From an archaeon (lineage in GTDB: Archaea > Iainarchaeota > Iainarchaeia > Iainarchaeales > CSSED10-239): 64,000 nt of DNA. Positions 1 through 64,000 of the stretch are shown piece after piece. Below the pieces are notes generated by a model. That model was not told the origin of the DNA. It was given only the letters and a program-made list of their open reading frames with translations, and made no database searches. The stretch lies in the NCBI GenBank assembly GCA_035400625.1, contig DAOMZT010000001.1, positions 306,644-370,643 on the forward strand. Direction: 5' to 3'. How positions within the stretch are numbered: the first letter of the stretch is position 1; every line of letters starts with the position of its first letter. The translations under genes were made by a program, and so were the position numbers.

Positions 1-293
1 GCTTTGATAAGCTGTATAATGACCTTTTGTCTGGAAAAAAGTTATCGCATATTGCCAACTACCACTTGGCTGTTTTTCTAGCAGGCGTTGGTTACAGTTA
101 TGATGATATTATAAATGTATATAAACATGCACCAAACTTTGATGAAAGGGTAGCAGGCTATCAAGTTAAAAAGATTATTGAAAAGAAATATTCTATAGGT
201 AATTGTGAAACATTAAAATCAAACGATTTATGTGTAAAAGACTGCAAAGTCAAGCACCCATTACAATTATTAAAAAAACAAAAAAATGATTAA
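1..293 (+). CDS. priL: DNA primase large subunit PriL, C-terminal (Fe-S domain) fragment; 5' end lies upstream of the window
   Basis: The frame is open from the window edge to TAA at 291-293. HLAVFLAGVGYSYDDII..FDERVAGYQVKKI..YSIGNCETLKSNDLCVKDCKVKHPL fits the conserved PriL C-terminal pattern with Cys ligands. priS lies at 9432. Confidence 0.7.
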   Translation, partial: FDKLYNDLLSGKKLSHIANYHLAVFLAGVGYSYDDIINVYKHAPNFDERVAGYQVKKIIEKKYSIGNCETLKSNDLCVKDCKVKHPLQLLKKQKND

Positions 294-295
294 TT

Positions 296-1837
296 ATGTT
301 TATATTTAAAAAAAGGAAAACTAATAACAACAAACTATTATTGATAATTTTAGATGGTGTTGGCATCAACAAGCCATATCCTGGCAATGCAGTAACATTA
401 GCAAATATGCCAACCTTTAATTCTTTAAGAAAAGACTACCCAAACATGTTACTTGGTGCAAGCGAAGAATATGTTGGGCTTCCAAAAAAGCAAATGGGTT
501 CATCTGAAGTTGGTCATTTTACTCTTGGTGCTGGAAGAATTGTTGATTCTGAAATTGTAAGAATTGATAAAGCAATTAAAAATGGCGACTTCTATAAAAA
601 TGATGTTCTTAACACAGAGCTACAAAACATAAAAGGCTATCAGGCACTTCATGTAGTTGGCCTATTAAGTGATGGTGGTGTTCATTCTTCTATCAATCAT
701 CTTTTTGCTTTGCTTGAAGTTATTGGTAGGCACAATAATCTTTCTCAAGTATATCTGCACCTTTTTACAGATGGCAGAGATGTTGATCCTAAATCATCAA
801 AATATTTTGTTTCTGAACTTTTGAAAAGAATATCTGGAAATAAAAAAATACAGATTGCAAGCATTTGTGGTAGATATTATGGAATGGATAGAGACAATCG
901 CTGGGATAGACAAAAGAAACTATACAATCTGATAGTTTATGGTATTGGCGAAAGATCTTATGATCCATTAAATTTTATTGAAAATTGCCATTCAAATGAG
1001 ATTACTGACGAGTTTTTACCACCTGTTTTATTTAATGAAAATGGTTTGATTAAGAACAATGATACGATTGTTTTTTTTAATTTCAGGAGTGACAGGGCTA
1101 GAGAGTTTACAAACATGCTGATGGACAAGTCTTTTGATAAGTTTGAGACAAAGAAGATGTCTTTAAATTTTATAAGCTTTACAGAATATGATTCAAAATT
1201 TAAAAATGTAAAAGTGCTGTTTCCTCCAGAAACACAGGCACCAGGTCTTGGCGAAATTATTTCTAAACTTGGCTATAAACAATTGAGAATTGCAGAAACA
1301 GAAAAATATGCTCATGTTACTTATTTTTTCAATCTAGGAAAGGAACACCCGCTTAAGAAAGAAGACAGGATACTTGTGCCTTCTCCAAGTGTTGCAACAT
1401 ATGATTTAAAGCCAGAGATGTCTGCAAAGATTATTACTCAAAAGCTTATAGATAAACTAAACTCCAATTATAAATTAACTGTTGTTAATTTTGCAAATGG
1501 CGACATGGTTGGCCATTCAGGAGATATTCCTGCAACTGTAAAAGGCCTAGAGGTTGTTGATCGTTGCCTTGAGCAGATATTAAAGCGTGTTAATCTAGAA
1601 GATACCACAGTAATAGTAACTGCTGACCATGGAAACTGTGATGAGATGTTAGTAAATGATCAAAAGGTAACAAGCCATAGCCTTAATAAAGTTCCATTCA
1701 TATTAATATCTAATAAAGAGCACAAATTAAGAACAGACAATCACGAGGCATCAATTGCTAATGTTGCCCCAACCATTTTAAAATTACTAGGAGAAAAAGT
1801 TCCAAAATATATGTCAGAAGATTTATTGGATTATTAA
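296..1837 (+). CDS. gpmI: 2,3-bisphosphoglycerate-independent phosphoglycerate mutase (bacterial GpmI type)
   Basis: LLIILDGVG, QMGSSEVGHFTLGAGRIV, NFANGDMVGHSG and TADHGN motifs are typical of cofactor-independent PGM. Length is 513 aa. Confidence 0.9.
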   Translation: MFIFKKRKTNNNKLLLIILDGVGINKPYPGNAVTLANMPTFNSLRKDYPNMLLGASEEYVGLPKKQMGSSEVGHFTLGAGRIVDSEIVRIDKAIKNGDFYKNDVLNTELQNIKGYQALHVVGLLSDGGVHSSINHLFALLEVIGRHNNLSQVYLHLFTDGRDVDPKSSKYFVSELLKRISGNKKIQIASICGRYYGMDRDNRWDRQKKLYNLIVYGIGERSYDPLNFIENCHSNEITDEFLPPVLFNENGLIKNNDTIVFFNFRSDRAREFTNMLMDKSFDKFETKKMSLNFISFTEYDSKFKNVKVLFPPETQAPGLGEIISKLGYKQLRIAETEKYAHVTYFFNLGKEHPLKKEDRILVPSPSVATYDLKPEMSAKIITQKLIDKLNSNYKLTVVNFANGDMVGHSGDIPATVKGLEVVDRCLEQILKRVNLEDTTVIVTADHGNCDEMLVNDQKVTSHSLNKVPFILISNKEHKLRTDNHEASIANVAPTILKLLGEKVPKYMSEDLLDY

Positions 1838-1845
1838 ATTGGTGA

Positions 1846-2376
1846 ATGGTTATGAAAATTGTGCGCAGATTATTTAAACCTAAAAAACTAAAACCTGTGG
1901 AATCTAAAGCATCAACATCTGCAAAACTAAAACAACAAAAACCAGAAAAAATTATTAAAAAATCTATAAAACAATTAAAAAAGCAAAAACCAAACTTTGG
2001 TAATTATAACAAGTTAGGAGGAGATTGGATATCTCAAGTAAATGGCAATTATCGTATAACTTACAGACAAAAAGGCAAAACTATTCGTTTATTTGATTTA
2101 AGATTATCTGAAAAAGGAACAATTAACCCAAAAGAATACAGAACCTTGCTTGAGAAAACCATTAAAAATTCAAGAGAATTAGGCTGTGAGATGGTGGTCA
2201 TAAAATCATGGGTTTTTGCAATGTATCCTGAATTAAAAAAATTTGGCTTTGTAGAAATAAAACCAGGTTCTGAAGCTAAATTTTCTGAGTTTGTTTCTAA
2301 AAGAAAAATTACTGAAGAAAAATTATTGAATAATCCACAAAGTAGTAGGTATCCAACCTATTATCTTAAAATTTAA
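1846..2376 (+). CDS. hypothetical protein with a K/P-rich N-terminal tail; C-terminal part is faintly GNAT-like
   Basis: 176-aa ORF with GGTGA upstream. The tail is RRLFKPKKLKPVESK..KQQKPEKIIKK. The C-terminal ELGCEMVVIKSWVFAMYPELKKFGFVEI resembles GNAT motif B, which is weak evidence. Confidence 0.5.
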   Translation: MVMKIVRRLFKPKKLKPVESKASTSAKLKQQKPEKIIKKSIKQLKKQKPNFGNYNKLGGDWISQVNGNYRITYRQKGKTIRLFDLRLSEKGTINPKEYRTLLEKTIKNSRELGCEMVVIKSWVFAMYPELKKFGFVEIKPGSEAKFSEFVSKRKITEEKLLNNPQSSRYPTYYLKI

Positions 2377-2385
2377 TGAACAATT

Positions 2386-3420
2386 ATGAATATTCTTTCT
2401 TTACAAAAGGATGGGAAACTTGTTTTTATTCCTCAGACTCTTGAGGATCTCTGGGTCATTAAATCAATTACTGATGTTGGAGATGTTATCTCTGGTTCTT
2501 CCTATAGAAGGATAAGAGGTAACGAGGCAGATAACGACTCAACAAGAAAGCCAGTCTTTGTTTCAATATCTATTGAGAAGTTTGATTTTTCTAAAGAACT
2601 TAATTCTTTAAGATTTACAGGAAAGATTGTTGAGAGCAAGCCTGAAGATCTAGCGCCTCTTGGTGAATACCACACTCTTGAAATCTCTCTTTCTAAATCT
2701 TATACTTTAAAAAAACCACAGTTCTTTTCTCATCAATTGGATTTGCTTCAAAACAACAATTCTGCAATTTCTTGTTCAATTCTTTTGATTGCTCTTGATG
2801 ATGAGAGAGCAAATCTTTTTGAGCTTACAAATATTGGAATAAAAGAGCTTGCAGTAATTGATTCAGGAAAGCCAGGCAAAAGATATTCTTCTGATTTTGA
2901 TTTTTCAAATTTCTTTTCTGAAATCTTTTCAATAGTTTCAAGGTATGATTGCCAGATTATTATTGCAGGCCCTGGTGCTACAAAATCTAAGCTTTCTGAA
3001 TTCATTAAACAAAAAAAAAGTTCTTTTAAGATCCTAGAGCTAGCAATTCAAAATACTAACAAGTCATCAATAAATGAGTTATTCTCTAAAAAAGAAGTTG
3101 CTAGATTTTTTAAAAACTCAATAATCTATAAAGAACAAAAGATTCTAGACGCCTTTCTTGAAAATTTAGGCAAGAACAATAACAAGGTAGCCTATGGCTT
3201 ACAAGAGGTGTCTATTGCCCTTGACCTAGGTGCTTGTGAAAACATAATGATTTCTGAAAGGCTTTGGAAGAGAGAGCTTGATAAAGTCCAAGAGCTTATT
3301 AAAAAAGCAGATATTGTTAAGACAAAAGTGCATATTGTTGATGAAGAACACGATGTTTCTAAAGCTTTAAAATCTTTTGGTGGAATAATCTCCACTTTAA
3401 GATATCCTTTGACTTTTTAA
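2386..3420 (+). CDS. pelA: Pelota (mRNA surveillance / ribosome rescue factor)
   Basis: The N-terminus LEDLWVIKSITDVGDVISGSSYRRI matches Pelota. An eRF1-like central and C-terminal architecture follows. Length is 344 aa. Confidence 0.9.
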   Translation: MNILSLQKDGKLVFIPQTLEDLWVIKSITDVGDVISGSSYRRIRGNEADNDSTRKPVFVSISIEKFDFSKELNSLRFTGKIVESKPEDLAPLGEYHTLEISLSKSYTLKKPQFFSHQLDLLQNNNSAISCSILLIALDDERANLFELTNIGIKELAVIDSGKPGKRYSSDFDFSNFFSEIFSIVSRYDCQIIIAGPGATKSKLSEFIKQKKSSFKILELAIQNTNKSSINELFSKKEVARFFKNSIIYKEQKILDAFLENLGKNNNKVAYGLQEVSIALDLGACENIMISERLWKRELDKVQELIKKADIVKTKVHIVDEEHDVSKALKSFGGIISTLRYPLTF

Positions 3421-3447
3421 GAAAATAAGAAAAAGACAATAACACAA

Positions 3448-3717
3448 TTAATGTGTTATGTTTTTGTTAACTGGTTTTTTTGTAGGGATAGCATTAGGAT
3501 CTACTTTAATCTTTAATGCTTCTTGTTCCTTCTTTTCTTTCTTTACTGTTCTAGTGATATAAGCAGACATTAAGTTTATTGTTAATTTAGACAATGGAAG
3601 GTTCATACTTTTTATAAATTCTTTATTTGCTTTAAAATCAACACCAAAGTCTTCTTTAAATTCGTTATATATTATCTTTGCTTTTGCTTTTATCTTATTT
3701 GACATCGCTTTACCCAT
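3448..3717 (-). CDS. rps17e: 30S ribosomal protein S17e
   Basis: MGK..KIKAKAKIIYNEF.EDFGVDFKANKEFI..PLSKLTINLMSAYITR follows the S17e consensus (MG..R.., DF..NK.., N.IAGYITR). Confidence 0.8.
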   Translation of the reverse strand: MGKAMSNKIKAKAKIIYNEFKEDFGVDFKANKEFIKSMNLPLSKLTINLMSAYITRTVKKEKKEQEALKIKVDPNAIPTKKPVNKNITH

Positions 3718-3730
3718 GATTGATTTCTCC

Positions 3731-3937
3731 TTAATTTACTGTGATTACAACCTTACTATTGTTTATGTTTCTAATAACTGCAAGTGGCATAGTCTTAGTA
3801 TCAAATTCCTCTTTTGCTATAGAATAAGCAGTACTGTCTTTTTTTACCTTTACTAAAGCAGGTGCTCCACAGGAAATTTGCTGTGCTCTAGCAGATATTA
3901 GTCTAGTTATTTCATATTTTGTAAGTTTTGAAACCAT
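3731..3937 (-). CDS. rpoK: DNA-directed RNA polymerase subunit K (Rpo6)
   Basis: LTKYEITRLISARAQQISCGAPALV...IAKEEF..KTMPLAVIR matches the RpoK/Rpb6 core. Confidence 0.85.
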   Translation of the reverse strand: MVSKLTKYEITRLISARAQQISCGAPALVKVKKDSTAYSIAKEEFDTKTMPLAVIRNINNSKVVITVN

Positions 3938-4116
3938 ATTAATCTTTTATTTAATTATTATAGAACTAAAATAAGGTCATTTTGTCTATATAATATATAG
4001 TAGAGATAAGGTTTAAATATTATTCTTTTTAGATAGCAACACTGCTACTAATTAAGAAAATCACAAATCTCATGAATTTGGCAATTACAATCTCTCTTTG
4101 TGGTTGCAATTCTGAA

Positions 4117-5058
4117 TTATTTAAGTATGCGAGATATTTCTTTGAGAATCAATTTTTTATCTTGCTGAAAAAATTGCACTTTTTCTTTATGATTCATGTC
4201 AGCAAACATTTTAGTAACCTTCTGCATATTTTTAAGATTTTGCATAGGTTTAATAGATTCAAATATTATTGGAAAAAAGCGGCCCAAGTAATCATAGACA
4301 CTACGATAAACCCTTAATTCTTGGTTAAGACATTCTTCAAATATTTCTTGGGATAAATTAAGTCTTTTTTTCATTTGTACTGGTTTTGAACTAAACTCGT
4401 AAAGTGCATTTAACAAAAAATGATCTCCGCATTTAAACGGATTATCACTACCAAGGGACATGTAGTATCTATCATATAATTTCTGTACAAAATTAGTAAT
4501 TGTCCGCAAATCTTCAGGGGTTGGGTTTGCATTAATTATTTTAGGAATGACTTTCTTAAAATAATCACTTCTATAAGCAACATTAGGAAATCTACCCCAA
4601 TTGTCCTCTAGTTGTGATGCTTGCCTTGTAATTTCCGTCAAATATTTAATAAACAAGTTAGGATCGGCGCTGGTTTGTGCAGTTAGTTTGATTGCTGCAT
4701 CTGTGGCGATACCAAAGTTAATATTATCGCCTTTTAATAGTTTATCTCTTATTGACCTTTTTTTTGAAATAAGCTTAGCGCTATTAGTTATCCTTTTAAG
4801 TTCAGCTACTCTCTTTTCTATTTCTGCTTCTCTTATTACTTTATTAATTAATTTATTTTTCTCTGATGATATTTTTTTAATTTTTGATAAAGTCTTAGGG
4901 TCAATAGATTTATTTTTAATTTCTGCTTTTTTAGTTGATTCCTTCTTTACTTTTGATTTCTTTTCAGCAACAAATTTACGCTTACCCATTGTTATTGATT
5001 TTACTTTTTCTGCATTAGGAAAACTGCCTCTTCTTAAATTTCTTGTTGGCTTTAACAT
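4117..5058 (-). CDS. hypothetical protein, basic N-terminal tail (MLKPTRNLRR), Lys-rich linker, helical C-terminal domain; paralog of 40255..41190
   Basis: 313 aa. It shares KP.RNL at the N-terminus and FIK[YF]LTE at about residue 130 with the 311-aa ORF at 40255. Confidence 0.6.
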   Translation of the reverse strand: MLKPTRNLRRGSFPNAEKVKSITMGKRKFVAEKKSKVKKESTKKAEIKNKSIDPKTLSKIKKISSEKNKLINKVIREAEIEKRVAELKRITNSAKLISKKRSIRDKLLKGDNINFGIATDAAIKLTAQTSADPNLFIKYLTEITRQASQLEDNWGRFPNVAYRSDYFKKVIPKIINANPTPEDLRTITNFVQKLYDRYYMSLGSDNPFKCGDHFLLNALYEFSSKPVQMKKRLNLSQEIFEECLNQELRVYRSVYDYLGRFFPIIFESIKPMQNLKNMQKVTKMFADMNHKEKVQFFQQDKKLILKEISRILK

Positions 5059-5209
5059 TTAACATCATCCTCCTTATTTAATTAAATATATATCTAGATA
5101 CAATAGAAACAAATCTTTAAAAAACCACTGTTAGATAGATTTGCCTAGTAGAATTAATGAAAATTTCAATTTCATTTTTGTTGTTTTTAAAAAGGATTTC
5201 TCTAGTGCC

Positions 5210-5725
5210 TTAGATAACCAAAAGATATATCCAAAATCCTATTAATAATAGCCTTACAGCTATGACTTTATCAAATATCTTAAATAATGCCAAAATTATT
5301 GTAAGCAAAAGAAAGAACGGCAAAAATAGCACTTTTAATAGCAATAACCAGAAACTCTGTTTCTTATAATAGGTTCTTTTGATTGCCTCAAAAGAGTTGT
5401 TTGTGTCCTGGTCGCTTGGCACACAAAAGAACAATGCACTAATTCCTATCCAGACAAGCAAAAATATATAGAACGGCTCTTTTGTAAATTCTATGATGCT
5501 TGCACAAATAATTGCAATAAAGATATTAAACAAAAATGGAAATAATGAGATTATAATTATCTTATAGTCTTTTGAATCCTCATGCACAACATAGCCACCT
5601 GACTTATCAATAAACTTTATTTTTTTTATTTTTACTCCAAAGATCAAGCAAGCCAAAGCATGTGCTGTTTCGTGCAGAATAATTCCTGGAAAGAAAAGAA
5701 TATGCATTATTTCATTAAGTTCCAT
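5210..5725 (-). CDS. polytopic membrane protein with an HExxH (HETAH) motif, putative zincin-like membrane peptidase
   Basis: GIILHETAHALACLIFG lies in the first hydrophobic segment and is followed by several TM segments. The gene is last in a three-gene pilin cluster. Confidence 0.55.
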   Translation of the reverse strand: MELNEIMHILFFPGIILHETAHALACLIFGVKIKKIKFIDKSGGYVVHEDSKDYKIIIISLFPFLFNIFIAIICASIIEFTKEPFYIFLLVWIGISALFFCVPSDQDTNNSFEAIKRTYYKKQSFWLLLLKVLFLPFFLLLTIILALFKIFDKVIAVRLLLIGFWIYLLVI

Positions 5726-5739
5726 AAATAATAATTATT

Positions 5740-6120
5740 TCAATCTATATTTAAAATATTATTATGTCTTGTTAGGGTTATTTTTTGCTTTTCTGTGATT
5801 TCTGAAAAACCAATTTTAATAGAAAGAAAAGTTTTAATTTTACAAGTCTTTTGTTTGTTCTTAATTATTATCTTGTTATTGCTTTTTTCTATTTGCCAAG
5901 TGCTAAGCGCTCCTGGCTCAATCTCGCTCTTTCCTTCAGGCATAATCTCAAATAACTCAACCTCTGCCCTTAGCTCTTTACAAAAGCCTGTTAATCTGTA
6001 ATTGTCATTAACAATAATATTCTTGTTATAGAGGCTAATAACTCCAATAATGCTTGCACCAAGCACAGAGATAATCCCTGCAATCAACAAAATATACTCT
6101 AAAGTTACAAATCCTTTCAT
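5740..6120 (-). CDS. type IV pilin-like protein (class III signal peptide)
   Basis: N-terminus MKG|FVTLEYILLIAGIISVLG has G at -1, Glu at +5 and a hydrophobic helix. Confidence 0.65.
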   Translation of the reverse strand: MKGFVTLEYILLIAGIISVLGASIIGVISLYNKNIIVNDNYRLTGFCKELRAEVELFEIMPEGKSEIEPGALSTWQIEKSNNKIIIKNKQKTCKIKTFLSIKIGFSEITEKQKITLTRHNNILNID

Positions 6121-6122
6121 TC

Positions 6123-6302
6123 CTACTCAATATCTGAAATCTTATCAAATATCTTGTTTGAGGTTTTTTCAACAGTATGATTTGCTTTTGTAGTGGTCTT
6201 TTGCAATTGAGTGATAATCACAAGAACAATAGCAACAATAGCTGCTAAAAGTATTATCATCTCTGCAGAGATTTGTGCCTTTTGGTCTTTTAGTAGTTTC
6301 AT
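6123..6302 (-). CDS. small type IV pilin-like protein (59 aa), not in the supplied ORF track
   Basis: Hand translation gives MKLLKDQKA|QISAEMIILLAAIVAIVLVIITQLQKTTTKANHTVEKTSNKIFDKISDIE*. It has a class III signal with Glu at +5. Its stop lies 2 nt before the ATG of the next pilin gene. Confidence 0.55.
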   Translation of the reverse strand: MKLLKDQKAQISAEMIILLAAIVAIVLVIITQLQKTTTKANHTVEKTSNKIFDKISDIE

Positions 6303-6324
6303 AGATATTTTTGTGTTTTTCTTG

Positions 6325-6333
6325 TTTATAAAA
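6325..6333 (-). promoter_or_regulatory. candidate TATA box for the pilin cluster (leaderless start)
   Basis: ttttataaa on the minus strand is centred about 27 nt upstream of the ATG at 6302. Confidence 0.35.
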
Positions 6334-6408
6334 CCAGTCCTTCATATTTTTTGTGAATTTGAAAAAATAGTTATTTAAAACAGAATATACACAAATATAT
6401 TGGAACAT

Positions 6409-8631
6409 ATGTTAAAATCAATAATTTTAGAAAACTGGAAGACACACCAGAACACAAAAGTTTCTTTTGAGAAAGGCACAAACATAATTGTTGGAAAGAT
6501 TGGTGCTGGTAAGTCCAGTATTGTTGATGCTATATGTTATTCTCTTTTTGGCACATTTCCAAGCCTGCAAAACAGAAAGATAACTTTGGCTGAAACAATA
6601 ATGTTTAAGCCAGTAAAAAGAAAAGAAGCAAAGCTAAAGCTTGAGTTTGAGCATGATTCTAAAAACTACAGGGTTGAAAGAGAAATTTTTATTGGAAAAG
6701 TTAATACTGCTAAGCTTTTTTGCGAAGACAAGTTGCTTGTTGGCCCAAAGCAAACAGATGTTAATGAGAGGGTTTCAAACATTCTTGGAATTGACTATGA
6801 TCTTTTTGTAAAAATAGTATATAGCGAACAAAACGAAATTGATTATTTTCTAAAGATACCTCCAAGCAAAAGAAAAGAACAGTTTGATGCTCTTTTTGGT
6901 ATTAACAATTTAGAAAAGATAAAAATAAATTCTCGTTCTCTAAAGGCATATCTTGATGCAGAGTATGGTGCAATTCAAAAATTGATTGCTCAGCTAGAAA
7001 ACCAGCTTTTGTCTTTTAATATTTCTGATACAGAAAAGAATATTCAAGAAAACCAAGAAAAAATAAAGCACTTATTAGAATCTACAAACAATCTCAAGTC
7101 CAGAGAACAAGACCTGAAATCCAAAGTTGAAATTTTAAAAAAGCAAAAAACAGAATTTGATACTCTTAATCAAGAGATAAGAGCAATAGATTATAGAAAA
7201 CAAGAGCTCTCAAAAGAGCTTAGTGTTTTAGAAACACAAAAAACCAATTTCTTTTCGCTTACAAGAGATGTGCTTTTAGAGAAAAAGCAAGATTTACAAA
7301 AGCAGTTAAAAGAAAGCCAAGAGCTAGAAACAAAACTTAAATCAATTGCTTCCCAGAATTTTATCTTGACTAACCAGCTTGAGCAGATCAATAGTTCTCT
7401 TGATGTTTCTTTAGATTTATCCAAAATAAATCTAGAAAAAGAAAAGATTTCGCAAGAAATCAATAGTGCTATCCAAAAACAAGCAATTCTTAATTCCCAA
7501 AAACAAGAGAATCTAAAAGCAGTAGCTGAGCTTGAAAAGGGCTTTTCTAAATGTCCTGTATGTGATTCGCAATTGTCAGAAATTCAGATTTTTGAAAAAC
7601 TAAAATCAAAAAAAGAAACAAATGCAAAAATAACAAATGATATTTTGGCTCTTGATAAATCTTTGTTATCATTAAGAGAAGAATTTAGTTTGCTACAGAA
7701 AAAAGAAAGAAAAGCAAGTGAGCAACATTTGTTAGTTGATAGAAAGCAAAGAATAATTGAAGAAAAGAAAAAGCTTGATGAGCAAGAAAAGGCTCTTGGC
7801 AAGCCAAAAGACATTTCTGCTCTTGAAAAAGAGATAGATGCTATAATTCAAGCAATAGACTACCAAACTAAAAAAGAACAATTGTCTGAAATTATAAAAA
7901 AACAAGAATTTTTCTCTAAGAAGCTTTTAAGCATGAATTATGATGATAATAATTATCTCTCGTTATTAGCAGATCTGAGAAACCAAGAAGAGAAACTAAA
8001 TAACAATAATGTTCAAATATCTTTGATACAAGGAATAATAAAAAATCTAGAAAACACAAAAGCACAATATGAAAAATTATCTTTGAATCTTAAAGAAAAT
8101 CAAAACACAATAACAAAACTAGAAACAAAACAAAAAGATATGGTTTTCTTTTCTCAGGCTCTTGAAAATAGCCAAGAACATCTTCGTAAAGTGCTTGTTG
8201 ATAATATTAACAAGACATTAGAAGTGATTTGGCCAAAGGTCTATCCTTATGGCGATTATCTTTCAGCAAGGCTAAAAGCAGAAAATGATTATGTCTTGGA
8301 AGTTTTGACCTTAGGAAAAGAATGGATAAGAGTTGAAGGGCTTTTATCAGGTGGTGAAAGAACCTGTGCAGCACTAAGCATCAGGGTTGCTATTGCTTTG
8401 TCTTTGACAAAAAATCTTGGCTTGTTAATACTTGATGAGCCAACCCACAATATGGATTCAAAAACCATTTCTATGTTATCCTCAATTCTTGATAAAGAGC
8501 TTCCTGAGCTAGTAGAACAAATATTTATAATAACTCATGACCAAAAGTTATTAGAAACTACAAACTCAAGCAAGTACATAATTGAAAGAGATAAAGAAAA
8601 CGACGGAGTTTCATTTATAAAAGAGGAGTGA
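6409..8631 (+). CDS. rad50: DNA double-strand break repair ATPase Rad50
   Basis: Walker A GKIGAGKSS, a long coiled coil with a CPVC zinc hook, the signature LSGGERTCAALSIRVA, and Walker B LLILDEPTHNMD. ATG at 6409 is preferred over TTG at 6400. Confidence 0.9.
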   Translation: MLKSIILENWKTHQNTKVSFEKGTNIIVGKIGAGKSSIVDAICYSLFGTFPSLQNRKITLAETIMFKPVKRKEAKLKLEFEHDSKNYRVEREIFIGKVNTAKLFCEDKLLVGPKQTDVNERVSNILGIDYDLFVKIVYSEQNEIDYFLKIPPSKRKEQFDALFGINNLEKIKINSRSLKAYLDAEYGAIQKLIAQLENQLLSFNISDTEKNIQENQEKIKHLLESTNNLKSREQDLKSKVEILKKQKTEFDTLNQEIRAIDYRKQELSKELSVLETQKTNFFSLTRDVLLEKKQDLQKQLKESQELETKLKSIASQNFILTNQLEQINSSLDVSLDLSKINLEKEKISQEINSAIQKQAILNSQKQENLKAVAELEKGFSKCPVCDSQLSEIQIFEKLKSKKETNAKITNDILALDKSLLSLREEFSLLQKKERKASEQHLLVDRKQRIIEEKKKLDEQEKALGKPKDISALEKEIDAIIQAIDYQTKKEQLSEIIKKQEFFSKKLLSMNYDDNNYLSLLADLRNQEEKLNNNNVQISLIQGIIKNLENTKAQYEKLSLNLKENQNTITKLETKQKDMVFFSQALENSQEHLRKVLVDNINKTLEVIWPKVYPYGDYLSARLKAENDYVLEVLTLGKEWIRVEGLLSGGERTCAALSIRVAIALSLTKNLGLLILDEPTHNMDSKTISMLSSILDKELPELVEQIFIITHDQKLLETTNSSKYIIERDKENDGVSFIKEE
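8616..8627. repeat. 12-bp direct repeat copy 1 (tataaaagagga) inside the rad50 3' end
   Basis: An exact copy recurs at 9362-9373, inside the 3' end of the next ORF. Confidence 0.5.
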
Positions 8632-8632
8632 T

Positions 8633-9385
8633 ATGCCACCACTGAAAAGACCATCATTGAAACTGTCAGTAAAAAGACAAAGGTTTAAGCCTCAGATTAA
8701 ATTACAAAAATCAATATTAAAAAGGCCAACTTTTAAAGAACAGATTGAATCAATTCCTGGAAGAACCAAACATGAAATATTTGGTTATAAAAAGCCAAGA
8801 AGAAAATTTATTGATAAAACAATTAAAATAAATGAAAAAGAAGTAAGATATGATGAAAAACGCAAATATCTTACTGGGGAACATACAGAAATACACACTC
8901 ACCTTTGTAATCCAAAACTAGCAACAGAATCAACACCAGGCCCCTTTGATTTTCTAGGTTGGGTTGATGATTATATAACAACAAGTGGCAAAAAAAATAG
9001 AGCTGTTGTTTCATCAATTCATTTTGAGAATGGAAAAGAACTTGGAAGAGTCCATGTTGTTTTTAAAAAAGATGCACTAAATAAGCAATTAAGAAGTCAC
9101 ATTTATAATTGTTATTTAGAATTTGCAAAAAAGAATAGAAGACAAATAACACCTTTCGAAAAATTCAATGCTGATTTATTCTTTTATCAAGAAAATGGAA
9201 AAGTAAGCAGATATCTTAATGATATGATAGAAAAAGATTTTGATTTTGGAAAAAGATTAAAAGTTTCTAAAACAAAGGATTTAAGAGAGATTTTCACAGA
9301 TATAGAAAGGAAATGGGGAATAAAGATAAGAGCATATTCTCATCCAGGCCATGCCTTTGACTATAAAAGAGGAACATTTTATTGA
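8633..9385 (+). CDS. hypothetical protein: basic N-terminal tail (MPPLKRPSLK) plus a degenerate JAB/MPN-like H-x-H core; paralog of 31177..31968
   Basis: 250 aa, starting 1 nt after the rad50 stop. It shares with 31177..31968 the MPP.K/R tail, an HTH..P motif, a VxxxxxxNGKxxGxV segment, and a C-terminal GI(K/Q)(I/L)...G(H/Y)xFD. Confidence 0.6.
   Translation: MPPLKRPSLKLSVKRQRFKPQIKLQKSILKRPTFKEQIESIPGRTKHEIFGYKKPRRKFIDKTIKINEKEVRYDEKRKYLTGEHTEIHTHLCNPKLATESTPGPFDFLGWVDDYITTSGKKNRAVVSSIHFENGKELGRVHVVFKKDALNKQLRSHIYNCYLEFAKKNRRQITPFEKFNADLFFYQENGKVSRYLNDMIEKDFDFGKRLKVSKTKDLREIFTDIERKWGIKIRAYSHPGHAFDYKRGTFY
9362..9373. repeat. 12-bp direct repeat copy 2 (tataaaagagga)
   Basis: Exact match to 8616-8627. 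Confidence 0.5.
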
Positions 9386-9401
9386 TTTTTCAAGTTAATA
9401 C

Positions 9402-9410
9402 TTTAAAATA
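9402..9410 (+). promoter_or_regulatory. candidate TATA box for priS (leaderless or near-leaderless)
   Basis: tttaaaata is centred about 26 nt upstream of the ATG at 9432. There is no SD in between. Confidence 0.4.
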
Positions 9411-9431
9411 CTTGTTTAACATATATTATAT

Positions 9432-10685
9432 ATGGCAAGTAATGAAATTTCTGAATTTACTATTTCTTACTTAAGAGATCTTTTCAGAAATTATTATCAG
9501 CATAATCCTGTTACTAGTGCTATTGCGATTGAAAAAAGAGAGGTCGGTATAGGGGATTTTGGTAAAAAGATTAGTGCAAGGCATCTTGCCTTTTCTAACA
9601 ACGCAGGACTAAACAGATTTTTAACAGAAAAAACTCCTTTTTTTATATCTTATTCTACTGCCTATTATAAATATCCAGAAAGGCGACCAATGGAGAATAA
9701 GATTTTAGAAGGCTCAGATATTGTCTACGAGTTTGATGCTGATGATTTTAATCTTCCTTGTAAAGAAGAACACGATATTTGGTTTTGCAAAAGCTGTGAG
9801 GCAAGTGGCAAGGGCCATAAAGATATCTGCCCAGAATGCCAAGGCAAACTTGAAGTTATTGAATGGATTTGCGACAAATGCCTAGGTCATGCAAAATCAG
9901 AAACTCTTCGTTTGATAGATTTTCTAGAAACTGAGTTTAAGCTTGATTCTTCAAGTTTTGTGATTTCTTTTTCTGGTTCTAAGGGCTATCATTTGAGAGT
10001 AACAGATAAAAGCATAATACCGTTATCTAAGTCTTCTCGTCTTCAGATGATGAACTATATCCAAGGCAAAGATTTAGATCTTAGTAAACTTGGCTTTGAA
10101 TATAAGGGAAAACAATGGTTTTGCCCAAGTCCTGACACAAAGAATGGCTGGGCAGGCAAACTAATCACATATCTAAGAAACTACATACAAGAAATGGACG
10201 AAAAAACCCTGAAAAAAGACTTTTCTTATTCAAAAGTAAAGATTAATAAACTGCTAGAGCATAAAGAAGTTATTTTAAATAAGATGTATAATAATATATT
10301 ATGGCATAATTTTACAAGCGAATCTGTAAAGGATGCTAAATTTTGGGAGGATTTATTAGCTATTGCAATTTCTAGGCTTGGTTTTAGAATAGATCCAGCA
10401 TCTTCAAGTGATATCTATAAAATCATGAGAATGCCAGATACCATTCATGGCGGAACCGGGCTTTTATCAACTAAACTAAAAGACAGAGAAGCACTAGAAA
10501 AGTTTGATCCTTTTTTGGATCCTGTTCTTTTTAGGCCTGATAAAGATAGAAATGGAGAAGTGACTAGGCCTGTTCCAAGGTTTAGGTTGCTTGAGCAAGA
10601 GTTTGGTCCTTATAGTCTAGGCGAGAAACTAGAACTCCCAGAATACGTAAGTGTTTATTTATTATTAAAAGGTGTATTAAAATGA
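9432..10685 (+). CDS. priS: DNA primase small (catalytic) subunit PriS
   Basis: Catalytic YEFDADD, the Zn-knuckle cysteines CKSCE..CPECQG..CDKC, and SFSGSKGYHLRV. Confidence 0.9.
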   Translation: MASNEISEFTISYLRDLFRNYYQHNPVTSAIAIEKREVGIGDFGKKISARHLAFSNNAGLNRFLTEKTPFFISYSTAYYKYPERRPMENKILEGSDIVYEFDADDFNLPCKEEHDIWFCKSCEASGKGHKDICPECQGKLEVIEWICDKCLGHAKSETLRLIDFLETEFKLDSSSFVISFSGSKGYHLRVTDKSIIPLSKSSRLQMMNYIQGKDLDLSKLGFEYKGKQWFCPSPDTKNGWAGKLITYLRNYIQEMDEKTLKKDFSYSKVKINKLLEHKEVILNKMYNNILWHNFTSESVKDAKFWEDLLAIAISRLGFRIDPASSSDIYKIMRMPDTIHGGTGLLSTKLKDREALEKFDPFLDPVLFRPDKDRNGEVTRPVPRFRLLEQEFGPYSLGEKLELPEYVSVYLLLKGVLK

Positions 10686-11239
10686 TGGATTATAAAGTTG
10701 ATTTTGATGAATTATCAAGGATATATAGGCTTGAGACAAAGTCACCAAAACTAACAAAACTTGATCCTGAATTTTATAAAGAGCTTAAGAAATATCTAAC
10801 TTTAGAAAAAACAAAATATCTTTCTGCTCTTGAAAGCCTATCACCAGCTGATTTGAAAAAATTTGAAATGTTAAAACAAACAGTAAATAAAATCAGAGAA
10901 ATAAGATTGAAGAAATGCCTTAATCTTTGTTTAACATATAGCAGAACAAATAATCTTTCTGAAGATAACTTGATTGATTTTGAAATTGATTTTGTTAAAG
11001 ATATTAAAAAGCTTCTTGATAAGCAAGCAGAATATACAGAAAGCTTGTTTGGAACAAAAACCAAGAAAGAAGAAAAGCGTGTGCCTTTGGTAAAGGTTAC
11101 TGCTCTTTCTAGCATTCCTTCTTTTATTGGTTCAGATATGCGCGAATATGGGCCATTTGATAAAGATGCGATATGTGAGATTCCAGAAAATATCTTTTTG
11201 ATACTTTCTTCAAAAAATATTGTTCAAAAAATAGAATAG
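10682..11239 (+). CDS. GINS complex subunit (Gins51/Gins15-like)
   Basis: It overlaps the priS stop (ATGA), which is the classical priS-gins linkage. It has an alpha-helical A domain. The C-terminal VKVTALSSIPSFIGSDMREYGPFDKDAICEIPENIFLIL resembles the GINS B domain. Confidence 0.65.
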   Translation: MMDYKVDFDELSRIYRLETKSPKLTKLDPEFYKELKKYLTLEKTKYLSALESLSPADLKKFEMLKQTVNKIREIRLKKCLNLCLTYSRTNNLSEDNLIDFEIDFVKDIKKLLDKQAEYTESLFGTKTKKEEKRVPLVKVTALSSIPSFIGSDMREYGPFDKDAICEIPENIFLILSSKNIVQKIE

Positions 11240-11253
11240 GTTGTGAATATAAG

Positions 11254-12027
11254 ATGACAGAATATCCAAAAGTTTCAGATATAGTGATTTGTAAAGTCAC
11301 AAAAGTAACAGACTATGGAGTGTTTGTAGAATTATTAGAGTATGATAATCTTGAAGGGTTTATTCATGTTTCTCAAGTTTCTTCAACATGGGTAAAAAAC
11401 ATACATAATCATGCAAAAACTAACCAAATAAGAGCAGCAAAGGTTCTTCATATTGACAATTATAAAAATCAAATTGATCTTTCTTTTAATAGAGTAACAC
11501 CAGCAGAAGAGAAAAGAAAAATTTCAGATTATCGTTTATTTAAAAGAGCACAAAGCCTATTGTCTGCAATTGCCAAGGAACTAAAAGTTAGTGATGAAGA
11601 GGTTTGGTCTTGTGTTGCTGAACCAATTTTAGAAAGAGAAACAAGACTTTATAGCGGGTTTATTCATATTCTAAAAAACGGAATTGAAACATTTCCGGAG
11701 ATTGATAAAAAATATGCAGCCAAGCTTGTTGAGATTTTAAGTAAAAGCATAACCATTAAAGACAAGAAAATCAATGGGGTTTTAGAAATTTCTAATCCAT
11801 CAGAAACAGGAATTGAGATTATAAAAAAGGCATTAAAGAAAATAACCGATGATTACAAGTCTGCTTGCATAACTTACATTTCTGCTGGAAGATATGAGTT
11901 GACAGTTACTGCAAAAGACTATAAGACTGCTTCAAAGTTGTTTAATGAAATTACAACAAAGCTTGAAAAATCTTTAAAGGGCTCAAACTTTAAAGTTATT
12001 CCTCAAGAAAAATCTAAATCTAATTAA
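11254..12027 (+). CDS. eif2a: translation initiation factor aIF2 alpha subunit
   Basis: N-terminal S1 domain YPKVSDIVICKVTKVTDYGVFVELLEYDNLEGFIHVSQVSS. Length is 257 aa. Confidence 0.9.
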   Translation: MTEYPKVSDIVICKVTKVTDYGVFVELLEYDNLEGFIHVSQVSSTWVKNIHNHAKTNQIRAAKVLHIDNYKNQIDLSFNRVTPAEEKRKISDYRLFKRAQSLLSAIAKELKVSDEEVWSCVAEPILERETRLYSGFIHILKNGIETFPEIDKKYAAKLVEILSKSITIKDKKINGVLEISNPSETGIEIIKKALKKITDDYKSACITYISAGRYELTVTAKDYKTASKLFNEITTKLEKSLKGSNFKVIPQEKSKSN

Positions 12028-12040
12028 GGGTGTTTAAAAT

Positions 12041-12835
12041 ATGGTAACAAAAATTGATGTTATTAAACAGCAAAAACTAAAAAATCCAGTAATGCTTGTT
12101 GGTCTTCCTGGCATTGGTCTTGTTGGCAAGATTGCAATTGATTATCTGGTCTTTGAATTACAACCAAAATCAAATGTTTATGCAACTATTGTTTCTGATA
12201 CTTTTCCTCCAGCAGTTCATGCTAAATCATCATTATTAGAATTAATTTCTGATAAGATTTATCTTTATAAAGGAAAATCAAGAGATTTTCTTTTTGTAGC
12301 AGGGCCAGTTCAGCCAAACCTGACAAACCTTTCTAATAGCCAAGAACACTATGAGTTCTCTGCCAAGCTTGCTGAGTTTGCAAAAAAGCAAGGAGTAAAA
12401 GAGATCTATACTTTTGCAGGCCTAAATATTGGCGAGAAAAGACTTAACCAAAAGCCAAGAGTTCTAGCAGTTTCAAGTGATAAGGATACCAAAGAAAGAC
12501 TAAGAAAGAAAAAGATAAAAAACATTATTTTTGATGATACTCAAGGAAACACATTGATTTCTGGTGTTGCTGGCCTTCTTGTTGGTGTTGCTTATTATAA
12601 CCACAAGATATCTGGTTGTTGTTTTATGGGCGAAACAGATCAAAAACTAATTTTTGGAGATCAGGGTTCTGCAAGAAGTGTTGTTGGAGCAATTTGTGCT
12701 CTCTTTGATTTTAAAGTTGATATGAAAAAAATAGATATTAAAGCAAAAAAAATTGAAGAATCATTTAAAGAAATTCAAAAAGAGATAAAAGAAATAGCAA
12801 AGAAAAAAGAAGAGCCAGTAAGTTATATCAGGTGA
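12041..12835 (+). CDS. PAC2-family proteasome assembly chaperone
   Basis: PVMLVGLPGIGLVGKIAIDYL ... LISGVAGLLVG pattern of PAC2/COG1938 proteins. Confidence 0.7.
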   Translation: MVTKIDVIKQQKLKNPVMLVGLPGIGLVGKIAIDYLVFELQPKSNVYATIVSDTFPPAVHAKSSLLELISDKIYLYKGKSRDFLFVAGPVQPNLTNLSNSQEHYEFSAKLAEFAKKQGVKEIYTFAGLNIGEKRLNQKPRVLAVSSDKDTKERLRKKKIKNIIFDDTQGNTLISGVAGLLVGVAYYNHKISGCCFMGETDQKLIFGDQGSARSVVGAICALFDFKVDMKKIDIKAKKIEESFKEIQKEIKEIAKKKEEPVSYIR

Positions 12836-12845
12836 TTTTTTTAAT

Positions 12846-14387
12846 ATGACTACAAAAGAAGAAAAAGGAATTGTAATTTCTACAATTGATGGCCCATCAA
12901 CCACTAAGCTTTCTTTTGTATGTACAAAAAATGACGTCTTTAAAGGAGAATATATCCAGATCGATTATTCTCAAGGCTCTCTTATTGGTTTAGTTACTGA
13001 TGTTATAAAAAGAAACAGATATTTTGAAAACTCTGATTCTGTTAAGGACTTTGAAAATAATAATGTTGATATTAAAAAATTATTTCCAAGTGATGAGTGG
13101 GAGTTTCTTGAAGCTGTTGTTAAGCCTCTTGGAGTTTATTCTGTTTTGAAAGGCTTTACAAGAACAAATCTTCCAGTCTCTCCTGGCCAAAAGGTTTATT
13201 TAGCAGATCCAGTCGTGCTTTCTAAATTTTTGCATTTTGATAAGTCAGGGGTTTTTCTAGGTGCTATTGAGCATCCAAATCTTGATGTTGCTCTTAATGT
13301 TGATAGGCTTTTACAAAAGCACTTGGCAATTCTTGCACAATCAGGTGCAGGAAAAAGTTATCTAACTTCTGTAATTATTGAGGAATTACTTGAGAGAACA
13401 AAAGAACAAGGAAGAATAGCCGTAGTGTTATTTGATACTCATGGAGAATATTCTTCTTTTGCCCAAAGCACAACAGACAAAACCAAAACTGATTATTCTT
13501 CTAAGGTCACATTAATAGATTCAAAAGATGTTAAGATTGGTTGTACAGGCCTATCTGCTGGCTTTTACTCTACATTGATTCCAGAGCTAACAGCTCCTCA
13601 AAAGATAAGGCTTTCAAAAGTCATAACAAAACTAAATGAAGACAAGAAACATGGCGCGGGCCCTTATTCTTTACAAACAATAATTAAAGAAATAGACAAT
13701 CTAGAAGAAGACGATAAAACTGCAAAGAACCTAAGAGATCGTCTTTTGGACTTGGAGCGTTATCGCCTTTTTGATAAGATTGATTATCCATCAATTAATG
13801 ATGTTGTGTCTCCAGGAAAACTAACAATCATTGATCTATCAAGAGAAATAGATAAAAAGAAAAAGCAAATTATTTTGTATTATTTTGCAAACAAACTTTT
13901 TAGAGCAAGAATGGAACACAATTCTGTTCCGCCATTTACTCTTGTAGTTGAAGAAGCACATCAATATGCTCCGGAGATGGCAAGTAGAGAGAATGCTCTT
14001 GCAAAAAACATTCTGGAAACAATTGCAAGAGAAGGAAGAAAGTTTGGAGCAAGCGTTTGGTTAATCTCTCAAAGGCCAGTAAAGTTGTCTACCACCATCT
14101 TGTCTCAAGCAAACACTCACATTATCTTAAGAATAACAAATCCTTATGATCTTAAGCATATTGGTGAATCAAGCGAAGGCCTTGATCAAAATTCCATTAA
14201 TATGATAACATCTCTAAGGGTTGGCGAAGCATTGATTGTTGGCGAAGCTAGTTCTTATCCTGTTTTTTTCAAGGTTAGAAAAAGGAAATCACAAGAATCA
14301 CATCTTGATGTCTCGTTATCTGGTCTTGCCAAGTCCTTTGAGGCAAGAAAAGAAAAGAACAACAAAGAGCTTGATGAATTAATCTAA
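12846..14387 (+). CDS. herA: HerA-type (DUF87) hexameric ATPase/helicase
   Basis: N-terminal HAS-barrel-like region, Walker A AQSGAGKSY, and Walker B LVVEEAHQYAP. Length is 513 aa. Confidence 0.8.
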   Translation: MTTKEEKGIVISTIDGPSTTKLSFVCTKNDVFKGEYIQIDYSQGSLIGLVTDVIKRNRYFENSDSVKDFENNNVDIKKLFPSDEWEFLEAVVKPLGVYSVLKGFTRTNLPVSPGQKVYLADPVVLSKFLHFDKSGVFLGAIEHPNLDVALNVDRLLQKHLAILAQSGAGKSYLTSVIIEELLERTKEQGRIAVVLFDTHGEYSSFAQSTTDKTKTDYSSKVTLIDSKDVKIGCTGLSAGFYSTLIPELTAPQKIRLSKVITKLNEDKKHGAGPYSLQTIIKEIDNLEEDDKTAKNLRDRLLDLERYRLFDKIDYPSINDVVSPGKLTIIDLSREIDKKKKQIILYYFANKLFRARMEHNSVPPFTLVVEEAHQYAPEMASRENALAKNILETIAREGRKFGASVWLISQRPVKLSTTILSQANTHIILRITNPYDLKHIGESSEGLDQNSINMITSLRVGEALIVGEASSYPVFFKVRKRKSQESHLDVSLSGLAKSFEARKEKNNKELDELI

Positions 14388-14435
14388 TAAAATATATTTA
14401 TTAAGTATTTGGTTTTCATTATTATTATGTATTTG

Positions 14436-14882
14436 ATGTCATGGAACGAGCTTGAGGGCTTGTGTTTTGAGCTTATTAAAAAAATCAAAGAAAAGAACAA
14501 GGATAAACAAATTGATTTGATTATTTGTGTTAGTCGTGGCGGGTTGTTCCTTGGCAAGATTCTTTCTGAAATGCTTAATAAACCATTAGCTGTAATTTCT
14601 GCAAAATACCTTGGTCACAAATACACTGTTGGCACAATTTCAACAATCTACCCAATAAAAGGCAGGGTGTTATTGGTTGATGATGTTATGGAACCAATAG
14701 TTCAAGATATTATAAAAGTAATAAAACAAAATAAGGCAGTAACTTCAATAGAACTAGCTTGTTTATTTTACAGAAAGAAAAAACAAGAATTTGTTCCTGA
14801 TTTTGCAATAAATGAGATAATTAACGAAATATGGATTTCATTCCCATACCAAAGCGAGAGTTTAAAAGAACACAGTCGCTAA
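14436..14882 (+). CDS. phosphoribosyltransferase-fold protein with a degenerate PRPP loop
   Basis: ICVSRGGLFLGKILSE and VLLVDDVMEP resemble type I PRTases. The usual D/S-T-G-x-T after the DD is replaced by EPIVQ. The start is ambiguous (14409 TTG, 14427 or 14436 ATG). Confidence 0.55.
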   Translation: MSWNELEGLCFELIKKIKEKNKDKQIDLIICVSRGGLFLGKILSEMLNKPLAVISAKYLGHKYTVGTISTIYPIKGRVLLVDDVMEPIVQDIIKVIKQNKAVTSIELACLFYRKKKQEFVPDFAINEIINEIWISFPYQSESLKEHSR

Positions 14883-14976
14883 TATGAATATTGCAATTTT
14901 TACTTACAATAAAGATAAATAAATCTTCTTAGTTTATATTTATTTTCTTTCTATATAATATTAATAGGAATCAAAT

Positions 14977-16203
14977 ATGGACGAATCACAAATTCTATTA
15001 TTAAAGAAAAAACTTAAAGAGATTAAGACCTATAAAGGAGATGGAACACAATTAATTAGCCTATATATTCCTCCAAACGCAGATAGATCCTCAGTTACTA
15101 AACAACTGACTGATGAAATCTCACAAAGCTCAAATATCAAGTCCCAACAAACCCGAAAAAATGTTCAAGCCGCTTTAAGAAGATTAACTAATTATTTAAG
15201 ACAAATAGATTTTAAACTTCCAGAAACTGGCCTTGTCCTGTTCTCAGGTAATGTTTCTGAAAACCCTGCAAAAAATGATGTTGTTCTTTTAACAATAACC
15301 CCGCCAAAGCCATTGACAACAAAACTCTATTGGTGCGATTCTGAGTTTCACACAGCTCCTCTAGAGGATATGGCTTTAACAGATGAGGTTTATGGGTTGG
15401 TGACTATTGATAAGAGAGAAGCAACAGTTGCAATTTTAACTGGCAAGTCATACAGGATAATTCTTCATGAGACTAGCGGTGTTCCTGGAAAGACAAGAGC
15501 CGGTGGTCAGTCTTCTGTAAGGTTTGAAAGATTAAGAGAAAAGGCAGCACAGGATTTCTATAGGCGAGTTGGAGAAAGAATGAATGTGAGTATGGTTGAT
15601 ATCCCAAAACTAAAAGGCATAATTGTCGGTGGGCCAGGAATGACTAAACATGAGTTTTTAGAAGAAAGTGAATTGGATTACAGACTAAAAAACATGATTT
15701 TGGGAACTCTTGATACAAGCTATACAGACGAATCAGGAATCAAAGAGATGCTTGATAAGTCAGGAGAAATTCTAAAAGATGCAAGTATTATTAAAGAAAG
15801 ACAATTGGTAAATAAGTTTATAGAAAAGGTTGCAACAAACGGTCTTGCAACATATGGGTATAATGAAGTTATTGAAAGCATTATGCAGGGAAAAGCAGAA
15901 GTTGTTATTGTTTCAGAAGGCCTAGAATGGAGTGTGTATAAATATCAATGTACTTCTTGTAATCAATTTACCCCAAAAGTTATTAGAGACAAGAACAAAC
16001 AAATAACCTCTCCTGTGCTTTGCCAATATTGTGAATCTTCTACAAACGAAGAAGAGGTAGAGATTGCAGATCTTTATGAATATTTAGTGGAAATATCACA
16101 CAATTATGGCACAAAAGTAGTTCTTGTTTCTATTGAAACTCCAGAAGGTAATCAATTTCTTAATACCTTTGGTGGTCTTGGTGCATTTTTAAGATATAAA
16201 TAA
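14977..16203 (+). CDS. prf1: peptide chain release factor aRF1
   Basis: NIKS motif (SSNIKSQQT), GGQS motif (RAGGQSSVRFERLRE), and a C-terminal Zn-ribbon insertion. Confidence 0.92.
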   Translation: MDESQILLLKKKLKEIKTYKGDGTQLISLYIPPNADRSSVTKQLTDEISQSSNIKSQQTRKNVQAALRRLTNYLRQIDFKLPETGLVLFSGNVSENPAKNDVVLLTITPPKPLTTKLYWCDSEFHTAPLEDMALTDEVYGLVTIDKREATVAILTGKSYRIILHETSGVPGKTRAGGQSSVRFERLREKAAQDFYRRVGERMNVSMVDIPKLKGIIVGGPGMTKHEFLEESELDYRLKNMILGTLDTSYTDESGIKEMLDKSGEILKDASIIKERQLVNKFIEKVATNGLATYGYNEVIESIMQGKAEVVIVSEGLEWSVYKYQCTSCNQFTPKVIRDKNKQITSPVLCQYCESSTNEEEVEIADLYEYLVEISHNYGTKVVLVSIETPEGNQFLNTFGGLGAFLRYK

Positions 16204-16212
16204 GTATAGTTT

Positions 16213-17484
16213 ATGGATTTCAAACATATAACAACAACAAAAGGTATTGGCGGAAGAATCAAACAATTTTGTGAGGATTTCATTGTTGAAGAAATTGGTT
16301 ATACTTATTCTACAAACCTAACATATCTCCCAGACAAGAAGGTTTCAGAAATCAACTGGAAAGAAGTCTTTGAAAAGAAAAAAGATAATGACCAGCTTCT
16401 TGTGGATATGGAAAAGTTCAATCTGTCAACAACAACTGCAATTAATGAGATGTCAAGATTTTTAAGAACTAGTAAAAAAAGATTTGGCTATGCCGGCCTT
16501 AAAGACAAAAGAGCAATGACTGTTCAGAGGATCTCAATTTATGAACCAAGTGAGGAAAGGCTATCAAAGTTTTATTTTAAAAATATTAAGATTTACAACC
16601 CCTCTTGGTCAAAGAACAGAGTAGATATTGGTGACTTAAAGCAAAATCGTTTTACTTTAACTTTTAGGAAAATTCAAGGGCTAACAAAAGATGAGTTAAA
16701 AGAGCTATACCTTGATTTTGAAAAGCAAATAAACCAACAGGGCTTAATCAATTATTTTGGTGAGCAAAGATTTGGCGGAACAAGAAACATAACTCACAAG
16801 GTTGGCAAGCTTCTTTTACAGCACAAATATGAAGAAGCAGTAATGATGTATTTAACAGAACCTCAAGAGCTTGAGTCAAAAGAATTACAAGAAGCCAGAG
16901 CACAACTAAATAAGGATAGAAATTTTAAGAAACATGCTTATGATTTTCCAACAGGCACCGGCTATGAAAGAGTAATGCTTAATTTTTTAGCAAACAATCC
17001 GGACAATTATCTTGGCGCATTCAAGGCATTACCAAAAGCAATTCAGTATCTTTTTATTCATGCATATCAATCATATCTTTTTAATGAAATAATAAATGAG
17101 AGAATAAAAAGAGGATATGGCCTAGAAAAGATAGATGGCGATGTTGTTGTTAACGGCGAGATAATGATACCTCTTTTTGGCTTTTCTTCAAAATTACAAG
17201 AAGGCCTTGCTGGCGAGATTTCTCATTATATCTTGGACAAAGAAGGAATCACCCTTAACGACTTTTATAACAAAGACCATTCGGTTCTCTCAAGCAAGGG
17301 CGACTTTCGTTCAATAAGGGTTCCTGTTCATGATTTAAGATTAATTTCAATAGAAGATGATTCTAAAAACCAAGATGGATCTTTATCTTTGACTCTTTCT
17401 TTTACTCTTGACAAGGGCAACTACGCAACAAACCTTGCACGAGAGCTAATCAAGCCAGAAGCAGATGATAAAAGATGGTGCTAG
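16213..17484 (+). CDS. truD: tRNA pseudouridine(13) synthase TruD
   Basis: FIVEE near the N-terminus, the GYAGLKDKRAMTVQ catalytic Asp motif, and NYFGEQRFG. Confidence 0.9.
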   Translation: MDFKHITTTKGIGGRIKQFCEDFIVEEIGYTYSTNLTYLPDKKVSEINWKEVFEKKKDNDQLLVDMEKFNLSTTTAINEMSRFLRTSKKRFGYAGLKDKRAMTVQRISIYEPSEERLSKFYFKNIKIYNPSWSKNRVDIGDLKQNRFTLTFRKIQGLTKDELKELYLDFEKQINQQGLINYFGEQRFGGTRNITHKVGKLLLQHKYEEAVMMYLTEPQELESKELQEARAQLNKDRNFKKHAYDFPTGTGYERVMLNFLANNPDNYLGAFKALPKAIQYLFIHAYQSYLFNEIINERIKRGYGLEKIDGDVVVNGEIMIPLFGFSSKLQEGLAGEISHYILDKEGITLNDFYNKDHSVLSSKGDFRSIRVPVHDLRLISIEDDSKNQDGSLSLTLSFTLDKGNYATNLARELIKPEADDKRWC

Positions 17485-17486
17485 TT

Positions 17487-19652
17487 TTAAAAATCTGAAA
17501 TTTTGCTATCTTCTTTTTTGTCGCGATAATTTTCTGGAATTTCAATCTTTAATTCTTTTAAAGCCTCAAGACCAACCCTTCCAATTATTTGTAAAAACTT
17601 TTCTGGGTTCTTTTTGATATCTCCAATTCCTGTTATTCCAGAATTAAAAAGCTTTCTTGCTCTTACTCTTCCAATATTTCTAAGTTCAACTAAAGGCAAA
17701 AGTTCTTTTTTAATTCCATATTTTAGCCTTAGTTCAAGATCTGAATATTCCTTATAGAGCTTTAGGCTTTTCTTTGTGGTTTTTATCAGTTCTTGTGTGC
17801 AATGGTTTATCCAGATTGCTTTATTTATAAATTCCTGTAGTTGCCCAGGAGTGGTGCCATATCTTTCGATAATGTCATTTTCTGTAACTTCGTTTAACCA
17901 ATCCTTCAGCATTTGTGCTAATGTTATTTTTTCTAAAAGATTAATATCTTCGTAATCAAAGTAAATCTTAGGTTTTAGCTCTTCAAGAACATCAAAAACT
18001 TCTTCTTCCTTTTCTCTCTTGACTCTCAAGTAAGGATAACATTCACTAGTATTGGCAATAACAAAAACTCTTTCAAGTTCTTCAATGTCTTTTTGCTTTT
18101 CTTTAATCTCTAAGTCTTTTAAGATATTGTTAGCTGAAAGAGGGTCAATATACAAAAGGCAAACTCTCTTTCCAATTTCTGTTAGCTTGATATCCTCCCT
18201 TTTTTTTTCAATAAACCCAAAGTCAGAAAATTCATCAACAATCTCCAGAACATTTTCTTTTATCTCTTGATCTCCACCAAACACAAAATGGTAGAATGTT
18301 TTTTCTATATAGGCATTTATTTCTGTTATAGATTTTAGGTTATTGATTAATATGATAGACAAAAGCTGTGTTCTAAGATTATTAATTTTTGATAATTGCG
18401 ATTCTATGTCTGTTGGTTGAGCAATCACATAAGAGTTATAAACTCTCTGGATATCTCCTTCTTTATTAACCATTACTATTGCTTCGCCTTTACTGTCATA
18501 TTTTGGCCTTCCTGCTCTTCCAGTCATCTGATGAAACTCATTAACTGGTATTAAAACCATTGAGCCGTTTGAGAAGCGATAAACTGTAGTGATAACAACT
18601 CTAAAAGCAGGAAGATTAATTCCTGCAGCTAACGTTGGGGTTGCAAAAATCACTTTTATTTTTCCGTTTCTAAATTCTTCTTCAATTATTTGTCTTTGCT
18701 TATAAACAAGTCCAGCATTATGGAATGCAGTTCCACACAAGATATCAGAATATAGAGAAAGGCATTGCTTTGTTGGTGTCTCTAAGGTATCTCCTGCAAC
18801 CTTGGCAACCTTTCTTAGTTCTAGGGTCTCTTTTTCATTAAGATATTTCTTAACCAGTTCTCTATATTTTGTAGCAAAAGATATTGTGTTACTTCGTGAG
18901 TTGCAAAACACAATAAGTTGTTTATTCATTTTAAGTGTGTCGTTGATGATGTTACCAAGATTTTCTTTACAAACTTCTGCAAGTTCTATTTTTCTTTGAT
19001 CAAAATAGATATTGTTTGCATAGCTAATCCCAATATCTAGTGGTATTGGCCTGTAACTGCTAGTGACAAGTTCTGCATCAAGCCATTTAGCAAGGCTTTG
19101 GGAATTGCCGATTGTTGCTGATAGTCCTAGAAAAACCACTTTAGGAAAATTAACCTTTATTTGTGTTATTAAAACTTCTAAGGTTGTTCCACGATTGTCT
19201 TGTCCAAGCTCATGTATCTCATCAATACAAACACACCCAATATCTTTTAGCCATTCAGGCTCGTGCCTTAAAACAGAGTCAAACTTCTCAAATGTCAAAA
19301 ACAAAACATCATAGCTCGAGAGATTTTTAGAAGAGCTGTCAAGGTCTCCAGTTGATATTCCAAAACTCAAGTCATGTTTTTTAGAATATTTCTTTTTAAA
19401 ATCTTGATAATGTTCAAAGGTTAATGCTTTAAGTGGAGATATGTAGATTACTTTCTGTTTTTTACTTACTGCAAAATACAAAAGATACATTTCAAAGATA
19501 GTGGTTTTTCCTGAAGCTGTTGGAGCACAAACAAGTAGGTTTTTTCCAATATGCTCGCTTGCTTTTTTTTGAACAGGATTTAGTGATAGGTATCCGTTTG
19601 TTTCTAAAATCTCAGAAATTAGTTCCTTTGTCATTAAATAAATATAATGCAA
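17487..19652 (-). CDS. hel308: Hel308/Hjm (Ski2-like) DNA helicase
   Basis: APTASGKT, DEIH, SATIGN and MTGRAGRP motifs, plus a winged-helix/ratchet domain and C-terminal HhH. Length is 721 aa. Confidence 0.88.
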   Translation of the reverse strand: MHYIYLMTKELISEILETNGYLSLNPVQKKASEHIGKNLLVCAPTASGKTTIFEMYLLYFAVSKKQKVIYISPLKALTFEHYQDFKKKYSKKHDLSFGISTGDLDSSSKNLSSYDVLFLTFEKFDSVLRHEPEWLKDIGCVCIDEIHELGQDNRGTTLEVLITQIKVNFPKVVFLGLSATIGNSQSLAKWLDAELVTSSYRPIPLDIGISYANNIYFDQRKIELAEVCKENLGNIINDTLKMNKQLIVFCNSRSNTISFATKYRELVKKYLNEKETLELRKVAKVAGDTLETPTKQCLSLYSDILCGTAFHNAGLVYKQRQIIEEEFRNGKIKVIFATPTLAAGINLPAFRVVITTVYRFSNGSMVLIPVNEFHQMTGRAGRPKYDSKGEAIVMVNKEGDIQRVYNSYVIAQPTDIESQLSKINNLRTQLLSIILINNLKSITEINAYIEKTFYHFVFGGDQEIKENVLEIVDEFSDFGFIEKKREDIKLTEIGKRVCLLYIDPLSANNILKDLEIKEKQKDIEELERVFVIANTSECYPYLRVKREKEEEVFDVLEELKPKIYFDYEDINLLEKITLAQMLKDWLNEVTENDIIERYGTTPGQLQEFINKAIWINHCTQELIKTTKKSLKLYKEYSDLELRLKYGIKKELLPLVELRNIGRVRARKLFNSGITGIGDIKKNPEKFLQIIGRVGLEALKELKIEIPENYRDKKEDSKISDF

Positions 19653-20063
19653 TGGTTTTTTATTTATAGAAGCTGAAACAAAATTTGAAATTTAAAGATG
19701 ATCAATGTCTCATTTTGATTATTCCTTTCCTTTATCTATCTTTCCATAATAATTCGTAATGTATTCCGAATACTTTTTTTGATTTTTTTAGAGTGAAATG
19801 GTTATTAGAGTAAATGGCTTACAACTGGGTCTCTATTTTTTCTCATTGTCAGTGAGAGAAATCCTGAATTTTTAACTTTGGCATTGAGAGAAATAATAAT
19901 TTCATTTCCTGCAAAGATAAGCTTTATAATATAATTGTTTCCTATATTATATACTATTTAAATAAAATCACGAATTTCTAAAAAAATGATTATGCGAATG
20001 GCATCTTTTAAAAAACAAAAAAGCAATAATAATTTATTAAGGCATTTATAAGAGGAGATAAAA

Positions 20064-20744
20064 ATGATAAACAACAACGACATAATTGAGTTAGATTTAA
20101 TAATCAAAGATAAAAACACTAATTCTGTTCTTGACACAACACACGAGGACATAGCAAAAGAAGCAAACATCTATGATCCAAAAATACAATATAAACCATT
20201 AGTTGTGGTTTTTGGCAAGGGCGAGCTACTTAAAGCTGTTGAAGAAAACATCAAGGATTTAGAGATTGGCAAAACAAAAGAATTTTCCGTAACTAAAGAA
20301 AAAGCATTTGGCGAAAGAGACCCTAAACTTATACAATTATTACCATTAGCAGATTTCAAAAAAGAAAATATAGACCCAAAGCCTGGAATGTTTATCAATC
20401 TTGGTAATCGCCAAGCAAAGGTCTTAAATGTTTCTGGAGGAAGAGTGCAAATTGATCTTAACCACGAGTTTGCTGGCAGAGATCTTGATTATAAGATTAC
20501 TTTAAAGAAAGTTTGTGTAAACGATTCAGAGAAATCAAAGGCATTATTTGATAAGTATTTTTTCTTTATGCCTAAAGACAAAACAAAAGTCCAAGTAAAA
20601 GATAAAATTTTAGAGTTAATAATTCCTGGCGCAATGCCTAAGGAAATTGAATACATAAAATACATTTTTATACAGTCTGTTTTTGACACCTGTAATTTTG
20701 AAAATGTGCATTTTATAGAAAACTATGAGAAGAAAAAACAATAA
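20064..20744 (+). CDS. FKBP-type peptidyl-prolyl cis-trans isomerase (archaeal long form with insert-in-flap)
   Basis: VVVFGKGELLKAVEENI..LEIGKTKEF ... DLNHEFAGRDLDYKITLKKV matches the FKBP/SlyD core. Confidence 0.8.
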   Translation: MINNNDIIELDLIIKDKNTNSVLDTTHEDIAKEANIYDPKIQYKPLVVVFGKGELLKAVEENIKDLEIGKTKEFSVTKEKAFGERDPKLIQLLPLADFKKENIDPKPGMFINLGNRQAKVLNVSGGRVQIDLNHEFAGRDLDYKITLKKVCVNDSEKSKALFDKYFFFMPKDKTKVQVKDKILELIIPGAMPKEIEYIKYIFIQSVFDTCNFENVHFIENYEKKKQ

Positions 20745-21366
20745 AGGGGGCAGAGAGATTTTGGAAACATATAAGACCGGTACAACAACAGTAGCTATTG
20801 TTGCAAAGGATTCAATAGTTCTTGCTGCTGACATGCAAGCAACTATGGGTAATCTGCAATCAAATACTGAGATGACAAAAATCTACAACATTAATGATCA
20901 ACTTGCAGTAACGATTGCAGGTTCTGTTGGTGATGCATTAGTCTTAGTAAGGTTTCTAAAAGTTCAAGCAAATCTTTTTGAGTTAGAACGCAAGACGCCT
21001 ATGACAACAAAGGCTTGTGCAACTCTTCTTTCAAACATCCTAAATGCTAATAAGATGGTTCCATATGTTACTCAGTTTATTCTTGCTGGTTCTGTTGGTG
21101 GCTTGGCGCTTTACAACATAGATATAGCAGGAGGAATAGTTGAAGAAAAGGATTTCTCATATTCTGGCTCTGGCTCAGAACTGGCATTAAGTGCTCTTGA
21201 TAGAAACTTTAAAAAAGGATTAACAACCGATGAAGCAATAAAGCTTGCAAAAGAAGCAATCTCTTCAGCAAAGAAAAGGGATATTTACACAGGCGGGCAA
21301 GGAATAAAGATTGTTGTTGTAAAAAAAGACCATATAGAAGAATTACCAATTGTCAAATACAATTAA
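20725..21366 (+). CDS. psmB: proteasome subunit beta (with propeptide)
   Basis: G|TTTVAIVAKDSIVLAADMQAT marks the active-site Thr after the propeptide. The gene overlaps the FKBP gene by 20 nt. Confidence 0.9.
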   Translation: MRRKNNKGGREILETYKTGTTTVAIVAKDSIVLAADMQATMGNLQSNTEMTKIYNINDQLAVTIAGSVGDALVLVRFLKVQANLFELERKTPMTTKACATLLSNILNANKMVPYVTQFILAGSVGGLALYNIDIAGGIVEEKDFSYSGSGSELALSALDRNFKKGLTTDEAIKLAKEAISSAKKRDIYTGGQGIKIVVVKKDHIEELPIVKYN

Positions 21367-21413
21367 TTTCTTTTTTTTAATTTAAAAACTAGTTTTAAAA
21401 ACAGGAAAATATT

Positions 21414-23300
21414 ATGGAAGACGAATTCAAAACTATCAAAGACTATATAGAAAAATTTCTAGCCAAGAAAAAAATAAATGTATCTAAGATAGAAGCCGAA
21501 GGCCCAGAAATAGGTATCTACACAGATACTCCACTTATTTTTTTTGAAGAGAAATCAATAATTGGAGAGCTTGCTGAAAGCTTAAAAAAAAGAATAAATA
21601 TCAGGTCTGAGAAAAGCATATTGCTGGATCCCGCAGAAGCACTAAAAATAATTAAAGAGATTGTTCCTGACGATGCTGATGTTAAAAGCACATTTTTTGA
21701 TTCATATTTTAGCGAAGTAGTAATTGAGGCAATAAAACCAGGTGTTGTTATTGGTAAGCAAGGTGCAATATCAAGAGAAATCATTAAAAAAACAGGCTGG
21801 ATACCAAGAATAATAAGAGCACCAACAGAGCCTTCTGAAATTCTAAAAAGAGTAAGATTAACTTTGTTAAAAAGTAGCTCAGAAAGAAAGGCCTTCTTAA
21901 AGTCTGTGGCAAACACCATCTATAGCCCACCTGTAAGCAATAATGATTGGATAAGAGTAACTGCTCTTGGTGGTTTTAGAGAGGTTGGAAGAAGCTGTAT
22001 TCTTTTAGAAACTCCAGACACAAAGATCCTTTTAGATTGCGGGGTTAATGCTTCTGATAAAAATGAAGAAGCACCATACCTTGACGTTTTAAGATTTCCT
22101 TTAGATGAGCTTGATGCTGTAATTATAGGTCATGCTCATATTGATCATTGTGGTTTTCTACCATATCTTTTTAAAGCAGGCTATAGTGGCCCAGTCTATT
22201 GTACAGAGCCAACAAGGGACTTGATGGCATTACTTCAATTTGATTTGATTGATGTTGCTGTTAAAAGTGGAAGAGAACCTCCTTACTTGGAAGAGCATGT
22301 TAAAGAAGTAATCAAGCACACAATAACTAGAGACTATAGAGAAGTAACAGATATTGCTCCTGGAATTAGATTAACTTTCCATGATGCAGCACACATATTA
22401 GGTTCTGCTTCTGTTCATTTACATATTGGTGAAGGCAAACAAAATCTAGTTTATACAGGTGATTTCAAGTTTGGCTTTACAAGGTTATTCAACAATATGG
22501 ACATTAACTACCCAAGACTAGAATCTATGATTATGGAAAGCACATATGGTGGCAAGGACGTTACACCATCGAGAATGCATTCTGAGGCAAACCTTATCGA
22601 TGTGATTAATGAGACTACAGAAAAAGGAGGAATAACTTTGATTCCTGTCTTCTCTGTTGGTAGAGCACAAGAGGCAATGATTATTCTTGAAGAATACTAC
22701 AGACAAGGTAAACTAAAGGCCTCAAAGATTCTAGTAGATGGAATGACAAGACAAGCTTCTGCAATTCACACAGTTTACCCAGAATATTTAAAGAAAAATA
22801 TTAAGACAAGAGTTCTACAAAACAATTCTCCATTCCTTTCAGATATTTTTGTAACTGTTGATGACGCAAAGGAAGGCGAAGAGTTGATAACTCCTGGCAC
22901 AGTTATTTTGGCATCTTCTGGAATGCTAACAGGCGGGCCATCTCTGAAATATTTCCAGAGGTTTGCAAGTGACCCTAACAACACCTTGGTGTTTGTAGGT
23001 TATCAAGCAAGAAACACCCTTGGTTACAAGATACAAAAAGGCCTAAAATCTATGCCTGTTGTTGAAGATGGAAAAAATAAAAATCTAGAAATCAATATGA
23101 GAATAGAAACTGTTGATTCTTTTAGTGGTCACTCTTATAGAGCAGAGCTATTAAATTTCTTAAATATGTTAAAGCCTATGCCAAAAACCATTTTGGTTAA
23201 TCATGGAGATTCTTGTCAAGAGTTTGCAAATTATATTGGCAGAAAACACAATGTTGATGCAAAGGCAATTCAAGATTTAGAAAGCATAAGATTAAGATAG
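21414..23300 (+). CDS. aCPSF1 beta-CASP ribonuclease (KH domains + metallo-beta-lactamase)
   Basis: N-terminal KH-like GKQGAISREI, the MBL motif HAHIDHCG, and a beta-CASP region. Length is 628 aa. Confidence 0.9.
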   Translation: MEDEFKTIKDYIEKFLAKKKINVSKIEAEGPEIGIYTDTPLIFFEEKSIIGELAESLKKRINIRSEKSILLDPAEALKIIKEIVPDDADVKSTFFDSYFSEVVIEAIKPGVVIGKQGAISREIIKKTGWIPRIIRAPTEPSEILKRVRLTLLKSSSERKAFLKSVANTIYSPPVSNNDWIRVTALGGFREVGRSCILLETPDTKILLDCGVNASDKNEEAPYLDVLRFPLDELDAVIIGHAHIDHCGFLPYLFKAGYSGPVYCTEPTRDLMALLQFDLIDVAVKSGREPPYLEEHVKEVIKHTITRDYREVTDIAPGIRLTFHDAAHILGSASVHLHIGEGKQNLVYTGDFKFGFTRLFNNMDINYPRLESMIMESTYGGKDVTPSRMHSEANLIDVINETTEKGGITLIPVFSVGRAQEAMIILEEYYRQGKLKASKILVDGMTRQASAIHTVYPEYLKKNIKTRVLQNNSPFLSDIFVTVDDAKEGEELITPGTVILASSGMLTGGPSLKYFQRFASDPNNTLVFVGYQARNTLGYKIQKGLKSMPVVEDGKNKNLEINMRIETVDSFSGHSYRAELLNFLNMLKPMPKTILVNHGDSCQEFANYIGRKHNVDAKAIQDLESIRLR

Positions 23301-23306
23301 ATTATT

Positions 23307-23795
23307 ATGAAAATTTTAATTTCTGGAATTCCTGGTGTTGGCAAGTCAGAGATTTCCAAAGAACTTGGCAAACAAAAAAAATACAAAGTAATAAATGATA
23401 AAGATTATTGTAAAAAAAACAATCTTGGTAATTTTGAAGTAATAGAAGGCAACAAGGAATATGTAGTAAGTATTGGTGACCTAAATAAATCAATTTCAAA
23501 TTATCTAAAATCAAAAGACAATCTTATCTTTGAAGGTCACTTATGGTGTGAGCTTTCTAAAAGCAATCTAAAATGTTTTGATAAAATAATATTACTAACA
23601 GCAAATAAAAAGCTGATCTATGAAAGACTAAAGAAAAGGGGCTATGGTCCTGTTAAGATAGAAGAAAACATCTTTTGTCAAGAACATGGCTATATCTCTG
23701 AAATCTTTGATTCTAAAAACATCAAATATACAAAAGTAAAAATAAACGATAATTTAAAAGACAATATAAAAAAAATAAGTGAAAAAATATGGTAA
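23307..23795 (+). CDS. adenylate kinase-like NTPase (AK6/Fap7 type)
   Basis: P-loop MKILISGIPGVGKSE. Small size (162 aa). Confidence 0.6.
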   Translation: MKILISGIPGVGKSEISKELGKQKKYKVINDKDYCKKNNLGNFEVIEGNKEYVVSIGDLNKSISNYLKSKDNLIFEGHLWCELSKSNLKCFDKIILLTANKKLIYERLKKRGYGPVKIEENIFCQEHGYISEIFDSKNIKYTKVKINDNLKDNIKKISEKIW

Positions 23796-24571
23796 GAGCG
23801 TTATCTGAAGCCAGAACACAAAGTGTTAGAGAGATTCAAAAAAAAGCAAATATAAAAAAAGCAAACAAGAAATTATCTGTTTTTGTAGTGGCTTTTTTCA
23901 TTGCCCTTATTGTTGGGTTTATAGCTTTTAAAGCCTACGCATATTACCAAAACACAAAATTTGATTTCAAAGAAACAGAGAATGGCATTAATTTTTATTC
24001 TAAAGATATGCCAATTAAAGAGGCCTTGCAAGTTATTTTAGATTCTAATCAAGTTGCAATATCCACAAATTTAATTGATACCTATCAAGGTGAGACAAAC
24101 CCTGTTCTAGAGTCATCAATTCTAGCAACCACAGTCTTTGTTTTTAAAGATAAAAATACAATCAACATTAACAACCGTATTGATAACGATTCTTCAATAA
24201 TAAAATGCTCAACAAATTACGGGGATAACCTTACAAGTGTTGATCTAAATGCTTCAGAGTGTGAGGCTCTATTTTCACAAATAGAATCAAAGCTAGTAAT
24301 CAACACTCCAAACTCTAATCTTAAGGAATCAAGAGTTGACATTTATCCTTTAGAAAAGAAAATAATAATCAATTCTAGATCTGAAAACGATTTATTAGTT
24401 TCAACCTATCTTTTATTAAGTGCAAATTATCCGGATCTAGAAAATGTGCTATCAAAGGTTGAAAACCTAAAAAGCAAATTAGCTGATTTCTTGATTAGCA
24501 ATTCTGAAAAAGACCCAAACTCACCTGACTCTAATTACTCTGATAGCAATTTAGAAGATTCAAATAACTAG
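23789..24571 (+). CDS. hypothetical membrane-anchored protein (N-terminal TM, extracytoplasmic domain, acidic S/D/N tail)
   Basis: A basic N-terminus is followed by VFVVAFFIALIVGFIAF. The C-terminal tail is DPNSPDSNYSDSNLEDSNN. The gene overlaps neighbours at both ends. Confidence 0.5.
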   Translation: MVRALSEARTQSVREIQKKANIKKANKKLSVFVVAFFIALIVGFIAFKAYAYYQNTKFDFKETENGINFYSKDMPIKEALQVILDSNQVAISTNLIDTYQGETNPVLESSILATTVFVFKDKNTININNRIDNDSSIIKCSTNYGDNLTSVDLNASECEALFSQIESKLVINTPNSNLKESRVDIYPLEKKIIINSRSENDLLVSTYLLLSANYPDLENVLSKVENLKSKLADFLISNSEKDPNSPDSNYSDSNLEDSNN

Positions 24572-25548
24572 TTTATTTGGTCTATTTTTATTTCTTTTTT
24601 TATATTAAATATTTGTTCAATTTCTGTAGCAGAAAGGATCGGCTTTTTAAAGCTATTAAAGTCATCATATGCTATTCTAGGACAAGCAGTATTAACGTAA
24701 CAATCAACATCTATGCCAAGAAGATAATTCTCTGAAATATAGTCGCTTACTAGTATGTTTGCGATTTTTCCTTGTTTTTCTAGTTGTGCTTTTATTTTCT
24801 TTGCAAGCTTTAGTCTGTTTTGTCCAGGTTTGCTACTTACAAGTATTCCAAAAGACCTGCATTCAAGAGCCCTAGCAATTGCAGCATATCTTTGTCTTAA
24901 AAACAACTCATCATATATTATTTTTTCAGATTGCCCAATAAGTGGGTTGATTAGGTATACATCTTGTTTTCTGTGATTGTAAGAGACGTTGTTTATATGA
25001 AACCTTCCATCTCCAACAAAAACAATAGGATTTACAAAATCACAAAGATTAGAACAATCGCAACCAAGTATCTGATGCTCTTGCAGTCTTTTTGTTTTCT
25101 TAGATTCCAGTACATCTATGTTTTCTTTTTTTAGTTTTTCTTTGATTAAAGGGATATTTGAAAGATATTGCACAGTTGTAACAAGCGAGATTTTCTTAAG
25201 TTCTTGTTTTTTTATTTCTGAAACAATAAAATCTATTTGTTCCTTAGAATATTCAAAGTCTAATGGCACATAAATAATCTTTAATGCCCTTGTTGTTTTT
25301 AGGCCTGGCAATTGTCTGTGCCCAAAATGAATAAGTGTTTTATATCCTAATTCTTTTGCTTCTTTAAACTTGATATCGCAAGCACCATAGCAAGGATCAA
25401 CAAAAAGAGCAGGGGAGTAGTCTTTTAGTTCTTCAAGTATAAGAGTAGAGAATTGTTTTAGTCCTTCAGGTATCTGTATAGCCAATGGCGAGACAATTTC
25501 TGTTTTTATTTTTCTTATTTCTCTAATAATTATTTCTTTAAGTGACAT
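24568..25548 (-). CDS. dph2: 2-(3-amino-3-carboxypropyl)histidine synthase (diphthamide biosynthesis Dph2)
   Basis: FVDPCYGACD, LGCDCS and NTACPRIA cysteine motifs of archaeal Dph2. Length is 326 aa. Confidence 0.85.
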   Translation of the reverse strand: MSLKEIIIREIRKIKTEIVSPLAIQIPEGLKQFSTLILEELKDYSPALFVDPCYGACDIKFKEAKELGYKTLIHFGHRQLPGLKTTRALKIIYVPLDFEYSKEQIDFIVSEIKKQELKKISLVTTVQYLSNIPLIKEKLKKENIDVLESKKTKRLQEHQILGCDCSNLCDFVNPIVFVGDGRFHINNVSYNHRKQDVYLINPLIGQSEKIIYDELFLRQRYAAIARALECRSFGILVSSKPGQNRLKLAKKIKAQLEKQGKIANILVSDYISENYLLGIDVDCYVNTACPRIAYDDFNSFKKPILSATEIEQIFNIKKEIKIDQIN

Positions 25549-25655
25549 AAATATACTATACTACATAATACTTAAAAACACAAGGCCTAGATTAGATTTA
25601 TAATATCTTTGTTGTTAATTTATATGTTAATAAAAAAGGAAAAAAACTGATTTTT

Positions 25656-27020
25656 ATGTATGTAGGGATAGACAAGTCAAAGATAAGCACTTATAAAGAC
25701 ACAAAGAAAAAAATATTAAGCCTAATAAAGCCAACAGACACACAAATACTTAAAGAAAAGACATTTACAGACAAATTAATAAAGAGAGCAAAAGGCCTGC
25801 CAGGCAAACACCTAGATGTTATTCTTGCAGGTTCTGCAGCAAGAAATACTAATCTAAAAGAAACAAAGGATTTTGATATTTTTGTCTTATATCCAAAAGA
25901 TATATCTAAAGAAGAATTCACAAAAGAGGCATTAGAGATTGGCCAAAATTTCTTTAAAGGCTATTTCTCAGAGAAGGTCTATTCTGAGCACCCATATGTT
26001 AGAGGAGTTATTGATGGCTACAAGATAGATTTAGTTCCTGCATATAAGATTGACTCAACAGATGAGATGATTTCTTCAGTTGATAGGACTCCTTTCCATC
26101 AAGCGTATATTCTTAAAAACATGAAAGAGACAAAGAAAGATGAAGTTAGACTTTTAAAGTATTTTTTAAGATATATTGGTTGTTATGGCGCAGATCCTCA
26201 ATATCAAGGTTTTTCCGGCTATCTTTGTGAGCTTTTGATTCTTTATTATGGCGATTTCATAAAAACCTTAGAGCGTGTGGCTAATTGGCAAACACCAGTA
26301 AGGTTAGTTCTTGCTTCTGAGGACATAGATTGTCTAGGGTCATTTGATGATGCGTTTGTTATGATTGACCCTGTTGATAAAAAAAGGAATGTGGCAAGTG
26401 CTGTAAGCATGACTACGTTATCAAGGTTTATTGCTGCATCTAGAGCATTTTTAACAAATCCAACAACTGAGTTTTTCTCTAACAAGAATAAGGCTCAAAC
26501 CTATCATCAGTTGGTTACTTGGGTTAATAATGCTCCATTAACAACAATTGAGTTTGATGTTGATGGGCTGGTCAAGGATATTGTTTGGTCAAAGCTAAGA
26601 AAATATTTAACAAAGCTTTCTGCTCATCTTGAAAATCAAAAATTTTCTATTTTAAAATCAAATATCTACTTTGAAGAAAAATCAAAATATGCCTATATTA
26701 TTCTTATGACAGATATGCTCACTCTTCCTAAATTTGAAAAAGCGATAGGGCCTTATGTTAGCGACATAACTAACTCAGAGAAATTTATAGAAAACTCAAA
26801 AGCAATCTATGGTCCTTTTATAAAAGATGAAAGATGGTATTGCATAAAGTCAAGAAGATTTATTGAGATAAAAGATGTTATTGATGATTTTGCTCATCTT
26901 CATTTTGATATAAAATACGAAGTCTTTGTAGAACAGAATATTATAAAGTTATACACAAAGAACACAGAAATTATGCCATACTTTACAGACTTCTTTTATC
27001 CAAGAGAGAACTTTTTGTAA
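25656..27020 (+). CDS. cca: CCA-adding tRNA nucleotidyltransferase (archaeal class I)
   Basis: LAGSAARNTNLKETKDFDIFV nucleotidyltransferase motif, DLVP, and RTPFH. Length is 454 aa. Confidence 0.9.
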   Translation: MYVGIDKSKISTYKDTKKKILSLIKPTDTQILKEKTFTDKLIKRAKGLPGKHLDVILAGSAARNTNLKETKDFDIFVLYPKDISKEEFTKEALEIGQNFFKGYFSEKVYSEHPYVRGVIDGYKIDLVPAYKIDSTDEMISSVDRTPFHQAYILKNMKETKKDEVRLLKYFLRYIGCYGADPQYQGFSGYLCELLILYYGDFIKTLERVANWQTPVRLVLASEDIDCLGSFDDAFVMIDPVDKKRNVASAVSMTTLSRFIAASRAFLTNPTTEFFSNKNKAQTYHQLVTWVNNAPLTTIEFDVDGLVKDIVWSKLRKYLTKLSAHLENQKFSILKSNIYFEEKSKYAYIILMTDMLTLPKFEKAIGPYVSDITNSEKFIENSKAIYGPFIKDERWYCIKSRRFIEIKDVIDDFAHLHFDIKYEVFVEQNIIKLYTKNTEIMPYFTDFFYPRENFL

Positions 27021-27025
27021 TTTAG

Positions 27026-27099
27026 CGGGTTTGGGAGGATTTGAACCCCCGTCTGCAGGTCCGAAGCCAGCTGCACTATCCAGACTATGCTACAAACCC
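27026..27099 (-). tRNA. tRNA-Arg (anticodon TCG), no encoded CCA
   Basis: Hand-folded cloverleaf from GGGTTTGTAGCATAGTCTGGATAGTGCAGCTGGCTTCGGACCTGCAGACGGGGGTTCAAATCCTCCCAAACCCG. It has a 7-bp acceptor stem, a GG in the D loop, the anticodon loop CTTCGGA, and a T loop TTCAAAT. The anticodon stem has one U-U mismatch. Confidence 0.85.
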
Positions 27100-27124
27100 A
27101 TTTATAAAAATATTCTTTCTATAA

Positions 27125-27132
27125 TATTTATA
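27125..27132 (-). promoter_or_regulatory. candidate TATA box for tRNA-Arg
   Basis: tataaata on the minus strand lies at about -26 to -33 relative to the tRNA 5' end. Confidence 0.4.
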
Positions 27133-27210
27133 GTATAAGTAATACTTTAAATTATTCGTTTTTTAAAATAATAATTTTAAACAAATTATAGAAAAAGGAG
27201 TGTTTAACAA

Positions 27211-27366
27211 ATGGATAAATGTACATGCTGTAACAAAGAAGTTACATTAAACTTTACGCATTTTAAATGCCCATCTTGTAATAAAAGCAAAATCATAAGA
27301 TGTACAAGATGTAAAACTACATCAAAGACCTATAGATGTAAAGAATGTGGGTTTATTGGGCCATAA
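27211..27366 (+). CDS. small Zn-ribbon protein (51 aa, four Cys pairs), not in the supplied ORF track
   Basis: Hand translation gives MDKCTCCNKEVTLNFTHFKCPSCNKSKIIRCTRCKTTSKTYRCKECGFIGP*. GGAG lies 8-9 nt upstream. The position immediately 5' of aEF-1beta matches the known archaeal Zn-ribbon/EF-1beta pairing (COG2888-like). Confidence 0.6.
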   Translation: MDKCTCCNKEVTLNFTHFKCPSCNKSKIIRCTRCKTTSKTYRCKECGFIGP

Positions 27367-27377
27367 AGGTGAAATAT

Positions 27378-27647
27378 ATGGGAGATATATTAACAGTCTA
27401 TAAACTATTTCCTGAGGAAATAGAAGACACAGAAAAAATTCAGGAATTTATTAAAAACAACTCTCCTGGAACAGAGTTTAAGCTTAATACTGTTGACCTA
27501 GAACCTATTGGTTTTGGCTTATCAGTAGTCAAGGTTTCTTATGTTTTTTCTGACAAAATAGGTGGCCTTTTAGAAAAGCTAGAGAGTTTTTTAAAAGGAA
27601 TTTCTGGAGTAAACGAAATAGAGGTTATTGCAACAACCCTTATCTAG
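27378..27647 (+). CDS. ef1b: elongation factor aEF-1 beta
   Basis: MGDILTVYKLFPEE...EPIGFGLSVVKVSYVFSDKIGG..LE..L..ISGVNEIEV matches aEF-1beta. AGGTGA lies upstream. ATG at 27378 is preferred over the track start at 27345. Confidence 0.85.
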   Translation: MGDILTVYKLFPEEIEDTEKIQEFIKNNSPGTEFKLNTVDLEPIGFGLSVVKVSYVFSDKIGGLLEKLESFLKGISGVNEIEVIATTLI

Positions 27648-27701
27648 TTTTTTAATAAAAAAGAATGGTTTTAAAACTATTCCTTTCTTTCTTTTTAGTA
27701 T

Positions 27702-28154
27702 ATGTTTACTAAAAAAGGCCAACTCTCAATAGAGGTTCTAATAATTATTATTTTTTTGATTACCTTTATCTATGTTTATAATAATTTAGCAGAACAAGCA
27801 GTTTATTCTTTAGAGATAAACAAGATAAAAGAGCAAGAGCTAACAATTGCTCTTTCTGTTAATGAATTTTTAGAGGCGCAAAAGAACATTTTGGCAGATA
27901 CTAACATAGTAGATTATAATGCAACCTATCGTTTACCAACAATTACAATTGCTAGCAAGAAAATAACCTCTTGTTTTGTAGATATAAACCTAGATACTCA
28001 AATGTTGATTGTTCAAACTGACTATTCAAATATCCACACAGATATGGATGTTAATCTTCCAAAAGATGATTTTAATATTTCTGGAATAATAAGTTGTGGG
28101 GAGACAATCATATGCAATAAGCCTTCAACAAAAATAGAGTGTAAGCAAATATGA
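27702..28154 (+). CDS. type IV pilin-like protein (class III signal peptide)
   Basis: MFTKKG|QLSIEVLIIIIFLITFIYV, with Glu at +5. Confidence 0.65.
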   Translation: MFTKKGQLSIEVLIIIIFLITFIYVYNNLAEQAVYSLEINKIKEQELTIALSVNEFLEAQKNILADTNIVDYNATYRLPTITIASKKITSCFVDINLDTQMLIVQTDYSNIHTDMDVNLPKDDFNISGIISCGETIICNKPSTKIECKQI

Positions 28155-28639
28155 TGGATACAAGAAAAGGACAAGTAATGTTATTAGATGTGCTATTTGC
28201 AGTAGTTATAATTATACTTATGTTTTTCTTGTTAATAAAGTTTGTAGAAACTGACATCTATAAAACAAATGTTGATAGTAGGACAGAAGAGTTAACAAGT
28301 GTCGGATCTTTAGCATATCAAAAGTTTTTGAATAATCCAAAAATTAATTGTAAAGTCAAAGATACACAAAATTCTTTTTATATTCCCGGAACCATTAATA
28401 CCACAACCACGATAACAAAAGCAGATCTTGGAATACCCTTAGATTATAATTGCCAAGTTATAGGGGTATCAGTTACTGGTTGTCAAACAGCAGGATTTGA
28501 CGGCCCATCTTACACAATCCAATTTCCTGTTGTTACCTGTACAGATGATTTAAACAAAAACACTTATGTTGATTATGTAACAAATACTTCTGACCCATCA
28601 TCATCAATAATAACATTAAATGTATGGAGGGCAAGTTAA
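28151..28639 (+). CDS. type IV pilin-like protein (class III signal peptide)
   Basis: MMDTRKG|QVMLLDVLFAVVIIILMFF. ATGA overlap with the previous gene. Confidence 0.6.
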   Translation: MMDTRKGQVMLLDVLFAVVIIILMFFLLIKFVETDIYKTNVDSRTEELTSVGSLAYQKFLNNPKINCKVKDTQNSFYIPGTINTTTTITKADLGIPLDYNCQVIGVSVTGCQTAGFDGPSYTIQFPVVTCTDDLNKNTYVDYVTNTSDPSSSIITLNVWRAS

Positions 28640-28935
28640 TGAAATCAAAAGCATTTATATTTAGTGTTACTGCTCTTTATTTTGTTATGTTGTTTGTTTT
28701 ATTTATGGGCCTTATTAATTATACTTTTCATCGTCCAGTCTATAAGCAGACAACCTCTGTGATTGATAAGATGGCAACAAAATATGTTTCAGGAGATATA
28801 AATGTTAACCCTGAAGTTTCTAATAAATGGTGTGTAAGAAGAATAGTTTATGATGCTAACAAACCTGATAAAAGTCAATCACCAAGAGAAATAAAAATAT
28901 ATTGTGAGGATTATGGCGCGCAAAGGTTTATTTGA
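28639..28935 (+). CDS. pilin-like small protein
   Basis: MKSKA|FIFSVTALYFVMLFVLF. The TAATG overlap with the previous gene favours ATG at 28639 over the track start at 28624. Confidence 0.5.
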   Translation: MKSKAFIFSVTALYFVMLFVLFMGLINYTFHRPVYKQTTSVIDKMATKYVSGDINVNPEVSNKWCVRRIVYDANKPDKSQSPREIKIYCEDYGAQRFI

Positions 28936-29395
28936 ATTGGTTTTTATTTTAGTGATGCTTACTTTGATGCTTCCTGCAACAACGCATCATTCAGCTATTG
29001 TTACCTATAGTGCTCAAGCTCAGGCAAATGATCTTTTGTTATTGACAGATCAAGCGATTGCTGATGCTCTAGCTGATGGCTCTCACAGTAGTTGTTCAGC
29101 AAGTAACTCACAGGTTCAAAATTATGTCAATAATCTTCAAAACGATTATCGAGCAATAGGAAATGATTGTAATGTTGATGTTTCTGGTATTGGCGGTTTA
29201 AATCCATATTCTGGAACTGCAGAAGTTACTTGCCTTAAGAACAATGGCAACACCACAACATATGTTAAGAAAAGAATGGCTTTTAATAAAACAGTTAGTG
29301 TTGCGCCTAGTGGTAGTATTTGTCATGTAACCGTTTCTGATAACCTTTATAGCCATTCTGAGACACAAGTAGATTATAATCTAAGTTACCGTTAG
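28904..29395 (+). CDS. type IV pilin-like protein (class III signal peptide)
   Basis: (MRI)MARKG|LFELVFILVMLTLML. The mature part is Cys-containing and S/T/N-rich. The start may be 28913. Confidence 0.6.
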   Translation: MRIMARKGLFELVFILVMLTLMLPATTHHSAIVTYSAQAQANDLLLLTDQAIADALADGSHSSCSASNSQVQNYVNNLQNDYRAIGNDCNVDVSGIGGLNPYSGTAEVTCLKNNGNTTTYVKKRMAFNKTVSVAPSGSICHVTVSDNLYSHSETQVDYNLSYR

Positions 29396-31170
29396 GTAGT
29401 AAAGTAATATTTATTTTCTTTTTTTTGTTCTTGGTCTTTTTGTGAGCCTGGCTTGTTTGCTCTTGGTCTTTTAGTCTCAGGATCTTGTCTAAAGGTCATG
29501 TTTTCATTTTTTAAAAAACTATTAAAAGCATCTTGTATGTCAGTAATGCCTTTTACAAAGCCCTTCTCCCCTGCAACACCATCAAACAAAAGCATTCTAT
29601 CAGAGATATAATCTAATAGAAGAAGATCGTGATCAACAACAAATGCACATTTTTCTGTCTTTGTGATAATATTTTTTATGGCTGTAGAAACAACAAGCCT
29701 TAGCTCAACATCCAAGAAAGCACTTGGCTCATCTATCAAGTAGATGTCTGCATTCTTTGATAGACAATAAGCTATTGCAACTTTTTGTAATTCTCCACCA
29801 CTAAGCTCTCCAATTTTTTGATTAAATAAACTTTCTAAATCAAATTGTCTTTTTAGTTCCATAGCAAAGATTTCTTGATCTATTTCTTTTCCGCTAAATA
29901 AATCTCTAACAATCATCTCTTGGTCTAAGTCAATATATTGTGGCTTGTATGATATTTTTAGATTTAGATCAATATTATTCTCTTCTGATTTTTCTAGGCC
30001 AGCAAGAGTTTTGATAAATGTGGTTTTGCCAATTGCATTTGCACCAAGTATTCCGATTACTTCGCCTTTGTTTACTCTTGCTCCTGTTGCTTCAAGCTTG
30101 AAGTTTCCTAATTTTTTAGTAAATGATGGATATTCAAAAAACAAAAGTCTTTTTGTTATGCTTTTGTCTTGTGTGGAGACAAAGGTTATGGCATTAGTCC
30201 TGATTCTGATATTTTCTTCTTTTAAAAAGCCATCTAAAAACTCGTTTATTCCTTTCTTTGTGGTTTTTTTGTTAGAAGAAATACCATATGCTTGTTTCTG
30301 TCCAAAGAACACATGCACAAAGTCGCTCAGGTAATCTAAGATTGCAAGATCGTGTTCTATCATAAGCATAGAGTTTTTTTCATTTATCTTTTCTCTTAGG
30401 ATTTTTGCAATTCTAAACCTTTGCTTGATATCTAAAAACGTAGAATACTCATCAAAAAAATAAAGATTGGCATTTTTTAACAGAGTAGAGGCGATTGCGA
30501 CTCTTTGCAGTTCCCCACCAGAAATTTCTTTTGGTGTTTTTTCAAGTAGCTTTTCAAGCTCTAGTTCTTTTATTACTTGTGCTTTATAATCTTTATCTTT
30601 TGAGATGCCATTTATAAGTTCGCCTATTTTTTTGTTATAGACTTTTGGGATGTCTTCTACCTTTTGTATCTTGTAAGCAATTGTTGTCTTGTTGTCTCTT
30701 AGATCCTCAAAATGCTGTTGTATTGCCTTGCCTCTGAAATACTCAAGCACTTTTTCTTTATCACCCTGTTTAGAGTAATCCCCAAAATTAGGAACTAGAT
30801 TTCCTGACAAAATATTAATGGCTGTTGTTTTTCCAGCACCATTTCTTCCAATAACACCAGTAATAAACCCTTTCTCTATTGTTGGTAAAGAAAAAAGCCT
30901 AAACATGTTTTTCCCATATTGATGAAGCGGGTTGTCTAGTTCCATTCCAATATTAATTATTGATATTGCTTTTTCTGGGCACCTGTTCTGGCAAATACCA
31001 CAACCAGTACATAATGTCTCATCAATAATTGGAAAGATATTTTGTGGCTCAACAATTATTGTTTCTTCGTTCATTCGCACACCTGGACAAAGCCTCTTAC
31101 AAAGATAATTGCAGTTTTTTGGTTGACATTTGTCTTTATCCAGAATTGCGATTCTTATGTTTTTTGCCAT
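29392..31170 (-). CDS. abce1: ABCE1 / RNase L inhibitor homolog (ribosome recycling ATPase)
   Basis: An N-terminal 2x[4Fe-4S] region (CQPKNCNYLCKRLCP, CTGCGICQNRCP) and two ABC cassettes (GRNGAGKTT, GANAIGKTT, 2x SGGELQ). Confidence 0.93.
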   Translation of the reverse strand: MAKNIRIAILDKDKCQPKNCNYLCKRLCPGVRMNEETIIVEPQNIFPIIDETLCTGCGICQNRCPEKAISIINIGMELDNPLHQYGKNMFRLFSLPTIEKGFITGVIGRNGAGKTTAINILSGNLVPNFGDYSKQGDKEKVLEYFRGKAIQQHFEDLRDNKTTIAYKIQKVEDIPKVYNKKIGELINGISKDKDYKAQVIKELELEKLLEKTPKEISGGELQRVAIASTLLKNANLYFFDEYSTFLDIKQRFRIAKILREKINEKNSMLMIEHDLAILDYLSDFVHVFFGQKQAYGISSNKKTTKKGINEFLDGFLKEENIRIRTNAITFVSTQDKSITKRLLFFEYPSFTKKLGNFKLEATGARVNKGEVIGILGANAIGKTTFIKTLAGLEKSEENNIDLNLKISYKPQYIDLDQEMIVRDLFSGKEIDQEIFAMELKRQFDLESLFNQKIGELSGGELQKVAIAYCLSKNADIYLIDEPSAFLDVELRLVVSTAIKNIITKTEKCAFVVDHDLLLLDYISDRMLLFDGVAGEKGFVKGITDIQDAFNSFLKNENMTFRQDPETKRPRANKPGSQKDQEQKKENKYYFTT

Positions 31171-31189
31171 GTTTAATCATTTTCTTATA
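31168..31189. repeat. junction repeat copy X (minus strand: TATAAGAAAATGATTAAACATG)
   Basis: Covers the last codons and stop of ORF 31177..31968, the spacer, and the ATG of abce1. It matches 31966-31991 at 21/22 positions plus one 4-nt indel. Confidence 0.8.
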
Positions 31190-31968
31190 AATTCTATAGT
31201 GTTAGGATCAAATCTGTAACCGTTATATTTGTTTGCTACAAATTTAAGTTGAATCCCTAATAACTCATACATCTCTATTCTGCTTTTATTGCTATTAAAT
31301 AAATGTTTATATTTTAAAAAATTTAATATTTCAATTGGATTGAACAAGCCATTTTCTAAACAAAATACCATAAGTTCAACATTATATTTTGTGTGATTAA
31401 GAATTGGTTTTTCTTTTTCTAAATATTTTCTACCTTCTGCTTTACTTAATAATTCATTTATAAAAACAATTTTTGAAATACTTGCTTGAAAAGTAAATTG
31501 TTGTTCATAAGTCAAATTTTGTTGTTCAAAGATTTTTGATAACTGATTAAAAGTTTTACCTGCCTTTTTTTGAAAATTTTTAAAAGATGTTTCATATTTA
31601 GGGCGTACATGATATTGCACTTGCCCACTAATCTTTTTGCCTTCATTTATATAAATTACATTTGAGTTTTTTGACAAAACCAGATCTGTAATACTTGGCA
31701 TCAAAGAAATAGGGTTTGTTTTTGGATGTGTGTGTGCAAAATAGATTGTGCCACCTTTACTTTCTGTTTTCTTTATATAATTTATAGTTTTTTCTATATC
31801 AAGATATACAGATTTATTTCCTTTATTTTGAGTAACATTTTTCATTTGGCATCTGCTTCTTTTTATAAAAGCATGTTCTAGATGAGGGTTTTCACTAATT
31901 GCTTTTTCTACAACCTTAATTGGTCTTATTCTGGCCCTAGGTCGCACAGTTCTAGGTTTTGGTGGCAT
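31177..31968 (-). CDS. hypothetical protein: basic N-terminal tail (MPPKPRTVRPRARIRP) plus a JAB/MPN+ (JAMM)-like motif
   Basis: FAHTHPKTNPISLMPSITD gives H-x-H ... S-x-x-D with a longer spacer than canonical JAMM. 263 aa. Paralog of 8633..9385. It is packed between rfcL (2-nt gap) and abce1 (6-nt gap). Confidence 0.6.
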   Translation of the reverse strand: MPPKPRTVRPRARIRPIKVVEKAISENPHLEHAFIKRSRCQMKNVTQNKGNKSVYLDIEKTINYIKKTESKGGTIYFAHTHPKTNPISLMPSITDLVLSKNSNVIYINEGKKISGQVQYHVRPKYETSFKNFQKKAGKTFNQLSKIFEQQNLTYEQQFTFQASISKIVFINELLSKAEGRKYLEKEKPILNHTKYNVELMVFCLENGLFNPIEILNFLKYKHLFNSNKSRIEMYELLGIQLKFVANKYNGYRFDPNTIEFIRK

Positions 31969-31991
31969 GTTTACTCCATTATTTTCTTATA
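31966..31991. repeat. junction repeat copy Y (minus strand: TATAAGAAAATAATGGAGTAAACATG)
   Basis: Covers the last codons and stop of rfcL, the spacer, and the ATG of ORF 31177..31968. Confidence 0.8.
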
Positions 31992-33206
31992 TTGTTTTTC
32001 AGTAATCTTTGCTCCAAGATATTTCATTTCTTCAAGAGTGAAACCAAAGTGTTTTATAAGGTCTGTAGTGCATTTGTTTGTTTTTGCAATTATTAACAAA
32101 AATGGCAGATAGTCTCTTAAGATAATTCTCTTAGAGCAATGTATTTTTTCTTTCATTTTTTCTACAACCGACTTTTGCAATGTCTTGTTTTTTGTAGTAT
32201 ACATCCTCATAACTCTTGGGAACTGAAATGGAGTATACCCTCCACTTATTTCTCTGTCTTTCTTGGAATATGCGACCCCTACTGTCAAGTAGTCAAAAAC
32301 ATACTTTAAAAGAACCCAGTTACTTCCTCTGATCCTTGCATAATTAATGTCTGCTTTGCTTAGATTATCAAATGCGCGATTAAGATTATTTGTGTTCTTG
32401 TATTGTCTAGGAATGTTTTCTTCTACCCAAAGCATTAACAAGTCCCAGTTGATATTTAGGGTATCAATAACATTTCTTGTTTCATAAAAGTCCTTAGGAT
32501 AGAAAATTTTCTGTAACACCTTAAAAACATCTTCGTCTTTCTTCCTATCACCAAGCGATTCTGTATCTTCAAGGGTTATCTTCTTATCAAAAGAAAGAGT
32601 AAAAATATCAATCATTGTTGCTCTAACATCATTACTTGCATTTTCAACAATTCTGTTTAATGCTACAAGATCATAATCAATATCTTCTTTATCACAAATG
32701 CCCTTAGCAAATTTTAGAATTGATGGTTTTGGTGGCAAGTCAAACTTTATTTTTTCACATTTTTCAAAAATAGGTCGTAATTTTTTATTTTCATAAGGGT
32801 CATTAGCAATAATGATGATTGGCTGTTTGGATTTATCAAGTATTTTGTCTAGCTCTGTAAAAAAACCATAGTCTTCTCCGCCTCTCTTGTCAGAAACAGA
32901 ATCAATCTCGTCAATTAACACAAGCCTTGTAGTTCCAAAAAGAGTATTTGTTGTGCAAGCAGCATTAAGTAAGTTTTTTGTGCTTTCCTTATCTCTCAAG
33001 TCAGAAGCATCTGTTGTCAGTGTTGTCCATTTTTTTTCTTTAGCCAAGAGATTAGCAACAAGCGTTTTTCCAACACCCGGAGCCCCATAGATAAATAAAG
33101 GTTTATCATAATTTTCACTCCATCGTCTTATAGCTTCTATTGCAGGCCTATTTCCAACAACTTCATCAAGGCTTTTTGGAGTGTATTTATCAAAAAAGCT
33201 CTTCAT
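31971..33206 (-). CDS. rfcL: replication factor C large subunit
   Basis: KYTPKSLDEVVGN, Walker A GAPGVGKT, and LIDEID. Length is 411 aa. Confidence 0.85.
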   Translation of the reverse strand: MKSFFDKYTPKSLDEVVGNRPAIEAIRRWSENYDKPLFIYGAPGVGKTLVANLLAKEKKWTTLTTDASDLRDKESTKNLLNAACTTNTLFGTTRLVLIDEIDSVSDKRGGEDYGFFTELDKILDKSKQPIIIIANDPYENKKLRPIFEKCEKIKFDLPPKPSILKFAKGICDKEDIDYDLVALNRIVENASNDVRATMIDIFTLSFDKKITLEDTESLGDRKKDEDVFKVLQKIFYPKDFYETRNVIDTLNINWDLLMLWVEENIPRQYKNTNNLNRAFDNLSKADINYARIRGSNWVLLKYVFDYLTVGVAYSKKDREISGGYTPFQFPRVMRMYTTKNKTLQKSVVEKMKEKIHCSKRIILRDYLPFLLIIAKTNKCTTDLIKHFGFTLEEMKYLGAKITEKQYKKIME

Positions 33207-33241
33207 AATATAATATAACTAAAGAAAGTATTAAAATAGCC

Positions 33242-34192
33242 TTAGATTTTTTTATCTTCGTTTTTTGTGTTTTTCAAAACATCTGCAAAGCTTTGTTTAT
33301 TTTTGGAGGCAATTTCAAGAAATTTATTTTTCTTTGTTTCCCATTTCTTTCCTGTTCTTGTGTTTGCAAGTCCTCCTCTTGCTGTTTCTTTTAGTTCTTC
33401 ATCCATTCTTTTTCCTATCTCATCCATGGCGCTTGCAACTTCATCAAATGGGATATAAGATTTGATTCCAGACAATGCCATCTGTGCAGCAATAAAAGCA
33501 ACACCTACACTTGTCGCGTTTCTTTTTCTGCAAGGAACTGAAACAATACCTGCTACAGGATCACAAACAAGGCCAAGCATGTTTTTTAATGCAAGTGCTG
33601 CTGCGTTTTCAACCATCTCTGGGTTAGTGTTGTCTTTGTAAAGAAGATGAATGATTGCTCCTGCTGCCATTGCAACTGCAGAACCACATTCTGCTTGGCA
33701 ACCATGTACTGCCCCAGAGATTGAGGCATTTTTAATAATTGATAGCTCTATTGCTGCAGCTGTTAGAAGTGCATTTTGAATATCTTTCTCAGAACAATTA
33801 TAGTCCTGAGCAACAGCAATGATACAGCCAGGCACTATTCCCGAAGAGCCTGCTGTTGGGCAAGCAATAACAGTTCCCATATTAAGGTTATTTTCAGTAA
33901 TTGCTAATGCAAAAACACAAGCTTTGTGAAGAGTGTTTCCTAAGATCCTTGTTTTCTTGTTGGCCATCTTAATGGAATCAGATGAGAACATCAGGTTCTT
34001 GAATTTATAATGGCCTTTAAGTCCAGAGTTTATTCCTCTTTTAAAGGTATTTATAGAATTATTTAGCTTATTTGAGATTTCTTTATCGCTTCTTTTAAAG
34101 CTAGTTCTTTCATCTTCTTTTACGATTTCTGCAATTGTTGTTTTTCTTTCTTTTGCGAGTTTTACAATATTTCTAAGTATGTACTCTGTCAT
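33242..34192 (-). CDS. sdaAA: L-serine dehydratase (iron-sulfur dependent), alpha subunit
   Basis: ACPTAGSSGIVPG and SGAVHGCQAECGSA motifs. Confidence 0.85.
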   Translation of the reverse strand: MTEYILRNIVKLAKERKTTIAEIVKEDERTSFKRSDKEISNKLNNSINTFKRGINSGLKGHYKFKNLMFSSDSIKMANKKTRILGNTLHKACVFALAITENNLNMGTVIACPTAGSSGIVPGCIIAVAQDYNCSEKDIQNALLTAAAIELSIIKNASISGAVHGCQAECGSAVAMAAGAIIHLLYKDNTNPEMVENAAALALKNMLGLVCDPVAGIVSVPCRKRNATSVGVAFIAAQMALSGIKSYIPFDEVASAMDEIGKRMDEELKETARGGLANTRTGKKWETKKNKFLEIASKNKQSFADVLKNTKNEDKKI

Positions 34193-34605
34193 AATGATGC
34201 AACCTCATTAAATTTAATTCTCCCGCCACCAACAGAGCTACCTCTAAAATATCTTGTTGTGTTTTCCTTGTTTGTTACAGCAAGAAACACAGTGTTTGGG
34301 TGATAATTTTCATTAATATGATGATGCCATTCAATCTTTATTCCTTTTTTATAAGCAAATTCAAAAGAAAAAGGTATTTTTGGGTCTGTTTCTTCAAATC
34401 CCAATAATCCAGCAACTAGCGCACTTTTTGTCATGTGTGCATCCCCTGTATCAGCAAGTGAGTTATATAAAACAATTTTTATTGCTTTGATATCTTTTAC
34501 TTTACTATGCACTTTAAGGCCGATTTTCATTACACCAGCAGTATGAGAACTAGAAGGACCAACAATCTCAGAAGTAACAAGATCAAGCAAGCTAATGTAA
34601 GCCAT
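34189..34605 (-). CDS. sdaAB: L-serine dehydratase, beta subunit
   Basis: MAYISLLDLVTSEIVGPSSSHTAG is the N-terminal signature. ATGA overlap with the alpha subunit. ATG at 34605 is preferred over 34644. Confidence 0.8.
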   Translation of the reverse strand: MAYISLLDLVTSEIVGPSSSHTAGVMKIGLKVHSKVKDIKAIKIVLYNSLADTGDAHMTKSALVAGLLGFEETDPKIPFSFEFAYKKGIKIEWHHHINENYHPNTVFLAVTNKENTTRYFRGSSVGGGRIKFNEVASL

Positions 34606-34772
34606 ATTTATCCAACTCCCAATTTCTATTAATATGATAAACAAAAGATATTATAAATACTTGTTGTGTTTTCTTTTTTAAATATCTATTTATTTTAATT
34701 AATGTTATATTTATAAATAATTATACACATATTTTGATATTAAATAACAAAAATAATTAAAAATTAAAAGAG

Positions 34773-35054
34773 ATGATTATAATGGGAATAATTAAGCCAA
34801 AACCAAAAAGGCCAACAGTAAAAACACAAAATGCGAAATTTACCGCTAGTAATAAAGGAAGACTATTTGCATCTAGCATGGTGGAGAAAACACCAGATGG
34901 GCGCATAAGATTAAGAAAATCCTCACAAAAGGTAACAAAACCAAATTACACAAAATCTGAATTAATTAACATATTAAAATGGGTGGATAATCCAAGAGGT
35001 TATTTTTTAGAAGAAGGAATGACTTTAAAAGATTTAAAAAAAAATAAAAAATAA
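34773..35054 (+). CDS. small basic hypothetical protein (tail GIIKPKPKRPTVK)
   Basis: 93-aa ORF, K-rich at both ends. No recognisable family. Confidence 0.45.
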   Translation: MIIMGIIKPKPKRPTVKTQNAKFTASNKGRLFASSMVEKTPDGRIRLRKSSQKVTKPNYTKSELINILKWVDNPRGYFLEEGMTLKDLKKNKK

Positions 35055-35085
35055 AAACAAAGAGAGTGTAGTAAAAATAAAGGAT

Positions 35086-35634
35086 GTGCGTGATCATTAT
35101 CCTTTAAATGAGTTGGCGAGTGTTTATGGCAAACAAGAAGTTATCAATGCTTATGGAAATATGACAGAAATAATCAAAAAAAGAACACCTAAAGAGATCG
35201 CTGGTGTTTTTGGCGCAAAACCATTGTTAGATTATTTAGTTAAAAACAAAGGCGGATTAAAAGGATTTAGAAAAAGTATGGAAATTAACAAAGTAGGTTC
35301 AAGAGGCATTGCACCAGGTTCATTAGAATCTGTTATAAGATTTGCAGGTGGCTCCCATACAGAAGTTGCTCGTTATTTTAATGGCTATAAAGGCTTAGTT
35401 AAAGTATTTGGGTTTAATGAAGCCTTAAGGAATTATGGGCATAATGTAATTAAAGCAGAAGGAGGAATAAAAGCAGTTATAAAAAAATATCAGCTTAAAG
35501 ATATATTTTCTGGATTAAGTCTTAACCAAAAAAACGCATTATATAGAGAATATGGCCCTGAATTATCAAAGGCATACACAGCATCAGAATTATCAAGAAT
35601 ATTTCCTGAGCGGATTAGAAGATATAGTCAATAA
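35086..35634 (+). CDS. hypothetical repeat protein with about 8-9 h-x-x-[YF]-G motifs (HhH-like?)
   Basis: GTG start. Motifs are LASVYG, VINAYG, IAGVFGAKPLLDYL, VIRFAGG, VARYFNG, LVKVFG, ALRNYG and LYREYG. The gene lies just 5' of pcn. Confidence 0.45.
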   Translation: MRDHYPLNELASVYGKQEVINAYGNMTEIIKKRTPKEIAGVFGAKPLLDYLVKNKGGLKGFRKSMEINKVGSRGIAPGSLESVIRFAGGSHTEVARYFNGYKGLVKVFGFNEALRNYGHNVIKAEGGIKAVIKKYQLKDIFSGLSLNQKNALYREYGPELSKAYTASELSRIFPERIRRYSQ

Positions 35635-35712
35635 TTTTTTTCTCTGTATTTTTTAATTGTTATAATTACCTTTTTAAAATAATTGTTGTTTATTCTAATA
35701 TAGTGAATAATT

Positions 35713-36429
35713 ATGATATCTACAAAAAACACAAATATGCTTACTAAAAGCTTGGAAACTATTACTCCGTTAATTCAGGAAACAAATGTTAGGTTTAAAG
35801 ATGAAGGAATCTATATCAAAGCAATAGATAAGACCCAGATTCTTCTAGTTGACTTTTTTATGTCAAAAAAGGCATTTGATACCTATGCTGTAGAACCAAG
35901 CCTTATAGGTCTTAATATCCAAGAACTAAAAAACATGCTTTCTCGTTCATTTGCTGAAGACAAGCTACAACTAAACCTTAAAGAACAAGGGCTAGATATT
36001 CATTTGCTTGGCAAAATAGAAAGAAAATTCTATATGTCTTTTCTTGATCTTTCAGAACAAGACATTAATCTTCCAGAGATAAAATATGAGGCAGAATTTA
36101 ATATCACAGCAGGACTTCTAAAAGAAATAATAACAGACATTAATCTTGTGGCATCAACAATTCTTTTTAAGATAAATGATGGAAAGCTAATTATTGAGGC
36201 AAAAGGAGAGAAAGGAAACATAAAGACCACGCTTCCAGAGATAAAATTAAAAACTAAGAAAAATTTCTCTGCTAAGTTTTCTCTATCTTTTTTAAAAAAC
36301 ATAGTTAAGTCTATGGACAATGACAAAGTGCTATTAATCAAACTTGCAGAAGATGTTCCAATCTATATCGAGTATACTCTAAGTAAAGATTGTATAATAA
36401 AGTTCTATTTAAGTTCTATGCTAATATGA
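35713..36429 (+). CDS. pcn: DNA polymerase sliding clamp PCNA
   Basis: 238 aa. ETNVRFKDEGIYIKAIDKTQILLVDFFMSKKAFDTY and a two-domain repeat pattern typical of PCNA. Confidence 0.88.
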   Translation: MISTKNTNMLTKSLETITPLIQETNVRFKDEGIYIKAIDKTQILLVDFFMSKKAFDTYAVEPSLIGLNIQELKNMLSRSFAEDKLQLNLKEQGLDIHLLGKIERKFYMSFLDLSEQDINLPEIKYEAEFNITAGLLKEIITDINLVASTILFKINDGKLIIEAKGEKGNIKTTLPEIKLKTKKNFSAKFSLSFLKNIVKSMDNDKVLLIKLAEDVPIYIEYTLSKDCIIKFYLSSMLI

Positions 36430-36438
36430 TGTTTTATT

Positions 36439-37215
36439 ATGGCCATCTTAAAACCAAAATTATCTAGAAGAAAAATAAAACCAGCAAAACCAATAATAAT
36501 CAACAAATCACAAGTTTCTAATTTTAGTAAAACACTTTTAAGCAAACCAAAAGAACCATTATTTGAAGGCAAGTATTCCAAAAGCCTAACCAAAAAGATG
36601 CCTAGAAAGAAAATAAAACCAGTAAAACCTGTAATATATAATAAGCCATATCTTTCAGATTACGATACAAGACTTATAAAATTTAAACATGCATTTGAAA
36701 ATAAATATGGTTTTAATATCTTTAAAACAAAAGGTGAAAAACTCCATGTTTTCTTGCCAATGACAGGCATGTCTCCACAAGGTTATTTGTTAAAGGCTTT
36801 TTTTGAACAAACCCTTCCAAAAGCAAGAGTTACTTTTTTAGTTACTCCAAAAAGTACATTAGTTGAGGCAGATCCTAAATTTAGAAGAAAAGCTATAAAT
36901 AATTTAGAGAACCATTTAAGAAGGTCTCTTAATATTCATGATAAATATTTTGTTTGCTTTGATTATATTCAGAAAGGCAGTGTTCAAATAAATATTATGC
37001 AAATCTTGAATAAAATTTATAATAAAGAAGTAAACTATTTAGCAGTAAAATCACCAAGAGACAGGGGAATACCAACCCACATAAAAGAGCCAGATGGTAG
37101 CTCTATAAGGCCACTCCAATCTAAAGCAAAATTTAAAAATATAATACAAGAGCATTATAATGCAGGTATTGAGTTATCCAGAATGAAGAATTTTATTTCA
37201 AAGCTACTAGAATAA
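36439..37215 (+). CDS. hypothetical protein with a duplicated basic N-terminal tail; possible divergent member of the 8633/31177 family
   Basis: 258 aa, starting 9 nt after the pcn stop. The tail motif R(R/K)KIKP(A/V)KP(I/V)I.NK occurs twice. LHVFLPMTGMSPQGY and the C-terminal AGIEL loosely echo its putative paralogs. Confidence 0.55.
   Translation: MAILKPKLSRRKIKPAKPIIINKSQVSNFSKTLLSKPKEPLFEGKYSKSLTKKMPRKKIKPVKPVIYNKPYLSDYDTRLIKFKHAFENKYGFNIFKTKGEKLHVFLPMTGMSPQGYLLKAFFEQTLPKARVTFLVTPKSTLVEADPKFRRKAINNLENHLRRSLNIHDKYFVCFDYIQKGSVQINIMQILNKIYNKEVNYLAVKSPRDRGIPTHIKEPDGSSIRPLQSKAKFKNIIQEHYNAGIELSRMKNFISKLLE
36464..36491. repeat. in-frame internal DNA repeat, copy 1 (basic tail module)
   Basis: ctagaagaaaaataaaaccagcaaaacc versus ctagaaagaaaataaaaccagtaaaacc at 36602-36629. 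Identity is 25/28, offset 138 nt. Confidence 0.8.
36602..36629. repeat. in-frame internal DNA repeat, copy 2 (basic tail module)
   Basis: See 36464-36491. Confidence 0.8.
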
Positions 37216-37217
37216 AT

Positions 37218-39146
37218 TTATGCTAACTTAATAGCATAGGTCTTATTTATTCTTTGTATTAATGTTTCTTTTTTACTTGTGTCTTTGAATGCATGAAGTA
37301 TTACTTCCCAGATTGTTTTAACAGGAATTATCTCTAGGCTTTTTGCAACCTCTGGTGAAAGAACCAAGTCTTCTTTATTTGATTCTGGGATTATAACTTT
37401 TTTTATCTTTGCATTTTTTGCAGCATTGACTTTTGCAGTAACCCCTCCAATTGGTAAAACATCTCCCCTGATTGATAGAGAACCAGTCATTGCAATCTCT
37501 TGCTTAATAGGTATATCTTCAAGCACAGAAATTATTGCTGTAGCAATAGATATAGAAGCAGAATCTCCTTCAACATTATAGGTTTGTAAAAACTGAACAT
37601 GTATGTCGTAATTTGCAATATCTTTGCCTGTTAATTTTTTAATAATTGCAGAAACATTATCTACTGATTCTTTAGCAATGTTACCTAGTTGTCCGGTTGC
37701 TATGATTTTGCCTTCATTTTTAGAAGATGCTGGTGTTATCTCACATTCTATTGGTAAAAGAAGCCCAGCATCACTTTCGTTCATTACAGCAAGGCCATTA
37801 ACTCTTCCAATAGAATATCCTGTTGTCTTAAAGATATCATAATCCTTCTTAATGACCATCATCTTGCTAACCATTTGTTCTTCAAGAGTTCTAGCTGTGT
37901 CTTTGGCCTTAAGCACTATTTCTCTTGTCACAAGCTTTTTATTTTCTTCAAGTGCAATGTCTCCTGAAGCTCTTATAAGCCCTCCAAGTTCTCTTAGTTT
38001 TAATGTTAAGCTATTTTTTCTTGTTGCTCTTTTTCTTGCTTCAAAGATAATCTCATCAACTGCTTCTTTAGAGAAGTGTGGTATCTTTTTGTCTTTTGCT
38101 ATTTCTTGAGCAACAAATTGCACAATCTTGTTTCTGTTCTCTGCAGTGTCTGGCATATCAATATTCATGTGGCACTCATAGCCAGAACCTCTTATTCTTG
38201 ATCTAATAGCAGGATGTACTTTTTCTAAATCAATATAGTTACCAGCAGCTACAAGTATAAAATCACAAGGAGCAGGGGTTGTTCTTACCATTGCTCCACT
38301 TGACATTTCTGATTGTCCAGTAATACTGAATTTTTTCTCTTGCAATATTGTTAGTAAGTCCTGTTGTGATTTTGGTGAAAGTGCGGAAATCTCATCAATA
38401 AATAAAACTCCCCCATTTGCCTTGTGTATCATTCCAGGAACAACTCTCATGTGTGCTGGTGTTCCAAGACCCCCTGATTGTAAGGGATCGTGCAAAACAT
38501 CTCCAAGAAGAGCCCCTGCTTTAGCACCTGTTGCATCAATAAATGGCACTTCTTTTTTATTGCGATTATCAATAATGATTTTTGGGATAAGTGCTCTTTC
38601 TTTTTGCATCATCTGCATGCTTAAAGAAGTTGAAACCATTAAAAATCCAGACAAAAGAAGCATGGCTGCAAACACAACATCTGGAACCCAACCAAGTCTC
38701 CAAAACACAATTGAAATGATTAACCAGATTGTTGGTAGGAAAAAGCCAACAATTCTTCCAGCCCCCATTTGTTTTGCTGCTTCTATTTTTGTTGCTTCGA
38801 CAATTTTCTTTCCTTCTCCTGCAGGAACTTCAGTAATTTTAGGTGTGTGAGAATCTTCTAGATTTGGATATACTAAGATATCTGTTAGTTTGTTGGTTGG
38901 AAGCATCTCAGCAAGAGCAGAAGCAATCATGGACTTACCTGTTCCTGGCGCACCAATAAGCATAATGTGCCTTTTCTGTCCAGCAACTTTTTTAATAAGA
39001 TTGATTGAAGCGTCTTGTCCAATCACTTGATCAATCATTTTTGTTGGAACTTCAATCTCGCTTGTGTCATTAAAAATAAGTTCTTTAACATCGCTTTTTG
39101 CTTTTATTTTTGTTTTAGTTTTTTTATCTTTGGTTTTTGTTGACAT
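37218..39146 (-). CDS. lonB: archaeal membrane-bound Lon protease (LonB)
   Basis: AAA+ Walker [10 protein letters not shown], a TM hairpin inserted in the ATPase domain ([15 protein letters not shown]...LLLSGFLMV), and a Ser-Lys protease domain ([14 protein letters not shown] ... GGVTAKV). Confidence 0.92.
37219..37238. terminator. 7-bp stem hairpin between convergent genes (tatgcta-N6-tagcata)
   Basis: A perfect inverted repeat lies between the stop of 36439..37215 and the stop of lonB (which it overlaps). It could act as a bidirectional terminator. Confidence 0.3.
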
Positions 39147-39252
39147 TTATTTCACCATAATCTTCTATTGTAAAAATTAGTCAAATATTTGATTTAAATA
39201 TATAATATATGTTCCAAATTGCTTAAAAACATATTTATGCCTATATATTATT

Positions 39253-40191
39253 ATGTCAAATAAAATTAAAGTGTTTTTCTTAGGTAATTCTGCATCTTTA
39301 CCAACAGCAGATAGAAATCTTTCTGCAATGCTAATAAATTATAATGGTCAAAACTATCTTTTTGATTGTCCAGAGAACTGCCAGCAACAGATTATGAAAG
39401 TTAAGCAAAGTGTTATGAAAATAAACAATATTTTCTTGTCCCACATGCATGGCGACCATTTCTTTGGCCTTTTTGGAATGCTTTCAACTTTTAAATTGAA
39501 CAATAGAACAACACCATTGAATATTTATGTTCCAAAAAACGAAAAGAAAAATCTTGAGCAATTAATCAGATTAACAATATATGATAAATATCCACCAGAG
39601 TATAAAATAAATATTAACGAAGTTGAAAGAAAAATTGCCTACCAAGATAAAGACACACAAGTAGAGGCAATTTCTCTTGATCACACAACCAGAACAAATG
39701 GTTATATTTTTAAGATAAAAGACAAGATAGGCAAATTTAATAAAGCAAAAGCCTTAAAGCTAAAGATCCCTGAAGGCCCTCTTTTTTCTCAGCTTCAAAA
39801 AGGCAAATCCATTAAATTAAATGGCAAAACAATCAAGCCAGAGATGGTTATGGATTACAAGTTTAAAAAAACAGGTAAAAAAATAGCTTATCTTTGTGAT
39901 ACTCAAGTTTTAAAGAATGTTCCAAAAGAGCTTGTAGGCACAGACGTACTTGTGCATGAAAGCACTTTTTTTGAAGAAGATAAAGAAAAAGCAAAACTAG
40001 TTAAGCATTCAGTAGCTGAAGAAATTCCTATTTTTTCTAAGAAAGCAAAAGTAAAGCATCTATATTTAACGCACATCTCTAGCAAATACAATGACTTAGA
40101 AAAAAGAGAAAAAGAGCTACAAAAGAAAAATAAAGGCCAAAAAATTAATATAGTTCATGGTATAAAAGAAATAGAACTTGATGACTATTAG
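39253..40191 (+). CDS. rnz: ribonuclease Z (tRNA 3' endonuclease)
   Basis: FLGNSASLPT and the HMHGDHFFGL MBL motif. Length is 312 aa. Confidence 0.88.
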   Translation: MSNKIKVFFLGNSASLPTADRNLSAMLINYNGQNYLFDCPENCQQQIMKVKQSVMKINNIFLSHMHGDHFFGLFGMLSTFKLNNRTTPLNIYVPKNEKKNLEQLIRLTIYDKYPPEYKININEVERKIAYQDKDTQVEAISLDHTTRTNGYIFKIKDKIGKFNKAKALKLKIPEGPLFSQLQKGKSIKLNGKTIKPEMVMDYKFKKTGKKIAYLCDTQVLKNVPKELVGTDVLVHESTFFEEDKEKAKLVKHSVAEEIPIFSKKAKVKHLYLTHISSKYNDLEKREKELQKKNKGQKINIVHGIKEIELDDY

Positions 40192-40254
40192 GTATGTTTT
40201 TAAATTTAACTAAAGATAACTTAAATACAATATAACATTAATTGGTGATTAAAT

Positions 40255-41190
40255 ATGGCAAAACCATTAAGAAATTTAAACCTTTTAAGGAAAATAAACC
40301 CTTTAAGAAAAATTAAAAAACCAGGGCAACCAAAGATAGAAAAAACAACTATCAAGCCAAGCACAAAAAAACAAGCAAAACCAGTTGTACCTAAAGAACC
40401 AAAATCTAGTAAATTAAGTAATTTAAAAAAGAAAAAGCTCGCAAAAATTGCAGATAAAGAAAGATTTACTCCAAAGATTAGTTTATCAGAAGCTGAAAGA
40501 TCAAGAACTATGAGAAGTATAACTCTAGATAAGATTGAAGCTTTAAGAAACAGAATAAAAACAATTGATAATGCTTATAAGCATTTAGAAAATCAAAGAT
40601 ATAATCCAGATAATGTTAATCCAGAAAAAGGGGTGTTTATTAAATTTTTAACTGAAGCAAAAACTCCTGAACAATGGGCAAAAAGAAATTATCAAGAAGG
40701 GCACATAGTTTCATTTAAAGAATATAAAGATCTCTTAAGAAGAAACAGATTAGCACACAAAACTGCAGTAAATGAATTAAATAGAGCTGAATTTTTGTAC
40801 TCTCTTAAAAGACAAGAAAGATGGTTATCTGGCAGAAATGTTGGTGATTTTAAAGAAGCTCATACAAAAGCAATAAATGTTTTAGCACAGAGATATGAAC
40901 GAGGGCAAATTAGTAGTGAATATCTAAAAAAGTTTATGTCTGTTTTAGATTCTTCAGTTAGGGGAACTCTTGCTCAACATAGAACTTTAGCACGCACAAA
41001 AGGTACAGAATATTTTGATCTTCATTCAAGGGTTACTGGAAAAGCTTTATTATCTTTCATGAAAGAAGCAAATTTAAAGAACTTTGATAGGGCTGTAAAG
41101 AACTTTGAATTGAATATGAGTGCAATAGCAGGCACTATAGACAAGCCGAACAGATCAGTTGAGCTTGAATGGATGTATAAAAGAATATAG
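40255..41190 (+). CDS. hypothetical protein, basic K/P-rich N-terminal tail (MAKPLRNLNLLRK..KKPGQPK..KPVVPKEPK); paralog of 4117..5058
   Basis: 311 aa. It shares KP.RNL and FIKFLTE with the 313-aa ORF at 4117..5058. Confidence 0.6.
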   Translation: MAKPLRNLNLLRKINPLRKIKKPGQPKIEKTTIKPSTKKQAKPVVPKEPKSSKLSNLKKKKLAKIADKERFTPKISLSEAERSRTMRSITLDKIEALRNRIKTIDNAYKHLENQRYNPDNVNPEKGVFIKFLTEAKTPEQWAKRNYQEGHIVSFKEYKDLLRRNRLAHKTAVNELNRAEFLYSLKRQERWLSGRNVGDFKEAHTKAINVLAQRYERGQISSEYLKKFMSVLDSSVRGTLAQHRTLARTKGTEYFDLHSRVTGKALLSFMKEANLKNFDRAVKNFELNMSAIAGTIDKPNRSVELEWMYKRI

Positions 41191-41880
41191 TTATTTATAT
41201 TTCCATTCTTTTCCTGGTTCTATAACTACTGGTTTAATATCGTATCTTGTATTTTCGAATTTGTTTTTTAGAATATAGGGGTCTTGCTTAATATGAGAAA
41301 AAGTGTTGTAGCTCATAGGTATTAAATATTTTGGTCTAATTTTTTTTGCAACACTAACTGCACTTATAAGATCTAAAGTTATTTTTCCGCCTATTGGTAA
41401 GATTGCAATATCTGCCTTTATCTTATCATGCTCTTTTGTCATGAATGTATCTCCTGAAAAATAAATGCTATTTTTTTTATCTGCAATAAGATAACTTAAT
41501 GGATAAAAAGAAGTTGGATGATGTGCAGGATATGCAGTAAAAGAAATATCGTTTATTGTTTTTGTCATGTATTCAAGCATAGGATATTTATAGTTCTCGC
41601 CACAATCAATTTTATTTAGTACGCTACGATGTGCAATTATTTTTGGGCTATTTTTTTTAACAAGTAGATTTGTGTTTGCAATATCAAAAGCATCAAAATG
41701 TTCGTGACTGATTAAAATTGTGTCAATTTCTGGCAAGCTTGAAATAGGCATTGCACAATTTATTAGTCGTTTATAACTGCATTTATCGTTGTTATCAAAA
41801 TAAGGATCAGTAAGTATATTTTTACCATTCATGTTAATAGTGAATGATGAATGTCCCAAATATCTAATCTTAATCCCCAT
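41191..41880 (-). CDS. metallo-beta-lactamase-fold hydrolase (UPF0173-like)
   Basis: IRYLGHSSFTI..ILTDPYF and ILISHEHFDAFD. Confidence 0.75.
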   Translation of the reverse strand: MGIKIRYLGHSSFTINMNGKNILTDPYFDNNDKCSYKRLINCAMPISSLPEIDTILISHEHFDAFDIANTNLLVKKNSPKIIAHRSVLNKIDCGENYKYPMLEYMTKTINDISFTAYPAHHPTSFYPLSYLIADKKNSIYFSGDTFMTKEHDKIKADIAILPIGGKITLDLISAVSVAKKIRPKYLIPMSYNTFSHIKQDPYILKNKFENTRYDIKPVVIEPGKEWKYK

Positions 41881-42002
41881 ACATAAATTAAAGTAGGTAA
41901 TATATTTAAAGTGGTGGTCTAAAGTTAATAAAATGGCATTTTTATAAACATTTTTATACTATATATTACAATATAATATATTAATTTTTTTGGAGAAAAA
42001 AA

Positions 42003-42809
42003 ATGACTAAAAAACACATATTAGTTGGGTTGTTATTTTTATTTTTGCTAATGCCTGTATATGCTGTTTCTCTAAAAAATTTTGATATTTCTATTAATAT
42101 TTCATCACCAGAAAAAGCAACAATAATTGAGCTCTGGGATGTAGAGGTAAGTTCTGAAAAAGACTTATCAAATTTTAAAAATTCGATTTTAAAAAATAGT
42201 TCAAATCTAGAAGAATTAAGAAAAATAAATCCAGATCTAAACCCACACATTTTTATAGAAGAGAGTAATATTAGAAATTTTGCAATTTCTTTTGATGATT
42301 TTGCCAAAAAAATAAGATTAGAATATACTATTACTGATAAATGCCTAATTAGTTTTTTAGATTATCAAGATCAAATAATTTGGGAATTAAACGATCATTT
42401 ATTTAATCAATTTATTATAACAGGTGTGTTTAATATTCCAACAGGTTCGCAAATATCTATTGCTCTTTATGATCCGCTATTGATAGGAGATGTTGTGCCA
42501 ACCGCCAATATTACAGGTCGAACAATATTGTGGGGTGGCTCTTCATCAAATGAAATAAGACTTCTTGCAATAGAAAAAAAACCTCCAAAGCCGACTTTTG
42601 TTTTTTCAAACTTATTTTCTAAAGATTACCTTAATAAGTCCTATTTTACAGTTTTATTTATTTTATTAATTATTGTTTTAATATTATTGGTTTTTAAGAA
42701 CAAAGTAAGTTCTGGAATAAAGAAGTTTGTTACTAAACACTCAGTAATAAAACCAAGAAAACAGATAAATGATATTGTTGATTTTGATTTTGTTAGTAAA
42801 AAGAAATAA
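42003..42809 (+). CDS. hypothetical secreted/membrane protein (signal peptide plus C-terminal TM)
   Basis: N-terminal ILVGLLFLFLLMPVYA, and a C-terminal TM segment FTVLFILLIIVLILLVF followed by a basic tail. Confidence 0.5.
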   Translation: MTKKHILVGLLFLFLLMPVYAVSLKNFDISINISSPEKATIIELWDVEVSSEKDLSNFKNSILKNSSNLEELRKINPDLNPHIFIEESNIRNFAISFDDFAKKIRLEYTITDKCLISFLDYQDQIIWELNDHLFNQFIITGVFNIPTGSQISIALYDPLLIGDVVPTANITGRTILWGGSSSNEIRLLAIEKKPPKPTFVFSNLFSKDYLNKSYFTVLFILLIIVLILLVFKNKVSSGIKKFVTKHSVIKPRKQINDIVDFDFVSKKK

Positions 42810-42818
42810 TGAATCCTT

Positions 42819-44309
42819 ATGAATTTAAAATTTCAAGAATCTGATGCAATAGTCTACGAGTATTTAAAAGAAAATAAATCCGCTAAGCTTGAGGAGATAT
42901 TAAAAAATACCAACTACAATCAAGATTCTATAAGGCGCTCTATCGAAACCCTTAAACTAAACGGAATTATCGATGAAAGTACAACAATAACATATATCTA
43001 TGAGCTGGACACTAATGGCAAATTGGCTTTAGAAAATGGATTTATAGAAGAGATATTTTGTAATTTTATAAAAAACAAAAACATAAAAATTACAGAAATA
43101 AATAATCTAGAAATACCTGGCTTAAATAAAGAAGATGTAAGTTTAGCATTTGGCATTGCAAAAAGAAAAGAACTAATCGAAATTGTAAATGATATCATAA
43201 AATATAAAAAAGAAAATCAAAACATTATTTCTAAACAAAAAGAAATGCTATTAGATATTTCTTTAAAAAAACCAATCTCAGAAACTCCTGTTTTTCAAGA
43301 ACTTTTAAAACGAAAGAACTTTATTCTTAAAAAAGAAAAACAGAACAAAGAGTATAGGTTATTACAGATTATAGGCTACGATATAATTTCTGACCAACAA
43401 CTTTATTTGACATCAGAACATTTAAAATCTGGAGAATATAAAAACATCACTTTCAAAGAGTTTGATGTTGCTACTTTGCCTTTACCAAAAGAGCAGGGCA
43501 GAATAAATCCATTAAGACAAGTAATCTATCAGATAAGAGAACTTTTTTTACAAATGGGCTTTAAAGAAATGCAAGGGCCATATGTTGAAAGCTGTTTTTG
43601 GAATATGGATTCTATGTTTATTTCTCAAAATCACCCTGCAAGAGATATTCAAGATACTTTCTATCTGGATATATCTGGGGATTTGCCTACAGGAAACCTA
43701 ACCTCGCAGATTGCAGAGATCCACAATAATGGCTGGAAAACCGGCTCTAAGGGCTATCAATATGAATGGGATAGTGAGGAATCTAAAAAACTAATATTAA
43801 GAACACACACTACAGCAACAACCTATAGAACTTTCTTTAATTTAACTCCAGAAGAAAAAGACAACTCAAAATATTTCTGTATTGATAAGGTTTTTAGAAA
43901 TGAAACAATTGATTTTACTCACCTTCCAGAGTTCCATCAAGCAGAGGGATTTATTATAGGAGATGATCTTTCTTTATCTGATCTTTTAGCATTTATTAAG
44001 GAGTTCTTTTCAAGGCTAGGCATACAAAAAGTGAAATTTAAGCCAACTTATAATCCATATACAGAGCCAAGTGTTGAGGCAAGTGGTTATCAAGAAAGCA
44101 CTGGCAAATGGATTGAGTTAATTAATGCGGGTGTATTTAGACCAGAGTCTTTAGCACCATATGGCATAGAAAAAACAGTTATTGCTTGGGGTCTTGGCGT
44201 TGAAAGACTAGCAATGTTATTGTATCAAAAGCCAATAAAAGAAATTCATGGTGATGAAGAAAACATTGATTGGCTAAAAACATACATAATACCAAAAAGA
44301 GAACTATAA
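42819..44309 (+). CDS. pheS: phenylalanine--tRNA ligase alpha subunit
   Basis: Class II motifs HPARDIQDTFY, LRTHTT, FRNE..D..HLPEFHQ.EG and GLGVERL. Confidence 0.92.
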   Translation: MNLKFQESDAIVYEYLKENKSAKLEEILKNTNYNQDSIRRSIETLKLNGIIDESTTITYIYELDTNGKLALENGFIEEIFCNFIKNKNIKITEINNLEIPGLNKEDVSLAFGIAKRKELIEIVNDIIKYKKENQNIISKQKEMLLDISLKKPISETPVFQELLKRKNFILKKEKQNKEYRLLQIIGYDIISDQQLYLTSEHLKSGEYKNITFKEFDVATLPLPKEQGRINPLRQVIYQIRELFLQMGFKEMQGPYVESCFWNMDSMFISQNHPARDIQDTFYLDISGDLPTGNLTSQIAEIHNNGWKTGSKGYQYEWDSEESKKLILRTHTTATTYRTFFNLTPEEKDNSKYFCIDKVFRNETIDFTHLPEFHQAEGFIIGDDLSLSDLLAFIKEFFSRLGIQKVKFKPTYNPYTEPSVEASGYQESTGKWIELINAGVFRPESLAPYGIEKTVIAWGLGVERLAMLLYQKPIKEIHGDEENIDWLKTYIIPKREL

Positions 44310-44311
44310 AT

Positions 44312-45985
44312 ATGGCAACAATTGAATTAAATTTTTCTGACATAAAAAAAGAATTTAATAAAGATATCTCTGTTGAAGATTTTGAAGAACTGCTATTTAA
44401 CTATGGTTTTGAAATTGATAGTTATAACAAAGCCACAGAAGAACTAAGAATAGAAGTGACTGCTGAAAGAACAGATGTTCTTTCAAAAGAAGGGTTATTA
44501 AGAGTTTTAAAGGTGTTTGGTGGCTATGGCAAACCTTTGAACTATTCTGCAAAAAAGCCCACACACTCTCTTTTTATTGACAATTCAGTTAAGGCCGTTA
44601 GGCCTTATAGTGTTTGTGCAATAATCAAAAATCTAAATCTTACAGAAGACAGATTAAAACAAATTATTGCTGTTCAAGAAAAGCTCCACCTTACAATTTT
44701 TAGAAAAAGAACTCTTGGGGCTCTTGGAGTTTATCCACTTGACAAGATAGAATTTCCAATAACTTTTTGTGCAAGGTCGCCTAAGGATATTAAGTTTGTG
44801 CCTCTTGGCGAAGACAAAGAAATGAGTGGAGAAGAAATTTTAAAAAATACAGAAACTGGCAAAGAATTTGCGCATCTTTTAATAGGCAAAGACAAATATC
44901 CAATATTTGTAGATAATTCTGGCAAGATACTTTCCATGCCACCAATCATTAATTCAGATGTTACTGGAAAAGTTACTGAGAACACAAAGGACATTTTTAT
45001 TGAGTGTTCTGGTTTTAATTTAGTAAGACTAAACCAAGTTCTAAATATCATGTGTTGTATGTTTAGTGATTTTGGTGGAGAGCTTCATTCAATTGAAATA
45101 AATCTTGGTAATGCCTACTTAGAAAAGCACATGATTACTCCAAACCTAAATGAGGAAAAAAGATTAGTGACATTATCAAATGTTAATTCTTTGATTGGTT
45201 TAAATCTTGATATTGATGAGGTTTGCCATCTTCTTGAAAAGATGTGCTACAAAACAAAGAAGTATGGTAAGGACAAAATAGAAGTTTCCATTCCCCCTTA
45301 CAGAACAGACATATTACATGAAGTTGATATTATTGATGACGTAGCTAGGGCATATGGCTTTAACAACATTCCATTAAAGATGCCTAAAGTATTTACTGTT
45401 GGTGAAAGATTAAAGGATTCAATAAAGCAAGACAACATCATACAGATATTGGTGCAATGTGGTTTAATAGAAGTGAGCCCATTGTCCCTTTCAAGTAAAA
45501 AAGAATCTTTTGAAAACTTTAATATCCCTTATTCCAAAGACAAGGCGATAGAGCTGGGTTATTCCAAAGACAAGTCTTTAGACATTGTTAGTCCTTGGCT
45601 TTTGCCAAAGCTATTAAAGATTTTAACGAATAACCAGCACATGAGTTATCCTCAAAAGATATTTAGTTGTGAAAAAGTTGTTATTCCTGACAAGCAAAAA
45701 GATGTCAAATCAAAAACAGTTCTTCATACTGCAATTGCTATAGCAAATTCAAAAGTTAGTTTTACAGAGAGTGCAAGTATTCTTGTAACTTTATGCAATA
45801 CTCTTGGTTATAGTTTAGAATTAGAAAAAAAGGATTATCCATTTTACATTTCTGGAAGATCAGCAACAGTAATTATAAACAATAAAGATGTTGGACATAT
45901 TGGAGAAATTAATCCAGAAGTTTTAAAGAGCTTTGATTATAATGTTCCAGTTGTGGCTTTTGAGATAGATGTTAATGATTTATAG
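44312..45985 (+). CDS. pheT: phenylalanine--tRNA ligase beta subunit
   Basis: Archaeal PheT layout (B3/4 and B5 domains) immediately after pheS. ATG at 44312 is preferred over the track start at 44270. Confidence 0.88.
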   Translation: MATIELNFSDIKKEFNKDISVEDFEELLFNYGFEIDSYNKATEELRIEVTAERTDVLSKEGLLRVLKVFGGYGKPLNYSAKKPTHSLFIDNSVKAVRPYSVCAIIKNLNLTEDRLKQIIAVQEKLHLTIFRKRTLGALGVYPLDKIEFPITFCARSPKDIKFVPLGEDKEMSGEEILKNTETGKEFAHLLIGKDKYPIFVDNSGKILSMPPIINSDVTGKVTENTKDIFIECSGFNLVRLNQVLNIMCCMFSDFGGELHSIEINLGNAYLEKHMITPNLNEEKRLVTLSNVNSLIGLNLDIDEVCHLLEKMCYKTKKYGKDKIEVSIPPYRTDILHEVDIIDDVARAYGFNNIPLKMPKVFTVGERLKDSIKQDNIIQILVQCGLIEVSPLSLSSKKESFENFNIPYSKDKAIELGYSKDKSLDIVSPWLLPKLLKILTNNQHMSYPQKIFSCEKVVIPDKQKDVKSKTVLHTAIAIANSKVSFTESASILVTLCNTLGYSLELEKKDYPFYISGRSATVIINNKDVGHIGEINPEVLKSFDYNVPVVAFEIDVNDL

Positions 45986-46685
45986 AAGAAATGATCTTTA
46001 ACATTTCTTTTTCTGCAGTCGCATATCTTTTTTCTAGATTTTTCATATGTTTGTTCCTTAGATTTTTATCTGGGTTAAGTAGTTTCTTAAGATCGACTGG
46101 TTTTTTATAAAATAAGATTGCTAAAAAATCTAAATAGGATTTTTCTTTTTTCAAATATTTTTTGTGAATAATTCTTTTTTGTATCTCTTTTAAAAATAGA
46201 TAATATGCCAGTAATTTGATTTTAGTAACATGTGACTTTTTGGATTTTATATTTTTGTAATATTTTTTAAGAGTCTTTTCTATTATACCATCAGGATAAA
46301 GAACAGGAGAAACTCTTATATTTTTAAATTTACAATCATAATAAAATTCAAGAATTAAATGTTTTTCTGCAGATAATTTGTGTTTATAAAAATAATTATG
46401 AAAGTGCTTGTCTAGGACATTGTGGCTAATAAAGCCAATGGCAAAGGATTTTTCCTCTTTTGTCTTTGCTAAAGCATACATTCTTTTTCCAAAGGTTATG
46501 CCTTTTTGATTCCTGATCTCATGAAAAAGTTCTGGTTTAAATTTTGTTTGTATTCTGTAAAAGCCATAATAATCAGGAAACAAAGAACCAGAGAGAAGAT
46601 ATCTCATATCTAGGTTTTTAAAAAAAGCTTTCTTTTTTTTCGCAATTTTTTCAACAAACCCGATATGTGTAAGAACAGTAGGCAT
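45972..46685 (-). CDS. hypothetical His-rich protein (possibly a metal-dependent hydrolase of the Zn-phospholipase C-like type)
   Basis: MPTVLTHIGF.., LFPDYY and GFISHNVLDKHFHNYF. The assignment is weak. Its 3' end overlaps the pheT 3' end by 14 nt. Confidence 0.35.
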   Translation of the reverse strand: MPTVLTHIGFVEKIAKKKKAFFKNLDMRYLLSGSLFPDYYGFYRIQTKFKPELFHEIRNQKGITFGKRMYALAKTKEEKSFAIGFISHNVLDKHFHNYFYKHKLSAEKHLILEFYYDCKFKNIRVSPVLYPDGIIEKTLKKYYKNIKSKKSHVTKIKLLAYYLFLKEIQKRIIHKKYLKKEKSYLDFLAILFYKKPVDLKKLLNPDKNLRNKHMKNLEKRYATAEKEMLKIISSINH

Positions 46686-46712
46686 TAATCAAAACCATTT
46701 AGAAAGAAACCC

Positions 46713-47120
46713 TTATTTTTTTCTTGATATTTTTATCATAGATCCTGCTTTTAAGTATTCTATCTCATTACCTGCAACAAGATCAGTAAACTCGTCCTTA
46801 TCCACTTCATAAGTTTGATAGTTTGCTGTATCCATTACTTGATATTTGTTTCCAAGGTCTGCTATAACTTGTGCATTCCCTTTATCAAGTATTGGCACCT
46901 CAATATCATCAGAGCTTGGCTTTAATAGGTTCATTTTTTGTCCAGTAAAAACAGCAGTTGCTGTTAGTCTAACCTTTGCAGCTCCGTGCTTTCCTGGCTT
47001 TGATTTAGTGATTGTGTCAACTTTACAAATCACATTGTCAATTAAGATGAACTGCTTTTCTTTAACTTGTCCAAGTCCCATAAATTTAATATCATAATCT
47101 CTTGCCATTGATTTCACCAT
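46713..47120 (-). CDS. eif5a: translation initiation factor aIF5A
   Basis: Hypusine loop TKSKPGKHGAAKVRL. Length is 135 aa. Confidence 0.9.
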   Translation of the reverse strand: MVKSMARDYDIKFMGLGQVKEKQFILIDNVICKVDTITKSKPGKHGAAKVRLTATAVFTGQKMNLLKPSSDDIEVPILDKGNAQVIADLGNKYQVMDTANYQTYEVDKDEFTDLVAGNEIEYLKAGSMIKISRKK

Positions 47121-47236
47121 TTTTCTATTTTAAAAAAAGTGTTTTTATATATTAAACTATATAATTAAGTATAAATATATTTTAAATATGTTTTGTTTAA
47201 CAAATACTATATCATAACTATGTATTTTCTAAAAAG

Positions 47237-47704
47237 ATGATTATAATGCTTAAGATATTTAAAAAAATGTTTAAAAAAGTACCAAAAGAGAATACCAGAA
47301 ACAATCTTGCTGTTTTTGTTGATGGCCCAAATATGCTAAGAAAAGAGTTTAATATAGATTTATCAAAAATTAAATCTCAGTTACTAAAAGAAGGGTCATT
47401 AAAGATTGCAAGGGTTTATCTTGATCAGTATGCAACAGATAAATTGATTGAAGCAGTAGTAAATCTTGGTTTTGAAAGCATAATCACAGTTGGAGATGTT
47501 GATGTTGCAATGTCTGTGGATGCCACAGAAGCTGCATTCAATCATGAGATTGACACAATTGTTTTTATTACTAGAGATTCTGATTATTTGCCAGCAATTT
47601 TAAAAGCAAAAAGACAAGGTAAAAAGACTGTAGTATATCTTGTAGAGGAAGGCTCTGCAGTTGCATTAAAAAACACTGTTGATAGGGTAGTTTTTATAAA
47701 GTAG
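47237..47704 (+). CDS. NYN-domain (LabA/DUF88-like) putative RNase
   Basis: LAVFVDGPNM ... FITRDSDYLPAI are typical NYN acidic motifs. Confidence 0.7.
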   Translation: MIIMLKIFKKMFKKVPKENTRNNLAVFVDGPNMLRKEFNIDLSKIKSQLLKEGSLKIARVYLDQYATDKLIEAVVNLGFESIITVGDVDVAMSVDATEAAFNHEIDTIVFITRDSDYLPAILKAKRQGKKTVVYLVEEGSAVALKNTVDRVVFIK

Positions 47705-47712
47705 GTTAAAAA

Positions 47713-48213
47713 ATGAATTTGCCAGTAACAAATCCAATTGTAAAGAATGCTCCATTAGATAAGATTATTCCTGATAAGCTATTCTTAGATTTGTTGGATA
47801 AAAAATTTACTGGCTATGTTTATTTAATAATTGAGGGTAAATATAGTTTTGAAGAATCAATATTAATCTTAAATGCTGGCAAAATAGAAGGTGCGATATA
47901 TATAATAGATGGATATGATACTGAAATGTTTGGCAAAGAGGCAATTGACTATTGTTTAAATTGTTATGGCGCAACAAACGGAAGATTAAATATTTTTGCA
48001 TTAACTTCTGATCAAATAAAATTAATATTGTTATTTAACGACAAGATAAAATATGCTTGGCCAATCAAAAAAAGCAAAGACCTTTTAATATTTAGAAACA
48101 TAAAATATAACGAAGCATTAATCTATAATTTATTAAAAGAAAAAATAGTAAAAAACAAAACATCAAAAGATGTATTAAGTGATTTTAATTTAGATGATTT
48201 ATTAAAAGAATAA
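47713..48213 (+). CDS. hypothetical protein, DUF4388/roadblock-like pattern
   Basis: FTGYVYLIIEG....ILILNAGKIEGAIY...GKEAIDY pattern. Tight spacing with its neighbours. Confidence 0.35.
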   Translation: MNLPVTNPIVKNAPLDKIIPDKLFLDLLDKKFTGYVYLIIEGKYSFEESILILNAGKIEGAIYIIDGYDTEMFGKEAIDYCLNCYGATNGRLNIFALTSDQIKLILLFNDKIKYAWPIKKSKDLLIFRNIKYNEALIYNLLKEKIVKNKTSKDVLSDFNLDDLLKE

Positions 48214-48215
48214 AA

Positions 48216-48662
48216 ATGAGAAATATGGGTTCATTATCAAAATTATTTGCAAAGTTTTCAACAAAAATACTAAATCTAGAAGATAAGCAAGGAGAAAATC
48301 CAATAGCTACATTATTAGTATACAAGCCAATATTTATACATTCTTCTGATTTGACTGATTTTTTACAAAAGTTAAGATTAAAACACCTTATCAATGACAT
48401 TATTATCACAGATACTGATGGAATTGTCATAGGTAGTACAAACAAAGATATTAAAGAGGGATTTAAAAGCGCAGCATTATACAATTATATTAACTCGGAA
48501 ATAAAAGACCTCTCAATCATTTTAATAGAAGCAAATGGCTGGCAGATAATTTTTAAAAATGAAGAAAAGGTTTATTTCATAAAAGCAAATGATGAATTGT
48601 CTAGACTAGAGGTTTTAACAATAGTTAAAGAAATAGAGAATTTTATAAAATGTATTGTTTAA
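48216..48662 (+). CDS. hypothetical protein, Roadblock/LC7 (MglB)-like
   Basis: IIITDTDGIVIGST....GFKSAALYNYINS...IILIEANGWQIIF fits the roadblock alpha-beta pattern. Assigned by eye only. Confidence 0.4.
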   Translation: MRNMGSLSKLFAKFSTKILNLEDKQGENPIATLLVYKPIFIHSSDLTDFLQKLRLKHLINDIIITDTDGIVIGSTNKDIKEGFKSAALYNYINSEIKDLSIILIEANGWQIIFKNEEKVYFIKANDELSRLEVLTIVKEIENFIKCIV

Positions 48663-48694
48663 GATTATATTGTGTTTTTTAATATATTAAGAGA

Positions 48695-49504
48695 GTGAAA
48701 AGAATGGGAGAAGTTTTTGCAATAGTTTCTGGCAAAGGGGGGGTTGGTAAAACCACCCTGACTGGAAATTTAGGAATTGCATTAGCAGAGTTAGGATATT
48801 CTGTATTGTTAATTGATGCAGATCTAGCGATGGCAAATTTAAGTTTGTTAATGGGGCTTAAAACACCACCAATAACAATACATGACGTGTTGTTAGGTTC
48901 TGCGCCAGCCACAGATGCAATTTATGATGGCCCAAAAGGCACGAAAATATTGCCAGCAGGTCTTTCTCTTTCTTTTTATACAAGAGTAGATATTGAAAGG
49001 TTAGTTGCAGTAACAAATGAATTAAAATCCAAATTCGATTATATATTGATTGATTCTCCAGCAGGGATAGAAAAGAATGTTATTGCTGCTATGTCTGCAT
49101 CTACTCAAATTATTTTAATCACTGAGCCAACAGCTCCATCTGTTGCAGATGCATTTAAAGCAAAGATTGTTGCTCAAAGACTTAATCAAAGAGTTTTTGG
49201 AGTAATTATAAATAAATATAGTAATACTAAAGGAGAAATTTCAGAAAACGAAATCATGAAAATGCTAGAGTTGCCATCATATGGCAAAATACCACATTCT
49301 GATGAAATTAGACAATCCTTCTTGTTAAAGAAGATAAAGCCACTTCTAGTACACAACCCTAATTGTTCTGCTGCAAATTCATTTAGAGCAATTGCAAGAA
49401 AGATAACAGGTAAAGAAACAGATGTTGTAAAAACAGAAAAAAAGAAAGGGCTGTTTTCTGGACTTTTCAAATCTTTAGGAAACATGTTTAAAAAGAAAAA
49501 ATAA
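48695..49504 (+). CDS. minD: MinD/ParA-family ATPase with a C-terminal amphipathic helix
   Basis: Deviant Walker A SGKGGVGKTT, LLIDADL, and IDSPAG. The C-terminus KKGLFSGLFKSLGNMFKKKK looks like a membrane-targeting helix. Confidence 0.85.
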   Translation: MKRMGEVFAIVSGKGGVGKTTLTGNLGIALAELGYSVLLIDADLAMANLSLLMGLKTPPITIHDVLLGSAPATDAIYDGPKGTKILPAGLSLSFYTRVDIERLVAVTNELKSKFDYILIDSPAGIEKNVIAAMSASTQIILITEPTAPSVADAFKAKIVAQRLNQRVFGVIINKYSNTKGEISENEIMKMLELPSYGKIPHSDEIRQSFLLKKIKPLLVHNPNCSAANSFRAIARKITGKETDVVKTEKKKGLFSGLFKSLGNMFKKKK

Positions 49505-49556
49505 AAAAGAAAAAAGGACAAAAAGAAAATTGTTTTAATATATAAAGGAGAAAAAA

Positions 49557-49787
49557 ATGAGCGAAACAAAAATATCACGACCATTTGACATGCTAAACAA
49601 TTCCTTGAATAAACAAGTTTTAATAAATTTAAAAGGAAATGTGACTGTCAGAGGAAAATTAAAAGCATTTGATGTGCATCTAAACATAGTGTTAGAAGAT
49701 GCAGAAGAAATAGAAAATGGAAAACCAAAAGCAAAATATATTGAAGTTTTCTTAAGAGGAGATAATGTTATATTAGTAACAGTATAA
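49557..49787 (+). CDS. Sm-like archaeal protein (SmAP/LSm)
   Basis: Sm1 (VLINLKGNVTVRGKLKAFDVHLNIVLEDAEE) and Sm2 (VFLRGDNVILV) motifs. Confidence 0.85.
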   Translation: MSETKISRPFDMLNNSLNKQVLINLKGNVTVRGKLKAFDVHLNIVLEDAEEIENGKPKAKYIEVFLRGDNVILVTV

Positions 49788-49835
49788 ATTTCTTCTTAAT
49801 TCCTTTTTTCTTTTTTAACATTAGATGTAAAAAAT

Positions 49836-50960
49836 ATGAACAAGATAATTTTAGCTTTATATTTTGGTAGTAATTTAGCAGAGAACGTTGCGTCTGATTC
49901 TAAACTCTCTAGTATTTTTACTTATAACAATCTAATTATTATGTTAATTGTTATGCTTGTTATATTGATTATATCCTTATTGGTATTTTTAATTATTCCA
50001 AAAATAAACAAAACTCCAAAAAAATATTATCAAAGATATTTAATAGTAAGAAAAGAATTAGATAAGATAGATGAATTATATGCAAGACGAAAACTTTCTT
50101 TTGAAAACTATGCGTTTACTCAATTTCATTATGCTAAAGAGTACGAACACTTGATTGAATATCTTTCTCAATTCCCTGAGTACAAAGATAAATTAAAGTC
50201 ATATAAATTAAACTATTTAAGAACACAAGAACAACCAGACAAAAATTTATCAGAAGAAGAAAAAAAGAATGCAGAAATTATTAATTATTTTATAAGAGTT
50301 TTAGGTCCAGTTGCCCCTTACTATAGAAAGAATGAGGTTTATCAAGCGATATTAGATGAAAAATTTTCTAAAGTCATAGCTGAAGGAATAATAAAAGGAT
50401 TAGAAAAAATTGGTGTTAAATTTAATAGTAAAGAGATATCTGAGAATCGTAAGGGTATTGAGCTGGTTGACAAATTATTATTAGATAAGCAAGATAAAAT
50501 TAGACAAAAAGAACAAGAAAAACCAAAGAAATACACGATGCCAGATGTAATAGATAAATCAATATATTTATCTAGAAAAGCTGCACAAGAGAAAGAGAAA
50601 CAAGAGAAAGAGAAAATTGTTAAACCAGTAGAACCAGAAAAACCAAATGAAGTTTCTAAGATAGAGAATTTTGAGCCACAGATAGAAATCCGAGACGATT
50701 TTTTTGAATCAACTACAGATTCTATAAAAGTTTCTGAGCCAACAACTATATCATTAAAAGATTTGATAAAGAAAGAATCCCAAAAACCAATGTTTGAAAA
50801 AATAACAACTGTTTCTAAATATCCAGAGGAGAGTAGTAAGCCCGCAACTAAAAAGGGGCTATTTAAGTCTATAAAAAATATCTTTAAACCTAAAAGAAAA
50901 TATCATTCCGTTTCTGAGATTAATGATATTTTTGAAAATATTGAAAAGAAATTAAGATAA
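49836..50960 (+). CDS. hypothetical membrane-anchored protein with a K/E-rich cytoplasmic region and a MinD-tail-like motif
   Basis: TM segment IIMLIVMLVILIISLLVFLII, and KKGLFKSIKNIFKPKRK near the C-terminus. Confidence 0.5.
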   Translation: MNKIILALYFGSNLAENVASDSKLSSIFTYNNLIIMLIVMLVILIISLLVFLIIPKINKTPKKYYQRYLIVRKELDKIDELYARRKLSFENYAFTQFHYAKEYEHLIEYLSQFPEYKDKLKSYKLNYLRTQEQPDKNLSEEEKKNAEIINYFIRVLGPVAPYYRKNEVYQAILDEKFSKVIAEGIIKGLEKIGVKFNSKEISENRKGIELVDKLLLDKQDKIRQKEQEKPKKYTMPDVIDKSIYLSRKAAQEKEKQEKEKIVKPVEPEKPNEVSKIENFEPQIEIRDDFFESTTDSIKVSEPTTISLKDLIKKESQKPMFEKITTVSKYPEESSKPATKKGLFKSIKNIFKPKRKYHSVSEINDIFENIEKKLR

Positions 50961-50967
50961 TGTTTTA

Positions 50968-51117
50968 TTATTTTGATTTCATTAAAAGTATTAGTCCAAT
51001 AACTATTAATATTAATCCTAGATACAAATTAAAACCAGCAAGAAAACCAGGAAGTGAAGGAACATATAGTCCTATTCCAATACCTATTAATATACCGCCT
51101 ACAAGACTTTGACTCAT
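50968..51117 (-). CDS. small hydrophobic protein (49 aa, two predicted TM segments), not in the supplied ORF track
   Basis: Hand translation gives MSQSLVGGILIGIGIGLYVPSLPGFLAGFNLYLGLILIVIGLILLMKSK*. GGTGA lies 5-9 nt upstream of the ATG. Confidence 0.45.
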   Translation of the reverse strand: MSQSLVGGILIGIGIGLYVPSLPGFLAGFNLYLGLILIVIGLILLMKSK

Positions 51118-51199
51118 ATTATCACCAATTTAATTATTATAAATACAATAAATATATATTAGTTTGTTTTTAAATATATATACTATAATCTGATTAATA

Positions 51200-51892
51200 A
51201 TGAAAACAAAAATATGCTTTGGGCTTTTAGATGTTTTAGTGAAAGGCAAATTAAATAAAAAACCAGATACTTCTTTTATGAGTGAGCTAGTAGATTATTC
51301 GAAAGAAAACAAAAAAAAACTTTTTTTAATTACTGGCCTTGATGCAGACAAAGGCGAAGAAATAATTAAAAAAAATGGAATAGATGCTTATTTTTCAAAA
51401 GAAAACATTTGTCATATTTCTGAAAAATATTATGATACATTGTCAGAAATAGATAAGGAATTAAAAGAGCAGGCAAAGCAAAACGATCTAAATTATTGTG
51501 ATGAATATTACAAGGTCTATTTTTTTAATGCAATTTACAAACACAAAAAAGAAGAAACGTTATTCATTGGACACGATATTTGGACAGATGCATATTATTT
51601 ATCTAAATATGCAGGAATAGACACTATATTGTTAAAAGACACATTAACAAATAATTCTGCGCCAAATATAATAGAAATCAAGGATGTGCATATTGTTGGT
51701 TCTAATTTTGAAATAATAAAAAGCTATCTTGAGGAAGAAAAACAATTTAATTATGAACCACTCCATAAATATGCAGAAAAATTACTATATAAGGAAATGG
51801 TTGGAGGCAGTTTATTTAATACAAAACAAAAGGTCGGTAGTTTTTGGAACAGACAAAAAGACAAGAAATCGTTTGTAAGAGGGGAAGATTAA
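51200..51892 (+). CDS. hypothetical protein, degenerate HAD-like fold
   Basis: ICFGLLDVLV, LFLITGLD and LFIGHDIWTDAYY..AGIDTILL line up with HAD motifs I, II and IV, but the catalytic Asp residues are not conserved. Confidence 0.35.
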   Translation: MKTKICFGLLDVLVKGKLNKKPDTSFMSELVDYSKENKKKLFLITGLDADKGEEIIKKNGIDAYFSKENICHISEKYYDTLSEIDKELKEQAKQNDLNYCDEYYKVYFFNAIYKHKKEETLFIGHDIWTDAYYLSKYAGIDTILLKDTLTNNSAPNIIEIKDVHIVGSNFEIIKSYLEEEKQFNYEPLHKYAEKLLYKEMVGGSLFNTKQKVGSFWNRQKDKKSFVRGED

Positions 51893-53125
51893 ATGAATAT
51901 TAAAAAAATTAAGGCGATAAGAATAATTGATTCTAGGGGTGTGCCAACAATTAGAACTTTTGTGTTTACTGATAATGCTGTTGGCGTTGCAAGTGTTCCG
52001 TCAGGAACCAGCAGTGGCAAAAGAGAAGCCTTAGAGTTAAGAGATGGTGGCAAGGCTTTTGGTGGAAAAGACGTAACAAAAGCCATCAATAATGTTAATT
52101 CAAAGATTTCAAAAAAATTAATTGGCGAGTTTATTCTTGACCAGAAAAGAATAGATGAATTAATGTTAGAACTTGACAATACAGAAAATAAATCAAATCT
52201 TGGGGCAAATGCTATTCTTTCTGTAAGTCTTGCTTGTGCAAAGGCTGCATCTTTAGAGCTTGATGTTCCATTACACAATTACATTTCTAAACTAAATTAC
52301 AAAAAAGGAAAAAACAAAATGCCAATTCCTTTTTTAAACATAATAAATGGCGGTGCACATGCTGGAACTGAGCTAGCTTTTCAAGAGTTCCAAATAGTTC
52401 CACATAAAAAAACTTTTTCTGAGAATATAAGAGTTTCTTGCGAAATCTACCATACACTAAAAGACATAATTTCAAGAAAATATGGTGCTGGTTCAACAAA
52501 TGTAGGTTTAGAAGGGGGGTTTGCACCAAATATCAATGATCCTAAAGATGCCTTAGATCTTATGGAAGATGCAATTATAAAAGCAGGCAATAAAAAAGAA
52601 ATAACTATTGGCCTTGATGTTGCTGCTAGTGAAATCTATAATAATAAAAAATATCTTGTAAATTCTAAAAAATATTCTTCAGAAGAAATGATGGATTATT
52701 ATTCTTCTCTTCTTAAATCTTATAACATTACATCAATAGAAGACCCGTTGTCAGAAGATGATAAATTATCTTGGCCAATCTTTACAAAAAAGTTTGGAAA
52801 TAAGATTGCAGTAATTGGAGATGATCTTTTAGTAACAAACCCAAAATTGATAAAAGAAGCAATAAAAAAGAAACAATGTAACTCTCTTCTTTTAAAGGTA
52901 AACCAGATTGGAACATTAACAGAAAGTGTTGAGGCCTTTAATTTGGCAAAAAAAGCTAATTGGAAAGTTGTTGTTTCACACAGGTCAGGAGAGACAGAAG
53001 ATAGTTTTATTGCTGACTTGTCTTATGGACTTGGTTCGGACTTTATTAAGTTTGGTTCTCCAGTAAGAAGTGAGAGAACAGCAAAATATAACAGGTTATT
53101 AGAAATTGAAGGGAATATCATGTAA
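51893..53125 (+). CDS. eno: enolase
   Basis: SVPSGTSSG, IGDDL and SHRSGETED motifs. Length is 410 aa. Confidence 0.93.
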   Translation: MNIKKIKAIRIIDSRGVPTIRTFVFTDNAVGVASVPSGTSSGKREALELRDGGKAFGGKDVTKAINNVNSKISKKLIGEFILDQKRIDELMLELDNTENKSNLGANAILSVSLACAKAASLELDVPLHNYISKLNYKKGKNKMPIPFLNIINGGAHAGTELAFQEFQIVPHKKTFSENIRVSCEIYHTLKDIISRKYGAGSTNVGLEGGFAPNINDPKDALDLMEDAIIKAGNKKEITIGLDVAASEIYNNKKYLVNSKKYSSEEMMDYYSSLLKSYNITSIEDPLSEDDKLSWPIFTKKFGNKIAVIGDDLLVTNPKLIKEAIKKKQCNSLLLKVNQIGTLTESVEAFNLAKKANWKVVVSHRSGETEDSFIADLSYGLGSDFIKFGSPVRSERTAKYNRLLEIEGNIM

Positions 53126-53218
53126 TTTGTTAAAGTTAAGAATTTACGAAACCTTTAAAAACAATTATTATATAAACTTATTTATAATATATATATTAAA
53201 TTAAAAAGTGATTTATTT

Positions 53219-54064
53219 ATGGCAAAAGATTTAGGAGACGATTTCGGTTCTGATTTTGATATGGGAGGATCTAAAAAAGTATTTGGTGGATCAAAGATCA
53301 AATGGGAGACTTTGTTACCAATAATTATAATCATTGTAGTTATTTTGTTAATTGTTTTTAGAACTAATATATTGGCTACAGGGTTAAATATCTTTGGTGC
53401 CAAGCAAGGTGCTAAGATTTTGATACTTGGAGCGCCATCTCCAGAGTTTAGGGCAATATTAACAGATCAAGAAAATAAAGATATTATCAAAGAAGCTAGA
53501 TTTATGACTTTGGATAGTATTTCTCACAATCCTGAAGAAAGAATAAAAAATTATGATATAATTATTCTAGATCAATCAATGCAAGCTGATAAGACAGTAA
53601 CCAGAAGGACTGGCGAAGCAATAACTAATTATGTTAGAAAAGGTGGAAGGCTTATTGTTGTTTTAAATTCAGGAATTAAAAGACCTGATGATCCTTCAGT
53701 TCTTGGCTGGCAAGCAAACTTTGGTGGAATTGTCCCAGTAAATTGTTATAATTCTGGTGGGACACCATCATGTTTAAGTCAAAGAGATCTTCAAGGAACT
53801 TTATATGTAATAAAAGAAGATCATCCAGTTGTTAAAGGAATAACACAAGTTCCAGCTGTTGAGACATCAGGAAGTATAAGAACCCAAACATTTGATGTTT
53901 CAATAGATGGAACAGAGATTGCTTATTTAGAGGATTCTAGAACAAAGAAGACCTATACCGGAATTGTTGAAGAGCCATTATTAATGGGCAAAGTTATTTA
54001 TTTCAATTTCAATCCAGCAATAAGCAAAGCAATCGTAATTAAAACAATACAATATATGAGTTAA
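53219..54064 (+). CDS. hypothetical membrane-anchored protein
   Basis: An acidic/Gly N-terminus, the TM segment LLPIIIIIVVILLIVF, and an extracytoplasmic domain (YDIIILDQS, RKGGRLIVVLNSG). Confidence 0.5.
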   Translation: MAKDLGDDFGSDFDMGGSKKVFGGSKIKWETLLPIIIIIVVILLIVFRTNILATGLNIFGAKQGAKILILGAPSPEFRAILTDQENKDIIKEARFMTLDSISHNPEERIKNYDIIILDQSMQADKTVTRRTGEAITNYVRKGGRLIVVLNSGIKRPDDPSVLGWQANFGGIVPVNCYNSGGTPSCLSQRDLQGTLYVIKEDHPVVKGITQVPAVETSGSIRTQTFDVSIDGTEIAYLEDSRTKKTYTGIVEEPLLMGKVIYFNFNPAISKAIVIKTIQYMS

Positions 54065-54168
54065 GTAAAATAACTTAACTTTTCTTTTTTTATTTTTAAA
54101 ATACATTTATAAATTGTATTATTCATAAATTATATATTATATTTTCCCGTTAATACTGCTTTAAGGCA

Positions 54169-54175
54169 GGAGGTG
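54169..54175 (+). promoter_or_regulatory. Shine-Dalgarno (GGAGGTG) for rpl1
   Basis: A perfect anti-SD complement 8 nt upstream of the TTG start at 54184. Confidence 0.5.
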
Positions 54176-54183
54176 CTAAGATT

Positions 54184-54855
54184 TTGGATAAAAGTATAAC
54201 AGAAAAACATGTAATTGAAAAGGCATTAAACGAATTAATGTCTATTTCAAAACAAAGAAACTTTGATGAAGCAATAGAAATGATTGTAACATTAAAGAAC
54301 ATAAATGTTAAAAACAAAGATCAAAGAATAGAATATTCAGTCAATCTGCCTCATCCTTATTTAGATAATGTCAAATCTTTAGTTTTTGTAAAGGATAAAA
54401 ACCTTGCTCTAGAACTAAAAGATGTTGTTGATAAAGTTATTATGGATGATGAAATTGCAAAGATTTCTAAGAAAGATGCAAAGAAAATGGCAGAGGAATA
54501 TAAGGTTTTCTTGGCTGAAGGACCAGTTATGCTAACCGTTGGTAAGCACTTAGGACAGGTTCTTAGTCCTAGAGGAAAGATGCCTTTAGTTGCTCCACCA
54601 AATGTCAATGCAATAAAAACTTTAATTACTACGACAATTTCACAACAAAAAATTTCTAATAAAAAAAGTAAATCATCTGTGGCTTTGCAAATAAAAATCG
54701 GGAAAAAGAGCCAAGGTGTTAAAGATTTAACAGATAATTTTTTAGTTGTAATTAAATCATTGATTGATAGATTGCCTGCAGGTTTACAAAACCTAAATCA
54801 CATCTATATCAAGTCAACAATGAGTAAAAGCATAAAAATGGGTGATGACGAATGA
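54184..54855 (+). CDS. rpl1: 50S ribosomal protein L1
   Basis: TTG start. RNFDEAIEMIVTLKNI and VNLPHP fit the L1 N-terminal consensus. The L1-P0-P1 gene order also supports the call. Confidence 0.88.
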   Translation: MDKSITEKHVIEKALNELMSISKQRNFDEAIEMIVTLKNINVKNKDQRIEYSVNLPHPYLDNVKSLVFVKDKNLALELKDVVDKVIMDDEIAKISKKDAKKMAEEYKVFLAEGPVMLTVGKHLGQVLSPRGKMPLVAPPNVNAIKTLITTTISQQKISNKKSKSSVALQIKIGKKSQGVKDLTDNFLVVIKSLIDRLPAGLQNLNHIYIKSTMSKSIKMGDDE

Positions 54856-55607
54856 ATCACACAAAAACTTGGAGACTTGCACAATATGATGAGATTAGTA
54901 AGTTAATTTCACAATTTAAAATTATTGGCATTGCAGATCTTAAAGACTTTCCATCTAATCTTTTACAAAAGGTTAAGAAAAATATTGATGATGCAACTTT
55001 TAAAGTAACATCAAAGAATGTTTTAAAGAAAGTTTTGGAAAGCAAAGGCCATAAAGATATTGTTGAAAAATTACCAAATCAACCAATATTAATCTTAACA
55101 AATAAAAATGCTTTTGAATTGTATGGTGCAATAAAGAAAAGTAAAGCTCGTTCAAAAGCAAAGATTGGAATGATATCTCCAATTGATATTGTTGTTCCAG
55201 CAGGAGACACAGGTCTTCCACCAGGTCCAGCATTATCTGATTTGAAAAAGGTAGGTATCAAGGCCCAAGTAAGAGGTGCAACAATTTTTGTTCCTGATGA
55301 TACCGTCATAGTTAAGGCTGGTGGTGTTATTAATGGCGATGTTGTTAGCACTTTGTCTAAGCTTGATATTAAGCCTGTTGAACTTATTCTAGATGTTGTT
55401 CTAGTTAAGGAAGACGGAATGATTTATTCCAAGGATGTGCTTGATATTGATGCGGATACTATTATCTTGCAGATTGCAACAGCTGCTCGTCAAGCAGTAG
55501 GTCTTGGTGTTGAGATTGGTTACATCTGTAAAGATACAGTTGAGCCAATGATAGCAAAAGCAGAAAGAGAGGCTAAAGCACTTGATGCTTTAGTCAATAA
55601 AGCATAA
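54852..55607 (+). CDS. rplP0: 50S ribosomal stalk protein P0 (L10), short form
   Basis: TKTWRLAQYDEISKLI..IGIADLKDFPSNLLQKVKK matches archaeal P0. It is only 251 aa and has no acidic ..GLxALFG tail. Confidence 0.85.
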   Translation: MNHTKTWRLAQYDEISKLISQFKIIGIADLKDFPSNLLQKVKKNIDDATFKVTSKNVLKKVLESKGHKDIVEKLPNQPILILTNKNAFELYGAIKKSKARSKAKIGMISPIDIVVPAGDTGLPPGPALSDLKKVGIKAQVRGATIFVPDDTVIVKAGGVINGDVVSTLSKLDIKPVELILDVVLVKEDGMIYSKDVLDIDADTIILQIATAARQAVGLGVEIGYICKDTVEPMIAKAEREAKALDALVNKA

Positions 55608-55625
55608 TTAAATGAGGTGTGAAAT

Positions 55626-55916
55626 ATGGATTATATATATGCAGTTTTGTTATTACACAAAGCTAACAAAGAAATAAATGAGGCTAACATAAAATCAGTA
55701 TTAACTTCAGCAGGAGTTTCAGCTGATGATGCAAAGATAAAAGGTCTTGTTGCAACATTAAAGGACATAAACATTGAAGATGCAATTGCAAAGGCATCAG
55801 TTGTAGCAGCAGCTCCAGCAGCAACAGCAACTAGCGAGACAAAGAAAGAAGTCAAAGAAGAGCATGTTGTTACTGAAGAAGCAGCAGCAGAAGGCCTTAG
55901 TGCATTATTTGGTTAA
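55626..55916 (+). CDS. rpl12: 50S ribosomal stalk protein P1 (L12)
   Basis: MDYIYAVLLLH, an A-rich hinge, and the C-terminal EEAAAEGLSALFG. Confidence 0.88.
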   Translation: MDYIYAVLLLHKANKEINEANIKSVLTSAGVSADDAKIKGLVATLKDINIEDAIAKASVVAAAPAATATSETKKEVKEEHVVTEEAAAEGLSALFG

Positions 55917-56028
55917 TTTTAACCAAATATTTTCTTTTTCTTTTTTTAAATTTCAAGAAAAACACATTTTATACTTTTTGATTAACAAAACCATTTATAA
56001 ACTATTTTTTTAATTTATATTATAGTTT

Positions 56029-57585
56029 ATGTCAGATTTTGTAGAACACAGATTTGTTAAGAAAGAAACAATTCAAAAAAGACTTTATCAAGAGCTTTTA
56101 ACAGCACAAGCAATTAAGCAAAGCACTCTTGTTGTTGCCCCAACTGGTTTAGGTAAAACAATCATTGCTGTTCTGTTGATTGCTTATACCTACAACCCAA
56201 AGAAATCAGTAATTCTCTTATCACCTACTAAGCCATTAATATCTCAACATAAAAAAAGCATTATAAAATTCTTGGAGATTCCAGAAGATAAAATTATTCT
56301 TTTGACTGGCGAAACTTCCCAAGAGAAAAGAAAAGATTTCTATGATGGACAAGGCCTAATTATTTGTGCAACACCCCAAACTATACAACATGACTTGGAA
56401 AAAAAACTTCTTGACCCCAAAAACTTTAATCTTATTATATTTGATGAGGCACATAGAGCAGTTGGCAATTACTCATATACTTTTATTTCTCAGTATTTTT
56501 CAGATGATGTTAAAAGATTAGGATTAACTGCCTCTCCTGGGGCTAGCAAAGCAAAGATTCAAGAGGTTGCAGACAACCTTGGCATTTCACATATAGAGAT
56601 AAGAACAGAGCAAGACCTTGATGTTAAAGATTATGTTAACGATATTGAAGTTGATATAAAGTTTTTGGAGCTTGACCCTATCTCAAAAGAAATATCTAAA
56701 ACCATTGATTCTTATATTTTGCAAAAGATAAATCTTTTGCGTAAGCTTGGCTGTCCAATACCAACCAATTATTCCAAAAAACAAATAATTGCTATTCAAG
56801 CTGGTCTTTTTGAGAGAGTAAAGAAGGTAAAGAATAATACTGGTTTTATTGCAATTTCAACAATCGCCTCTGTTCTTAAGTTTCTTCATGCCAAAGAACT
56901 AATTGAAACTCAGGGTTTTTTTGCAACAGAAACTTATCTTTTAAAATTAAAAACAGATAATCTTGAAAAGAAATCAAAAGCACTATCTGCAATTATTAAT
57001 TCATCTGAGTTTTTAGAGGTACTTAAGCTTCTTGAAAAAGCAAAGACAAAGAGATGTGCTAAAGAAACGGCTCTTCTAGAAATGGTTTCAAGCTTTCTGA
57101 AGGAAAACCCAAACTCGCGAATTCTTGTTTTTAACAACTATAGGGATAATGCAAACCATCTTGTAGAGGTGCTTAATCAAACAAGTGGTATAAAAAGCTC
57201 ACGATTTGTTGGACAGGCAACCAAAAGCCTCTCCGATAAAGGATTATCTCAAAAAGATCAATCAAAAATCATTTCTGATTTTCGTGAAGGCATCTATAAT
57301 GTTTTGGTGTGTACTTCTGTTGGCGAAGAGGGTCTTGATATCCCATCAGTTGATTTAGTAGTATTTTACGACGCTGTTGCCTCTGAGATAAGAAATATCC
57401 AGAGGCGTGGAAGAACCGGCCGTTTTAATGTTGGCAAAGTTATATTGCTTCTTAACAAAGACACCATTGACGAAAAATATTATTTTGTTTCCCAAAACAA
57501 AGAAAAGAAAATGAAATCAATTCTTAAAAATTTCTATAAGCCAGAAAGGAAAAAAAGGGTGCAAAAAAAGCTAAGTGATTATTAA
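56029..57585 (+). CDS. hef: Hef/FANCM-type SF2 helicase (helicase half of Hef, separate ORF)
   Basis: APTGLGKT, FDEAHRAVGNY, LGLTASPG, an inserted helical domain, and QRRGRTGR. Length is 518 aa. Confidence 0.85.
   Translation: MSDFVEHRFVKKETIQKRLYQELLTAQAIKQSTLVVAPTGLGKTIIAVLLIAYTYNPKKSVILLSPTKPLISQHKKSIIKFLEIPEDKIILLTGETSQEKRKDFYDGQGLIICATPQTIQHDLEKKLLDPKNFNLIIFDEAHRAVGNYSYTFISQYFSDDVKRLGLTASPGASKAKIQEVADNLGISHIEIRTEQDLDVKDYVNDIEVDIKFLELDPISKEISKTIDSYILQKINLLRKLGCPIPTNYSKKQIIAIQAGLFERVKKVKNNTGFIAISTIASVLKFLHAKELIETQGFFATETYLLKLKTDNLEKKSKALSAIINSSEFLEVLKLLEKAKTKRCAKETALLEMVSSFLKENPNSRILVFNNYRDNANHLVEVLNQTSGIKSSRFVGQATKSLSDKGLSQKDQSKIISDFREGIYNVLVCTSVGEEGLDIPSVDLVVFYDAVASEIRNIQRRGRTGRFNVGKVILLLNKDTIDEKYYFVSQNKEKKMKSILKNFYKPERKKRVQKKLSDY
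57572..57585. repeat. 14-bp perfect direct repeat copy 1 (taagtgattattaa)
   Basis: Covers the last codons and TAA of the hef helicase ORF. It recurs exactly at 58198-58211. Confidence 0.9.
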
Positions 57586-57646
57586 ATCCATTTATAAGCT
57601 TAACTTATCTGGTATTATTTAACATAAGTTTAAATAAGGTGAGGAA

Positions 57647-57916
57647 ATGTTAGAAAAAACAGTAAATGTAAATCTCAAAATATCTGACTATTCTAATAGA
57701 GTGTTAGGAGTAGTAAAAGAGAAATATGGCTTTAAGGACAAATCTCAGGCTCTCGATAAAATAATGGATATGTATGGGGAAGAGTTTGTAGAAAAAGAGG
57801 TTAGAGAAGATGTTATTTTAGAAGTGATTGCAGAAGTTGAAAAAATGAAAATGCAAAAACAAAAGCCAATGTCTAAAAGTGAATTAAATAAGTTTTTTGA
57901 AAATGCTAAAAAGTAA
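57647..57916 (+). CDS. putative antitoxin (DUF2683-like small protein)
   Basis: VNLKISDYSNRVLGVVKEKYGFKDKSQALDKIM resembles archaeal antitoxin-like proteins. GGTGAGG lies upstream. Its stop lies 9 nt before the toxin ATG. Confidence 0.5.
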   Translation: MLEKTVNVNLKISDYSNRVLGVVKEKYGFKDKSQALDKIMDMYGEEFVEKEVREDVILEVIAEVEKMKMQKQKPMSKSELNKFFENAKK

Positions 57917-57925
57917 TGTGGTAAA

Positions 57926-58204
57926 ATGACATTTGCTTCTAATCTATCTAATGAATTAAAAGAAACAATTAAGAAATTGTATTCTAAAGACAAAAAACTT
58001 TTTTTAGAATTACAAAAAAAGATAAATCTAATTATCTCTTGTGATAAAGAAACTATCAATCATTATAAAAATTTAAGATACGGTCTTTCAGATTACAAAA
58101 GAGTGCATGTTGGAAAATCTATTGTTCTTTTATTTTCAGTAGATGTGCAGAATAATACAGTCTATTTTGTAAAATTTGATCATCACGATAAAATTTATAA
58201 GTGA
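57926..58204 (+). CDS. relE: RelE/ParE-family type II toxin
   Basis: 92 aa. YKNLRYGLSDYKRVHVGKSIVLLFSVDVQNNTVYFVKFDHHDKIY follows the RelE pattern (L.G....R.RVG.YR..Y.........I....HR..VY). Confidence 0.65.
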   Translation: MTFASNLSNELKETIKKLYSKDKKLFLELQKKINLIISCDKETINHYKNLRYGLSDYKRVHVGKSIVLLFSVDVQNNTVYFVKFDHHDKIYK

Positions 58205-58211
58205 TTATTAA
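58198..58211. repeat. 14-bp perfect direct repeat copy 2 (taagtgattattaa)
   Basis: Covers the last codon and TGA of the toxin, the spacer, and the first nt of the hef nuclease ATG. Confidence 0.9.
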
Positions 58212-58879
58212 TGACTCAAAAAATAAAAATTATTTGTGACACTCGTGAAAGAGTTAGTCAAATTTATCAAGAGCTAAAAGCTCTAACAAACGATTCCTTT
58301 GAAGTAGAGGTTGTTGTAGAACAGTTATCTCTTGGCGACTACCAGCTAAGCGATCAGGTCTTGATTGAAAGAAAAACAATAGCTGATCTTGAAAGTTCAA
58401 TTATTGATGGCAGGATTTTCTCACAGCTTGATAATCTTTCAAGCAAGGTAAATAAGCCAGGCCTAATTATTGAAGGGGTTATTAATTTTTCAGAAAGTAA
58501 CACTCGAATCAACAACAAGTCCTTGATTGGCCTTATCACTGCAATTGGTCTTAACTATCGTGTCCCGATCTTTTTTACAAGGAACCAAAAAGAAACCGCT
58601 CTTTTTCTTTATGTGATTGCAAAGCGTGAGCAGTTTGGTGTCAAGACAGAAATCAAACATCGCTTCAGCAAGAGCAGGATGTCCTTTTCTGATCAGCAAT
58701 TATTTATCTTGGAGTCTTTTCCAGATATTGGCCCAACACTTGCTAAAGCTCTTCTTAAAAAATTTAAAAATATCAGAAACATCGCCAATGCTACAGTTAA
58801 GGAGCTTCAAGAAGTGGAGCAGATGGGTCCAAAGAAAGCAGAAAAGATGCATTATCTTTTCTTAAGAGATTTTATTTAG
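58211..58879 (+). CDS. hef: ERCC4/XPF-type nuclease with C-terminal (HhH)2 (nuclease half of Hef)
   Basis: ICDTRE, the GDYQLSDQVLIERKTIADLESSIIDGR ERCC4 signature, and the C-terminal FPDIGPTLAKALL...MGPKKAEKM. Confidence 0.88.
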   Translation: MTQKIKIICDTRERVSQIYQELKALTNDSFEVEVVVEQLSLGDYQLSDQVLIERKTIADLESSIIDGRIFSQLDNLSSKVNKPGLIIEGVINFSESNTRINNKSLIGLITAIGLNYRVPIFFTRNQKETALFLYVIAKREQFGVKTEIKHRFSKSRMSFSDQQLFILESFPDIGPTLAKALLKKFKNIRNIANATVKELQEVEQMGPKKAEKMHYLFLRDFI

Positions 58880-58884
58880 TTTTT
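58852..58884. repeat. 33-bp direct repeat copy 1 (ttatcttttcttaagagattttatttagttttt)
   Basis: Covers the last 8 codons and TAG of the hef nuclease plus 5 nt. Copy 2 at 59530-59562 differs at one position. Confidence 0.9.
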
Positions 58885-58935
58885 GCTATACTTATTTAAA
58901 TAATTGCAATTATATGATTTTTGAGGTTTTCATAC

Positions 58936-59517
58936 ATGAATAAAATGAAATCAATAATGTTAATATCTTGTTTTATATTATTTATTATCGCTCCTGTTTA
59001 TGCATCAGCAATGCGTGGTGAAGCAATAAATAATCAAACTAAAGAGTGTGCCACTTATTTTCAAGGTGATGAATGCATGGACTGTGCGTTATCAGATCCC
59101 TGGATTGAACGAAAACACGGAGAACCTTGCCCAGAAGGATACAGAGAAATTAAAGATATGCAAGCACCTTCTATTTGTACGCCTATTCAAAATCAGTTTT
59201 GCTGTGAGGAATATCATTCTGGGGCAAGTGGCAATTGTACAAATCTTGTTATAAACAATATTACAAAAGAATGTGCATTTGTTTTGGACATTAATAGTTG
59301 TGAGAAATTGCCAAAAAATTGGTTGCCAGTAGCATCTACTGAATATAAAAATTGTCCAATAAGTTTAGAATATAAATGGTTAGATGATGTGTTAGTGTGT
59401 GATACCAAATCTACAAATTACAATAAATTCTATATGTTTGTTGTGATTGCAATTATAATAATCTTAATAATGGGAGTTTGTCTTAAAAAATATAAAAAGG
59501 TTTTATGTCGTCAATAA
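58936..59517 (+). CDS. Cys-rich secreted protein with a C-terminal TM anchor and basic tail
   Basis: Signal peptide MNKMKSIMLISCFILFIIAPVYA, about 14 Cys in the ectodomain, and the C-terminus FYMFVVIAIIIILIMGVCLKKYKK. ATG at 58936 is preferred over TTG at 58921. Confidence 0.6.
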   Translation: MNKMKSIMLISCFILFIIAPVYASAMRGEAINNQTKECATYFQGDECMDCALSDPWIERKHGEPCPEGYREIKDMQAPSICTPIQNQFCCEEYHSGASGNCTNLVINNITKECAFVLDINSCEKLPKNWLPVASTEYKNCPISLEYKWLDDVLVCDTKSTNYNKFYMFVVIAIIIILIMGVCLKKYKKVLCRQ

Positions 59518-59529
59518 GCAAATAAGATT

Positions 59530-59562
59530 TTATCTTTTCTTAAGAGATTTTACTTAGTTTTT
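59530..59562. repeat. 33-bp direct repeat copy 2
   Basis: ttatcttttcttaagagattttacttagttttt, ending 1 nt before the stop of the convergent ORF 59563..59916. Confidence 0.9.
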
Positions 59563-59916
59563 TTAAATGCAATTTTTAATCTTTAAAAAGGTTATTTCTG
59601 GCTTATATGTTTTTTTTTGTTTTCCTGTCCTTTGTAATGGTGTTCCTTTTATTTGAACTTTTCCTCTTGCTGCCATGATGTTATACTCTAAAATAAGATC
59701 TCTAAGATGTTTTTTTGCTTTGCTCATTTCTTTTGTAGTGATTTGATATTTGTTTTCTAATTTTTCTAGTTTTTTTACAAGTTCAAATTGTCTTTCAATG
59801 TTAAGTATTCTATCTATATTAGTTTGTTTTCTTATTAGCCTTTTGGTTACATCTTTTGTCTGTTTTCTTGCAATTCCGCTTTTACCAATTCTTCTTTTTA
59901 CATTATATTTAGGCAT
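59563..59916 (-). CDS. small basic hypothetical protein (MPKYNVKRRIGKSG...)
   Basis: 117 aa, K/R-rich with a coiled-coil-like centre. No recognisable family. Confidence 0.5.
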   Translation of the reverse strand: MPKYNVKRRIGKSGIARKQTKDVTKRLIRKQTNIDRILNIERQFELVKKLEKLENKYQITTKEMSKAKKHLRDLILEYNIMAARGKVQIKGTPLQRTGKQKKTYKPEITFLKIKNCI

Positions 59917-60019
59917 ATATTTCTTGTTAGTATGTTCTTTTTAAATAGTTTTCTATATCATTAATATATAAGACATATATTTATAATATATTTCTAATTA
60001 TTAAAAATGTGAATAAAAT

Positions 60020-60415
60020 ATGGTTGAATGGAAAAGAGTATCAAGAAGAAAAGCAACAGGCGGAGTAAATAATGCTGTTAATGCTAAAACAAAATCCTTA
60101 AGTGATAAGGGCGGTAAATTCTCAAAGACAACAATTGCAAAAGCAGATAAGAGATTCAAGACCAGAGCTGTTGGTGGCAATAAAAAAACAAAGATTTCTC
60201 ATGCTCAGTATGTCTTGGTTTCTGAAGGTAACAAGACAATAAAAGCAAAAGTTATAGATGTTACAGAGAATCCAGCAAACAAGCACTTTGTAAGACAAAA
60301 GATAATCACAAAAGGTGCAATCCTTAAAGTAGATGTAGATGGCAAAGATGCAAAAGTAAAAGTAACATCAAGACCTGGTCAATCAGGCCAAGTAACTGGT
60401 GTTTTTGTTAAATGA
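60020..60415 (+). CDS. rps8e: 30S ribosomal protein S8e
   Basis: SRRKATGG, RAVGGNKK, ENPANKHFVRQKIITKGA and VTSRPGQSGQV motifs. Confidence 0.9.
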   Translation: MVEWKRVSRRKATGGVNNAVNAKTKSLSDKGGKFSKTTIAKADKRFKTRAVGGNKKTKISHAQYVLVSEGNKTIKAKVIDVTENPANKHFVRQKIITKGAILKVDVDGKDAKVKVTSRPGQSGQVTGVFVK

Positions 60416-60966
60416 AATCCAATTCTTTTGTTAAGAGATTTAAAAAAGATTTAAAAAATAAGAATGAGCACAAAAAAGCTCTTCTTTTCTTGTTCTTGTT
60501 TATTTTTGTATTTTCGCTTTCTTATTTGTTGTTTGCCAAGTCTCCAATTTCGGGATATATAAATTATTTTTTTGGTTTTTCATCTAGTGTAGTATTGTCT
60601 GTTTTTGGCGTAAGCAATAATTTTGTTTTTGATTCATTGACAAAGACCTCCACAATTGTTGTGTCCAATCTTAAAGAACCAATAGTGATTTCTTTTCTTT
60701 GTTCAGGCATCCTAGAATTTTGCCTTTTAATTTCTGCTATTCTTTCTTCAGTAGGTGTTTCTCTAAATAAAAGGATAGTTGGCGCTCTTCTTGCAATTCC
60801 AATCATATTTTTCTTTAATCTCACAAGGATAGTTGTTACTTCTCTAATAATAATAAATAGCAATCTTTCTTTTGCAAATTTTGTACATGGTTTCCTTTTT
60901 AGGCTTTTCCTTATAATTATTGTTATTGGAACCTATTATGTTTGGTTTAGAACTAACACTGAGTGA
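60412..60966 (+). CDS. exosortase/archaeosortase-family membrane protein (short form)
   Basis: Polytopic protein with a conserved-looking Cys (SFLCSGILEF), Arg (FFNLTRIVV) and His (FANFVHGFLF) in the order expected for the sortase-like triad. ATGA overlap with rps8e. Confidence 0.55.
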   Translation: MKSNSFVKRFKKDLKNKNEHKKALLFLFLFIFVFSLSYLLFAKSPISGYINYFFGFSSSVVLSVFGVSNNFVFDSLTKTSTIVVSNLKEPIVISFLCSGILEFCLLISAILSSVGVSLNKRIVGALLAIPIIFFFNLTRIVVTSLIIINSNLSFANFVHGFLFRLFLIIIVIGTYYVWFRTNTE

Positions 60967-60972
60967 AGAGAA

Positions 60973-61587
60973 ATGCCAAAATCAAGAAGAATAAAAACAC
61001 ACACAAAAGGAAATCCAATAACTCCTTTGCCTGAAAAGAACCGCTATATCTTTACAGACCTAATCCCAAAATTAAAAGAATTACAAAGGTCAAAAAGCAA
61101 GATTGAAACCAAAGAAAAATATTTGAAATTAAATTCTGCAAAATCAGAAATTAAAGGTCATGCAAAAGAGATCTATAACAATCTAATGGCAAGGAAAACA
61201 TCTGATGGGAAATGTGTGCTTGATGGTCTAACTCCAAAAGTTAAGAAGCAAGTTTTTGAGTTTATAGAGTCTAAACTTTCTGCAACATATTTTGAAGGCA
61301 TAACAAATTATAAAAAAATGATTATTCAACAAGAAGCAAGTGGATTAATTTCTGCGATTAAAAATCATAAAGAAAAATCAATGGTAAAAAAAGAAATAAT
61401 TTCAAAAATCAAATACTATGAGGATCTAAAGAAAAAAGACAGAGACAAAATAAACGAAATAATAAACTATAACTTATCATTAATAACCAACAAACCTTAC
61501 TTGACTGCCAAACAATCAGCAGAACTTAATAGAACAATTTCTAAATATCTAGCAGAGATGGGTTTTCCAAGAATAATTTTTAAGTGA
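60973..61587 (+). CDS. hypothetical protein with a basic N-terminal tail (MPKSRRIKTHTKGNP)
   Basis: 204 aa, helical and K-rich. No recognisable family. Confidence 0.5.
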   Translation: MPKSRRIKTHTKGNPITPLPEKNRYIFTDLIPKLKELQRSKSKIETKEKYLKLNSAKSEIKGHAKEIYNNLMARKTSDGKCVLDGLTPKVKKQVFEFIESKLSATYFEGITNYKKMIIQQEASGLISAIKNHKEKSMVKKEIISKIKYYEDLKKKDRDKINEIINYNLSLITNKPYLTAKQSAELNRTISKYLAEMGFPRIIFK

Positions 61588-61593
61588 TACAAT

Positions 61594-62022
61594 ATGGGTA
61601 GCAGAAAAAATAATAGAAAAACAGTTATTAGAAAGAAGAAGCCACAAGAACAAATTACAGAAAAGCTCGAAAAGAAAAAATTAGATGTTCAAAAAATTCC
61701 TTTGCTTAAACAAAAAGATGTTTCTTTTATAACGGATTATATTCAGCAAGGCATAAACAGAAATTCTCGTGGGCTAAATATAGGCAAGATTGAAAAAAAA
61801 CACAAAATGAAAATATATTTGTTGTTTGAAGAATTAAGAACAGACCCCAGAAATCAAAGAGCTCTTGCAAGAACTAACAAGTTAGATTTAGAAATTGCAG
61901 ATGTGCTTATTGACTACATTAAAGCAAGGAACAAACCAATTAATGAAATATTAAATGAATTATCTAAAAAAGAAATTGACATAATAAATAAACTGATTTT
62001 TAAAAAATTGTTTTTTGACTAA
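61594..62022 (+). CDS. hypothetical protein with a basic N-terminal tail (MGSRKNNRKTVIRKKKP)
   Basis: 142 aa. No recognisable family. Confidence 0.5.
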   Translation: MGSRKNNRKTVIRKKKPQEQITEKLEKKKLDVQKIPLLKQKDVSFITDYIQQGINRNSRGLNIGKIEKKHKMKIYLLFEELRTDPRNQRALARTNKLDLEIADVLIDYIKARNKPINEILNELSKKEIDIINKLIFKKLFFD

Positions 62023-62023
62023 G

Positions 62024-62410
62024 CTATTTATTTTCTTTGATTAGTTTCTTTACTTGCTCAACTGTCGTGTATTCTAATGGATTAATATTGTCTACAATAT
62101 ATTTCATTTCCTTTAAGTCTTCAGCCTTAGCATATCTTCTAGAGATCATCTCAAGAGTTGATTCTATTGCCTTAATCTTTGTCTTAAGTTCTTTAATGTC
62201 TGCTTGTAGTTCCTTAAACTGTTCATTTGTAGCCGCATTTATTCCAGTATGGCCTCCGCCTTTGGCTGCTACTTTTTTATTTAAAACAAGTATGTTTCTA
62301 CTAAGTATCTTTTCATTATGCACAAGATATTTTATCTTCTCAGACAATACCAATATGCTTGATTGTAATGCCTTAATATCCTGAGAAGTCTTAGAGCTTT
62401 CTTCAACCAT
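62024..62410 (-). CDS. hypothetical coiled-coil protein
   Basis: 128 aa. Two heptad-rich helices are separated by a KGGGHTGINA loop. Confidence 0.5.
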   Translation of the reverse strand: MVEESSKTSQDIKALQSSILVLSEKIKYLVHNEKILSRNILVLNKKVAAKGGGHTGINAATNEQFKELQADIKELKTKIKAIESTLEMISRRYAKAEDLKEMKYIVDNINPLEYTTVEQVKKLIKENK

Positions 62411-62555
62411 GATAGTTACCTTAAAATTATAGCTTAAATATATTTATTAGATACTTGAAATATTTAAAAAGCAATGTTTTTCTTAATTCATAAGCTTTTT
62501 AAAACTTTTGCCTCAATAGATATTTATTAATTAGAAAGAGTTAATCCCCCAACCT

Positions 62556-62582
62556 GAAAAAAGGAACACCTTTCCTTTTTTC
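62556..62582. promoter_or_regulatory. perfect 11-bp-stem hairpin (gaaaaaaggaa-cacct-ttccttttttc) abutting the putative TATA of the surface-protein gene
   Basis: The inverted repeat was read directly. It ends 32 nt upstream of the ATG at 62615, and attataa follows immediately. Confidence 0.3.
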
Positions 62583-62614
62583 TATTATAATTTCTAAATT
62601 ATGGAGAAAATATT

Positions 62615-64000
62615 ATGAGAAAAGAATATTTGGTTAGTTTGTTATTTTTAGTTGCAATAGTTATTTCTGGAGTTTCTGCCGACCCTTTTGCAATTAATTA
62701 TTATGTAAATACTGATAGTTCCCAAGAGTATCTTAATCTTCAATATGGAAACTATTATGATAATGTTAGTTTAAGATTATGGCTACAAGCAACAGATGGC
62801 TATTCTAATGTGCCAGTTTATGTTTCTCCAAAGATTTATGGTCTTGATTCTTATGGCAACCTTACTTACCTCTATTCTGTCCCTACTCAAACATATTATG
62901 CTTATTCAACACCTTATGAGTATGTCTATCCAAATGTCTTCTATCTAACTCCTGACTATTATGGCTATGTGGTTAAGGTTTATGCAGAGGCAACAGGCTT
63001 TTACTATAACACTTACAGCTATGCTTATGTTTATCCAATAAATAATGCTCCTTATTATTACTTTATAGAAGATACTCCTGCACACAATGATTTTGATTTT
63101 CCACAAAGCACAACTCCAAGTTGTTCAGACATTGTCCTTTCTGGTTCTCAAAATATCTATCTAGATGAAGGAGAAAAGATGACTTATAGCCTTTATATTG
63201 AAAACGGAGCAAACGAAGATTTAGAGGTTGTTGATGTATATACAAGCAATCCAACAAAACTAGATGTTGATGATATTGATTATCCTGATACTGTTCCTGA
63301 CCTTTCAGTAAGAACAGTAAGAATCTATCTAGAAGCTGACTCAGTAAATGGAGATTATGATTCTTCTTTTACTGTTACTGTTAAAGCAAGATATCCAGGT
63401 TCTTCAATATGTACAAAAACTTACAAAGTAAACTATAACATAAGTGAAGAAGATGAGGATTATGAGGATGTTAGTTGTTCAGACCTAGATTTCTCCAACA
63501 CAAGCTTTACAATTAATGATGACGAGACAAGCACAAGAAAAGTAAAACTAAAGAACAACTCATATGATTATGATTTTGAAATTGATGATATAACAATAAA
63601 CAATAGAGATGGCTTAGATGCATATATAGAAGATGCACCAAGAGTTATTGATTATAGAGATTATGAATATGTGGAAATAGAATTTGATGCTGATGACTTT
63701 GATTACGATATTACAAAATACTTGACTTTAAATGTAAAAGGTGCTTTTGTTGATGGCTCACACGAGGTAAAAGAATGTACAAGAAAAGCAACAATAACTG
63801 TAAAGATTGAAGATGATGGCGATAACGATTCTGGTAACAATGAAACAAGCTGTAATGATATTTCTCTTTACACAAGAGACATTAGCCAAGCAGAGAACAG
63901 CACAAATTATTTTTCTGAAAATAATGGTTTCTATATTTTAAATAATTCAAATAGGACCTTTACAATAACAAGCCTAAGTTTAAATGATAATTCTAGCTTT
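62615..64000 (+). CDS. large secreted modular surface protein (5' part; continues beyond the window)
   Basis: Hand translation from ATG 62615 is open to the window end (462 codons). It has the signal peptide MRKEYLVSLLFLVAIVISGVSA, a Tyr-rich N-terminal domain, then modules of about 118-125 aa starting SC[SN]D at 63119, 63473 and 63848. Each module has a second Cys and an acidic linker. Confidence 0.7.
   Translation, partial: MRKEYLVSLLFLVAIVISGVSADPFAINYYVNTDSSQEYLNLQYGNYYDNVSLRLWLQATDGYSNVPVYVSPKIYGLDSYGNLTYLYSVPTQTYYAYSTPYEYVYPNVFYLTPDYYGYVVKVYAEATGFYYNTYSYAYVYPINNAPYYYFIEDTPAHNDFDFPQSTTPSCSDIVLSGSQNIYLDEGEKMTYSLYIENGANEDLEVVDVYTSNPTKLDVDDIDYPDTVPDLSVRTVRIYLEADSVNGDYDSSFTVTVKARYPGSSICTKTYKVNYNISEEDEDYEDVSCSDLDFSNTSFTINDDETSTRKVKLKNNSYDYDFEIDDITINNRDGLDAYIEDAPRVIDYRDYEYVEIEFDADDFDYDITKYLTLNVKGAFVDGSHEVKECTRKATITVKIEDDGDNDSGNNETSCNDISLYTRDISQAENSTNYFSENNGFYILNNSNRTFTITSLSLNDNSSF

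What the first reader, a model, noticed from the sequence alone, without database searches (positions are those of the whole stretch)
31168..31991. JAMM-like ORF between rfcL and abce1 is bracketed by a duplicated stop-spacer-start junction
On the minus strand, TATAAGAAAATAATGGAGTAAACATG covers the rfcL end, its stop, AC, and the ATG of the ORF. TATAAGAAAATGATTAAACATG covers the ORF end, its stop, TTAAAC, and the ATG of abce1. Apart from a 4-nt indel the two differ at one base. The simplest reading is that rfcL was once followed directly by abce1, and the 263-aa ORF was inserted with duplication of the whole junction.
Basis: seen in the sequence. Interest (0 to 1): 0.7.

Follow-up and report, generated by a model that had tools for sequence, protein, structure and literature searches.

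The report
Look-alike gene junctions around JAMM gene
The two near-identical junction sequences around this small archaeal gene are real but are probably a coincidence of two independently conserved gene ends, not an insertion scar; the gene itself is an old, fast-changing, sometimes-lost JAMM-type protease-like gene that sits after the clamp-loader gene rfcL.

Summary
Observation confirmed. On the minus strand, TATAAGAAAAT(AATG)GAGTAAACATG (31991-31966) and TATAAGAAAATGATTAAACATG (31189-31168) bracket a 263-aa ORF between rfcL and abce1. The 11-mer occurs nowhere else in the window.

Pairwise P is about 3e-4 to 1e-3. Corrected for 52 co-directional neighbouring gene pairs it is only 0.04-0.06.

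Interpretation partly supported. Five relatives have rfcL directly followed by abce1, so presence/absence is real. A junction duplication is not supported:
- The two 11-mers lie in different reading frames.
- Each belongs to an independently conserved protein tail: rfcL ...QY(E)KI, and ORF family ...F-[IV]-[KR]-K-stop.
- The perfect match depends on a derived E-to-K change in rfcL.
- The A/B resemblance is at background level in the other single-copy clades closest to the window.
- Family members only 27-32% identical sit in the same slot in six further loci from four more distant lineages, so occupancy is ancestral.

The ORF is a real gene with a JAMM/MPN+ fold and invariant E, HxH and D. It has no Pfam match and belongs to a tiny family. 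The slot holds 0-3 tandem copies. Between genomes 98-99% identical in the flanking genes, the ORF is 77% identical, which points to allele exchange by recombination.

The parts
31966..31991 (-). Junction A: last six codons of rfcL (Y-K-K-I-M-E), stop TAA (31973-31971), 2-nt spacer AC, and the ATG of the ORF. It contains the 11-mer TATAAGAAAAT (31991-31981) and a GGAG Shine-Dalgarno-like tetramer (31977-31974).
   Evidence: Sequence read; motif positions; alignment to junction B.
31168..31189 (-). Junction B: last codons of the ORF (F-I-R-K), stop TGA (31179-31177), 6-nt spacer TTAAAC, and the ATG of abce1. It contains the second TATAAGAAAAT (31189-31179), read in a different frame from junction A.
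   Evidence: Almost the same sequence stands at the ORF/abce1 junction of the distant locus L022.
31177..31968 (-). 263-aa gene for a divergent JAMM/MPN+-like protein: basic N-terminal tail (residues 1-15), JAMM domain (about 15-121), helical domain (123-236) and C-terminal beta-strands (239-262).
   Evidence: Seven close homologues at 48-84% identity. Sixteen cluster representatives in 1.84 billion. AlphaFold2 model with pLDDT 92 and pTM 0.85. Foldseek top hit is P. furiosus JAMM1, 5ld9_A, E 9.7e-4, probability 1.0.
31606..31926 (-). JAMM/MPN+ domain with the family-invariant residues E31 (31878-31876), H79 (31734-31732), H81 (31728-31726) and D95 (31686-31684), and the nearly invariant S92 (31695-31693).
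   Evidence: Invariant columns of the 19-sequence alignment A2; structure matches.
31270..31940 (-). Hypervariable core of the ORF: 54-77% nt identity to L002 in 100-nt windows, while the flanking genes are 98-100% identical. About the first 100-130 nt carry only scattered differences and the last 90 nt or so are identical, so the divergence starts and stops inside the ORF.
31971..33206 (-). rfcL, replication factor C large subunit (411 aa).
   Evidence: NCBIfam NF003229, E 2.2e-88, above its cutoff.
29392..31170 (-). abce1/RLI, ribosome-recycling ABC ATPase (592 aa).
   Evidence: NCBIfam NF009945, E 3.2e-230; Pfam Fer4_RLI plus two ABC_tran domains.

Best explanation
The bracketing repeat is a lineage-specific coincidence between two unrelated but similarly built gene ends. 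It is not a scar of insertion.

Each junction is the lysine- and isoleucine-rich C-terminal coding tail of a conserved protein, written in the AT-rich codon vocabulary of a 30% G+C genome. Each tail is followed by a stop codon, a 2-6 nt spacer carrying a Shine-Dalgarno-like element (GGAG in junction A, TGAT in junction B) and the next ATG. This is the usual layout of a tightly packed, translationally coupled operon.

A G-to-A change in the rfcL tail (E to K) in the window's clade turned a 10/11 match into 11/11.

The ORF is a genuine gene: a divergent JAMM/MPN+ (zinc isopeptidase-type) domain fused to a helical domain. It has lived directly downstream of rfcL since before this group of DPANN-type archaea radiated (one locus is named Candidatus Iainarchaeum). 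The slot now holds 0, 1, 2 or 3 tandem paralogues in different lineages. The empty rfcL-abce1 junctions of some relatives are best read as clean losses. Alleles of the gene are swapped between lineages by homologous recombination, with breakpoints inside the gene.

Shown: the sequences, the conservation patterns, the fold, the synteny, the copy-number variation and the excess synonymous divergence. Inferred: co-transcription and translational coupling, metalloprotease activity, and any functional link to the clamp loader or the sliding clamp.
For: - Different reading frames of the 11-mer.
- Independent conservation of both tails.
- The E-to-K change is derived.
- A/B similarity is 15.0 only in the window, L010 and L002, against 8.0 in L003 and 6.0 in the L008 clade; null 6.6 +/- 1.6.
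- Junction B is conserved in the distant L022.
- The same slot is occupied in L008, L011-13, L014-16, L019, L020 and L022.
- Bootstrapped NJ tree of rfcL+abce1, 97-100% support on the backbone: the occupied lineages surround a grade of empty ones (L004; L005+L006; L007), and the empty L009 is nested among occupied ones.
- The slot holds two paralogues of the family in L014/L015 and three in L016.
- JAMM fold: model pLDDT 92. Foldseek returns PfJAMM1, BubCD, SRU_2040, RadC and AF2198, and phage MPN/JAB proteins.
- E31, H79, H81 and D95 are invariant.
- Window versus L002: dS is 0.52 in the ORF against 0.03-0.07 in the flanks, and dN/dS is 0.47 against 0.02-0.09.
- The ORF is 76.8% nt identical while the other 15 shared genes are 92.5-99.3%.
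- The L002 allele shares segments with L003.
- The surrounding genes are core housekeeping genes and no mobility gene was seen among those scanned.
Against: - The pairwise similarity is in the top 0.1% of junction pairs, so pure chance is uncomfortable. The family-wise P of about 0.05 is borderline rather than comfortable.
- In one relative (L016) a paralogue of this very family is bracketed by a 68-nt near-identical stop-spacer-start junction. Junction duplication or junction-spanning gene conversion therefore does occur in this slot.
- Parsimony on the tree does not separate three independent losses from one loss plus one re-gain in the window's ancestry. A re-insertion into an empty junction cannot be excluded.
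- Only two to three independent single-copy lineages were available for comparing junction A with junction B.
Confidence: 0.65

Rival explanations
1. True junction duplication. The ORF was (re-)inserted into an empty rfcL|abce1 junction in the ancestor of the window clade by an illegitimate or microhomology-mediated event that duplicated about 22-26 nt of the junction.
For: - Empty sites exist in the nearest ORF-less relative L004 and in others.
- One loss plus one re-gain (2 steps) is at least as parsimonious as three losses.
- The pairwise P is 3.5e-4.
- L016 shows that a family member can be bracketed by a long duplicated junction.
Against: - L003 belongs to the same ORF-bearing clade, so it would descend from the same re-insertion, yet it lacks the repeat (score 8.0).
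- The B half is the family-wide conserved C-terminus read in another frame and is nearly identical in the distant L022.
- The A half owes its perfection to a later E-to-K change.
- No mobility gene was found.
- There is no flank co-transfer signal: 16 filled-versus-empty sites, within the 9-23 range of the other minor partitions, against 23-49 for the main tree splits.
Confidence: 0.1
2. Concerted evolution or a shared signal. The two junctions have been made alike secondarily. This could be short-tract gene conversion between the two start regions 800 nt apart. It could also be selection for the same start-proximal regulatory element, a TATA-like (T)TATAAG about 15-24 nt upstream of the ATG plus an SD and spacer, giving internal promoters or coupling signals for the ORF and for abce1.
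For: - TTTATAAG lies 17-21 nt upstream of a called start in 3 of its 12 copies, against 0.27 expected. TATAAG does so at 15-23 nt in 4 cases.
- Junction B also resembles the upstream regions of the unrelated genes at 58211 (score 13.5) and 20064.
- The other top-scoring neighbouring pair (48704/49557) is evidently a shared promoter plus SD.
- In L016 a junction-spanning tract is about 98% identical between paralogues that are only 39% identical as proteins, which demonstrates conversion across junctions in this slot.
- In L014 and L016 the sequence before abce1 resembles that before the preceding paralogue.
Against: - The counts are very small and include the junction itself.
- The TATA-like element lies too close to the ATG for a canonical archaeal promoter with an SD-bearing leader (own knowledge of archaeal promoter spacing).
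- Homology of 10/11 plus 8/11 nt is very short for gene conversion.
- No transcript data are available.
Confidence: 0.2
3. Free-standing selfish (homing-type) or hypermutated cassette. The ORF spreads into empty rfcL|abce1 sites by cleaving them, or it is diversified by a retroelement, and the repeats mark its boundaries.
For: - Sporadic presence at one fixed site between two highly conserved genes.
- Extreme allele divergence in near-identical backgrounds.
Against: - The fold is JAMM plus a helical domain. Nuclease-like Foldseek hits (PvuII) are weak and non-significant (best probability 0.20, E 0.2 or higher).
- No co-conversion tracts were found in the flanks.
- Substitutions show no adenine bias: A 19%, T 21%, G 39%, C 31% of each base changed.
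- dS is raised together with dN, which is not what targeted mutagenesis would give.
- No viral relatives.
Confidence: 0.03

Closest known systems
Archaeal JAMM/MPN+ desampylases (Pyrococcus furiosus JAMM1, PDB 5ld9; Haloferax HvJAMM1; AF2198)
   Same: The predicted N-terminal domain superposes on PfJAMM1 (Foldseek E 9.7e-4, probability 1.0, TM 0.62 normalised to the target, rmsd 3.0 A over 118 columns). The metal-site signature E...H-x-H...S-x-x-D is invariant or nearly so across the family.
   Different: - No Pfam match at all. The NCBIfam desampylase model scores 15.8 bits against a cutoff of 130.
- The His-to-Ser spacer is 10 residues here (6-14 across the family) instead of 7.
- There is an extra helical domain of about 115 residues, C-terminal strands and a basic N-terminal tail.
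- No ubiquitin-like GG-ending ORF exists in the 64 kb.
- The genomic home is fixed after rfcL.
Target-site duplications and att-site repeats flanking inserted mobile DNA
   Same: Direct repeats bracket a segment that is present in some relatives and absent in others.
   Different: - No transposase or integrase.
- The two copies are separate conserved coding tails read in different frames.
- The repeat is absent in other carriers of the segment.
- The segment is ancestral at this site.
Tandem paralogue arrays with unequal crossing-over or gene conversion, and single-gene 'replacement' variable loci exchanged through conserved flanks
   Same: - 0-3 tandem copies in one slot.
- A 68-nt converted junction in L016.
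- Alleles with dS about ten times that of the flanks, and mosaic segments shared across lineages.
   Different: In the window there is only one copy. Its bracketing similarity is short (22-26 nt) and involves the tail of the non-paralogous rfcL gene.
Bacterial and phage JAB/MPN proteins (Citrobacter BubCD deubiquitinase-like module, RadC, phage tail or 'metalloprotease' MPN proteins)
   Same: Fold-level similarity.
   Different: Sequence identity is only 7-20%. These proteins have different partners and contexts, and no Bub/Bil-type E1, E2 or Ubl genes were seen in the scanned neighbourhood.

Membership tests
JAMM/MPN+ metalloprotease superfamily | MPN alpha/beta fold | tested here: met
   AlphaFold2 model with pLDDT 92 and pTM 0.85. 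The best PDB matches are all JAMM/JAB proteins: 5ld9 at E 9.7e-4, then BubCD, 2kcq, RadC and 1oi0. Phage MPN/JAB proteins match in BFVD.
JAMM/MPN+ metalloprotease superfamily | Metal-binding motif E-x(n)-H-x-H-x(7)-S-x-x-D | tested here: met
   E31, H79, H81 and D95 are invariant and S92 is at least 90% conserved in 19 sequences down to 24% identity. The H-to-S spacing is 10 in the window protein, not 7, so the loop is non-canonical.
JAMM/MPN+ metalloprotease superfamily | Match to a curated sequence model (Pfam JAB / Prok-JAB, NCBIfam desampylase) | tested here: not met
   No Pfam family for the window protein, and no JAB-type family among the families listed for the 19 members. NF041370 desampylase scores E 0.0095 and 15.8 bits against a cutoff of 130. 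A profile search of PDB sequences finds no JAMM chain.
JAMM/MPN+ metalloprotease superfamily | Zinc-dependent (iso)peptidase activity on a ubiquitin-like or other substrate | not testable with these tools
   Needs biochemistry. No GG-ending small ORF in the window.
Insertion with target-site (junction) duplication | Direct repeats at both ends of the segment | tested here: met
   21/22 identical plus a 4-nt gap.
Insertion with target-site (junction) duplication | Relatives with an empty site | tested here: met
   L004, L005, L006, L007 and L009 have rfcL stop, 1-5 nt, abce1 ATG.
Insertion with target-site (junction) duplication | The two repeat copies descend from one original sequence | tested here: not met
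   Copy B is the family-wide conserved ORF C-terminus in another frame and is conserved in L022. Copy A is the conserved rfcL tail with a late E-to-K change.
Insertion with target-site (junction) duplication | The repeat is shared by all lineages that inherited the insertion | tested here: not met
   A/B score is 8.0 in L003 and 6.0 in L008, L011 and L012, against 15.0 in the window clade; null 6.6 +/- 1.6.
Insertion with target-site (junction) duplication | Mobility machinery, or the segment is younger than its site | tested here: not met
   No transposase or integrase nearby. Homologues of 27-32% identity occupy the same slot in four more distant lineages.
Diversity-generating retroelement target | Adenine-specific substitutions, and a template repeat and reverse transcriptase nearby | tested here: not met
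   No adenine bias in 191 differences. The divergence spans about 650 nt with raised dS. No reverse transcriptase among the neighbouring genes scanned. The template repeat was not searched for.
Free-standing homing endonuclease gene | Nuclease domain and co-conversion of flanks | tested here: not met
   The fold is JAMM plus a helical domain. Sites diagnostic for filled versus empty are not clustered near the junction and are no more numerous than for other conflicting partitions.

The most novel reading that the evidence does not exclude
The JAMM-like family could be a conflict-driven accessory factor of the archaeal sliding-clamp system. One possibility is a deconjugating or processing protease acting on PCNA, RFC or a viral or host mimic of them. 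Its gene would be kept as a recombining, copy-number-variable cassette (0-3 copies) in the rfcL operon. Conserved junction microhomologies such as TAAACATG in the window, or the 68-nt junction in L016, would act as the substrates for recurrent precise loss, gain and exchange of cassettes.
Probability: 0.12. Interest if true: 0.6.

Novelty: new member of a known kind. Interest (0 to 1): 0.3.

Why it matters
The flagged feature, a supposed insertion scar, is most likely a look-alike produced by AT-rich coding tails and operon punctuation. It is a useful caution: in 30% G+C genomes, short direct repeats at gene junctions are weak evidence of insertion.

What is worth keeping is the gene. It belongs to an unannotated JAMM-fold family confined to a small group of DPANN-type archaea. 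It is almost always wedged between the clamp-loader large subunit and ABCE1, and once sits next to PCNA. It is present in 0-3 copies. It is by far the most divergent of the 16 genes compared between otherwise 98-99% identical genomes.

That combination of fixed address, rapid turnover and allele exchange is the signature of a gene under conflict or strong diversifying pressure, sitting inside a core replication and translation operon. It gives a concrete candidate for experiments on protein modification or host-symbiont interplay in DPANN archaea.

Tried and rejected
1. Genome-wide junction consensus. Rejected: only these two of 72 gene starts carry TAAACATG, and one-mismatch counts equal chance.
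2. Pfam, NCBIfam and PDB sequence searches for the ORF and its family gave nothing usable.
3. The first AlphaFold2 model, from 8 close sequences, was poor in the N-terminal domain (pLDDT 40-55) and its Foldseek search was meaningless. Adding 11 distant family members fixed this.
4. Viral origin. No relative in IMG/VR. BFVD gives only generic MPN/JAB fold matches.
5. DGR-type hypermutation. No adenine bias, and dS is raised.
6. Homing, or co-transfer of flanks with the ORF. Diagnostic sites are not clustered at the junction, and the filled|empty partition (16 sites) is no better supported than the other minor partitions (9-23).
7. A ubiquitin-like partner. No ORF of 50 aa or more ending in GG in the window.
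8. Literature. No paper links a JAMM protein to rfcL, abce1 or PCNA neighbourhoods in DPANN archaea.
9. A Biopython bootstrap run timed out. It was replaced by my own NJ bootstrap.
10. A canonical PIP-box reading of the conserved C-terminus was considered by eye and dropped. The spacing does not fit, and the model places these residues in beta-strands.
Full report
**1. What is in the sequence**

The window is a 30% G+C stretch of core archaeal genes. They include a Hel308-like helicase, a proteasome subunit, an FttA (aCPSF1-type) termination factor, the CCA-adding enzyme, EF-1beta, LonB, PCNA, PheRS and aIF5A.

On the minus strand the order is serine dehydratase beta and alpha, rfcL (31971-33206; NCBIfam RFC large subunit, E 2e-88), a 263-aa ORF (31177-31968), and abce1/RLI (29392-31170; E 3e-230).

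- Junction A: TATAAGAAAATAATGGAGTAAACATG at 31991-31966.
- Junction B: TATAAGAAAATGATTAAACATG at 31189-31168.

They align at 21/22 positions with one 4-nt gap.

**2. Is it more than chance?**

The 11-mer occurs only at these two places in 128 kb of both strands. None of the other 70 called gene starts is preceded by TAAAC. At one mismatch or fewer, both halves occur at the shuffled expectation, so this is not a junction consensus.

Against all 2485 pairs of 33-nt start-upstream sequences, the pair scores 15.0 (null 6.6 +/- 1.6) and ties for second. Composition-matched shuffles give P = 3.5e-4.

The window has 52 co-directional neighbouring gene pairs, so the chance of at least one such pair is about 0.04-0.06. 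The top-scoring pair is also a neighbouring pair and shares an obvious promoter/SD-like string.

**3.

A scan of one genome per species with rfcL returned six loci. In L004 (rfcL 90% identical), L005, L006, L007 and L009 (named Candidatus Iainarchaeum), rfcL is followed by abce1 after 1-5 nt with no ORF. L008 carries the ORF.

Look-ups by protein and a metagenome scan added further carriers: L001, L002 and L010 (same species-level clade as the window), L003, and L011-L013.

**4. Why it is nevertheless not a duplicated junction**

a. *Frames differ.* The 11-mer is read in different frames: Y-K-K-I in rfcL, and F-I-R-K-stop in the ORF.

b. *The rfcL tail is conserved on its own.* It reads ...Q-[YF]-E-K-[IL]... 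in nine of the thirteen lineages tabulated, including every relative with an empty site. The window, L002 and L010 alone have K for E (GAG to AAG). This derived change raises the match from 10/11 to 11/11.

c. *The ORF tail is conserved across the family.* The tail F-[IV]-[KR]-x is found in about 14 of 19 family members down to 26% identity. These include paralogues followed by another paralogue, and a member followed by a convergent lon gene. It is native coding sequence, not a read-through into a copy of the rfcL end.

d. *Other carriers lack the resemblance.* The A/B score is 8.0 in L003 and 6.0 in L008, L011 and L012. These values are at the null mean. Yet the lineages carry the same gene at the same place.

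e. *Junction B is old.* In L022 the ORF is 27% identical and the flank distance is 0.58. Its ORF/abce1 junction reads TTTATAAAAAATGATTAAATATG, against the window's TTTATAAGAAAATGATTAAACATG. Across lineages, abce1 is usually preceded by a (G)TGA(T)-type SD-like element.

f. *The 3' part of junction A is shared with a distant carrier.* ATGGAGTAAAYATG is shared with L011.

**5. Age and dynamics of the gene**

A profile search of 1.84 billion cluster representatives finds only 16 relatives.

Their contexts are as follows:
- P0009, P0010, P0012, P0023 and P0024, at 27-32% identity, all sit directly after rfcL and before abce1.
- P0008 sits directly after PCNA.
- P0016 is elsewhere.

In L014 and L015 the slot holds two paralogues of the family, and in L016 three.

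A bootstrapped NJ tree of rfcL+abce1 was built on about 1000 columns, with 97-100% support on the backbone. It gives this order, with copy number in parentheses:

(window, L003)(1) - L004 (0) - (L005, L006) (0) - L007 (0) - L008 (1) - L019 (1) - L020 (1) - {(L009 (0), L022 (1)), (L014 (2), L016 (3))}.

Occupancy is therefore ancestral. L009 is a loss. In the window's ancestry there were either three losses, or one loss and one re-gain. The flanks carry no signal that separates these two scenarios.

In L016 the middle paralogue is bracketed by a 68-nt, about 98% identical stop-spacer-start junction, although the paralogues are only 31-39% identical as proteins. So junction-spanning duplication or gene conversion does happen in this slot. 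This is the main reason I keep the rival explanations alive.

**6. The unexpected part: hypervariability**

Between the window and L002, rfcL is 99.1% and abce1 98.5% nt identical, but the ORF is 76.8-77.5% nt and 62% aa identical. The other 15 shared genes are 92.5-99.3% identical.

Synonymous divergence is 0.52 in the ORF against 0.03-0.07 in the flanks. dN/dS is 0.47 against 0.02-0.09. The three allele classes (window, L002, L003) are about equidistant, at roughly 60% aa identity, whatever the background distance.

The divergence begins and ends inside the ORF: about the first 100-130 nt differ only at scattered sites and the last 90 nt or so are identical. The L002 allele shares blocks of substitutions with L003. 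This points to old alleles moved by homologous recombination, combined with relaxed or diversifying selection. It does not point to in-place hypermutation, since there is no adenine bias.

**7. What the protein is**

With 19 family sequences, AlphaFold2 gives pLDDT 92 and pTM 0.85. The model has a basic tail, an alpha/beta domain (about 15-121), a helical domain (123-236) and C-terminal strands.

Foldseek against the PDB ranks P. furiosus JAMM1 first (E 9.7e-4, probability 1.0, rmsd 3.0 A over 118 columns). BubCD, SRU_2040, RadC and AF2198 follow. BFVD returns phage MPN/JAB proteins.

E31, H79, H81 and D95 are invariant and S92 nearly so. This is the JAMM signature with a longer His-to-Ser loop.

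Sequence models do not recognise the family. 'JAMM-like' is therefore supported at the level of fold and motif, and membership of any curated family is not.

Function is inferred only. It is a probable zinc (iso)peptidase, with conserved neighbourhood to the clamp loader in seven lineages and to the clamp in one. No ubiquitin-like partner is present in the window.

**8. Verdict**

The repeat is real but is best explained as a lineage-specific coincidence of two conserved, lysine-rich coding tails plus operon punctuation (confidence about 0.65). Secondary homogenisation or a shared start signal is the main rival (0.2). A true duplication on re-insertion is a minor one (0.1).

The finding as stated is of low interest. 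The gene it brackets is a modestly interesting new JAMM-fold family with an unusual evolutionary regime.

Noticed in passing
window 31177-31968 (-) versus L002 6001-6792, L003 6001-6888, L010 4001-4789: The ORF is by far the most divergent gene between near-identical genomes: 76.8% nt identity against 92.5-99.3% for the 15 other shared genes. dS is 0.52 against 0.03-0.07 in the flanks. The alleles are mosaic, with breakpoints inside the gene.
   Followed up: yes
L016 5001-7156; L014 5001-6434; L015 2332-3765: In more distant relatives the rfcL-abce1 slot holds two (L014, L015) or three (L016) tandem paralogues of the JAMM-like family. In L016 the middle copy is bracketed by a 68-nt near-identical stop-spacer-start junction, a genuine duplicated or converted junction.
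   Followed up: partly
L017 2-1373 and L018 75-845: One family member (P0008) lies directly downstream of PCNA and before a convergent lonB, instead of downstream of rfcL. This is a second link of the family to sliding-clamp genes.
   Followed up: partly
L003 6001-6130: The L003 allele has a 32-aa N-terminal extension rich in Lys, Ala and Pro (MKPKYKLKPRVKKPTTAKPVAVANKSAASKLKKIVAK...) that other alleles lack. It also has a 9-nt insertion (CTATATGAG) just before its stop codon.
   Followed up: no
window 27702-29395 (+): Four small ORFs of 150, 162, 103 and 163 aa have no Pfam match. The last begins with a hydrophobic, pilin-like signal (MRIMARKGLFELVFILVMLTL...). It is the second most divergent gene against L002 (92.5%), and its end overlaps the end of the convergent abce1 by 4 nt.
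   Followed up: no
window 48674-48706 and 49527-49559 (+): The upstream regions of two neighbouring genes share TTTTAATATAT...A(G)GAG...ATG. This is the highest-scoring junction pair in the window (15.5) and probably a shared promoter plus Shine-Dalgarno arrangement.
   Followed up: no
window 20045, 58194 (+) and 31191 (-): TTTATAAG lies 17-21 nt upstream of three called start codons, out of 12 copies in the window (0.27 expected). It may be a start-proximal signal in this genome.
   Followed up: partly
window, many gene starts (e.g. 40255, 58211, 53219, 61594, 8633): Shine-Dalgarno-like elements are often of the GGTGAT/AGTGAT type rather than GGAGG. This was judged by eye from the list of start-upstream sequences.
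   Followed up: no
L020 870-2122: In this relative an AbiEii-type toxin gene and a 192-aa partner lie between PCNA and rfcL. The same neighbourhood therefore accepts other accessory genes.
   Followed up: no
window 34773-35054 (+): A 93-aa ORF lies in the divergent region between the PCNA and serine-dehydratase/rfcL operons. It has a weak Mu Gam-like hit (E 0.004, below cutoff) and is 94.3% identical to L002, the third most divergent gene of the 16 compared.
   Followed up: no

Follow-up and report, generated by a model that had tools for sequence, protein, structure and literature searches.

Does a perfect direct repeat on either side of a gene cassette record how the cassette arrived? The question was raised by a 64,000-nt stretch of archaeal DNA (hereafter the window), in which hef is split into two ORFs, with two further small ORFs in between that are bracketed by two copies of a 14-bp sequence. 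A first-pass annotation, made from the sequence of the window, had taken this repeat as the footprint of a discrete insertion.

RESULTS

A toxin-antitoxin cassette lies in the junction of a split hef gene

The first-pass annotation placed the small ORF pair exactly within the split-hef junction, and the ORFs before and after the pair do match the two parts of the Hef profile PRK13766 (Table 1). Hef is thus encoded in the window by two ORFs, not as a single polypeptide with a linker. The helicase half was also split off in relatives down to ~57% identity, as an ORF of 514 to 544 aa. The split was conserved in every relative at ≥54% identity, comprising dozens of MAGs, and fused Hef was found only at ≤48% identity. 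Micrarchaeota hef is likewise split, with a gap of 1 to 11 nt and no insert. Since the split is clade-wide and insert-free in Micrarchaeota, the cassette is not shown to have caused it, and that idea is unsupported. A literature search on split Hef in DPANN archaea returned nothing specific.

Table 1. Features of the hef junction and its surroundings (window coordinates)
Feature	Coordinates	Strand	Description or basis
Hef helicase half, 518 aa	56029..57585	+	Separate ORF ending L-S-D-Y-TAA; NCBIfam Hef PRK13766 2-516 of 781, E = 6.9e-171; Pfam DEAD/ResIII/Helicase_C
Left 14-mer copy, TAAGTGATTATTAA	57572..57585	+	(C)TA AGT GAT TAT TAA; final helicase codons L-S-D-Y and stop
Cassette leader	57586..57646	+	TATA-like TTTATAAG 57591-57598; inverted ATAAG/CTTAT 57594-57598 and 57604-57608, candidate operator; SD GGTGAGG 57638-57644
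Antitoxin ORF89, 89 aa	57647..57916	+	Divergent DUF2683/RHH-like, by homologs' PF10884 matches and NCBI label
Toxin ORF92, 92 aa	57926..58204	+	YafQ/RelE/ParE superfamily, ending ...HHDKIYK-TGA; TIGR00053 and PF05016 profiles, HP0892 structure match
Right 14-mer copy	58198..58211	+	Third base of toxin Tyr codon, AAG (Lys), TGA stop, 6-nt spacer TTATTA, A of nuclease ATG
Derived patch completing the repeat	58202..58209	+	Differs from L127 in four changes: C>T (giving TGA), +T, A>T, A>T
Hef nuclease half, 222 aa	58211..58879	+	ERCC4 and two helix-hairpin-helix motifs; PRK13766 569-775 of 781, E = 2.3e-62; PF02732, PF14520, PF12826
33-nt direct repeat, 32/33 identical	58852..59562	+	Copies 58852-58884 and 59530-59562, bracketing a 198-aa Cys-rich membrane ORF (58921-59517)

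The 612 bp between the repeat copies is, as predicted from sequence, a self-contained type II toxin-antitoxin cassette. The toxin matched the YafQ profile TIGR00053 (E = 1.8e-16; 60.6 bits, under the cut-off of 87.25), PF05016 (E = 7.7e-4; score 20.4 against a cut-off of 23), and Helicobacter pylori HP0892 (PDB 4nrn/2otr; E = 6e-4). Its end, ...FDHHDKIY, aligned with ...LGSHSELF of HP0892, with the C-terminal catalytic His and an aromatic residue present, and the motif HHD.(A/I)Y was conserved in all relatives. These matches support homology to the YafQ/RelE/ParE superfamily, short of family-level membership. The antitoxin itself had no Pfam match at E ≤ 0.1 and none in PDB sequence and profile searches. 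PF10884 was matched by 8 of its 34 homologs (best E = 7.7e-10), and the NCBI label for a 98%-identical protein is DUF2683, which we presume may be the MJ1172 family; a literature search on DUF2683 found nothing specific. The AlphaFold model of the antitoxin (pLDDT 83) has an extended stretch at residues 1 to 13 (unstructured or strand-like), helices at 14 to 27 and 32 to 47, and two C-terminal helices. RHH-type folds ranked top for this model in Foldseek at non-significant values (E ≥ 0.28). The earlier call of a toxin-antitoxin pair, whose families were still to be confirmed, therefore holds, the toxin being placed by the TIGR00053 and HP0892 matches and the antitoxin, as DUF2683-like, through its homologs.

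Against L127, the closest non-conspecific relative sampled (86% DNA identity), dN/dS was 0.03/0.46 for the antitoxin and 0.039/0.34 for the toxin, indicating that both genes are under purifying selection. The two genes are separated by 9 nt and the pair was conserved across relatives at 57% to 99% identity, in which the antitoxin C-terminal tail and the toxin N terminus co-vary as two types. The leader sequence TTTATAAG...AACTTATCT was kept in five relatives (L013, L118, L127, L128, and L129), and AACTTATCT reaches to relatives at ~60% identity (L020 and L043). We infer that the leader serves as the cassette's own promoter and operator.

The hef junction is a variable slot in related archaea

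As a survey of 40 or more loci showed, what the hef junction contains varies within a clade of Iainarchaeota/Diapherotrites-like DPANN archaea. The slot was empty or held the toxin-antitoxin cassette (in two specificity variants), a DUF5680 gene, or both; a literature search on DUF5680 returned nothing specific. In empty slots, the helicase stop overlaps the nuclease start or stands 2 nt from it. The order of cargo also varied (helicase-X-TA-nuclease in L044 and L049, helicase-TA-X-nuclease in L021).

An empty site with a TAATG overlap, as the first-pass annotation had predicted, exists in L117 and L126 (~83% DNA identity) and carries the same 14-mer. Removing one repeat copy and the 612 bp from the window yields TAAGTGATTATTAATG, the junction of both genomes, where the single repeat copy reads ...gtTAAGTGATTATTAATGcct and the helicase stop overlaps the nuclease start. 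The window differed from both by one clean 626-nt indel, which in the comparison with L126 corresponds to positions 57572..58197 (one copy plus 612 nt). Between L016 (empty) and L042 (occupied), whose flanks were 94.7% identical, there was a single 622-nt indel, a recent one with just 2 nt of boundary ambiguity and no long duplication. Presence/absence boundaries were clean in three lineage pairs, and the comparisons of L016 with L042 and of the window with L126 bear out the view that the cassette is a discrete unit.

Slot states, with five or more switches between empty and occupied, were scattered over the flanking-gene tree, showing that cassettes are often gained, lost, or exchanged as alleles through recombination. 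The two cassette types were incongruent with the flank tree, and L012, discordant between the helicase and nuclease trees, is a candidate for a recombination breakpoint at the junction. No near-identical cassette donor was found; identity to other lineages followed that of the flanks, except in the two-type middle segment. Homologous recombination has been described in this clade for "Ca. Forterrea" (PMC5905446), whose genome is survey locus L032.

The 14-bp repeat is non-random by position and comparison

The repeat was confirmed in sequence and position as two exact, non-palindromic copies of TAAGTGATTATTAA in the 64 kb (Table 1). It was found in independent same-species assemblies (NCBI, JGI, ENA, and Logan) and is therefore no assembly artifact. 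Both copies contain GTGAT, which the right copy puts ~7 nt upstream of the nuclease ATG. GTGAT is a Shine-Dalgarno (SD)-like motif enriched 7.5-fold upstream of start codons in the window (8 of 71 starts against a background of 1.5%). The left 14-mer also occurs at the helicase end in L117, L126, and L127, and the right copy was restricted to the window species and L037. In 843 kb spanning 129 related loci, every occurrence of the 14-mer was at a helicase 3' end, except for the second copy that the window's own species carries, and so it is not the common stop/start context that the first-pass annotation had named as a possible objection.

Exact direct repeats of ≥14 nt within 1 kb numbered 12 in the window, and shuffled windows already yielded 2 to 3, making repeat length alone weak evidence. 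What sets the repeat apart from chance is its position and the comparison with other loci. When the helicase-end 14-mer was compared with the nuclease leader at 23 occupied loci, 7.8 ± 1.6 of 14 positions matched; the window was an outlier at 14/14, and none of the other 22 loci exceeded 11/14. A permutation test (P = 0.85; 7.65 versus 7.85 of 14) gave no sign that nuclease leaders in general copy the helicase end of their own locus, and a rule of this kind, whether from old decayed duplications or from SD convergence in every lineage, was rejected.

The repeat most likely postdates the insertion

The age of the repeat was read from L127, represented by one 4.3-kb Logan contig; polarity rests on this contig plus outgroup parsimony. 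The window, L037, and L127 form a clade, ((window, L037), L127), in both flank trees. Window and L127 were colinear over 2,851 nt with one 1-nt gap, and identity was 86.1% in the helicase, 91.5% in the antitoxin, 91.4% in the toxin, and 85.9% in the nuclease. L127 has the 14-mer once, and its right junction, tataagCGATAAAAATG, is of the clade-consensus type. Its toxin ends Y-K-R-stop, as in seven of the eight other cassette-bearing close relatives. Among clade-A cassettes other than that of the window, eight of nine end in xGA-TAA (Y-K/P-R/K-stop) followed by 2 to 3 nt and ATG; L128 has its own TGA and then TAA. Ten other full-length cassette-bearing relatives also had no long repeat, the longest shared string being ≤9 nt.

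Mismatches between the window and L127 in this region fell at 58192, then at 58202, 58205, 58208, and 58209, and next at 58267. Four changes thus crowd into 8 nt of a 75-nt segment that shows no other difference. Window and L127 share the first 57 nt of the nuclease without a mismatch, and the right repeat copy is therefore not a donor/recipient boundary. Synonymous divergence from L127 was only 0.31 for the cassette, against 0.475 for the flanks (z = −3.4), and the cassette could have been exchanged after the two lineages split, leaving room for re-insertion. The helicase stop is TAA only in the window, L037, L127, L126, and L117; other clade-A relatives have TAG.

Since L127 carries an orthologous, colinear cassette with no repeat, the repeat is probably not a target duplication. 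A target duplication should accompany the orthologous insertion, allowing for decay, and no repeat accompanies it in L127 or in the ten other cassette-bearing lineages. Judged by these comparisons and by the four clustered changes of the window lineage, the repeat is most likely younger than the cassette's insertion and hence not its scar. The footprint claimed in the first-pass annotation is not supported, and a target site duplication from the original insertion was rejected. We also considered the abrupt switch from L045-like sequence at TATAA as a breakpoint into an empty site, a reading weakened by the intermediate junctions of L127 and L128.

DISCUSSION

Origin of the repeat

We lean, with a confidence only somewhat above even, toward a history in which the cassette was already resident and the 14-bp repeat came later, most likely through one templated event. 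The comparisons, polarized by outgroup parsimony, indicate that the last ancestor shared by the window organism and L127 already had the cassette and that the repeat arose afterward in the window lineage only. In this history, four clustered changes converted an ancestral ...TATAAG CGA TAA AA ATG to ...TATAAG TGA TTATTA ATG. The new toxin end exactly copies the helicase 3' end in the form in which empty-site relatives join it to the nuclease ATG. The presumed single event may have used the helicase end, 626 nt upstream, as donor (through short-patch conversion or template switching) or an incoming empty allele (through a heteroduplex); the two donors are indistinguishable. The event would have been seeded by the existing TAAG.GAT similarity. 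The toxin would thereby have lost its terminal Arg, and the nuclease would have regained the GTGAT ribosome-binding context seen in empty-site genomes. The cassette would also have become repeat-flanked, and precise excision to the TAATG state could follow. If repeat-mediated excision or integration is active, the empty junction AAAAAAGCTAAGTGATTATTAATGACTCAAAA and a circle or tandem junction GATAAAATTTATAAGTGATTATTAAATCCATTTATAAGC are expected.

The rival history, that of the first-pass annotation, is a true insertion. On arriving as a discrete unit in an empty TAAGTGATTATTAATG junction, either within the window lineage or in the ancestor shared with L127, the cassette may have caused a 14-bp target duplication; staggered break repair, one-sided homologous plus microhomology joining, or Campbell-type circle integration via short homology could each have had this result. 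The empty sites of L117 and L126 with their identical 14-mer and TAATG overlap are consistent with this history, as are the 14/14 copies that exactly bracket the insert, the indel against L126 of one copy plus 612 nt, the restricted TAA stop, and the reduced synonymous divergence of the cassette. Next door, moreover, the membrane-protein gene seems to have been inserted recently, with 33 nt of the nuclease 3' end duplicated in the process. We nevertheless consider insertion with target duplication unlikely. The cassette of L127 is orthologous, colinear, and repeat-free, with the toxin end of most of the clade, and passing from a perfect repeat to the L127 junction would require at least four changes that recreate the clade consensus by chance. 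The right copy marks no donor/recipient boundary, the indel between L016 and L042 left no long duplication, the cassette ends have no terminal inverted repeats (TIRs), and no recombinase was found in the 64 kb.

Chance offers another route to the same repeat, one that we rate as improbable to a similar degree. Independent point mutations would have happened on identity with the helicase end, through a CGA>TGA nonsense change and then A/T changes and a 1-nt insertion in the newly non-coding spacer, and some may have been favored for a better nuclease SD (GCGAT>GTGAT) and spacing. The ancestral junction already matched the helicase end at 9 to 10 of 14 positions, the terminal Arg codon reads AGA, CGA, or TGA in relatives (with an independent TGA in L128), AAGTGAT plus 6 to 7 nt plus ATG recurs before other genes in the window, and 2 to 3 chance 14-mers within 1 kb are expected per window. 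This toggling codon, together with a spacer made of A and T only, makes stepwise mutation a point against the templated event. Coincidence is nevertheless hard to reconcile with four changes in 8 nt amid 75 otherwise identical nt, all toward one target sequence, and with 22 other occupied loci that never exceed 11/14; our rough, uncomputed estimate of its probability is <1e-3 even allowing for post hoc selection.

The clean presence/absence boundaries in three lineage pairs, and a slot that takes different cargo in differing order (L044 and L049 versus L021), might suggest that the 14-mer serves as the attachment site of a recombinase, of the Xer or integron type, whose gene lies elsewhere in the genome, and that the cassette is actively mobile. 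We regard this as highly improbable. The repeat is missing from other relatives with the cassette, the 14-mer forms no palindrome, nothing attC-like was seen, and the toxin stop lies just 6 nt from the nuclease ATG. The first-pass annotation saw no integrase or transposase in the 64 kb, and our Pfam search agrees, detecting no such domain in the 38 window ORFs of ≥180 aa or within ±6 kb. No inverted repeat pairing the cassette ends was found and no hairpin-forming repeat at the cassette end; readings as an IS, a MITE, or an integron were rejected, there being no TIRs, no attC, and no recombinase.

A probable neighboring insertion and implications

The Cys-rich membrane gene just downstream is missing from L037 and L127, both of which carry a single copy of the 33-nt sequence. 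In all likelihood, the gene was truly inserted here not long ago, and the nuclease 3' end with its T-run was duplicated as a result; a true insertion with target duplication next door, in this very lineage, counts against the templated origin that we favor for the 14-bp repeat.

A broader reading, which we find quite doubtful, is that these very small DPANN genomes keep the hef junction as a dedicated site for cargo. Short cassettes (the toxin-antitoxin pair, DUF5680, and the membrane-protein gene) would be shuffled with no element-encoded recombinase, via very short homologies, and the survivors would be those with duplicated boundary signals (the 14-mer with the nuclease ribosome-binding site, and the 33-mer with the nuclease 3' end and T-run). 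Long-resident cargo, especially DUF5680, might then be functionally tied to Hef, for example by replacing the partner-binding role of the lost linker or through gating of nuclease expression by the toxin-antitoxin promoter.

The locus is a clean natural example of a selfish two-gene module inside an operon of an organism with almost no mobile-element machinery. In relatives at 57% to 95% identity the slot is empty, filled, or differently filled, which lets the edges of gains and losses be placed with single-base precision. A perfect flanking repeat with a matching empty site can mislead, given that comparison with the nearest occupied relative makes this repeat most likely younger than the insertion. 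The Hef nuclease lies downstream of the predicted toxin-antitoxin promoter; co-transcription, if it occurs, would tie the expression of a repair nuclease to toxin-antitoxin autoregulation. The conserved DUF5680 gene is a possible Hef-associated factor.

Comparison with known systems

The element in the hef junction, a toxin-antitoxin cassette, is of a known kind; what is new is its location. Like YafQ-DinJ and RelE-RelB type II modules, such as H. pylori HP0892-HP0893, it has a ~92-aa toxin that matches YafQ/RelE/ParE profiles significantly and aligns at the C-terminal His...aromatic motif, a small antitoxin gene 9 nt upstream, and its own (here predicted) promoter with an inverted repeat; its spread is patchy, with pseudogenized copies in relatives. 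It differs in that its antitoxin is a divergent DUF2683-like protein, neither DinJ nor RelB, and its predicted toxin scores under the curated family cut-offs. Pairs of RelE with MJ1172-like diverged RHH antitoxins have been described only in methanogens (Makarova et al. 2009, PMC2701414, section 10). They share with the window pair an archaeal RelE-family toxin and a small, highly diverged antitoxin of predicted strand-helix-helix structure, whereas the window pair belongs to DPANN archaea and has a fixed position in the chromosome.

Archaeal Hef of the Pyrococcus furiosus type (XPF/MUS81/FANCM family) has the helicase, ERCC4 nuclease, and HhH2 in the same order, and its profile is covered almost end to end by the two window ORFs. 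In the window, however, Hef is two genes, ~50 linker residues (profile 516-569) are gone, and the junction holds unrelated cargo genes. As with transposon or integrase target site duplications and homology-facilitated illegitimate recombination, a direct target repeat brackets the insert and the empty site has one copy. Unlike transposon and integrase duplications, the repeat is missing at the nearest relative's orthologous insertion, no transposase, integrase, or TIR was found, and the neighboring repeats are of unequal length (14 versus 33 nt). Core-gene-flanked hotspots that hold alternative accessory or defense genes exchanged by homologous recombination offer a further parallel: identical flanking core genes enclose alternative cargo or none, the states are incongruent with the flank phylogeny, and mobility genes are lacking. 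The hef slot differs from these hotspots in spanning only 0 to 1.1 kb, in lying inside an ancestrally single gene, and in holding cargo that is co-oriented, and probably co-transcribed, with its flanks.

The split Hef pair and its junction

The helicase and nuclease halves of Hef match separate parts of the NCBIfam Hef model, and, judged from these matches, Hef of the window is split, without a linker. Names on the records of relatives are Ca. Iainarchaeum, Ca. ainarchaeum, Diapherotrites, and Ca. Forterrea. Separate helicase proteins of 514-544 aa, with nucleases of ~220-238 aa, reach down to ~54-57% identity, and fused Hef (727-817 aa) is found only at ≤48% identity. Hef is also split in Micrarchaeota relatives, with a gap of 1-11 nt and no insert.

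Features at and around the hef junction (window positions unless a related locus is named)
Feature	Positions	Details
Hef helicase half	56029..57585	Hef model positions 2-516 of 781
Left 14-mer copy	57572-57585	last helicase codons (L-S-D-Y) and TAA
ORF89, antitoxin	57647..57916	
ORF92, toxin	57926..58204	
Right 14-mer copy	58198-58211	last base of toxin Tyr codon, AAG, TGA stop, spacer TTATTA, A of nuclease ATG
Hef nuclease half	58211..58879	Hef model positions 569-775; ERCC4 and HhH2
33-nt direct repeat	58852-58884 and 59530-59562	32/33 identical; copies nuclease 3' end and T-run
Cys-rich membrane ORF	58921-59517	198 aa, between the 33-nt repeats; no family match
RelE-like ORFs upstream of helicase	L027 5-208; L044 626-886; L048 1414-1629; L055 2630-2845	

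The junction was surveyed in more than 40 loci.

Occupancy of the hef junction (WIN, window; L numbers, related loci)
State	Loci
Empty, stop + 2 nt + ATG	L038/L122-125, L015, L016
Empty, TAATG overlap	L117, L126
Short spacer, 6-48 nt	L025, L017, L028
TA cassette as in WIN, gap 611-625 nt	WIN, L037, L127, L128, L129, L118, L012, L013, L014, L042, L020, L043
DUF5680 gene	L022-24, L026, L027, L029, L032, L046, L048
DUF5680 + TA	hel-DUF5680-TA-nuc in L044, L049; hel-TA-DUF5680-nuc in L021

This pattern of presence and absence bears out the proposal of the first-pass annotation that the cassette is a discrete unit, and indicates recurrent gain or loss. With flanks 94.7% identical, empty L016 and TA-bearing L042 are separated by a single 622-nt indel whose placement is ambiguous by only 2 nt (TT). 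The predicted empty TAATG site was found in L117 and L126, which read ...gtTAAGTGATTATTAATGcct; there the 14-mer is present once, and the TAA of the helicase and the ATG of the nuclease overlap. The window and L126 are 83% identical over both hef genes, with a single 626-nt gap corresponding to window 57572..58197. The helicase stop is TAA only in the window, L037, L127, L117, and L126, and TAG in the remaining close (clade A) relatives. The L012 locus (CAZGLB010000003.1) has a helicase that shares 71% identity with that of the window and clusters with L014/L015/L016, and a nuclease that shares 86% identity and clusters with the subclade of the window; it probably has a recombination breakpoint at the junction or close to it. 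Published work reports homologous recombination for Ca. Forterrea, which belongs to the clade (PMC5905446).

The DUF5680 gene (PF18931, E about 1e-33; 148-163 aa) is conserved, begins directly behind the stop codon of the helicase, and has an SD of its own. It is seen at the junction in the sister clade (clade B) that includes Ca. Forterrea, and it may be a Hef-associated factor. In L017 and L041, the 48-nt spacer, gccttgcttaaaatgcaaaatagcaagcataaggaggtttagacgact, includes an AGGAGG SD and a short inverted repeat resembling a hairpin; a cargo gene since lost may have left it behind. Directly upstream of the hef helicase, several clade B genomes carry additional RelE-like ORFs that share 27-37% identity with the toxin of the window; TA genes therefore gather on the other side of hef too.

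Age and origin of the 14-bp repeat

The 14-mer described in the first-pass annotation, TAAGTGATTATTAA, and both its positions match the sequence exactly. The window has exactly two copies of it, and in 843 kb from 129 related loci it was found only at helicase 3' ends and as the second copy in the window's species, all of whose many independent assemblies carry the cassette and both copies. Exact repeats of at least 14 nt within 1 kb numbered 2-3 per shuffled window versus 12 in the real one. Because exactness alone is thus not rare, it is the position of the 14-mer, together with the comparison to relatives, that makes the case.

That annotation read the repeat as an insertion footprint, by target duplication or microhomology. 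In both flank trees, the window, L037, and L127, the nearest non-conspecific locus sampled, form a clade, ((WIN,L037),L127), and L126/L117 pair with cassette-bearing L118. The window and L127 are colinear across 2851 nt with one 1-nt gap, and their DNA identity is 86.1% in the helicase, 83.6% in the leader, 91.5% in the antitoxin, 91.4% in the toxin, and 85.9% in the nuclease. L127 has the 14-mer at the helicase end, whereas its right junction is tataagCGATAAAAATG, so that its toxin ends Y-K-R-stop. This ending is common to L127, L129, L118, L012, L014, and L045, with close variants in L013 (P-R-stop) and L042 (K-K-stop); in L128, TGA precedes the old TAA. By outgroup parsimony, TGATTATTA of the window is the derived state. 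Near the junction, the window differs from L127 at 58192, then at 58202, 58205, 58208, and 58209, and next only at 58267; these four changes in 8 nt, within an otherwise identical 75 nt, jointly yield the 14/14 match to the helicase end. The perfect repeat most likely arose after the cassette was in place and, given the colinear cassette of L127 without the right copy, most likely not a footprint formed at insertion.

Across 23 occupied loci, nuclease leaders matched their own helicase end at 7.65 of 14, versus 7.85 for that of another locus (permutation P=0.85), and the window was the sole outlier. Since leaders resemble their own helicase end no more than others', general decayed duplication and general convergence were both ruled out. 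We infer that one templated patch made the right copy, copied either from an empty allele that came in or from the helicase end, which lies 626 nt upstream, and seeded by the TAAG.GAT similarity already present. GTGAT lies upstream of 8/71 start codons in the window versus 1.5% (7.5-fold enriched), and in empty-site genomes it sits inside the helicase's last codons, so the patch would give the nuclease an L117/L126-type leader while taking the terminal Arg away from the toxin. Possible other routes to the same clustered changes are stepwise mutation under selection for the RBS and re-insertion of the cassette into an empty allele. Synonymous divergence between the window and L127 drops from 0.475 for the flanks to 0.31 for the cassette (z=-3.4), a hint that a tract across the right junction was exchanged later.

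Probable neighboring insertion and variable segments

The membrane ORF downstream of the nuclease is absent in L037 and L127, the two closest relatives sampled, each with one copy of the 33-nt sequence; copy 2 in the window has the lineage-native C. The ORF looks like a recent recombinational insertion. Insertions in which the gene upstream has its 3' end duplicated therefore do occur in the window lineage, so the mechanism first proposed for the 14-mer stays credible in general. Divergence between the window and L037 is 4.8% in 58462-58875 (nuclease 3' half) versus about 1.8% elsewhere, which suggests an imported tract. As annotated earlier, no integrase or transposase domain was found, here in 38 window ORFs of at least 180 aa; gene content is core replication, repair, and translation. 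No inverted repeats pairing the cassette ends were found.

Other segments also vary. The minus-strand ORF 59563-59916, between the membrane gene and the S8e gene, is 34% identical to L037 5821-6207 between flanks ~98-99% identical, and L127 shares the window's version; either the window strain or L037 has had this segment exchanged. Downstream of S8e, a 184-aa membrane ORF (60412-60966) is swapped for an 80-97-aa opposite-strand gene in some conspecific contigs, with the replacement at the equivalent place in L003 and L005; this is a further small slot whose content varies among conspecifics. Upstream of ~54100 (53211-54100), inside a 281-aa ORF (53219-54064), the ungapped match to L037 fails, with 126-146 mismatches per 200 nt versus 1-6 downstream, which indicates an indel or replaced segment. 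Two exact copies of the 16-nt sequence AGGTGCTAAGATTTTG are found, at 53407 and at 54171.

The toxin-antitoxin pair

Profile searches upheld the TA assignment: ORF92 is YafQ-like (TIGR00053, E=1.8e-16, under the curated cut-off), and the antitoxin is linked to DUF2683 through homologues. ORF92 also weakly matches the ParE_toxin profile and aligns with H. pylori HP0892 in PDB, including C-terminal His/aromatic residues. ORF89 gave no direct family match; its family is small (73 homologues among 5.8 billion proteins), and distant members match PF10884 (DUF2683), the NCBI label of a 98%-identical copy. In its predicted structure (pLDDT 83), the N-terminus is extended and is followed by two helices and then by two C-terminal helices, and RHH-type proteins top its Foldseek list without significance.

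Both genes are under purifying selection relative to L127 (dN/dS: antitoxin 0.03/0.46, toxin 0.039/0.34). The 61-nt cassette leader, which contains TTTATAAG, inverted repeat ATAAG/CTTAT, and SD GGTGAGG, is conserved in relatives and is a candidate promoter and operator. The cassette is decaying in two loci: in L121, the toxin is cut short by an in-frame TGA after ...SDYK, and in L129 the antitoxin is frameshifted, leaving a 78-aa ORF overlapped by a 112-aa toxin ORF.

Cassette types were scored at window ~57860-58015 and equivalents in L012-L014, L042, L045, L118, and L127-L129. The left part of the cassette tracks the flank tree, and the middle (antitoxin tail and toxin N-terminus) falls into two co-varying types that cut across it: ...SELNKFFENAKK with MTF..NLS.ELKETIKKLYSKDK (type 1), and ...ELD.LCGISKK with ..SFEF.LS... 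(type 2). This distribution suggests recombination inside the cassette at the toxin-neutralising interface.

Overall, the observation is confirmed and its first interpretation is partly supported: the cassette is a discrete, recurrently gained or lost unit with a real empty site, but the perfect repeat most likely did not arise at insertion. Archaeal RelE has been described in pairs with diverged RHH antitoxins (MJ1172-like) by Makarova et al. (PMC2701414). A RelE/YafQ-type TA is an already-known kind of element; its setting here is new and well resolved.

Follow-up and report, generated by a model that had tools for sequence, protein, structure and literature searches.

A one-gene insertion flanked by a 28-33 bp target duplication at the 3' end of an archaeal Hef-type nuclease gene

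Gene-sized segments whose entry into a genome duplicated tens of base pairs of the target were described as "insertion with long target duplication" (Nobusato 2000, Gene 259:99; Furuta, Abe & Kobayashi 2010, NAR 38:2428, PMC2853133). The published class is bacterial, comes mostly from naturally competent species, and was defined from restriction-modification genes, with DNA breaks made by these systems themselves as the proposed cause (PMC2853133). Its repeats span 26-65 bp, with variable length as a hallmark, and Furuta et al. applied a working cutoff of >30 bp (PMC2853133). Archaeal elements that integrate site-specifically, for example the thaumarchaeal iMGEs, can use att sites within the 3'-distal region of a protein gene (PMC6563490). 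The locus described here shares features with both. Its host is a DPANN archaeon, listed under Candidatus Diapherotrites in the sources, with relatives named Ca. Iainarchaeum.

Our comparison covered a 64-kb stretch of DNA (the window) and related loci of about 10-20 kb. The target of the insertion is a Hef-type nuclease gene (58211..58879, + strand) that encodes a 222-aa protein with ERCC4 and HhH2 domains (Pfam ERCC4, 2.1e-26; HHH_5, 7.6e-11). Orthologues of 55-99% identity are found in >25 loci that have the order L1-L10-L12-helicase-nuclease-S8e, and the neighboring genes encode ribosomal proteins, Hef, S8e, and an archaeosortase-family protein (Pfam, NCBIfam). The right-hand neighbor of the insertion site is a convergent gene (59563..59916, - strand) for a basic, fast-evolving coiled-coil protein of 117 aa, and its stop codon occupies 59563-59565. 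A function search with this protein gave sub-threshold coiled-coil matches only. The 117-aa reading frame depends on a T9 homopolymer of this assembly at 59610-59618; with T8, as in most strains, the protein has 107 aa and the frame ends at 59592. The orthologue in the sister species L050 is 77% identical, and the convergent-gene alleles of other lineages encode 154-199 aa and overlap or abut the nuclease stop.

An earlier note on this DNA had reported that 33 bp at the nuclease 3' end recur downstream with one T/C change at an offset of 678 bp, and the sequence agrees. Copy 1 (R, TTATCTTTTCTTAAGAGATTTTATTTAGTTTTT, 58852-58884, + strand) comprises the last 28 nt of the nuclease ORF, which supply the codons YLFLRDFI and the stop, followed by TTTTT; the nuclease ORF stays intact. 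Copy 2 (R', 59530-59562, + strand) reads ..YLFLRDFT-stop plus TTTTT. The single difference between them is T at 58875 versus C at 59553. The T is derived, as C is present at this position in copy 1 of L051, in L030, L054, and L050, and in every copy 2. The duplication measures 33 nt, or 28-33 if the T's at its boundary are taken as ambiguous.

The pair is the sole near-perfect direct repeat of such size within 6 kb across the whole window. When up to three mismatches were allowed, the 33-mer had only two matches on both strands of the 64-kb window, and 100 dinucleotide-preserving shuffles gave 0 matches. The earlier note had named a dispersed 33-mer and an assembly artefact as refuting its proposal. 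A chance or dispersed repeat is refuted by these counts and by empty sites that align to both copies. Each of the two copies has the same bases in all of 19 loci from 16 samples, which were put together by several assemblers (ENA, Logan, JGI, and two NCBI MAGs), so the structure is not an assembly artefact. Neither a hairpin nor an attC-like fold was detected in R (z = -0.15 and -0.46 versus shuffles), nor was dyad symmetry or a match to a known RNA. A possible gapped extension upstream of the repeat (AAGCAGAAAAGAT versus AAGCAAATAAGAT, 11/13) has a P of about 0.025 and is weaker in L051 (AAGCAAACAATAT). Because the P value is marginal and the similarity fades in L051, a longer duplication upstream of R was rejected and is not relied on below.

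The DNA between the repeats is 645 bp long (58885..59529, + strand) and is absent from the empty sites, as judged from the blastn breakpoints of the window versus L050 and of L051 versus L054/L030. It contains a TATA-like box (TTTAAATA, 58895-58902, + strand), a GAGG (58923-58926, + strand), and a cargo gene of 193 aa (58936..59517, + strand); no other ORF of 40 aa or longer both has homologues and is located wholly between the copies. The earlier note's description of a lone gene for a Cys-rich, membrane-anchored protein was borne out. A hydrophobic helix is present at the N-terminus of the product, which contains about 20 Cys and has a C-terminal helix that bears a basic tail; it is predicted to be secreted, with a Cys-rich, beta-rich ectodomain of about residues 25-160 held by the C-terminal membrane helix. 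A profile search recovered 250 clusters (E<=1e-3), in which 10 residues are invariant, including 7 Cys. The family is unnamed, with no Pfam, NCBIfam, or PHROG match, and the AF2 model (pLDDT 93.6) found no fold match in PDB or BFVD by Foldseek. With about 250 clusters, a confident model, and a fold without a known match, these proteins represent a family of uncharacterised cell-surface proteins. In some members LPCxG precedes the helix. A connection between the cargo C-terminus and the nearby archaeosortase-family gene was considered and set aside, as the window protein has no sorting motif in common with the neighboring large surface proteins.

The origin of the insert was searched for at several levels. 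No viral or plasmid relatives of the cargo were found by a family-alignment pattern scan of IMG/VR, by tblastn against phage and plasmid collections, or in PHROGs and BFVD, and a viral or plasmid origin of the cargo was rejected because neither sequence nor fold gave a match in these collections. R itself has no match in viral or plasmid collections. Pfam, NCBIfam, and PHROG searches of the insert and all neighbors revealed no recombinase or transposase in or beside it. The insert has no terminal inverted repeats; the only inverted word common to its ends, the 7-mer CTTATTT, is subterminal and expected by chance. No second copy of the insert DNA or of the cargo protein is present in the window or the related loci, and a source of the insert DNA there was discarded because only background word matches were obtained. 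The remote cargo homologues in L020 and L021 are not flanked by repeats.

The uninterrupted junction of the nuclease and the convergent gene, which the earlier note had proposed to look for in relatives, was found twice, in the sister species L050 and in the same-species strains L030 and L054. In L050, the nuclease (..YLFLREFT-stop) is followed by 9 nt and then by the stop of the orthologous convergent gene. A single 28-nt segment (L050 8363-8390) aligns to both window 58852-58879 and window 59530-59557, with flanks about 87% identical. Copy 2 is collinear with L050 8390-8363 and its downstream sequence, which upholds the earlier view of copy 2 as the relic, now displaced, of the original nuclease 3' end. 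The second comparison involves the cassette-bearing strain L051, whose copy 1 runs to 6674 and whose copy 2 begins at 7323. Both L051 copies align to L054 4581-4613 and L030 5642-5674, with flanks about 98% identical. Since both copies align to a single empty-site copy, the event was a 645-bp insertion with a target duplication of 28-33 bp. The filled state is derived, because in >15 further lineages one convergent gene comes straight after the nuclease, without a relic of the nuclease 3' end. For the window sequence, the corresponding empty junction would be nuclease-R-TTAAATGC, with 58884 joined to 59563.

The neighborhood of copy 2 differs between strains. It abuts the convergent stop at 59563 in the window, as had been claimed, but not in most strains, where T8 moves the end to 59592. 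In L051, a 184-aa convergent gene (7342-7896) takes its final codons and its stop from copy 2 (7323-7354). In L055, the overlap of the convergent gene and the nuclease is exactly R's 28 coding nt; the minus strand of R still encodes ..KSLKKR-stop, with ..KSLEKR-stop as its L055 counterpart. Both the L055 overlap and the coding of a gene end by L051 copy 2 fit selection to keep both gene ends.

We also counted codon differences between the window and L051. The cassettes differ by 5 synonymous and 9 non-synonymous codons, and the corresponding synonymous:non-synonymous counts for the flanking genes are 10:2 (nuclease), 14:5 (helicase), and 4:1 (S8e). Because its synonymous divergence resembles that of the flanking genes, the cassette appears to be inherited and not recently moved. 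The differences between strains in the cargo are mostly non-synonymous. Across the window, L051, L030/L054, and L050, the cassette is both present and absent with each of two convergent-gene types, giving four combinations. These require that a crossover took place within the 33-37 bp of copy 2 or that insertion and excision recurred at one site; the latter alternative would favour a site-specific activity. The empty sites within the species and the four combinations could equally have come about through homologous recombination. The breakpoint between the window and L051 is located at the end of copy 2 (59566). Both cassette-bearing strains have the same 645-648 bp without pseudogene debris, and no larger element is present at the insertion site among about 30 related loci. 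Two short contigs, L052 and L053, stop exactly at the last base of copy 1, which shows a branch in the assembly graph created by the repeat or by the polymorphism.

A second cassette of the same anatomy is located 0.6 kb upstream, with a repeat of 14 nt instead of 33. The left copy of this second target duplication (TAAGTGATTATTAA, 57572..57585, + strand) forms the final 14 nt of the Hef helicase ORF (56029-57585), and the right copy (58198..58211, + strand) takes in the stop TGA of the toxin gene together with the first base of the nuclease ATG. The inserted DNA between them (57586..58197, + strand) carries genes for an antitoxin-like protein (57647-57916) and a YafQ/ParE/RelE-like toxin (57926-58204), the latter with matches to TIGR00053 YafQ (1.8e-16, under the model cutoff), Pfam ParE_toxin (7.7e-4), and a RelE-like PHROG (1.4e-6). 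L022, L055, L056, and L035 lack this toxin-antitoxin cassette, and their helicase and nuclease genes adjoin or overlap each other. Two window segments, 57201-57585 and 58198-58600, map onto L056 with 4988-5001 as their shared stretch, and the P for an exact 14-mer in two 40-nt windows is about 3e-4. Both the 33-mer and the 14-mer contain TAAGnGATTnT, which was rejected as a common recognition motif since 5 matches versus 1.66 expected is not significant; the third match (48176) is ordinary coding sequence with the codons LSDF. At the third variable slot of the region (L12-helicase), no target duplications were found in relatives, so not every insertion in the region has one. If such insertions are one-off accidents, then a pair of adjacent, very small cassettes that both have intact repeats is somewhat surprising.

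The earlier note had offered two labels for the repeat pair, attL/attR or a long target duplication. The empty sites bear out the relic and the one-gene cassette; of the two labels, attL/attR fares less well, since border repeats are present but no integrase, larger parent element, related autonomous element, or second cassette insertion was found. Our best fit to the locus, which we hold to be somewhat probable, is a one-gene insertion with long target duplication in which host DNA metabolism would have made the duplication and the cassette is presumably not self-mobile. An ancestor of the species gained the 645-bp segment at the point where the Hef nuclease gene and the coiled-coil gene converge with their 3' ends. 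The segment has promoter-like and ribosome-binding signals of its own and a single gene, whose product is a secreted protein, rich in disulfides and anchored in the membrane. Its entry duplicated 28-33 bp of target, probably by one of two routes: a foreign fragment was ligated into a staggered break whose ends were then filled in, or a replicative template switch copied the target a second time. Copy 1 completes the nuclease reading frame, and copy 2 is the original nuclease end beside the convergent gene, still serving as that gene's 3' end or termination zone. Selection could subsequently have retained an event that spared both overlapping gene ends. The repeats probably now permit homologous recombination, by which the cassette could be deleted, or exchanged together with its neighbor between strains.

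A different reading takes R as an attachment site, at which an integrase-less mini-cassette (a 678-bp circle with one R) was moved by a recombinase encoded elsewhere. Analogues would be integron cassettes and Xer-exploiting or cis/trans-mobilisable elements, with the 14-nt repeat as another such site. This accords with a repeat at a protein-gene 3' end and of a length within the archaeal att range (PMC6563490), with a self-contained cassette bounded exactly by repeats in two backgrounds, and with two small repeat-flanked cassettes in one operon that have TAAGnGATTnT in common. It also accords with the occurrence of the cassette alongside two unrelated convergent-gene alleles, both of which are found in cassette-less strains too. 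We nevertheless consider it unlikely. There is no recombinase in or beside either cassette, the cassette and R have no second location in the window, the related loci, IMG/VR, or the phage and plasmid collections, and synonymous divergence equal to that of the flanks gives no sign of recent movement. The lack of dyad symmetry or a hairpin in R, the non-significant count of the common 11-mer, and the repeat-free cargo homologues in L020 and L021 weigh against it as well. Quite improbable, in our estimate, is an undescribed DPANN system that moves promoter-bearing mini-cassettes of about 0.6-0.7 kb, each with one gene or one toxin-antitoxin operon, into host stop-codon regions; it would act on short sites like the 33-mer and 14-mer through a recombinase encoded elsewhere or the host Xer or recombination machinery, and its cassettes would be excisable, integron-like circles without an integrase. 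The cassette could also be what is left of a larger virus or plasmid that integrated at the nuclease 3' end with an integrase of its own and was then reduced, by CIME-like decay, to a single gene between its two att sites. Decay of integrated elements to forms that lack an integrase but keep attL and attR is documented (PMC5704250), and Cys-rich membrane proteins are plausible as viral or plasmid cargo, yet we regard such decay as very unlikely, given that about 30 related loci hold nothing larger at the site, both cassette-bearing strains share the same 645-648 bp free of pseudogene debris, and neither sequence nor fold searches gave a viral or plasmid homologue of the cargo. An equally improbable clean decay would be needed for the adjacent toxin-antitoxin cassette.

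Homologous recombination of the Campbell type would make the repeats the homology, carried in as 33 bp (or about 49 bp) by a circle that was possibly excised from another strain. The gapped upstream similarity would suit the longer homology, although it is marginal and weaker in L051, and the breakpoint at 59566 is consistent with, but not proof of, a crossover in the 33-37 bp of copy 2. Since this merely shifts the question of how the first duplication arose, and the donor arrangement was not found among the loci compared, we judge it to be improbable. An assembly artefact or a chance or dispersed repeat has a negligible probability: little beyond its possibility in principle speaks for it, and against it stand the identical structure in 16 samples from several assemblers, the 0 matches in shuffles, and the alignment of the empty sites to both copies.

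The kind of insertion that we favor, one with long target duplication, is already known; what is new here is its occurrence in Archaea and with non-restriction cargo. This extension argues that the mechanism lies in host DNA metabolism or a trans-acting enzyme and not in the cargo. The clean empty and filled sites demonstrate how a genome-reduced DPANN archaeon with packed, overlapping genes gains a surface-protein gene and leaves both neighbors undamaged: with the overlap zone of the convergent genes duplicated, each gene keeps its own end. Natural populations are polymorphic for two such events in close proximity, and public read sets are plentiful, which makes the locus practical for seeking excision or circle intermediates.

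Among described systems, transposons, MITEs, and casposons likewise duplicate target sequence around the insert. Casposon target duplications are 14-15 bp, to which the 14-nt toxin-antitoxin repeat is numerically similar. The present cassettes differ from these elements in having no terminal inverted repeats, Cas1, or transposase, in being single copy in the window and related loci, and in having repeats of 33 and 14 bp in place of one fixed length. Integron gene cassettes are comparable as single-gene units of about 0.6-0.7 kb with no recombinase of their own and strain-variable presence. Unlike them, the cassette described here has an apparent promoter of its own and a repeat that is host target sequence and not cassette-borne, with no attC-like folded site and no IntI/attI platform among the neighbors. 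To the thaumarchaeal iMGEs and CIMEs it is related in its direct repeats, in its protein-gene 3' end target, and in the restoration of the gene end by the element-side copy. It differs in size (0.65 kb, versus kilobases to tens of kilobases for published elements), in its one location without recent movement, and in the lack of an integrase and of a related autonomous element at the site. Relative to the class of Nobusato and Furuta, the differences are the archaeal DPANN host and the cargo, a Cys-rich surface protein with a toxin-antitoxin pair adjoining where the class was defined on restriction-modification genes; with such cargo, a restriction enzyme cannot be the cause here. In other respects the likeness is close. 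A gene-sized segment is present or absent, with collinear flanks in the close relative that lacks it, and both repeats align to one single-copy target. The insert and its neighbors carry no transposase, integrase, or other mobility gene, and within the 64-kb window the repeat is confined to its two copies. As in the published examples, the repeats measure tens of base pairs, often overlap the 3' end of a neighboring gene, and vary in length, with 33 nt here (above the >30 bp cutoff) and 14 nt in the adjacent cassette (below it).

The insertion site lies in a window of 31% G+C, and the gene order around it is archaeal (ribosomal proteins L1, L10, L12, Hef helicase, nuclease, and S8e). A DEAD/Helicase_C gene (56029-57585) precedes the nuclease gene (58211-58879, plus strand, ERCC4 plus helix-hairpin-helix), and the two therefore form a split Hef. 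Separate helicase and nuclease genes of Hef (window 56029-58879) are seen throughout the whole clade, and in lineages that lack the toxin-antitoxin pair described below the two reading frames touch or overlap (TAATG in the related loci L055 and L056). Directly after S8e, a small membrane protein of 184 aa (60412-60966), also kept in relatives, matches the exosortase/archaeosortase signature model TIGR04178 (36.7 bits versus a cutoff of 23).

The final 28 nt of the nuclease ORF and the 5 nt that follow make up copy 1 of a 33-bp direct repeat, R (TTATCTTTTCTTAAGAGATTTTATTTAGTTTTT, 58852-58884), which recurs as copy 2 at 59530-59562. A search of the whole window on both strands confirmed the earlier note's description of a 33-bp repeat with one T/C change and an offset of 678 bp: copy 1 has T at 58875 where copy 2 has C at 59553, these are the only two matches at ≤3 mismatches, and 100 dinucleotide-preserving shuffles gave none. 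A second near-perfect direct repeat of like size, with copies ≤6 kb apart, was not found anywhere in the window. Both copies are base-identical in 19 loci from 16 samples (ENA, Logan, JGI, and NCBI; the NCBI assemblies are GCA_029563035.1 and GCA_035356995.1), which rules out an assembly artefact, and the duplication is thus real. Two short contigs from different samples, L052 and L053, stop exactly at the final base of copy 1 (window 58884), a position at which filled haplotypes part from empty ones, or one copy of R from the other, which suggests an assembly-graph branch at this point.

The polarity of the event was read from a graded series of relatives found for the nuclease. In L050, a related locus with DNA ∼87% identical to the window across the region, the nuclease (..YLFLREFT*) is followed by 9 nt and then by the stop of an orthologue (77% aa) of the convergent gene, the minus-strand ORF that faces the nuclease gene from the right of the site; the Cys-rich gene of the window is absent at this locus. 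By blastn, window 56016-58879 corresponds to L050 11224-8363 and window 59530-60991 to L050 8390-6925, and these blocks overlap, so that the 28 nt at L050 8363-8390 align to both window copies. Strains of the window's own species, with flanks ∼98% identical, differ at the site: locus L051 carries the cassette and both copies of R, and in loci L054 and L030 a single copy stands without the cassette. The L051 segments ending at 6674 and starting at 7323 meet on one and the same stretch, L054 4581-4613 in one comparison and L030 5642-5674 in the other. In >15 more distant lineages, a single convergent gene runs up to or across the nuclease stop, and no remnant nuclease end is present. These empty sites show the filled state to be derived: 645 bp (58885-59529) were inserted with a target duplication of 28-33 bp, the length depending on the assignment of boundary T's. 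Copy 2 is the original end of the nuclease gene and remains attached to the convergent gene. In copy 1, the T at 58875 is a later change, since C is present in copy 1 of L051, in L030, L054, and L050, and in all copies 2. The uninterrupted nuclease/convergent-gene junction, which the earlier note had proposed looking for in relatives, is found in L050 and L030/L054, and the comparison supports both its reading of copy 2 as a relic nuclease 3' end and its suggestion of a one-gene cassette bounded by an att-like repeat or a long target duplication.

The copies of R enclose, as had been claimed, a single credible gene, an ORF at 58936-59517 encoding 193 aa. Read from the sequence, a TATA-like TTTAAATA (58895-58902) and a GAGG (58923-58926) precede it, and the T-rich copy 2 comes after its stop. 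The protein starts with a hydrophobic helix, has a middle rich in beta structure and in Cys, and closes with a C-terminal helix (residues 162-192) bearing a basic tail. It has no match in Pfam, NCBIfam, or PHROG. Fold searches with its very confident AlphaFold model (mean pLDDT 93.6) likewise gave no match, the best E-values being 3.7 in PDB and 0.56 in BFVD; the model possibly represents an undescribed disulfide-rich extracellular fold. Only two homologues (42-43% identity) were returned by a word-indexed search, and a profile search of 1.84 billion representatives yielded a family of 250 clusters at E ≤1e-3, all unnamed. Ten residues are invariant in 54 aligned members, seven of them Cys. 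No link with the archaeosortase-like protein emerged: some members of the family have LPCxG before the C-terminal helix, a motif absent from the window protein. The only homologue with context, at locus L020, lies among unrelated genes, and no repeats flank it there. The window and L051 versions of the cargo gene are separated by 9 non-synonymous and 5 synonymous codon differences and one inserted codon, with all Cys kept, which is the reverse of the synonymous:non-synonymous balance in the nuclease (10:2), helicase (14:5), and S8e (4:1). Since its synonymous divergence resembles that of the flanks, the cassette was inherited in both strains and not recently transferred. The cargo protein itself is fast-evolving, as surface proteins often are.

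The convergent ORF (59563-59916, minus strand, 117 aa in the window) encodes a fast-evolving coiled-coil protein, basic overall and at its N-terminus. A homopolymer at 59610-59618 is T9 in the window and in related loci L001 and L012 and T8 in most strains; T9 gives the 117-aa ORF with its stop at 59563, and T8 gives 107 aa with a stop at 59592. The claim that copy 2 abuts the convergent stop at 59563 therefore holds for the window sequence and not for the species. Alleles range from 107 to 199 aa and are as low as 22-38% identical, with flanks 75-98% identical (compared at L030 5662-6207, L051 7342-7896, L055 5642-6241, L022 6670-7248, L026 6666-7148, and L056 5672-6136). Extreme allele divergence is also seen between strains of one species, and the window allele lacks the C-terminal half found in most lineages. 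The window and L051 are collinear over 53001-59566, i.e., through copy 2 and TTAA, and beyond 59566, up to 59891, their convergent alleles are unrelated (117 versus 184 aa). The convergent allele of L030 and L054, which lack the cassette, is of the L051 type (181 aa), and that of L050, which lacks it too, is of the window type. All four combinations of cassette presence or absence and allele type thus exist, which calls for a crossover inside the 33-37 bp of copy 2 or else for repeated gain or loss at the site. Depending on the allele, 0, 4, 8, or 28 nt at the convergent 3' end are shared with the nuclease gene, and in L055 the shared stretch coincides exactly with the 28 coding nt of R. Translated on the minus strand, R of the window still gives ..KSLKKR* (versus ..KSLEKR* in L055), and the last codons and stop of the 184-aa allele in L051 come from copy 2. 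The overlap zone was duplicated and therefore both convergent genes kept their ends, which we infer to be the reason such an event was retained.

A toxin-antitoxin pair (57647-57916 and 57926-58204) lies between helicase and nuclease. The toxin is YafQ/ParE/RelE-like (TIGR00053 1.8e-16, below the model cutoff; Pfam 7.7e-4; PHROG 1.4e-6). On either side of the pair stands an exact 14-nt direct repeat, TAAGTGATTATTAA (57572-58211 with both repeat copies). The left copy (57572-57585) closes the helicase ORF, stop codon included, and the right copy (58198-58211) contains the toxin stop and the A of the nuclease ATG; the probability that two 40-nt windows share an exact 14-mer is ∼3e-4. Loci L056, L055, and L022 lack the pair, with helicase and nuclease abutting or overlapping, and these empty sites align to both borders of the pair; on L056, the alignments of window 57201-57585 and 58198-58600 share 4988-5001. 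The pair is thus itself an insertion with a duplicated helicase 3' end. In other pair-bearing lineages the second copy is down to ∼8-10/14, a decay that fits an older event. At a third variable slot, between L12 and helicase (window 55917-56028; compared in L022 2477-4428, L026, L029, L054 427-1744, and L050), the insertions of relatives have no duplication, and the pattern is therefore recurrent and not universal. This slot holds 1-3 extra genes in relatives (Bro-N, YhcG-like, PIN-like, and others), and in L054 36 nt of window sequence are replaced. In the related loci L012-L017, some source gene calls fuse toxin and nuclease into 317 aa, extend S8e to 144 aa, and run the next two ORFs together (349 aa). 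The stops read through are TGA where checked (toxin 58202-58204, S8e 60413-60415), and the callers apparently used a TGA-sense code on these low-GC contigs; because homologues end at the TGA, the fused calls look like a calling artefact.

Neither a recombinase nor a transposase is present in the insert or among the neighbour genes, and a repeat search and inspection of the insert ends revealed no terminal inverted repeats. R has no hairpin potential and no Rfam family, no further copy of R, the insert DNA, or the cargo protein was found in the window or related loci, and IMG/VR, phage, and plasmid collections gave no matches. A transposon or casposon was rejected given the lack of inverted repeats, of a fixed short duplication, and of multiple copies, and an integron cassette given the lack of attC and platform.

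The main rival, that R is an att site for a recombinase encoded elsewhere, strikes us as rather doubtful. It would account for a repeat at a gene 3' end and for the four cassette/allele combinations, and the length of R is compatible with archaeal att sites, reported as 8 to over 25 bp long in Thaumarchaeota and as 29-69 bp long in Crenarchaeota; among 68 thaumarchaeal elements, 14 lie in 3'-distal parts of protein genes (PMC6563490). [quoted passage not shown] As a candidate route, a foreign fragment would be joined into a staggered break and both overhangs filled in; alternatively, a template switch could re-copy the target. Decay of a larger element to a CIME, which keeps attL and attR without an integrase (PMC5704250), is less likely, as neither a parent element nor debris was seen, and so is Campbell-type integration of a circle already carrying R, which leaves the origin of the first duplication unexplained. 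A trans-mobilised mini-cassette system aimed at gene 3' ends in DPANN archaea seems to us improbable.

Among published classes, Kobayashi's "insertion with long target duplication" (Nobusato 2000; Furuta 2010, PMC2853133) comes closest. Its inserts are gene-sized and lack mobility genes, its repeats vary from 26 to 65 bp and often overlap the 3' end of a gene, and the two repeats of an insert correspond to one unique target in the empty genome (PMC2853133). All of these features were tested and are present here; however, the host is archaeal and the cargo is not a restriction-modification system. The cause proposed for the class, DNA breakage by the cargo's own enzyme (PMC2853133), therefore differs from what could apply here. 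On present evidence, the feature belongs to a known, mechanistically unexplained kind and is no new kind of system; the locus is a clean, population-polymorphic archaeal example with an adjoining twin and many public read sets.
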